This document shows positions 1 to 24,000 of a stretch of 24,000 nt of DNA, one piece after another. The stretch is from Polycladomyces zharkentensis (GTDB lineage Bacteria; Bacillota; Bacilli; Thermoactinomycetales; JIR-001): NCBI RefSeq assembly GCF_016938855.1, contig NZ_JAFHAP010000018.1:9825-33824 (forward strand), read 5' to 3'. The stretch's first letter is position 1. The number at the start of each line of letters is the position of its first letter. Both the position numbers and the translations under genes were made by a program. The notes under the pieces are model-generated. The model saw only the letters and a program-made list of their open reading frames with translations. It had not been told where the DNA came from and ran no database searches.

Positions 1-1016
1 ATCAGTTGAAAATGGCCGGTATCGTTCAATTGGTTTTGTATGTCGTCATCATCACCTTCACTATCGAAGGGCTGGGAATGGTCGCATTGGCCTTCCAGTG
101 GGTACCGCAATTCGGTTGGGAAAAAGGCTTGTACTATTCCTTTTTTCATGCCGTTTCCGCCTTTAACAATGCCGGCTTCGACTTGTTCGGCGATGTGTAC
201 GGGAAATTTTCCGGGTTGACGCATTTTGTTGAATCGCCGATCGTCAATTTGACCATTACCAGTTTGATCATTCTCGGCGGGGTCGGTTTCATCGTCATCG
301 TAGAGCTGTTGCAATACCATCGAACCAAACGGTTGAGTCTACATACCAAATTGGTGCTGTCCGTGTCGGCCATCTTGATCGTATCCGGCATGCTGTTGAT
401 CATGATGGTGGAATGGATGAACCCCAAAACACTGGGTCCCCTGTCTTTCGGCGGCAAAATCTTGGCCGCTTATTTCCAATCGGTTTCACCGCGGACAGCC
501 GGATTCAATACAGTGGACATTGCAGGTTTGTATCCGACGACGCAATTTCTGATCGTGATTTTGATGTTCGTCGGGGCTTCTCCCAGTTCGACGGGAGGCG
601 GGATCAAAACAACGACACTGGCTGCCATACTGTTGTCTGTGTGGGCCATGGTACGGGGGCATGACGATGTGGAGTCATTCCGTCGACGCATCCCGAGCAC
701 ACAGGTGTATAAAGCGTTGACGGTCACGGCGGCCGCCTTGACGTTGGTGATTGCGGTGACGATGGTATTGACCATCACGGAAAGTCATTATTTGGGCCGT
801 GACATCCTGCCGGCACTGTTTGAAACGGTATCTGCCTTCGGTACGGTGGGATTGACGATGGGATTTACGCCGCACTTGACGGTGGCGGGCAAACTGTTGA
901 TCGCGTTCACGATGTTTGCCGGACGGCTTGGACCGGTTACCATCGCATTTGCCGTCGCCAAACGGAATGAATATCGTCCGTTCCGATATCCGGAAGAACG
1001 ACCGTTGATCGGATAA
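1..1016 (+). CDS. TrkH/KtrB-family potassium uptake membrane subunit, 5'-truncated by window edge
   Basis: ORF 6-1016 stays open in frame to the window start. It is a polytopic membrane protein with four pore-loop-like motifs (SAFNNAGF, SPRTAGFNT, SSTGGGIKT, SAFGTVGLT) typical of TrkH/KtrB. About 336 aa are present versus about 450 aa typical, so the N-terminus lies upstream. Confidence 0.9.
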   Translation, partial: QLKMAGIVQLVLYVVIITFTIEGLGMVALAFQWVPQFGWEKGLYYSFFHAVSAFNNAGFDLFGDVYGKFSGLTHFVESPIVNLTITSLIILGGVGFIVIVELLQYHRTKRLSLHTKLVLSVSAILIVSGMLLIMMVEWMNPKTLGPLSFGGKILAAYFQSVSPRTAGFNTVDIAGLYPTTQFLIVILMFVGASPSSTGGGIKTTTLAAILLSVWAMVRGHDDVESFRRRIPSTQVYKALTVTAAALTLVIAVTMVLTITESHYLGRDILPALFETVSAFGTVGLTMGFTPHLTVAGKLLIAFTMFAGRLGPVTIAFAVAKRNEYRPFRYPEERPLIG

Positions 1017-1267
1017 GGACCGAAAACGAGGGATAGAGGGATTAAGGGAGTTATGCCGCAAGAAAGAACACGTCCGGCTTTTAGGGGGGATGGTTTGGGT
1101 ACCGATGATGAACGGGGCAGATCATGATGACATGCAAAGCATGAGGAAGGGATGGCCGGATCACCACTGGTGCGTGGGGAGGAGCCGAGCATGGGACAAG
1201 GTTTGACAGGGACGGCTGTTTTGTCGCTCTCACGGATCGCAGGAGTGCTTGCCTGGGGGGGAATGTC

Positions 1268-1918
1268 ATGTCTTCACCAGATGCGTGGCCTGCATTGATT
1301 CAGACGATACCCCAGTGGCTGGGTGTATGGTTGGGTTCGGTGGCGGTGGGCTTGGTTGTGACGGTTCTCAATCTGGCGGTAGCATTACCTGCGGCAAAGG
1401 TGTTGTTTCAAGTGAGGTGGAAGGGAAAACCGATCCTGCCGGGCTTCTTTCTGTTCGTGATCGTACTGTTGGCTTTTGCCTTGGGCATGATGGGGATGGA
1501 CAAGGGACCGGTGGGTTTGGCACTGATGGTGTTCGTTCCCACCCTCCCCACTTCCATCCTCATGTTGACCTATGCTTATCAATGGATCGGGAAAGAAATG
1601 ATGGAGCAGGCCAGTACCTTGGGTGCCTCTCCGATCCAGGTGTTTTGGACGATCACCCTGCCCCTGCTGCGGCCCGTGATCAAAGTGGTTTCTTTGTTGG
1701 TTTTTTTCACCGCATCCGGACAATCCCTTTTGATCCGGTGGATGGAAGGCGGTCGTTCCCTTGGGATCCCCGTACGGATTCATGACGGTTTGAACCGCAC
1801 GACTGGCATGGTTTGCATGTTCCTGTTTGTTGCTTCCGGTATCGTTGCACTGATCTGGATGTGGTGGATGGAACGAAAACACAACGGCAGACGTTCGCAA
1901 GGGGAGGGATGCGGTTGA
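1268..1918 (+). CDS. ABC transporter permease (binding-protein-dependent importer type)
   Basis: ORF 1268-1918 has a G-rich RBS (GGGGGGA) 5 nt before the ATG. It has several hydrophobic spans and an EAA-loop-like segment, EQASTLGASPIQVFWTITLPLLRP. Its stop overlaps the start of the ATPase gene. Confidence 0.8.
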   Translation: MSSPDAWPALIQTIPQWLGVWLGSVAVGLVVTVLNLAVALPAAKVLFQVRWKGKPILPGFFLFVIVLLAFALGMMGMDKGPVGLALMVFVPTLPTSILMLTYAYQWIGKEMMEQASTLGASPIQVFWTITLPLLRPVIKVVSLLVFFTASGQSLLIRWMEGGRSLGIPVRIHDGLNRTTGMVCMFLFVASGIVALIWMWWMERKHNGRRSQGEGCG

Positions 1919-2991
1919 AAGAAATGTTGAAGTTGGAAAGATGGACCGCATCGCAGAACAGAAAAACAGTGTTAAAGGACATTCAGCTATCGGTGCATCA
2001 AGGGGAAATTTTCGCCTTTCTCGGCCCGGCAGGTGCAGGAAAAACCATCCTGCTTAAAACCATTGCCGGGCTGCATCCGATTCAGCGGGGGCGCATCTGG
2101 TTAAACGGAATGGATATCACGGCACAGTCCGCCCATCGGCGCAATGTCGTGATGGTGTTTCAAGAAGCAAGGTTGTTTCCCCATATGACGGTGGCGGAAA
2201 ATGTGGATTACGGGTTGCGTTTTCGGAAATTGCCTCCGGATGAACGGAAAAACATGGTGCACAACGCATTGACATGGGTCGGGATGGCGGAAATGGCAGA
2301 CCGGATGCCATCCGGGCTTTCAACCGATCAGCAACGTCGCGTTTCATTTGCGCGTGCACTGGTGTTGCAACCCGATCTGTTGTTGCTGGACGAGCCGTTG
2401 AGAGACTTGGAACCGTGGGTGCGGCAAGATCTGCGGAACCTGCTGAAAGAATTGCTGCACAAGCTCGGAATGACGGCCATCCTCTCCACACGGGAACGCG
2501 AGGAAGCGGTTCAATTGGCGGATCGAATCGCCATCCTCCATCGAGGACGTATCCTGCAGGAGGGAACGGCCAGACAGTTGGTCGACAAACCGGCTGAACC
2601 CGATGTGGCGAGGTGGATGGGATCAGCCGTTCTGATCCGGGGAGTTTGGCGAAAACGAGTGTGGGAAACGGATGTCGGATCTTTCCCCGTTGCGGCGTTT
2701 CCCCGTACTTTTCCGGAAGGAGCGGTTGTCAGCGGTGTGATCTACCCCTGCGATCTCCAGACAGCCGGCTGGTCGCAGCCCATTGGAGAGCGAACGCTGC
2801 GATTGGAGGGCAAATGGATGTATTCCACAGATACGGGAAGGGAATATCAGCATCACATTCAGTTGGACAATGGTGTCCGGGTGTCTGTCTCCAGTCGACG
2901 CCCTTTGGAACGATCGGAAAACGGACGGGTTGCCCTGTTGGTGGAAGCGGACCGCATCCCATTGTTTGCAGATGAGAAACATTTGTTATAA
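1909..2991 (+). CDS. ABC transporter ATP-binding protein with C-terminal regulatory (TOBE-like) extension; degenerate catalytic motifs
   Basis: The reading frame is that of ORF 1813-2991. The likely start is ATG 1909 (overlapping the permease stop, ATGCGGTTGA) or ATG 1924. It has Walker A GPAGAGKT, a Q-loop FQEARLF and Walker B LLLLDEP, with LSTDQ where the signature motif is expected. A C-terminal extension of about 120 aa resembles CysA/ModC/PotA/MalK-type importer ATPases. Confidence 0.85.
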   Translation: MRLKEMLKLERWTASQNRKTVLKDIQLSVHQGEIFAFLGPAGAGKTILLKTIAGLHPIQRGRIWLNGMDITAQSAHRRNVVMVFQEARLFPHMTVAENVDYGLRFRKLPPDERKNMVHNALTWVGMAEMADRMPSGLSTDQQRRVSFARALVLQPDLLLLDEPLRDLEPWVRQDLRNLLKELLHKLGMTAILSTREREEAVQLADRIAILHRGRILQEGTARQLVDKPAEPDVARWMGSAVLIRGVWRKRVWETDVGSFPVAAFPRTFPEGAVVSGVIYPCDLQTAGWSQPIGERTLRLEGKWMYSTDTGREYQHHIQLDNGVRVSVSSRRPLERSENGRVALLVEADRIPLFADEKHLL

Positions 2992-3015
2992 TGATAGAAA
3001 AACATCATTCTTTTG
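2990..3015 (+). terminator. weak AT-rich hairpin plus T-run after the ABC ATPase gene
   Basis: AATGAT (2990-2995) pairs with ATCATT (3004-3009) and is followed by CTTTTG. The stem is short and AT-rich. Confidence 0.4.
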
Positions 3016-3103
3016 AGGTATGATTTGTCTTTTGTTTCAAAAAATGTTGTCATAGTGGAATCATGAAGAACCTGAATCTTGACAATTGAATGGAGGGCGA
3101 AGC

Positions 3104-4024
3104 GTGGGAGAGCAGATGATTCCACTGTTCGACGGAGTCGGACATCCAGTGTGGTTGGACCGGGAAGAATTTCGCAAAGAGGTGATCCCCCAACATTTGG
3201 AGGCGGAATGGAATCATCCGGAGGAATTGTACACCTTTGTGGTGCAGATTTTTCGGGACGGTTTTGTTGAAGAAGCCGATCGCGGCGCCGACCGATTGCT
3301 GGAGTTGTACAACCGGGCTGAAGGTGTTCTTCTGTTGAAATCGCTGATCCTGTTGCGCAAGGGTGAAGACGAAGAAGCGGAAACCTTGGTGCGTGAATGC
3401 ATGGAGAAGTACCCGGATCGTGGAATGGCACACACCTTCTTGGCCCGTATTTATGACAAACGGGGAGACCGGGAAGGTGTGATCGATTCGCTGCGCAGGG
3501 GACTGGAGCTGGAACCCAATCAGGAGACGGCACTGTTGTGGTGGGTCGATCTGACGATCGAAGAAGGCGGCAAGAGCAAGGCGATAGAGGAACTGAAGCC
3601 GTTTGTGGAGAAAGAAGGGGCTTGGTGGCCGAAATTGATCGCGGGTCGTCTTCATCTGGAAGAGGGGGACACCTCAGCAGCGGTTCATCTTTTCAACCAT
3701 GTGCTGGAGTGGTTTCGATCCCGACGGGATGAACAGACGCCCCCGTCATTTGATGAAGAGATCGCGTTGATGACGGTCGTCACCATATTGAGCAAACACG
3801 GATGCCGGGACGAATTAATCACGCTGTGTGATCAGTATTGTCGGACGGATCACTCCACACCTTTTGCGGTTCTGGATTATGCACAGGCGCTGGTCGAAGT
3901 GGGGCGTATCGAGGAAGCGGTCGACCGGTTGCAACAAGCTTCCAACTTCGTCCTTCCCGAATATGTGCATTTGGTGGAACGAAAACTGTCGGAACTGAAG
4001 CAACGGTTTTCATTGAAAATCTGA
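3104..4024 (+). CDS. TPR-like repeat protein (hypothetical)
   Basis: The frame is that of ORF 3086-4024. GGAGGG at 3092-3097 lies 6 nt before GTG 3104; ATG 3116 is an alternative start. Helical-repeat segments such as AHTFLARIYDKRGDREGVIDSLRRGLELEPNQ match the TPR pattern. Confidence 0.6.
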   Translation: MGEQMIPLFDGVGHPVWLDREEFRKEVIPQHLEAEWNHPEELYTFVVQIFRDGFVEEADRGADRLLELYNRAEGVLLLKSLILLRKGEDEEAETLVRECMEKYPDRGMAHTFLARIYDKRGDREGVIDSLRRGLELEPNQETALLWWVDLTIEEGGKSKAIEELKPFVEKEGAWWPKLIAGRLHLEEGDTSAAVHLFNHVLEWFRSRRDEQTPPSFDEEIALMTVVTILSKHGCRDELITLCDQYCRTDHSTPFAVLDYAQALVEVGRIEEAVDRLQQASNFVLPEYVHLVERKLSELKQRFSLKI

Positions 4025-4055
4025 ATTCCGACTGACGGGACAGTCTAATCATGAC

Positions 4056-4090
4056 AGCCTCCGGTTATTGTCAAACGGAGGCTTTCTTTA
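4056..4090 (+). terminator. rho-independent terminator
   Basis: AGCCTCCG (4056-4063) pairs with CGGAGGCT (4076-4083) and is followed by TTCTTTA. Confidence 0.7.
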
Positions 4091-4116
4091 TATCATGGAA
4101 AGAAGGAGTGTGACGG

Positions 4117-4446
4117 ATGAGCCATCTGTGGTATGAATTGATCTACGACGAACGTCTTGGTATTGAACGCCCGGTGTTGCACGTGGCATATGATCAGTTG
4201 ACCCTGGAGCAACAAGACGAGTTCGAAATGGTTTGTCAACGGGTATGTGCCCAAATTCCCCCGCAAATCAAGCTGCTGGAGCAAGCTTATATGGATTGTT
4301 ATGAGCGCTTGAAACAGGCGGACGGGGACGAGGCGTTTTATGAGACGATGGAGAAAATGAACGACATTTCCAGCCGCATATGTGATCTGAATGTTTTGTT
4401 TTTGCAAATTGAAGGCAGTTTTTTGGCCAGTCGAGCGCATACATGA
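4117..4446 (+). CDS. small acidic hypothetical protein (109 aa)
   Basis: AAGGAG lies 8 nt before ATG 4117. The ORF is bracketed by + strand terminators on both sides. I recognise no domain. Confidence 0.6.
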   Translation: MSHLWYELIYDERLGIERPVLHVAYDQLTLEQQDEFEMVCQRVCAQIPPQIKLLEQAYMDCYERLKQADGDEAFYETMEKMNDISSRICDLNVLFLQIEGSFLASRAHT

Positions 4447-4479
4447 CCAAGCAGGGATTCCTCGCTTGGTTTTTCTTTT
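4446..4479 (+). terminator. rho-independent terminator
   Basis: ACCAAGC (4446-4452) pairs with GCTTGGT (4464-4470) and is followed by TTTTTC. Confidence 0.8.
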
Positions 4480-4495
4480 GGTCAAACGAAGGGAA

Positions 4496-4531
4496 TTAAC
4501 GTTGACGTTAACGTTAATCTTTCGGTACAAT
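4496..4531 (+). promoter_or_regulatory. sigmaA-like promoter with palindromic operator upstream of the merR-family gene
   Basis: The -35 is TTGACG (4502-4507) and the -10 is TACAAT (4526-4531), with an 18-nt spacer. A perfect 10-bp palindrome TTAACGTTAA (4508-4517) sits in the spacer. A second TTAACGTT lies at 4496-4503. Confidence 0.5.
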
Positions 4532-4558
4532 GAATATCAATTGAAGAGGTGACCTGCC

Positions 4559-5014
4559 ATGGCTTGGCTCAAAATTGAAGATGTCGCAAGGGAAACGGGA
4601 TTGACAAAGCGGGCGATCCGTTATTACGAGGAGATTGGGTTGTTTCAGCCCAGCCAGCGCAGTGACAGCGGGTATCGCCTGTATACGGACGCAGATGTCC
4701 AAGAATTGAAACGTGTGGTGGACATCAAGGAGGTATTGGGATTTTCGTTGCAGGAGATCCAGCAGTTTATGGAGCTGGGCAAACGCATTGAGGCATATCG
4801 TCGGGATTACAGCCAAGCCACAGACCCGGCGGTGAAACGGCAGGATATCAGGGAGATGCGGGAAGCGCTGGAACAGCAGTTGCAGATGGTGGAAGCGAAA
4901 ATGAGGAAGATGGTGACGTTTCAGCAAGAAGTGCAAAACATGTTGACCCAGCTCCGGAAGATAGAAGAGACAATGGAGGGAGAGAATGAAAAGCGTGGGT
5001 TCGATGATACCTGA
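4559..5014 (+). CDS. MerR-family transcriptional regulator
   Basis: The N-terminal winged-HTH sequence KIEDVARETGLTKRAIRYYEEIGL...SGYRLY is classic MerR. It is followed by a long coiled-coil and overlaps the downstream efflux gene. Confidence 0.9.
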   Translation: MAWLKIEDVARETGLTKRAIRYYEEIGLFQPSQRSDSGYRLYTDADVQELKRVVDIKEVLGFSLQEIQQFMELGKRIEAYRRDYSQATDPAVKRQDIREMREALEQQLQMVEAKMRKMVTFQQEVQNMLTQLRKIEETMEGENEKRGFDDT

Positions 5015-6164
5015 TGAACATGAGCGACGGGCGCGGCGCAGTATTTTGACCACCTGTTTGGCGGCATTGTTCGGCTTTATGGGAATCGGTGTGGTGGACC
5101 CGATTTTGCCGATCATCGCCAATCAGATCGGCGCGACACACTGGCAGGTGGAAATGCTGTTTACCAGCTATATTTTCATGATGGCGTTCATCATGATCCC
5201 CAGCGGGATCTTGGCCGCGCGTTGGGGCAGCAAACGAATCATGGTGTGCGGACTTTTTCTGGTGGCGGTCTTTGCATCGGCTTGTGCGATGTCATCCACC
5301 ATCGGCCAATTGATGGCATTTCGTGCCGGTTGGGGAATGGGCAATGCGATGTTTTTCGCCACATCCATGTCCATCCTGATCGGGATGGCTGCCAACTTGG
5401 ATCAAGCCATGGGTTATTATGAGGCCGCTTTGGGGATGGGTATGTCGTTCGGTCCGCTGTTGGGCGGATTGCTCGGTCAGTTCGGATGGCGGTATCCGTT
5501 TGTGGCCACCAGTGTCCTGATGCTGTTGGCGTTTGTACTGACGATTCTCCTGGTTCAGGAGCCAAAAGGTCAGGCCAGCCGACGTGCCGGTTTCGGCGAC
5601 TTTGTCTCCGCCCTCGCATATCGTCCTTTTCTGTTGGTGGCCGTGGCGGCGATGCTGTACTACTACGCCTTTTTCACCGTTTTGGCTTATTCACCCTTGT
5701 TGTTGAAGTTGGATGCCATTTCTTTGGGGCTGATTTTTTTCGGATGGGGTGTCGGTTTGGGGATCGGTTCCACCAAGTGGGCGCACGGATTGTTGCATCG
5801 CCATTCGCCGATGTGGGTGGTCCGTCTGGGAGCGGGACTGATGGCGGCCGTACTGCTGTTGGTGCTGCTGTCGCCCAACAAAGTGATCACGATCGCCGTG
5901 ATCGTATTGTCGGGTTTTGTGTCCGGGTTGAACAACACCGCATATTCGACATTGGCGATTGAGACATCCCAAGCCCAACGGAGCATCGCTTCAGGTGCGT
6001 ACAATTTCATTCGTTGGCTGGGTGCCGCCGTGGCACCCGTGACGGCCGGATTCGCCTCCACGTTCTTTCCGACGGCACCGTATGCGATCGCGTTATGCTG
6101 CATGCTGATTTGTGCAGGACTGCTGATGTCGTTCAAAAGCACGCAGACACCGGTTGCATCATGA
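4986..6164 (+). CDS. MFS transporter (multidrug-efflux type, 12 TMS)
   Basis: GGAGGG lies 6 nt before ATG 4986. The 392-aa protein is strongly hydrophobic, with an MFS-like loop (GILAARWGSKR) between the predicted TM2 and TM3. It is coupled to the MerR gene by a 29-nt overlap. Confidence 0.9.
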   Translation: MKSVGSMIPDEHERRARRSILTTCLAALFGFMGIGVVDPILPIIANQIGATHWQVEMLFTSYIFMMAFIMIPSGILAARWGSKRIMVCGLFLVAVFASACAMSSTIGQLMAFRAGWGMGNAMFFATSMSILIGMAANLDQAMGYYEAALGMGMSFGPLLGGLLGQFGWRYPFVATSVLMLLAFVLTILLVQEPKGQASRRAGFGDFVSALAYRPFLLVAVAAMLYYYAFFTVLAYSPLLLKLDAISLGLIFFGWGVGLGIGSTKWAHGLLHRHSPMWVVRLGAGLMAAVLLLVLLSPNKVITIAVIVLSGFVSGLNNTAYSTLAIETSQAQRSIASGAYNFIRWLGAAVAPVTAGFASTFFPTAPYAIALCCMLICAGLLMSFKSTQTPVAS

Positions 6165-6184
6165 TGATAAACTCGTCTTCACCC

Positions 6185-6222
6185 CAGGCTCCGCCGCCAT
6201 TTTCGCCGGTGGAGCCTGTTTC
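6185..6222 (+). terminator. rho-independent terminator after the MFS gene
   Basis: CAGGCTCCGCCG (6185-6196) pairs with CGGTGGAGCCTG (6207-6218) with one G-U pair, and is followed by TTTCCCC. Confidence 0.75.
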
Positions 6223-6311
6223 CCCTTCTTGTATGGCAAAATTAACCTTTTTACATTTGCTCATCCTTTACTAAAATAAAGAAGGGCGAATTTCAATAGA
6301 AAGGTGGGAGA

Positions 6312-6349
6312 AGACGAGTCGAAGCCCACTTGACGGACTCGTCTTTTTA
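6312..6349 (+). promoter_or_regulatory. terminator-like hairpin inside the 5' leader of the APC permease gene (candidate attenuator)
   Basis: AGACGAGTC (6312-6320) pairs with GACTCGTCT (6336-6344) and is followed by TTTTT, ending 7 nt before ATG 6356. A possible promoter is TTTACA (6250-6255), a 16-nt spacer, then TAAAAT (6272-6277). Confidence 0.5.
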
Positions 6350-6355
6350 TCTGAT

Positions 6356-7786
6356 ATGGTGAAACGGAAAGAACTGAACTTGTTTTCGTTGATTGCAATT
6401 GTGGTCGGCACGATGGTGGGCGGTGGTGCGTTCAATCTGCCGAGCGACCTTGCCGTCGCGGCCAACAGTGGTCCTGTGCTTATTGGTTGGCTGATTACCG
6501 GGGTCGGAATGATTGCATTGGCATTGGTTTTGCAAAATTTGGCCGTGCGCCGTCCCGATCTGGACGGAGGGATCTACAGTTTTGCCCGGGCAGGATTTGG
6601 TGAATTTTTGGGATTCAACAGTGCATGGGGATACTGGGTGTCGGCGCTGTTGGGCAATGTGGCCTATGCTACTTTGTTGTTCGGTTCACTCAGTTATTTC
6701 TTCCCCATGTTTGGCAAAGGGAACAACCTTCCCTCCATCGTTTTTGCATCCGTTTTGCTGTGGATGCTCCACTTTCTGATTCTGCGCGGGGTGAGGGAAG
6801 CGGCGTTATTCAACCTCATCGCGACAATCGGAAAACTGGTGCCCATTTTCCTCTTTTTGATTCTGATGGTTTTTGTGTTTCACTGGGATGTTTTCGTCCG
6901 TGACTTTTGGGGAACGGCTCAGGGTTTCGATTGGTCGGTGGTCAAACAACAAGTGAAAGACACCATGCTGGTGACACTGTGGGTCTTTGTCGGGGTAGAA
7001 GGTGCCGTCGTGCTGTCCGGACGGGCCAAGCATCGACAAGATGTGGGCCGGGCCACGGTTATCGGACTGCTGGGCACGATGGTGATCTACGTTTTGATCT
7101 CTGTCCTCTCCATGGGCGCACTCAGCCGAGGGACGCTGGCGAAACTGCATGAGCCATCGCTGGCGTATGTGCTGGAACACGTTGTCGGACCCTGGGGAGC
7201 TGTGATCATCAACTTGGGATTGGTCATTTCCCTGTTGGGGGCGATGCTGGGTTGGACGCTTCTGGCCGCCGAATTGCCGTATGTGGCAGCCAGAGACGGA
7301 ATCTTTCCCCGTTGGTTGGGCAAAGAAAACCGCAACGGCAGCCCGAGTGGGTCGTTGTGGTTGACCAACGGGCTGATTCAATTGTTCATCATCATCGTCC
7401 TCTTCTCTGAGTCGACCTATCAGGTGGCGTATTCATTGGCCAGTGTCGCCATTCTGCTGCCTTACCTGTTTTCGGCACTGTACCAGGTAAAACTGGTATG
7501 GACAGGTGAAGGGTACGCTGAGGGCGAATCCCGAGGCAAAGATTTGCTGCTTGGAATTGTGGCTGCGCTCTACGCGTTGTGGCTTGTTTATGCCGCCGGG
7601 TTGGATTTTCTTTTGATGACGGCGATTTTGTATGCGTTGGGCATTTACTTCTATATTTCCGCCCGCAGGGAAAATGGCAAAAAAGCATTTCGCGGTTGGG
7701 AATTGTCGCTTGCTGCCGGAATCCTCATCGCAGCCGGTGCGGCAGTCTATCTGATTGCTGTCGGCCAGTTGTCCCCGGCGGGTTGA
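6356..7786 (+). CDS. APC-superfamily amino acid permease, basic amino acid/polyamine antiporter (ArcD/YvsH-like)
   Basis: The 476-aa protein has about 12-13 TMS. Its N-terminus, KELNLFSLIAIVVGTMVGGGAFNLP, matches the ArcD/APA-family signature region. Confidence 0.9.
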   Translation: MVKRKELNLFSLIAIVVGTMVGGGAFNLPSDLAVAANSGPVLIGWLITGVGMIALALVLQNLAVRRPDLDGGIYSFARAGFGEFLGFNSAWGYWVSALLGNVAYATLLFGSLSYFFPMFGKGNNLPSIVFASVLLWMLHFLILRGVREAALFNLIATIGKLVPIFLFLILMVFVFHWDVFVRDFWGTAQGFDWSVVKQQVKDTMLVTLWVFVGVEGAVVLSGRAKHRQDVGRATVIGLLGTMVIYVLISVLSMGALSRGTLAKLHEPSLAYVLEHVVGPWGAVIINLGLVISLLGAMLGWTLLAAELPYVAARDGIFPRWLGKENRNGSPSGSLWLTNGLIQLFIIIVLFSESTYQVAYSLASVAILLPYLFSALYQVKLVWTGEGYAEGESRGKDLLLGIVAALYALWLVYAAGLDFLLMTAILYALGIYFYISARRENGKKAFRGWELSLAAGILIAAGAAVYLIAVGQLSPAG

Positions 7787-7907
7787 TATTCCTGTAACAA
7801 ACGATTTCCATCATGAACCATTCCTTTACATTTTGGTAAATCCCATTTTCAACCCTATCAATTAAGAGTATGATAAGGAATGGTGAAGAAATCATGGACA
7901 GGAGGAA

Positions 7908-8534
7908 TTGGCGTTGTTGTTCAACCGAGCGAAGGATCGGGTCTTCTACCAAACATTGATCGACGCAGCTGCAAACCTCGTCGAAGCGATGCAACTGTTT
8001 CGCGAAAATGTTGAAACCCTGGAAGAGAAAGAGCAGTTCGCCGAACGGCTCAAAGAGCTGGAAGACAAAGGCGACGAATATACACACCTGATCATTCGGG
8101 AATTGAATCAAACCTTCGTGACACCGCTGGATCGGGAAGATATCCTGCAGTTGGCGGTCAAGTTGGATGATGTGCTGGACGGCATCGAAGCGTGCGCATC
8201 TCGTTTCGTCTATTTCCGTGTGCATCAAACCACGCCGTATTTGGTACAGTTCGCCGACATCCTGGAACGTTCCGCCAAGTACTTGCATGAAGCCTTCATC
8301 GCACTGGAAAAACGGGATTACGCCACGATTCGTAAACTCTCCGTCGAGATCAACTTGTTGGAAAATGAAGGGGACCGGCTGATGCGGGAAAGTGTGGGAT
8401 CGTTGTTTGAAAACCCGACTGACCCGATTGAACTGATCAAGATGAAAGAGATCTACGAGAAGCTGGAAGGCGTGACGGATACGACGGAAGACTTGGCGGA
8501 TGTGATGGAAAGTGTGGTTATGAAGTATGCCTGA
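7908..8534 (+). CDS. DUF47 (YkaA/PhoU-like) phosphate-transport accessory protein
   Basis: This is a helical protein, with the segment TPLDREDILQLAVKLDDVLD typical of DUF47. It overlaps the PiT gene by 8 nt. AGGAGG lies at 7900-7905, so the real start is more probably TTG 7914 than 7908. Confidence 0.85.
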   Translation: MALLFNRAKDRVFYQTLIDAAANLVEAMQLFRENVETLEEKEQFAERLKELEDKGDEYTHLIIRELNQTFVTPLDREDILQLAVKLDDVLDGIEACASRFVYFRVHQTTPYLVQFADILERSAKYLHEAFIALEKRDYATIRKLSVEINLLENEGDRLMRESVGSLFENPTDPIELIKMKEIYEKLEGVTDTTEDLADVMESVVMKYA

Positions 8535-9522
8535 TCCGATGTGGTTAGTCGTACTCGTCGTCATTCTCGCACTCATCTTTGATTTTACCAACGGGTGGAA
8601 TGATTCGGCGAATGCGATCGCAACCGTTGTCGGCACGCGGACGCTTTCGCCCTTCCAAGCCCTGATGTTGTCCGCCGTGTTGAACCTGGCCGGGGCGTTT
8701 TTCTCCACTGCCGTGGCCAAAGCGATCGGAAATGACATCGTTGATCCCAAAGGCATTACATTGCTGGTAATCGTCGCCACGCTGCTGGCGGCCATTTTGT
8801 GGAATACGGCCATGACACTGATGGGGTTGCCGATCAGCGCATCCCACGCCTTGATCGGGTCATTGGTCGGAGCGGCCATCGCATACAACGGGTGGGACGT
8901 GCTGCGGTTGAAAGGGATCGTCACCATCTTGATCGCCCTTCTGGTTTCACCGTTGTTGGGTGGCGTGCTGGGATATGCCATCATGAAGCTGATCCGCCGG
9001 GTGTTTGCGGAAACGTCGCCTTCCAAAGTGAAAAAGTGGTTCCGACCGCTGCAAATTGTATCGGCGTCGTTCATGTCGTTCAGTCACGGTACGTCGGATG
9101 CGCAAAAGGCAATGGGCATCATCACACTCGCCTTGTTCACCAGTGGCCATCTCTCCAGTTTGGAGGTGCCGACCTGGGTGATGGTCGCCGCCGGTTTGGC
9201 GATGGCCATCGGTACGGCGGCAGGTGGATGGCGTGTGATCCAGACGATGGGCGCTCGCCTGAGTCGGTTGGAAACTCCTCACGGCTTTTCTGCAGAAACC
9301 GCCGCCGCACTGATTTTGACGACGGTGGCCAAAATCGGCGTTCCGGTCAGTTCCACGCATACGATCACCGGTTCCATCATCGGTGTCGGTGCGGCCGAAC
9401 GGATCCGCAGTGTGCGTTGGGGCATCGCCGGCAAGATCATCTACGCTTGGGTGCTGACCCTGCCTGGCACGGCCGTGATGGGCTTTATCCTGTATGAAAT
9501 TCTGCGGGTGCTGGAACCGTAA
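8527..9522 (+). CDS. pit: inorganic phosphate transporter, PiT family
   Basis: The PiT signature FDFTNGWNDSANAIATVV is repeated in the C-terminal half (SFSHGTSDAQKAMG). The protein is a 331-aa polytopic membrane protein. Confidence 0.92.
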   Translation: MPDPMWLVVLVVILALIFDFTNGWNDSANAIATVVGTRTLSPFQALMLSAVLNLAGAFFSTAVAKAIGNDIVDPKGITLLVIVATLLAAILWNTAMTLMGLPISASHALIGSLVGAAIAYNGWDVLRLKGIVTILIALLVSPLLGGVLGYAIMKLIRRVFAETSPSKVKKWFRPLQIVSASFMSFSHGTSDAQKAMGIITLALFTSGHLSSLEVPTWVMVAAGLAMAIGTAAGGWRVIQTMGARLSRLETPHGFSAETAAALILTTVAKIGVPVSSTHTITGSIIGVGAAERIRSVRWGIAGKIIYAWVLTLPGTAVMGFILYEILRVLEP

Positions 9523-9536
9523 TCAACCATACAAAA

Positions 9537-9566
9537 AACCGGTCAATCGACCGGTTGGTTGTTTTT
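9537..9566 (+). terminator. rho-independent terminator after pit
   Basis: AACCGGTC (9537-9544) pairs with GACCGGTT (9549-9556) and is followed by GGTTGTTTTT. Confidence 0.75.
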
Positions 9567-9575
9567 ATCGACAAA

Positions 9576-9600
9576 CCCAGCGGTTTTTCCGCTGGGTTTT
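9576..9600. terminator. second hairpin, possibly a bidirectional terminator
   Basis: CCCAGCGG (9576-9583) pairs with CCGCTGGG (9589-9596). It is followed by TTTT on the + strand and by TTTG on the - strand. Confidence 0.6.
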
Positions 9601-9854
9601 GTATCAACAATCACGGAGAAAAATCCCTCCTTCGGCCTCGTTTTTTCCTTCCTAGAAAAGGCATTTTGCTTGATGTTGCGGCACACGGCAGTAAGAGGCA
9701 TGGCTCCGTTACTATGGCAAGCGCCCTTATCCATGCAGTGCGAAGTGCGTGCCATCTTCGCAGTGGCAAGAGGTAATCATCTGCTTTCGATTCAGCAATG
9801 TATTCGTCAGTGTCAAAAGATTGATCGGATGGATGTGCAAACATCGGTGCGATA

Positions 9855-9894
9855 AACACAAAAATCCCCCTGCCTTTTGTATGTACGGGGGATT
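9855..9894 (-). terminator. rho-independent terminator (- strand)
   Basis: AATCCCCC (9863-9870) pairs with GGGGGATT (9887-9894). The - strand reads ...GGGGGATTTTTGTG. Confidence 0.6.
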
Positions 9895-9949
9895 CTGATG
9901 ATCGTTTATTATTTCGTTTTTACCGCAGAGATGGGAAACGGAGGAAATT

Positions 9950-9978
9950 AAAAAAAAATAGCGCGGTGTCCGCGCTAT
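9950..9978 (-). terminator. strong rho-independent terminator (- strand)
   Basis: ATAGCGCG (9958-9965) pairs with CGCGCTAT (9971-9978). The - strand stem is followed by a run of 9 T. Confidence 0.75.
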
Positions 9979-10509
9979 TGATTAGGAGACGGTGATGGTG
10001 GAAATCACAGAGGGTGAACCACAAAGAGAGGAGGGTTTCATCTCTTCCCAACACCCCTGGAGTGGATTCTGGACATTTTCAATATATAAAAGGATTGCAA
10101 AAGAGTTTGTGATAAATTGCACAAAAATAAGTGACAATATTGTGGCAGTGATTTTCTTATATAGCGCCGTTATTCAGAACTTATCTTCCACAACCTATGC
10201 GGTATATCTCACAAAGCAAACATCGGGATGAACCACGATTTAGGGGTAGAGGTAGCGAATGCTGATTGTGCGGTTGAGGTTGCATCTATAGCAACTCAAG
10301 TCATTGCGTTTATACAGGAAACTCAGGGATCACACGTTCATATTCATCCTGAGCATTGGTAATGGCCAACTTAGAATACACTTCAAGATTTACGGCATGC
10401 ATGTCCAGAATAAGTCTTGAGCCATGTTAACAGGAAGTGACGCAACCAACTTATGCGGCAAATGGATTTGACCATGCTGGCCTGATCAGAATACTTCTTG
10501 AGTAAAGTG

Positions 10510-10875
10510 CTAAGTCGTTTTATCTTTGACCACTGCATTATCTGGACTTTTGGTGGCATTTAATATGACTACTCCCCCGACTATCAATACGATTCCCAAA
10601 ACTGTCACTATATTAAAAGGTTCTTTCCATATCAATATATCAATTAATGCGGTTAAAACCGTCCCTGCTCCCGACCATATGGCGTAAGCTGTCCCCAATG
10701 GAATATATCTAAGACTAATGGAAACAAAGTAAAATGCGACTCCGAATCCCAAAATGAAACCAATAGAAGGAAGAAAATTTGAAAAACCCGCTGATAATTT
10801 AAGCATTGAAGTGCCTGTTATCTCTCCGGCAATGGCTATGCCAAGTGCTATGTATCCTTTCATAATATCTTTCAC
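10510..10875 (-). CDS. SMR-family efflux subunit (paired SMR, longer partner)
   Basis: The protein has four TMS and the conserved membrane Glu in TM1 (IAGEITGTSMLK). GAGGTGA lies 4 nt upstream of GTG 10875. The start codon lies 20 nt downstream of the partner gene's stop (19-nt gap). Confidence 0.85.
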   Translation of the reverse strand: MKDIMKGYIALGIAIAGEITGTSMLKLSAGFSNFLPSIGFILGFGVAFYFVSISLRYIPLGTAYAIWSGAGTVLTALIDILIWKEPFNIVTVLGIVLIVGGVVILNATKSPDNAVVKDKTT

Positions 10876-10894
10876 AATATCACCTCTTCCTATG

Positions 10895-11221
10895 TTAATG
10901 ATTTCCCCCGGAAAGTTTCATAATTACAATCCCGCAAATAATCAGGATTATACCTAATAATTTTTTTGAATCAAACTTTTCTTTAAATAGCAAGACACCT
11001 ACTAATGCAGTTAAAGCGGTGCCTGCTCCAGCCCATATAGCATAAGCCGTGCCTAATGGAATAGCCTTCAAAGCTAACGACAGGTAATAGAATGATAATC
11101 CCATTCCAATTATTACCCCTACGGAAGGGAATAATTTCTTAAAACCATTTGATACTTTAAGCATTGAACTACCAAACACCTCAGCCAGGATGGCAGCGGC
11201 TAATAAGACATATGAATTCAA
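10895..11221 (-). CDS. SMR-family efflux subunit (paired SMR, EbrAB/YkkCD-like)
   Basis: The 108-aa protein has four TMS and the TM1 Glu (ILAEVFGSSMLK). GGAGA lies 7 nt upstream of TTG 11221. Confidence 0.85.
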   Translation of the reverse strand: MNSYVLLAAAILAEVFGSSMLKVSNGFKKLFPSVGVIIGMGLSFYYLSLALKAIPLGTAYAIWAGAGTALTALVGVLLFKEKFDSKKLLGIILIICGIVIMKLSGGNH

Positions 11222-11233
11222 GATACCATCTCC

Positions 11234-11767
11234 TTACTCAGTCATATTGATCAAATATCGGATTACTTTTTCCCGTAATTCTTTGTTTAGATTTCCTACT
11301 CCAAATATTTCAGAGAACCACAAACCATCAACGGCTAATCGAACTATGGTTGACCGTACTGGGTCAATCCCGTCGTTTTCTATCTGTTTTTGCCATGTTG
11401 AATACTCGCTTTGTAGTTTTGCGAGTAAATCTGGGTTTGTAAATAGTGAAGCGATGAGTGCTGTACTGATTCCATTTGCTTCCTTAATATCGGCCAAAGT
11501 TGTCTCGAGATATGCACGACTCCACTTGCCAGCTTCATTAGCTGCATTTGTCGCTCTGTCATGAATATCTGCAAAAAAATTGTTTGTCGCTTCTTCCACC
11601 ATCGCGTTTATTAACGCTTGCTTATTCGGGAAGTGGTAGAGCAACCCGCCCTTACTGATTCCAGCTTCTTTAGCAACTGCCTCAAGCGTAAGTTTTTCAG
11701 CACCATGAGTTTTTACGATAGATGAAGCAACAGATAAGATATGTTTACGTTTAGAATTACTATTCAC
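11234..11767 (-). CDS. TetR/AcrR-family transcriptional regulator
   Basis: The N-terminal HTH, HGAEKLTLEAVAKEAGISKGGLLYHFPNKQALI, is classic TetR. GAGGTG lies 7 nt before GTG 11767. It is the first gene of the tetR-SMR-SMR unit. Confidence 0.9.
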   Translation of the reverse strand: MNSNSKRKHILSVASSIVKTHGAEKLTLEAVAKEAGISKGGLLYHFPNKQALINAMVEEATNNFFADIHDRATNAANEAGKWSRAYLETTLADIKEANGISTALIASLFTNPDLLAKLQSEYSTWQKQIENDGIDPVRSTIVRLAVDGLWFSEIFGVGNLNKELREKVIRYLINMTE

Positions 11768-11786
11768 ATTTGTTCACCTCAAATTT

Positions 11787-11816
11787 AGTGTACCGTCTGG
11801 ACGGTTTTTTTGTCAA
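11787..11816 (-). promoter_or_regulatory. promoter with palindromic operator for the tetR-SMR operon
   Basis: On the - strand, -35 TTGACA (11816-11811) and -10 TACACT (11792-11787) flank an 18-nt spacer. The spacer contains the dyad CCGTC-CA-GACGG (11793-11804). Confidence 0.55.
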
Positions 11817-11865
11817 CTGATTTTCCATTTCTTTGGTGAATGACCCAAAAATCAGTATCGATAGA

Positions 11866-12040
11866 ACCTTTCGATCTTTTCTCGGCATAGGCTTCAGTCA
11901 TCTTCTCATGTACGAATGGGATGGCAATTCCCGTTCCTTAGCGATGGTGTCCACGCCCTTGTGTTCTTCTTGATACTTTTTGACTGTTTTCAACTGAAAC
12001 GCCTGACCGAACGAACGGAACGTTTGCGCTTTTTTGCCAT
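11866..12040 (-). pseudogene. IS3-family transposase OrfA (HTH) remnant, frameshifted and truncated
   Basis: The - strand reads MAKKRKRSVRS and then, in another frame, FGQAFQLKTVKKYQEEHKGVDTIAKERELPSHSYMRR. A further shift gives EAYAEKRSKGS. This resembles the IS3/IS150 OrfA pattern (...EFK..AV..Y.....IA.E.GI....L.RW...Y.EKG). No OrfB follows. Confidence 0.6.
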
Positions 12041-12047
12041 GGAAAAG

Positions 12048-12103
12048 CCCCCCTTTAAGAAGATTTACGCCCACTTTTTATAGCGTGTCTTCTTTAAGGG
12101 GGG
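12048..12103. repeat. 16-bp inverted repeat (hairpin) adjoining the transposase remnant
   Basis: CCCCCCTTTAAGAAGA (12048-12063) pairs with TCTTCTTTAAGGGGGG (12088-12103) with one mismatch and a 24-nt loop. Confidence 0.6.
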
Positions 12104-12289
12104 CACTTCATGTTTCCGGCTTTGTCTGTTCTTCCTTCTCATCTTCAATGACGCATATACGGATTCAGTCCAACCGGGAGTATACCGCAAAATATCTATT
12201 GCCGTTGATTTAACGGTTCTTGCCTTTGTCAACTCAATCGTTGACCCGAAAGCAGAATAGTGTGCGTAAGTCTACCTTGAGGGGGGACT

Positions 12290-13222
12290 TCAATCAACCG
12301 GTTTTTTATTTTCTTTGGACAGCGCGACAACGGTGGCGACGATGCAGATACCGCCAACGGTTTGCCACGCACCCATCGGCACATGCAGCCACACCACCGT
12401 AACGATGGCGGCGGCCAGCGGTTCGGCACAGGCCAGGAGGGAGGTTTCCGTCGGCGTGAGATAACGCAGACTGTCCAAATACCAATAAAATGCGAGCAAC
12501 GTGCCGAAGATGACCACAAATCCAACGAGCAACCAGGCGGAACCCGTCCATACCTGCCCCGATGTCCGCCAAAGCGGGTGAATGATGTTCATCCCCACAC
12601 CGCCGATCAGCATGGCCCACCCCACGATGACACCGGAGCTCCATCTGCTCAACAATCGAGCAGGATACAATGTGTAAAAAGCGGCGGTGACGGCAGAGCC
12701 CAACCCCCAGAAGACGGCGGAAAGGGAGATGGTCAACCTGTCCAGCCGGCCGTTGGTCACCAGCAACCCGGTTCCCATCAGTGCGAGCACCACGGCGACG
12801 ATATCCTTGCGTCCGGGAAGTTGCCGGTTGCGGAGCGCCACATAGATGGTGACGAAAATGGGACCCAAATACTGTAACAGAGTGGCGGTGGCAGCGTTGC
12901 CCGCTTGGATCGCTTCAAAATAGGTATATTGCACGCCTGCCATCCCCAAAATGGAAAAGATGAGCAGTTGGCGGCGATCCGATTTTTGTTTCCAAATCTG
13001 CCAAACCGTTTGTTTTTGAACGAAAGCGAAATAAAAGAGTAGCAAAATCCCGGAAAGGGAGAGTCGGAGGGAAACGAGCCAACCGGGTTGGAATCCTTGA
13101 TGTTGAAACAGCCATTGTGCCGCCGTCCCCGACAATCCCCAGCAAGTGGCTCCGGCCAACACCATGGCGAATCCTTTGAGGCGGTGAAAGGAGGGGGGAA
13201 CCGCCATTGTTACGGACCGCAT
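12290..13222 (-). CDS. EamA/DMT-family permease
   Basis: The protein has ten hydrophobic spans in two EamA-like halves. AAAGGA lies 8 nt upstream of ATG 13222. The open frame continues to 13444 without recognisable protein features. Confidence 0.85.
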   Translation of the reverse strand: MRSVTMAVPPSFHRLKGFAMVLAGATCWGLSGTAAQWLFQHQGFQPGWLVSLRLSLSGILLLFYFAFVQKQTVWQIWKQKSDRRQLLIFSILGMAGVQYTYFEAIQAGNAATATLLQYLGPIFVTIYVALRNRQLPGRKDIVAVVLALMGTGLLVTNGRLDRLTISLSAVFWGLGSAVTAAFYTLYPARLLSRWSSGVIVGWAMLIGGVGMNIIHPLWRTSGQVWTGSAWLLVGFVVIFGTLLAFYWYLDSLRYLTPTETSLLACAEPLAAAIVTVVWLHVPMGAWQTVGGICIVATVVALSKENKKPVD

Positions 13223-13602
13223 TGGATTCATCCTTTCCCGAAAACTGTTTCTCTCCATTTTAATGGAAAAACGAAGAGTTGGAAACGGGGGATGGTAACC
13301 GTCTCGGGGCGTGTCCGATGAATCAATCATTGATCCAAAAGTCCGTATGTTGTCCATGGTGACTGGCTCCGCACGGCTAAAGTACCAGAGGCACCCCCTT
13401 CGGTCGCTGTGGGCTTTTAGGCGTTTTCTGTAAATAGCTTTCACCCCTTCAGGGGACGGTCACCTTAGTCGTATTGGCCATTTTCCTGGTACAGAATTCA
13501 GATGAAAAACGGGACCTCGGCAAAAACGCTACCGACAATTTTCTTCAAAGTCATGCACATTATATTTTTCGGGTGATCGTTTTCTGATATTGGGAACCGG
13601 AA

Positions 13603-13635
13603 AGAGTTCAACCTCTGATGGGGAGGTTGAACTCT
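13603..13635 (-). terminator. 13-bp hairpin downstream of the exporter gene
   Basis: AGAGTTCAACCTC (13603-13615) pairs with GAGGTTGAACTCT (13623-13635). The T-tract is weak on both strands. Confidence 0.55.
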
Positions 13636-13729
13636 CGATTTTATCGTGTATAACCCGAGTCATCCCGCAAATCGTATATCCATCCGTCAATTCGCTTCAA
13701 CCACTGTAGACGGATGTATCAAACACCCT

Positions 13730-14665
13730 CTAGACGGCATCGAGAATGTATCCTTCCAATTCGTTCAGCATTTGCAATAAAGCGGCACGGATTTCAAATT
13801 CCTTGCGGGTTTTGGGGAGCGGCATGTCTTCACAGGTTTCACGCAAGGCGCGGATCTCCTCCTGGATTTGGTGGAAATCATCCGCACCGGAACGCAATGT
13901 CTCAGACATTTTCCTGAGAATGGAGGCCAGCATCTTCCCCTGAACGATCACCTGATCCACACGGGAGACAAGCGCGAGCATATGTTTGATACGTTCATAC
14001 TGCTTTTCTTTCTTTTCGAAGTGATGAAACCGGAGGACGTCATCCGAAGTGATATAGTTGTCTTCATGCAGTAGCGCTTCTTTTTTTCCTTGTTGAATCA
14101 GATTGTGGATGGTGAGGATTTCCGCGCCGTCCCACAGATAGTTCTTCTCCTCCAATGCACGGGCGAAATGATCGAACACGTCGGCGACCGCCAGTTCCAA
14201 TCGGCGGTGAATATTGAGGAGTTGTTCTTTGCGGCTCGGCATGTAGAGCCAGTTGATGGTGAGTGAAACGGTCATGCCGGTGAGGATCAACCAAATCTCA
14301 TTCAATAAAATGTCCATATCCAGATGGCCGGCGGTATACACGTGAATGGTGATGACGGTACCGAGTACCACGCTGCGCTCAGTCTTGGTTCGTACCAATA
14401 TCGGAATCAGAAGAAGCAGGATCAAGCCGATGACGTAAACATGAAACCCCAGCAAACTGAACAGCAGCGTATCCACTGCCAGTGTGAAAAACAGGGCAAT
14501 CACCGTTTTTCCGGCTGTGACCACCGTTTCTTTTCGCGTGTTCTTCAATAGAAGAGCCGCGACGATCCCGGTGAATTCCGCTAATTTCAAATGCAGGGCA
14601 TTGGCGATGTAAATGGCGAGCACCACGGCAACAACGGTTTTGGCTGTTCGGAATCCGATTCTCAT
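13730..14665 (-). CDS. UPF0421/aromatic acid exporter (ArAE/FUSC-like, YgaE-type) membrane protein
   Basis: The start MRIGFRTAKTVVAVVLAIYIA is typical of this family. The N-terminal half has 4-5 TMS and the C-terminal half is a soluble helical domain. AAGGATGAG lies upstream of ATG 14665. Confidence 0.85.
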   Translation of the reverse strand: MRIGFRTAKTVVAVVLAIYIANALHLKLAEFTGIVAALLLKNTRKETVVTAGKTVIALFFTLAVDTLLFSLLGFHVYVIGLILLLLIPILVRTKTERSVVLGTVITIHVYTAGHLDMDILLNEIWLILTGMTVSLTINWLYMPSRKEQLLNIHRRLELAVADVFDHFARALEEKNYLWDGAEILTIHNLIQQGKKEALLHEDNYITSDDVLRFHHFEKKEKQYERIKHMLALVSRVDQVIVQGKMLASILRKMSETLRSGADDFHQIQEEIRALRETCEDMPLPKTRKEFEIRAALLQMLNELEGYILDAV

Positions 14666-14699
14666 GGCTGGCTCATCCTTTTTCTGAAGTGACTGGTGC

Positions 14700-14910
14700 G
14701 TGTCTGGCAAATCCGTGGGGGAAAGATTCCCGGACGGGCGAAAACGTGCGAAAACAAGGAAAGCGCAGGTTGAAATCGCGGGCAAATTCCTCTCGGCGAC
14801 ATACATTGCCCGCGTCCTGCGCTCCGGGTCGGAGCGGTCATCACCTGCTCCCGTGCAGGGCACAGGTGGAGCGAGACGGGAAAGCAATTTGGACAGGATT
14901 TACCAGACAC
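14700..14910 (-). ncRNA. structured intergenic element, copy A (candidate cis-regulatory RNA; class unknown)
   Basis: It is a paralog of 18839-19063. It has a 15-bp closing helix (14700-14714 with 14896-14910) and internal helices at 14842-14868, 14820-14836, 14763-14769 with 14816-14822, and 14777-14785 with 14806-14814. The strand is assigned from G-U-compatible substitutions between the copies. Confidence 0.5.
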
Positions 14911-14915
14911 TCGCT

Positions 14916-14955
14916 AAAAGGCAAGAGCCGGTGGACCAATTTCAGTAGCCGGCTC
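14916..14955 (-). terminator. hairpin after lutC (possible terminator, or part of element A)
   Basis: On the - strand, GAGCCGG (14955-14949) pairs with CCGGCTC (14931-14925) with a 17-nt loop, followed by TTGCCTTTT. The U-tract is interrupted. Confidence 0.4.
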
Positions 14956-15003
14956 CCATGTGAAAAGTATAGGCAAAGGATACGTGCTGTTCAATGGGTT
15001 TCG

Positions 15004-15717
15004 TCAGCGGTCCGTCACAACGATGCAGGTGGCTTTGACGGGTCCGTGTACGCCCACGACCAGGTTCATCTCAATGTCGGCGCTGTTGCTGGGGCCGGAG
15101 ATGAAGTTGACACTGGACGGAATCGCTTCCCCTCGTTCGATCCGCTCGCGGATCATGCGAGCGGCTTGCGTCATGCGGGGTACCAGCGTACTCAGGGGAA
15201 CGATGGCGATGAAGTAACGGGGGAGAAGGCTGACGGAGCGGCCTTTTCCTCCGCCGCTCATCAAGACGACGGTTCCCGACTCGGCCAGTGTGATGTCGCT
15301 GATCGCGATGCCCACATCGGCCTGTTCCGCGCGTTCGATATTGATTTTTCCTTTTTCGGGATTCCATATATGGACATCCAACCCGTACGGATTGTCTTGA
15401 GTGGCGAACAGGGAGGACAACCCGAACTCGGCAAAACGCGGGTCATCCGAACAGATCACTGATTTTCCGTCGTACGAGCGGATCGTTTCCAACAATACGT
15501 CAGGCAGGGATGATGATTCCGTTCGCCGAACATCCGTATGGATCATTCGACATTGACGTTCAAACACTGACAACAGCTCTTCCGGTGTCGCACCGGCGAG
15601 GGTGCGCCATTGTGGTCCGTGTTTCCAATGAGAGGGCCGCTTCACCGGTTCTGAGATACGGGGACGCCCCAGTTTCCGGGCGATTCGCTCCAGAAACGCT
15701 TCACGGTTGTAAATCAT
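15004..15717 (-). CDS. lutC: lactate utilization protein C (LutC/YvbY family)
   Basis: The 237-aa protein carries a LUD-domain pattern ([17 protein letters not shown]...). Its start overlaps the lutB stop (ATGA). It is the third gene of the lutABC order. Confidence 0.9.
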
Positions 15718-17144
15718 GGCCGCTCACCTCGTTTACGCCGATTTTCAAACCACTCGCGAAAGGTTTCCCGTTCGGGGGAGGGAAGGTCACGAATCGATGT
15801 CCACGGTTGGAGCGGTCCGGGACCTTGACGGATGACGCCATCCTCCTCCCAGGGGAGAAGAGCGGTCCGTGCCAGTTTGGTTCCCCACCGGTACAGGCGG
15901 GGTGATTCGGCCACCATGCCGAACGCCTTCATCGCCAAACGCTCGCCGAGCGGCGATTGCCTTTTCTCTTCGGCCGTTTTTTGCCGGTGTCGGATCAACA
16001 GATCGTGCAACGGAATGTTCACCGGGCATGCTTCCGTACATGCGGCACACAAACTGGACGCGTAGGGCAGTTCCCGGTATAGATCCTCGCCGCCCAACAA
16101 TGGTGAAAGCACGGCACCGATCGGACCGGAGTAGATGGACCCGTAGGCTTGCCCGCCGATGTGGCGGTAGACGGGACATACGTTGAGGCAGGCACCGCAT
16201 CGGATACATTGGAGCACACTTTGGAATTCGGTGCCCAGGATGTCGGATCGCCCGTTGTCGATGATCACCAAATGAAACTCTTCCGGACCGTCTACGTCAC
16301 CAGCCGCTTTGGGTCCGGTCAGACAGTTGATGTAGCTGGTCAGCTTCTGGCCGACGGCGCTGCGGCACAGCAATCCCACCATCACCTCCAGCTCCTCCCA
16401 AGTGGGTACGATCCGCTCCATCCCCATCACTGCGATGTGGACGGGCGGCAGGGAGGTGACGAGCCGGCCGTTTCCTTCATTGGTGACCAAACAGACGGTC
16501 CCCGATTCGGCAACGGCGAAGTTGCACCCGGTGATCCCCACTTCCGCGGTCAAAAAATCGGGACGAAGTTGCTGACGGACGAACGCGGTCATTTCTTCCG
16601 GCTCAGCGGAACCGGTATATCCCAGTTTCTCCGCAAACACCCGGCGAATCCGCTCACGGTCCTTGTGAACGGAGGGTCCCACGATGTGGGAGGGGGGATC
16701 ATGGTCATCCACTTGCAGGATGTATTCCCCCAGATCCGTTTCCACCACCCGGCAGCCGATCGCTTCAAGGACATCGTTCAGGCTGATCTCTTCCGTCACC
16801 ATCGACTTCGATTTGACGATGCGGCGGGCATCTCTTTTTTGCACGACATCCCGGATGTAGGAGGTTGCTTCCTCCGCCGTTTGTGCGAAAAAGACATGTC
16901 CCCCGAGCGCATGTACCCGGTCGCTCAATTGCTCAAGGTAATAATCCAAGTGTTCCAGGGTGTGACGACGAATCTCTTCACCCAGCCGCCGCCATTCTTC
17001 CCAATCACCCAATTCCTCGGCGGCACGCAGGCGGCTTGTCCGCATGCGTTCCTGTGCGGCACGGACCGCGCTCCGCATGAATTGGTCCCGAATGCCTTTG
17101 TCCACTCGCCGGTAGAAAACGACATCCCCAAATTGAATTCCCAT
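15714..17144 (-). CDS. lutB: lactate utilization iron-sulfur protein LutB
   Basis: The 476-aa protein has two 4Fe-4S ferredoxin-type Cys clusters ([13 protein letters not shown] and [10 protein letters not shown]). It aligns closely by eye with my recollection of the Bacillus LutB sequence ([30 protein letters not shown]). Confidence 0.95.
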
Positions 17145-17885
17145 TTAGCTCCCCTCCTTCTCCAGGCCGGACTGCAACACCTGCGCAATGTGCATGACCC
17201 GAATCGGTTTTCCCTGCCGGCGAATCCGACCACCCATGTGCATCAGGCATCCGCAATCAGCTCCGATCAGGACCTCGGCGTCCGTTTCTTCGATGTGCAC
17301 TACTTTTTCGTCGACCATCTGTTGGGAGATGGGTGCCATTTTTACGGAAAAGGTGCCGCCGAATCCGCAGCAGTCGTGCGCGCAGGGCAGTTCGGCCAGC
17401 GACAGTCCCTTGACGTTGGCCAACAGCTTCATCGGTGCATCTTTCACCCCGAGCAGGCGGGTCATGTGACAGGAACGATGGTAGGTGGCTTTGGCGGGAA
17501 GTGTTGCATTGACATCTTCCACTCCCAGGATTTCTGTCAAAAATTGTGTTAATTCATAACATTTTTCCGCCAATGCGCGTGCTTTTTCCTGCCACTCCCA
17601 TTCGTCCTCTCCTGAAAAGAGATGAACATATTCCTTCAACATGGCTGTGCAGGAACCCGAAGGGGCCACCACATAATCGGCGTGGGCAAATGTCTCGATC
17701 ATGTGGCGGGCGGCTTTTTTCGCTTCACGATGATACCCGCTGTTGAACGCGGGTTGGCCGCAACAAGTTTGTGCGACGGGGAAATCCACCTCACAGCCGA
17801 GCCGTTCCAACAGTTCCACCGTGGCTTGTCCGACTTCCGGATAAAACAGATCGGCCAAACACGTGATGAACAACGACACTTTCAC
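17145..17885 (-). CDS. lutA: lactate utilization (Fe-S) oxidoreductase LutA
   Basis: It has CCG-domain motifs ([20 protein letters not shown]). The likely start is GTG 17885 (VKVSLFITC, matching my recollection of MKVSLFVTC in Bacillus LutA), with a GAGGAG RBS upstream. The ORF track's start at 17897 abuts that RBS. Confidence 0.92.
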
Positions 17886-17961
17886 GGAAATCCCCACTCC
17901 TCTCCCTGTTCATCAGGTCATCAGATGATTGTGTAAAAACGCGACGCAAAGGAACCTTGTG

Positions 17962-18678
17962 TCACTCCTGTTCCCCCATTCGTCCTGACAACAGTTGTTC
18001 CACCCCGTTGAGATGATCCAGCATCCGCAAGCGCGCTTGCTCGGCATCTTGGGCTGCAATCGCATCGTAAATGGCGCGATGTTCACGGTTCAATCGTTCG
18101 GCGATGGACCGTTCGGCAAAGAGGCCTTGTTGACGTGCTTCCTGCATGGCAGTGATGATGATTTCCGAGACGCTGTTCAACAGGTTGACCAGCATGTGGT
18201 TTCGTGCCGCTTGGGCGATGGCCAGATGAAAAGTCCAGTCCAGTTGTTCCCCGCGGGTATGATCATGTACATACAATTCCATCTGGTCCAGAATGTACCG
18301 GAATCGCTCGAGATCTTCCTCCGTCCGGCGACGGGCGGCAAAAACGGCAGAACCGGTCTCCAGCAACCGACGGATTTCAAAAAGTTGACGCACGTCTTCG
18401 CGGTTCATCAGCAGGGCATGCGACAACGTGGAGGATAAAGCGCGCGGATCGTACTGCCGCACATAGGTTCCTTCTCCCTGCCTCATTTCGATCAGCCCCA
18501 TGGCCTTGAGGGCGCTCAGTGCTTCCCGGATCGCCGAACGGCTGACTCGAAAGGATTCTGCCAGTTGTTCCACCGAAGACAGTTTGTCTCCGGGTTTGAG
18601 CGATCCATTCTTGATTTGTTGGATCAACTGATCCGCCACTTGTTCGTAGATCTTTTTCTTGTGAATCTGTTGATACAT
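17962..18678 (-). CDS. lutR: GntR/FadR-family transcriptional regulator, LutR-like
   Basis: It has an N-terminal GntR wHTH (GDKLSSVEQLAESFRVSRSAIREALSALKAMGLIEMRQGEGTYV) and an FCD-type C-terminal domain. It sits directly upstream of lutABC. ATG 18678 is preceded by GGAGTGGAG. Confidence 0.85.
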   Translation of the reverse strand: MYQQIHKKKIYEQVADQLIQQIKNGSLKPGDKLSSVEQLAESFRVSRSAIREALSALKAMGLIEMRQGEGTYVRQYDPRALSSTLSHALLMNREDVRQLFEIRRLLETGSAVFAARRRTEEDLERFRYILDQMELYVHDHTRGEQLDWTFHLAIAQAARNHMLVNLLNSVSEIIITAMQEARQQGLFAERSIAERLNREHRAIYDAIAAQDAEQARLRMLDHLNGVEQLLSGRMGEQE

Positions 18679-18838
18679 GGTCTCCACTCCTGATGACATC
18701 ACCGGATACGCTTGAGTGCGTGTCTGATTCCCTCCCGGTCCGCATGCTTGCCGTATAGAGAGAATCTCTGTGTGGGAAAAGGCTGCCTTTCCTTTCGATC
18801 CCTTTCAAAACGCTGAAGGTCGCGTTCATATCAGGGCA

Positions 18839-19063
18839 TGTCCGGTAAATCCGTGTACGAGCCAATGCTTTCCCGGGTGAGCGAAGACTTGAGTCCGGCC
18901 GAGCGAAGAAGCGGAACGCGCAGGATGGAATCGCGGGCAACTTCCTCCGGTGAAGCGTACATTGCCCGCGTCCCGCACTCCGGGTCGAAGCGGCCATCAC
19001 CTGCTTCCTTGCAGGGTGCAGGTGAAGCGAGCCGGAAAAGCATTTGGACGTATTCACCGGTCA
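18839..19063 (-). ncRNA. structured intergenic element, copy B (candidate cis-regulatory RNA; class unknown)
   Basis: It is a paralog of 14700-14910 with the same helices (18998-19024, 18976-18992, 18918-18924 with 18972-18978, and 18932-18940 with 18962-18970). It also has an extended 15-bp helix, 18862-18876 with 19032-19047. Confidence 0.5.
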
Positions 19064-19074
19064 GTCAATTGGCC

Positions 19075-19144
19075 GGGTGACCATTTTCTCCCCTTGGCTT
19101 TTGTCTCACGTCTTCAAAGGGTCACTGACGGAAAATGGTCACCC
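19075..19144. repeat. 14-bp perfect inverted repeat downstream of the aldo/keto reductase gene
   Basis: GGGTGACCATTTTC (19075-19088) pairs with GAAAATGGTCACCC (19131-19144), with a 42-nt loop. Confidence 0.6.
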
Positions 19145-19151
19145 TGATCGG

Positions 19152-20183
19152 TCACACTCTCGTGGTCGGCTTGTTTTGTGATTGATTCTGTAATTGCGAA
19201 CGCGACGGTGGGCCGAAACTTTCCCCCGACGGTACGGGATCGGTTACCTTTTCCCGAAGCATGCGGTCAATGCGCGTCAGATCTTCCGCGGTCAGCTCCC
19301 ATCCCATCACGCCGTCCGCTTCTTTCAGTTGTTCCGGACGACGGGCTCCCCACAGCGCGACCGAGACGCCCGTTTGTTGCAAAGCCCAGCGTACGGCCAA
19401 CTGCGTGACGGTTTTTCCTTTTTCCTCAGCCAGTTTTTTCAGCTCGTCAACGGCTGCCAGATACTGACGGAAACGCTCTCCTTGAAACATGGGGCTGCGA
19501 TGGCGAAAGTCGTCTTGCGGGAATGTGGTGTCCGGCGTAAATTTTCCGGTCAGCAGCCCGTGTGCCAGCGTGCCCCAGGTCAGGGTGCCGATTTGATGCT
19601 CCGCGCAGTAACGGAAGGTGGTGTCAAGCTCCTCCGTCTGGAACAAATTCAATCTCGGCTGGTTGCTGTGTAATGGTGCGGTTTGCCTCCAAACATCCAT
19701 TTGCTCAGGCGAATAGTTGCTGACGCCGATCGCACGGATTTTGCCGTCCTGATACAATCGGTGCAACGCTTCGGCCGTTTCCTCGATCGGAACGTCGGGG
19801 TCGGGCCAGTGCACTTGATACAGATCGATATAATCCGTGCGGAGCCGGCGCAGGCTGTCCTCCGCTTCCCGGAAAACGCGATCGCGGGATGAATTGCGCC
19901 AGACCCGCCCTTGATCATTCCACTCCAAACCGACTTTGGTGGCGATGATCACCCGATCCCGTCCGTGTTCGGCCACGGCTTCACCAACGATCTCTTCCGA
20001 CAGGCCCATACCGTACACGGGGGCGGTGTCGATCAGGTTAATCCCTTGATCCAAGGCATGGCGGATCGCTCGTACCGCTTGGGCACGATCCGTGCCTCCC
20101 CATCCCCAACCGCCGATCGCCCAGGTTCCCAGGCCGATCCGCGACACGTTCAAATCGGATGTACCGAGTCGGATATATTCCAT
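19152..20183 (-). CDS. aldo/keto reductase (YhdN/IolS-like)
   Basis: MEYIRLGTSDLNVSRIGLGTWAIGG..., LIDTAPVYG and YIDLYQVHWPD are typical AKR motifs. GGGAGG lies 7 nt upstream of ATG 20183. Confidence 0.9.
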   Translation of the reverse strand: MEYIRLGTSDLNVSRIGLGTWAIGGWGWGGTDRAQAVRAIRHALDQGINLIDTAPVYGMGLSEEIVGEAVAEHGRDRVIIATKVGLEWNDQGRVWRNSSRDRVFREAEDSLRRLRTDYIDLYQVHWPDPDVPIEETAEALHRLYQDGKIRAIGVSNYSPEQMDVWRQTAPLHSNQPRLNLFQTEELDTTFRYCAEHQIGTLTWGTLAHGLLTGKFTPDTTFPQDDFRHRSPMFQGERFRQYLAAVDELKKLAEEKGKTVTQLAVRWALQQTGVSVALWGARRPEQLKEADGVMGWELTAEDLTRIDRMLREKVTDPVPSGESFGPPSRSQLQNQSQNKPTTRV

Positions 20184-20365
20184 TTCATGACCTCCCGTTA
20201 CCGGATTATTTCTATTGTCTTGTATCGAGCGTCCGCTCGTCAAGGATGTCAGCGCTTTCAAAACTAATATTTTCCTTCCCCGGTTTCACAGCCGGTTTGG
20301 CCGTTTTTCATCCCCCGTGATATAGTTAAAAAGGGAACAAATGTGTTCCGTTACGGAAGGAGAGG

Positions 20366-21187
20366 GTGGGATTGACCTTTTTGGATGTCGCTGTGGAAGC
20401 AGCCCGCCGCGCGGGTGCGTTGATCCGTGAAAAGGCGTACCAAACGAAACAAGTGAAACAGAAAACGTCCGCTTCCGACTTGGTAACCGAAGTGGACCAA
20501 CGTTCGGAAGAAATCATTCGGGACATCGTTTTGCGGCATTTTCCCGACCACGCCATCCTGGGAGAAGAGGGTGTGGCCGCGGGAGACAAAACCGTAGACG
20601 AAGTATGGGAAGAAAGCCGGCAACACGAATATGTCTGGATCGTCGATCCCATCGACGGCACCAGCAATTTCGTACACGGATTTCCCTTTTTCTGCGTGTC
20701 CATTGCACTGGCGAAGAATGGAGAAGCGATCACCGGCGTCGTCTACGATCCGATGCGGGATGAGCTGTTCACCGCGGAAAAAGGGAAGGGAGCGTATCTG
20801 AACGGACAGCCGATCCGTGTCTCGAGCGAGGAGACACTGGCTGAAAGCTTGATGGCGACAGGCTTTTCGTATGGGCAGAGAAGAGTCGAGCAGCAATTGC
20901 GCACATTGATGCGGACGGCTCCGCGTTTCCGGAGTCTTAGAAACGGGGGTGCCGCCGCTTTGCATCTGGCGTATATCGCCGCGGGGAGACTGACGGGATA
21001 TTGGGAGTTGGGGCTCAATCCGTGGGATCTGGCGGCAGGTGTCTTGCTGGTGAAAGAAGCGGGAGGCGAAGTGACCGACACCTGGGGAGGGCCGTTTGAT
21101 CTCACGGTGCGAAACATGTTGGCCACCAACGGAAAGGTGCACCGGGAAATGGTGGAGCTGTTGCGGGAAGCGCAGGCTGATATGTAA
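20366..21187 (+). CDS. inositol monophosphatase family protein
   Basis: It has the IMPase motifs ILGEE, WIVDPIDGTSNFVHG and WDLAAG. The start is GTG 20366 or, better spaced from the GGAAGGAGAGGG RBS, TTG 20372. Confidence 0.9.
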   Translation: MGLTFLDVAVEAARRAGALIREKAYQTKQVKQKTSASDLVTEVDQRSEEIIRDIVLRHFPDHAILGEEGVAAGDKTVDEVWEESRQHEYVWIVDPIDGTSNFVHGFPFFCVSIALAKNGEAITGVVYDPMRDELFTAEKGKGAYLNGQPIRVSSEETLAESLMATGFSYGQRRVEQQLRTLMRTAPRFRSLRNGGAAALHLAYIAAGRLTGYWELGLNPWDLAAGVLLVKEAGGEVTDTWGGPFDLTVRNMLATNGKVHREMVELLREAQADM

Positions 21188-21423
21188 CGTGACGGCAGTT
21201 GGTTGACAAAGTCGGGCGCAGATTTTCCGCCTTCGTTTTCCGCGCTCGCCGGGAAATTCGGCGCCGCCTGAAAGAGGGTGGTTTCCCCACGGGCAACCGT
21301 TGAGTGCGCGAAAGAGGAGAGAGGGAAAACGGCGCACCCGAAATCGTGAATGGTTTGATCCACTTTGTCAGCAGTCTGTGACGGTTACATACGCGAAATG
21401 CCGATAACAGGGAGGCGGATACA

Positions 21424-22848
21424 ATGACGATCGATTGGCAGAAAGAAGTGGAGTCCCGGAAAGACGAGCTGCTGGAGAAACTGAAGGCGTTTTTGTCCAT
21501 CGAAAGTGTGTTGGACCCGGATACTGCCGGAGAAGGCGCCCCGTTCGGCAAAGGGATCGATGAGGCGTTGACCTACATGCTGAAACTGGGGGAAGAAAAC
21601 GGATTTACCGTCAAAAACCTGGACGGATACGCCGGACATATCGAGTATGGTGAGGGAGAAGAGACGATCGGCGTTTTGTCCCATATCGATGTGGTGCCGG
21701 CGGGGGACGGCTGGACCACGCCGCCGTTTTCGCCCGACATTCGCGACGGCAAATTGTACGCCCGCGGTGCGATCGATGACAAAGGACCGACGATGGCCGC
21801 GTTTTTCGCCCTGAAGATCGTGAAGGAACTGGGCCTCCCGCTGTCCAAAAAGGTGCGCCTGATCCTGGGTACCGACGAGGAAACCTACTGGCGCTGCATG
21901 GATCACTATTTCAAACATGAGCCGATGCCGGTGATGGGCTTTACGCCCGATGCCGATTTCCCGTTGATCGTGGCGGAAAAAGGCTTCCTCGACATCTCCT
22001 TGCGCGGAGAAGTGCCGTCCGGCGAACCGGTCGCGGACGGGGAAGATACCTGGACGCTCGCTTCCTTTACCGCCGGACAACGGGTGAACATGGTGCCCGA
22101 TTTGGCCAAGGCCAAATTGGTGGGCGAAGGCGATGTGTTTGGCCTGAAGGAAAAGTATCAGGAATTTCTGCTCAGCCGCCGTATCCGGGGGTATGCCGAG
22201 GAAGCGGATGACCACCTGATGCTGGTGTTGGAGGGGGTATCGCATCACGGTTCCGAGCCGGACAAGGGGTTGAACGCCGCGCTGGAGCTGATCCGGTTCC
22301 TGAAGGAACAGGTGCGGTTGGATCAAGACGGTCAGCGTTATGTGGATTTCGCCCATCGTTATCTGGTGGACAGCTTCTTCGGTGAAAAGATGGGACTGGC
22401 GCAGTCGGATGACATCGTGGGCAAATTGACGGTCAATGCCGGTGTGTTCCACTATGAACGGGATGAATCCCCTTTGGTACGGATCAACGTGCGATACCCC
22501 ATTTCCGGGGATCATGAAGCGATTTTGCGGCAGATCGACGAATTGGTCGGTCCGTACGGGCTGCAGGTGAAAGAGGTGGATCACAAAGCGGCCCATGCCG
22601 TGGACAAAAAGCACGAGCTGGTACGCACGCTTTCCCGGGTGTATGAGGAGCAAACCGGGCAAAAAGCCGAATTGCTCGCCATCGGCGGCGGCACCTATGC
22701 CCGGGCATTGGAGGTCGGCGTGGCGTTCGGTCCGCTGTTCCCGGGGCGTGAAGAGACGGCACACCAGAAGGATGAGCACATCGTCGTGGACGATTTGCTG
22801 AAAGCGACGGCTATTTACGCGCAGGCGATTTACGAGTTGGCGAAGTGA
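21424..22848 (+). CDS. pepV: M20-family dipeptidase PepV
   Basis: The 474-aa protein has M20 metal-binding motifs (SHIDVVP, ARGAIDDKG, GTDEE). Its length and C-terminal pattern match PepV. GGGAGG lies 8 nt before ATG 21424. Confidence 0.9.
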   Translation: MTIDWQKEVESRKDELLEKLKAFLSIESVLDPDTAGEGAPFGKGIDEALTYMLKLGEENGFTVKNLDGYAGHIEYGEGEETIGVLSHIDVVPAGDGWTTPPFSPDIRDGKLYARGAIDDKGPTMAAFFALKIVKELGLPLSKKVRLILGTDEETYWRCMDHYFKHEPMPVMGFTPDADFPLIVAEKGFLDISLRGEVPSGEPVADGEDTWTLASFTAGQRVNMVPDLAKAKLVGEGDVFGLKEKYQEFLLSRRIRGYAEEADDHLMLVLEGVSHHGSEPDKGLNAALELIRFLKEQVRLDQDGQRYVDFAHRYLVDSFFGEKMGLAQSDDIVGKLTVNAGVFHYERDESPLVRINVRYPISGDHEAILRQIDELVGPYGLQVKEVDHKAAHAVDKKHELVRTLSRVYEEQTGQKAELLAIGGGTYARALEVGVAFGPLFPGREETAHQKDEHIVVDDLLKATAIYAQAIYELAK

Positions 22849-22959
22849 ATGGGGAAAAAGACATGTTATCAACTCCGTAAATGGAGTGTGTGGGGTTCCA
22901 TATCTCGTTGTATGCGGCCGGGCAAGATGCCATGGCAGGAGTGGGCAAAAGAAGAAAAA

Positions 22960-23265
22960 GCACACATCATCTTTCGGGGAATCGTTTATCAACCGGAGGT
23001 CAAACAGGATAACACTGCCTTCTACCAGGGACGTTGTCGAGTTGTAGGGCACTCAGGTGAGGTGGATCTAGTTTTTGTAAATGAGTTTCTGGCTGTTGTA
23101 AGGGAAGGAACATTGGTTGCGGCAACACCGGATATCATCGTGGCATTAAACGACGAAACGGGTAAACCGATTACCTCTGAGGACTTGTGTCCAGGACAAC
23201 AGGTCACAATCCTTTCACTCCCGGCAGATCACCGGTGGTACTCTAACGAAGGGATGAAGGTGTAG
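22960..23265 (+). pseudogene. C-terminal remnant of a DUF917-family protein
   Basis: The translation ...GEVDLVFVNEFLAVVREGTLVAATPDIIVALNDETGKPITSEDLCPGQQVTILSLPADHRW fits the DUF917 C-terminal pattern as I recall it (F.NE.L.A....LA..PDLI..LD.ETG.PITTE.L.YGQRV.V.G.PA). About 250 N-terminal residues and the extreme C-terminus are missing. Confidence 0.5.
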
Positions 23266-23304
23266 GCCCAGAAGTATGGGGATGGGAAAAAGGAAAAACG
23301 CCTG

Positions 23305-23565
23305 TTACTGTACCGGTTCAATTTCAACATTACTGTTTGGATCAGGGGTTATGATACCTTGACGGATGGCCAAACGCCGACCTAAATCCCAGACTGCGCG
23401 AAAAAGCGGAGAATTGTAGATTTCTTTGGTGATTGTATGGTTACCCTTCATAACCGGATTCGCGGGATTTTGAACCAGTTTTAGATATTGACTGTATGGC
23501 ATGTTGTTTTTATAGACCGTCATGCAGTCTTTATAAAAGGCAAACTCCTTATCTGTAAGGGACAA
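23305..23565 (-). CDS. small hypothetical protein (86 aa), possibly frameshifted at its 5' end
   Basis: The ORF starts at TTG 23565 with a weak AAAGGTGA RBS. A much stronger RBS, AAAGGAGGT (23623-23615), lies 8 nt before GTG 23606 and opens a 28-codon frame that differs by one nucleotide around the T-run at about 23566. Confidence 0.4.
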   Translation of the reverse strand: MSLTDKEFAFYKDCMTVYKNNMPYSQYLKLVQNPANPVMKGNHTITKEIYNSPLFRAVWDLGRRLAIRQGIITPDPNSNVEIEPVQ

Positions 23566-23633
23566 AGGAATTTTTCACCTTTACGGGTAACGTGGATATT
23601 GTGCACGTTTCAATACCTCCTTTGTATATAGCC

Positions 23634-23666
23634 AAAAACCCGGTTTCCTATGGGAACCGGGTTTTG
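23634..23666. terminator. bidirectional rho-independent terminator
   Basis: A 12-bp stem pairs AACCCGGTTTCC (23637-23648) with GGGAACCGGGTT (23652-23663), with one G-U pair. It is flanked by an A-run and a T-run. Confidence 0.8.
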
Positions 23667-23852
23667 GACTTTGATGCTCCCGCTAGGTAGTTTGGGGTTC
23701 TCCAAGCTGCTTAGGACGACGGCTCCCATCAATGATGCGTGCCTGGACTCCAGATGTGCCCGCATCTGGAGCCATTAGCCTAGGATTGACACCTACCTTG
23801 GGTAGTTAGGGCTTTTTTCCAGCTTTATTATATCGTATTGGATGCTAAACTT

Positions 23853-24000
23853 CATTCATTATTGTTTTTTTCGTCCGGTGGCATCCAGACATCAATAAAA
23901 ACGATTCGATCCGTTGGATCGTACAATTTGATACTCTTCGGATCAGAGGGGGAAGGGAGAGGCTTACTGGCTGCTTCGTATTGTAAAATTGCTTCCTCCA
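23853..24000 (-). CDS. 3' end of an unidentified gene running off the window
   Basis: An open frame on the - strand reads ...EEAILQYEAASKPLPSPSDPKSIKLYDPTDRIVFIDVWMPPDEKNNNE and ends at TGA 23855-23853. No domain was recognised and only 48 codons are visible. Confidence 0.3.

Follow-up and report, generated by a model that had tools for sequence, protein, structure and literature searches.

In MITEs such as Correia (nemis) of Neisseria, ERIC (IRU) of enterobacteria and RUP of pneumococcus, a folded RNA that is co-transcribed with neighbouring genes can change the processing or stability of the mRNA. Members of the Correia, ERIC and RUP families are dispersed in many copies; their target-site duplications are defined (TA in Correia and in RUP), and transposases that mobilise them are known or suspected. 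In the Bacillus cereus group, bcr1 and other group A repeats have been described (Okstad 2004; Klevan 2007; Kristoffersen 2011; summarised in PMC3184786). The bcr1 element measures about 155 bp, has a 5-bp direct repeat on its flanks and occurs in tens to more than 100 copies; it is transcribed, its distribution among related strains is not conserved, and its RNA displays compensatory changes (PMC3184786). Structure-preserving, strand-specific divergence is thus known for mobile repeats such as bcr1 (PMC3184786), and therefore cannot alone separate a repeat from a regulatory RNA.

The locus examined here belongs to Polycladomyces zharkentensis and lies in a window, i.e. the whole stretch of 24,000 nucleotides. 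The minus strand of the window carries, judging from Pfam matches, a co-directional run of genes for an aldo/keto reductase (AKR), LutR, LutABC, an ArAE_1-family exporter and an EamA transporter (Table 1). The exporter protein is 100% identical to an NCBI entry from Polycladomyces sp. WAk (Thermoactinomycetaceae). Two copies of one element, each of ~215-230 nt and ~82% identical in the alignment, lie in this run as direct repeats ~4 kb apart, both sense-oriented to the genes, and together they bracket lutRABC. Copy A ends 31 nt before the ATG of the exporter gene (14665), and our reading places copy B about 160 nt upstream of the lutR ATG (18678), as the original prediction had it. These are the only full copies in the ~27 kb of this genome that were read (the window and contigs L001 and L272). 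A repeat scan and an element HMM found no third full copy and no other long repeat family within the window, and extension over its edges by means of the window-edge proteins yielded ~3.4 kb more sequence with no further copy. Moreover, the Logan assembly passes through both copies, which argues for a genome without further near-identical ones. We interpret copies A and B as lineage-restricted, non-coding, strongly folding MITE-like intergenic repeats, with bcr1 as their closest described analogue, that are probably co-transcribed with their neighbours. Our confidence in this best explanation is evenly divided, because a target-site duplication and a cognate transposase were not found and both full copies sit at one operon.

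Table 1 Features of the two element copies and of the surrounding genes (window coordinates).
Feature	Position	Strand	Basis or remark
Aldo/keto reductase (AKR) gene	20183-19152	-	Pfam
lutR	18678-17962	-	Pfam
lutA, lutB, lutC	17897-15004	-	Pfam
ArAE_1-family exporter gene	14665-13730	-	Pfam
Copy B, AKR-lutR spacer	18838-19066	-	A/B local alignment from 19066; nhmmer match 19071-18828; fold z -4.5
Copy B 5' terminal arm CUGACCGGUGAAUAC	19050-19064	-	Pairs with 18852-18838; closing helix in the MFE fold
Copy B 3' terminal arm GGAUUUACCGGACAU	18838-18852	-	2 mismatches to the arm consensus
Hairpin CACCUGC...GCAGGUG	18998-19024	-	3' arm deleted in strain L271
Helix GUGCGGG/CCUGCGC around the most conserved hairpin	18918-18978	-	5' arm may instead pair with CCUGCAC 19022-19016
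Most conserved hairpin CGCGGGCAA-(21-nt variable loop)-UUGCCCGCG	18932-18970	-	Stem identical in A and B
B-specific 15-bp helix, 3' arm CCGGGAAAGCAUUGG	18862-18876	-	Partner 19047-19032; in copy A, UUCCCG/CGGGAA alone
LutR-box palindrome TCATCTGATGAC, then CTGATGA	17915-17931	-	lutR-lutA spacer, directly upstream of lutA
Promoter-like TTGAAC-17-TATACT	14966-14994	-	End of lutC, upstream of copy A; kept in L273 (5008-5036)
Copy A, lutC-ArAE_1 exporter spacer	14697-14912	-	Alignment to copy B; nhmmer; fold z -4.8
Copy A 5' terminal arm GUGUCUGGUAAAUCC	14896-14910	-	Exact match to the arm consensus
Copy A 3' terminal arm GGAUUUGCCAGACAC	14700-14714	-	With the 5' arm, 15-bp terminal inverted repeat and closing helix

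The homology between the copies spans from 14912 (A) and 19066 (B) to the 3' arms at 14700 and 18838, and these limits are set by a terminal inverted repeat. In copy A the repeat comprises 15 nt with 14 Watson-Crick pairs and one G-T pair; in copy B 11 of the 15 positions match, leaving four mismatches in its closing helix. The element thereby combines terminal inverted repeats with a small size, a lack of coding capacity and a presence/absence polymorphism between relatives (see below), all of them features of MITEs. A target-site duplication, another such feature, was not seen: by direct reading, no direct repeat of 2-9 nt flanks copy A or copy B at any plausible boundary, and a loss by decay since insertion is possible. 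No transposase or IS with matching ends is present in the 27 kb of this genome, nor does the annotation of the window place a TnpA, RAYT or TnpB gene near the copies. A further point against a mobile repeat is the placement of the two copies, in one orientation and 4 kb from each other on either side of a single operon; a local duplication or a functional link would explain this pattern as readily as dispersal would.

The same boundaries bear on a DNA-level alternative, in which the hairpins would act in single-stranded or cruciform DNA as in IS200/IS605 or REP/RAYT-type elements, or the arms would bind a protein, with no role for RNA. Such an element would account for a terminal inverted repeat that coincides with the limits of homology, for the variable presence between relatives and for the local clustering of strain differences in copy B; single-strand transposition also predicts that no target-site duplication is formed, and since G-T wobbles are tolerated in single-stranded DNA, a strand bias could arise there too. 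IS200/IS605 and REP elements, however, lack 15-bp terminal inverted repeats of this type, none of the three genes named above is nearby, and in both copies the fold favours the strand that is sense to the flanking genes, as predicted by selection at the RNA level. The arms, which we also tried as LutR operators and rejected as such, differ from the LutR box that is conserved in the group. We therefore regard a pure DNA role as improbable.

The outer end of the copy A 3' arm includes an 11-mer, CAGACACGCAC, that occurs twice in the window (2 matches versus 0.01 expected). One match (14696-14706) precedes the exporter ATG by 31 nt; the second (18716-18726, minus strand) precedes the lutR ATG by 38 nt and lies 112 nt downstream of copy B. 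In the relative L273, introduced below, ACATAC(A)CCC sits 37 nt before the ATGs of both lutR and the exporter gene. The two matches may represent a common leader or promoter motif, or what is left of an older element end.

We turned to related loci. Sampling around this organism is sparse: the nearest LutR in a protein search is 84% identical and the next ones ~54%. Through an exporter protein of 85% identity we reached L273, a syntenic contig of 7 kb from a congener, in which the order of the genes is unchanged and protein identities to the window are 85% for LutR, 85% for ArAE and 91% for LutB. Its AKR-lutR spacer comprises 174 nt versus 473 nt in the window, and its lutC-exporter spacer 135 nt versus 338 nt. 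The full element is found in neither L273 spacer, both being too short and without a match to the element HMM. At locus A the orthologous flank can be traced to 14925 (E = 7e-12) and similarity returns at the ribosome-binding site, which leaves ~215 nt confined to the window; at locus B, ~300 nt are confined to the window, consisting of the element and an adjoining 70-nt unit with perfect 14-bp inverted arms. Thus, both full copies are present in the window and absent at the syntenic L273 sites. Nor does the element occur at the lutR loci of L277 and L278 or at the ArAE loci of L274 and L275. Upstream of lutR, L273 retains GTGUCUGACAAAU, with one mismatch to the terminal-arm consensus, and GTGTCTGACAAAT, one mismatch from that consensus too, lies there within a stretch of ~45 nt whose alignment to the terminal portion of copy A has a score reached by 0 of 300 shuffles. 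This arm fragment implies that the element family is older than the split of the two species. Judging from these alignments, the family appears to be gained, lost or eroded locus by locus.

The 70-nt unit (19075-19144), whose perfect 14-bp inverted arms GGGTGACCATTTTC...GAAAATGGTCACCC stand 42 nt apart, lies ~10 nt upstream of copy B; the AKR-lutR spacer of L273, being shorter, contains nothing equivalent. A half-motif similar to its arms, GAAATTGGTCCACC, occurs upstream of copy A. Either another small palindromic insertion or a portion of the element in a longer version may account for the unit. In L273, a second promoter-like site, TTGATC-17-TAGAAT (5080-5108), spans the empty site of copy A; if it is real, the insertion of copy A split it.

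We examined the fold of the element. Computational folding, by which the original prediction might have been refuted, placed both copies well beyond dinucleotide shuffles on the minus strand at 37 °C (MFE z-scores of -4.5 for B and -4.8 for A); the scores on the plus strand are -1.7 and -2.5, respectively. The difference between the strands persists at 55 °C, a temperature that would be relevant if the organism is thermophilic, as we assume for the genus. Every helix named earlier was recovered by reading the sequence. GUGCGGG (18978-18972) pairs with CCUGCGC (18924-18918) through two G-U pairs on the minus strand that turn into A-C mismatches on the plus strand. The hairpin CGCUUCG-ACC-CGGAGUG (18992-18976) contains two G-U pairs as well; it overlaps the former helix by 3 nt, so that the two are partly exclusive. 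In the hairpin CACCUGC...GCAGGUG (19024-18998), a U-G pair of copy A becomes C-G in copy B. The closing helix (19064-19050 with 18852-18838) shows a change from U-A in A to C-G in B that is genuinely two-sided, and the 15-bp helix specific to copy B (19047-19032 with 18876-18862) is present. In the most conserved hairpin, the 9-bp stem (18970-62/18940-32) is identical in both copies and its loop differs at about one third of the positions. Indels of 12 nt and 5 nt mark the junctions of the A/B alignment.

Across the six helices of the original prediction, 96.2% of the cells are paired in four sequences, compared to 30-47% after the partner has been shifted by one to three columns. Eight one-sided stem changes lead to G-U on the minus strand, and a single cell in the six helices to A-C. 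Two-sided changes number one in the six helices and one to three if alternative pairings are counted. A shuffle control on these helices was not exceeded (79/500), and a strand-symmetric fold test without G-U gave 8 versus 8, where forbidding G-U itself shifts the fold of copy B. The last two results, together with the existence of only two independent copies and with a deletion that is tolerated at the strain level, would fit a neutral segmental duplication of spacer DNA without constraint, the structural signal then being a by-product of G+C-richness and of choosing helices on the minus strand.

We therefore employed a simulation that is independent of the helices chosen: the A/B alignment and its indels were kept fixed, and the same 50 substitutions were re-placed at random positions with matching bases. 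The MFE of copy B on the minus strand is -104 kcal/mol, compared to -82.4 ± 5.4 for the pseudo-copies (0/200), and the A/B consensus (alifold) energy is -63.9 compared to -46 ± 5.6 under random placement (0/200). The reverse direction, from B to A, had a like outcome; on the plus strand the corresponding fractions were 0.02-0.06. Moreover, paired columns differ between A and B in 14.7% of cases versus 34% for unpaired columns, i.e. 2.3 times more rarely. The simulation does not depend on helices picked on the minus strand, and from it and the contrast between paired and unpaired columns we conclude that the fold is constrained, and that the constraint is greater on the strand in sense to the genes. 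The proposed structure-preserving divergence with a bias to the minus strand is thereby upheld, in line with the 8:1 ratio of changes toward G-U. The statistical comparison comprises two independent lineages, A and B, which puts covariation and the preferred structure beyond the reach of these data. A neutral duplication is further contradicted by the unchanged 9-bp stem beside its divergent loop and by boundaries that coincide with the inverted repeat, and we consider it very unlikely.

The unpaired columns also inform on age. Four-fold degenerate sites differ by 42-50% between the window species and L273, compared to the 34% of the unpaired columns of A and B; by this measure the duplication is not very recent. 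The A/B split is thus old, although probably younger than the speciation from the L273 lineage. The earlier statement that this is no recent duplication stood, whereas the reading it implied, a conserved regulatory RNA of the lutR leader, was not supported, as the full element is absent in L273.

RNAalifold favours a different and mutually exclusive pairing for part of the core, which competes with the six helices. In it, CCUGUGC pairs with GCGCAGG in copy A, equivalent to CCUGCAC with GUGCGGG in copy B, through a change from G-C to A-U, and a competing hairpin, GGAGCAGGU/ACCGCUCC, carries another change from G-C to A-U. Alternative pairings of this kind raise the option of a lineage-specific cis-regulatory leader RNA, riboswitch-like or a protein-controlled attenuator, that was duplicated so that lutR and the ArAE exporter share a signal. 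In such a switch, CCUGYRC (19022-16) would pair with GCAGGUG or GUGCGGG, and GUGCGGG with CCUGYRC or CCUGCGC (18924-18). Both copies are indeed sense-oriented directly upstream of genes, their divergence preserves structure with a bias to the sense strand, and each alternative pairing holds a two-sided change. Copy A presents a GCGCAGG/CCUGCGC helix followed by a U-rich run, UUUCCUUGUUUU, and the terminal-arm fragment upstream of lutR in L273 hints at an old association with that gene. The run is, however, degraded in copy B, and the terminator scan predicts no sense-strand terminator inside either copy; an intrinsic-terminator attenuator, tried as a candidate, was rejected on these grounds. 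Neither did we find a pairing that sequesters a Shine-Dalgarno sequence. With unpaired columns that differ by 34%, there is no conserved unpaired core, and only two independent sequences speak for the pairings, with a shuffle control that was not exceeded. In L273, neither orthologous spacer contains the full element. Considering also the strain and operator data below, we think a leader RNA of this kind rather unlikely. Its most specific form is a leader RNA class confined to Polycladomyces, toggling between CCUGYRC:GCAGGUG plus GYGCRGG:CCUGCGC on the one hand and CCUGYRC:GYGCRGG on the other, triggered by a metabolite or a protein, and coupling lutR to an organic-acid exporter. We judge this form improbable; if it were true, the mobility-like features would reflect a structured repeat that had recently been recruited for regulation.

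Variation between strains was accessible through a JGI contig, L271, which is 98.2% identical to the window and has both copies. In its copy B, a deletion of 14 nt (window 19010-18997) takes out the 3' arm of the CACCUGC/GCAGGUG hairpin, and eight substitutions fall within 115 nt. AKR, lutR and lutA differ by 0.1-0.3% between L271 and the window. By hand count, 3 of the 15 substitutions between the strains lie in stems, and two of these three lead to G-U. The deletion and the substitutions imply that individual copies tolerate damage, although stems are still spared. This avoidance of stems suggests that some selection is still acting in place. For a leader RNA, the placement of substitutions mostly outside stems is a favourable sign and the loss of one hairpin arm in L271 an unfavourable one. 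Some of the L271 variants in each copy carry the state of the other copy, which suggests an exchange between copies A and B or with an unseen member of the family. Over the shared region (14563-22270), the divergence of the two strains is a mosaic, with lutB and lutC differing by 1.5-3.5%, which suggests recombination.

We inspected the spacers for operators and promoters. The palindrome between lutR and lutA (Table 1), which we take to match the published LutR box TCATC-N-GATGA, recurs as TCATCTGATGAC(C/T)TGATGA in the lutR-lutA spacer of L273 (2074-2094) and in the lutP-lutR spacers of the distant relatives L277 (~3805-3830) and L278 (~3850-3875). Judging from this conservation, it is the predicted LutR operator for lactate control of lutABC, located away from the element. 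Another candidate operator, GAAAWTGGTCMMCCGGC upstream of both copies, was discarded, as it is not conserved in L273 and the LutR box TCATCTGATGA lies in the lutR-lutA spacer; TGTCNGACA showed no enrichment. A canonical operator already explains the lactate control of lutABC, which weakens the case for a leader RNA. The implied reading of a possibly lactate-responsive RNA of the lutR leader is not supported: the full element is absent in L273, Rfam has no match, unpaired columns diverge by 34%, L271 carries a deletion, and the operator lies elsewhere.

On the two sides of the empty site in L273, the promoter-like site that follows lutC and the region of ribosome binding are conserved. Between AKR and lutR no promoter-like site was found in either species, and a conserved one precedes AKR in both; copy B is thus probably intercistronic and not a dedicated lutR leader. 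On the plus strand, a hairpin followed by a U-run (19148-19178) lies ~85 nt beyond copy B, and the plus strand folds somewhat better than shuffles. Both would suit an independent small RNA gene that is antisense to the lutR leader and ends at this terminator-like hairpin. Terminator-like sites in the region are no commoner than in shuffles, however, no plus-strand promoter-like site precedes either copy, copy A lacks an equivalent plus-strand terminator, and the wobble pairs favour the minus strand. We give a plus-strand gene hardly any credence.

A protein-coding reading of the element was rejected, as the frames differ between the copies and their indels are not multiples of three; a six-frame search with concatenated pseudo-proteins of both copies gave no match. 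Searches for relatives of the element returned no match in Rfam 15 at gathering thresholds (and noise alone at E up to 10) and none by blastn against plasmid and phage collections. A scan of a genome collection with a loose, G+C-rich hairpin pattern returned at least 120 chance matches, none of those listed resembling the element by blastn. Metagenome and viral scans with a tighter pattern yielded chance hairpins only; they did not return L271, which carries the pattern, so that coverage by that collection is incomplete in this respect. The conclusion that the element has no homologues elsewhere is accordingly weakly founded.

How might MITE-like repeats of this kind act at the locus? Given their orientation, the gene run, the lack of a predicted terminator and, for copy A, the conserved promoter-like site upstream, both copies are most likely transcribed within mRNAs, with copy B preceding lutR and copy A forming part of the exporter gene's 5' UTR. 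Selection would have kept the RNA fold of the sense strand, a long closing helix around several hairpins, and may have acted in situ or on master copies ancestral to A and B. For the host, the repeat would most likely serve as a generic structural mRNA module, for example by hindering decay from the 5' end, by offering a site for processing or by insulating the spacer; sensing of a ligand would have no part in this effect.

Some further features of the window are worth recording. Between 9600 and 12000 the G+C content drops to 36-47% from ~55% elsewhere, in a stretch with a TetR gene and two small multidrug-resistance genes; ~650 nt within it (9856-10509) hold no convincing gene. The Logan contigs L272 and L001 end at 9599 and 9848, so that the assembly breaks there. 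This stretch may be acquired DNA or contain repeats. Farther along, a perfect inverted repeat whose 13-bp arms are separated by 7 nt (13603-13635) lies between the exporter and EamA genes, and an imperfect 22-nt inverted repeat (12042-12109) upstream of EamA; both are probably terminators or operators.

If the MITE-like reading holds, the element represents a further family of intergenic repeats in the Bacillales that are structured and transcribed. It also calls for caution, as structure-preserving, strand-biased divergence of two paralogous copies is insufficient for calling a regulatory RNA when mobile repeats share this signature. Should a leader RNA prove true instead, a repeat would have been caught while being recruited for a lactate regulator and an exporter, and the two copies, the L273 remnant without a core and the L271 deletion strain would form a natural series for testing that recruitment.

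Compared with the riboswitches and attenuators of Bacillota, the element shares a sense orientation upstream of genes, multiple and mutually exclusive helices and, in copy A, a U-rich run. Unlike them, it shows no conservation across species upstream of orthologues, no conserved unpaired core, no clear terminator or Shine-Dalgarno platform and no match to a described RNA family in Rfam; its closing helix would also enclose any expression platform, which riboswitches do not do. With Correia, ERIC and RUP it has in common terminal inverted repeats, the lack of an ORF, an intergenic or intercistronic position and, probably, co-transcription with its neighbours, but within the ~27 kb read it has no demonstrated target-site duplication, mobilising transposase or large copy number. 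From bcr1 it differs by its length of ~215-230 nt, by two known full copies, by the lack of a flanking direct repeat and of sequence similarity, and in that its transcription is predicted. Like bcr1, however, it is a small non-coding intergenic repeat of a narrow group within the Bacillales whose presence varies between related genomes, and its multi-hairpin fold with compensatory and wobble changes points to constraint at the RNA level in one orientation.
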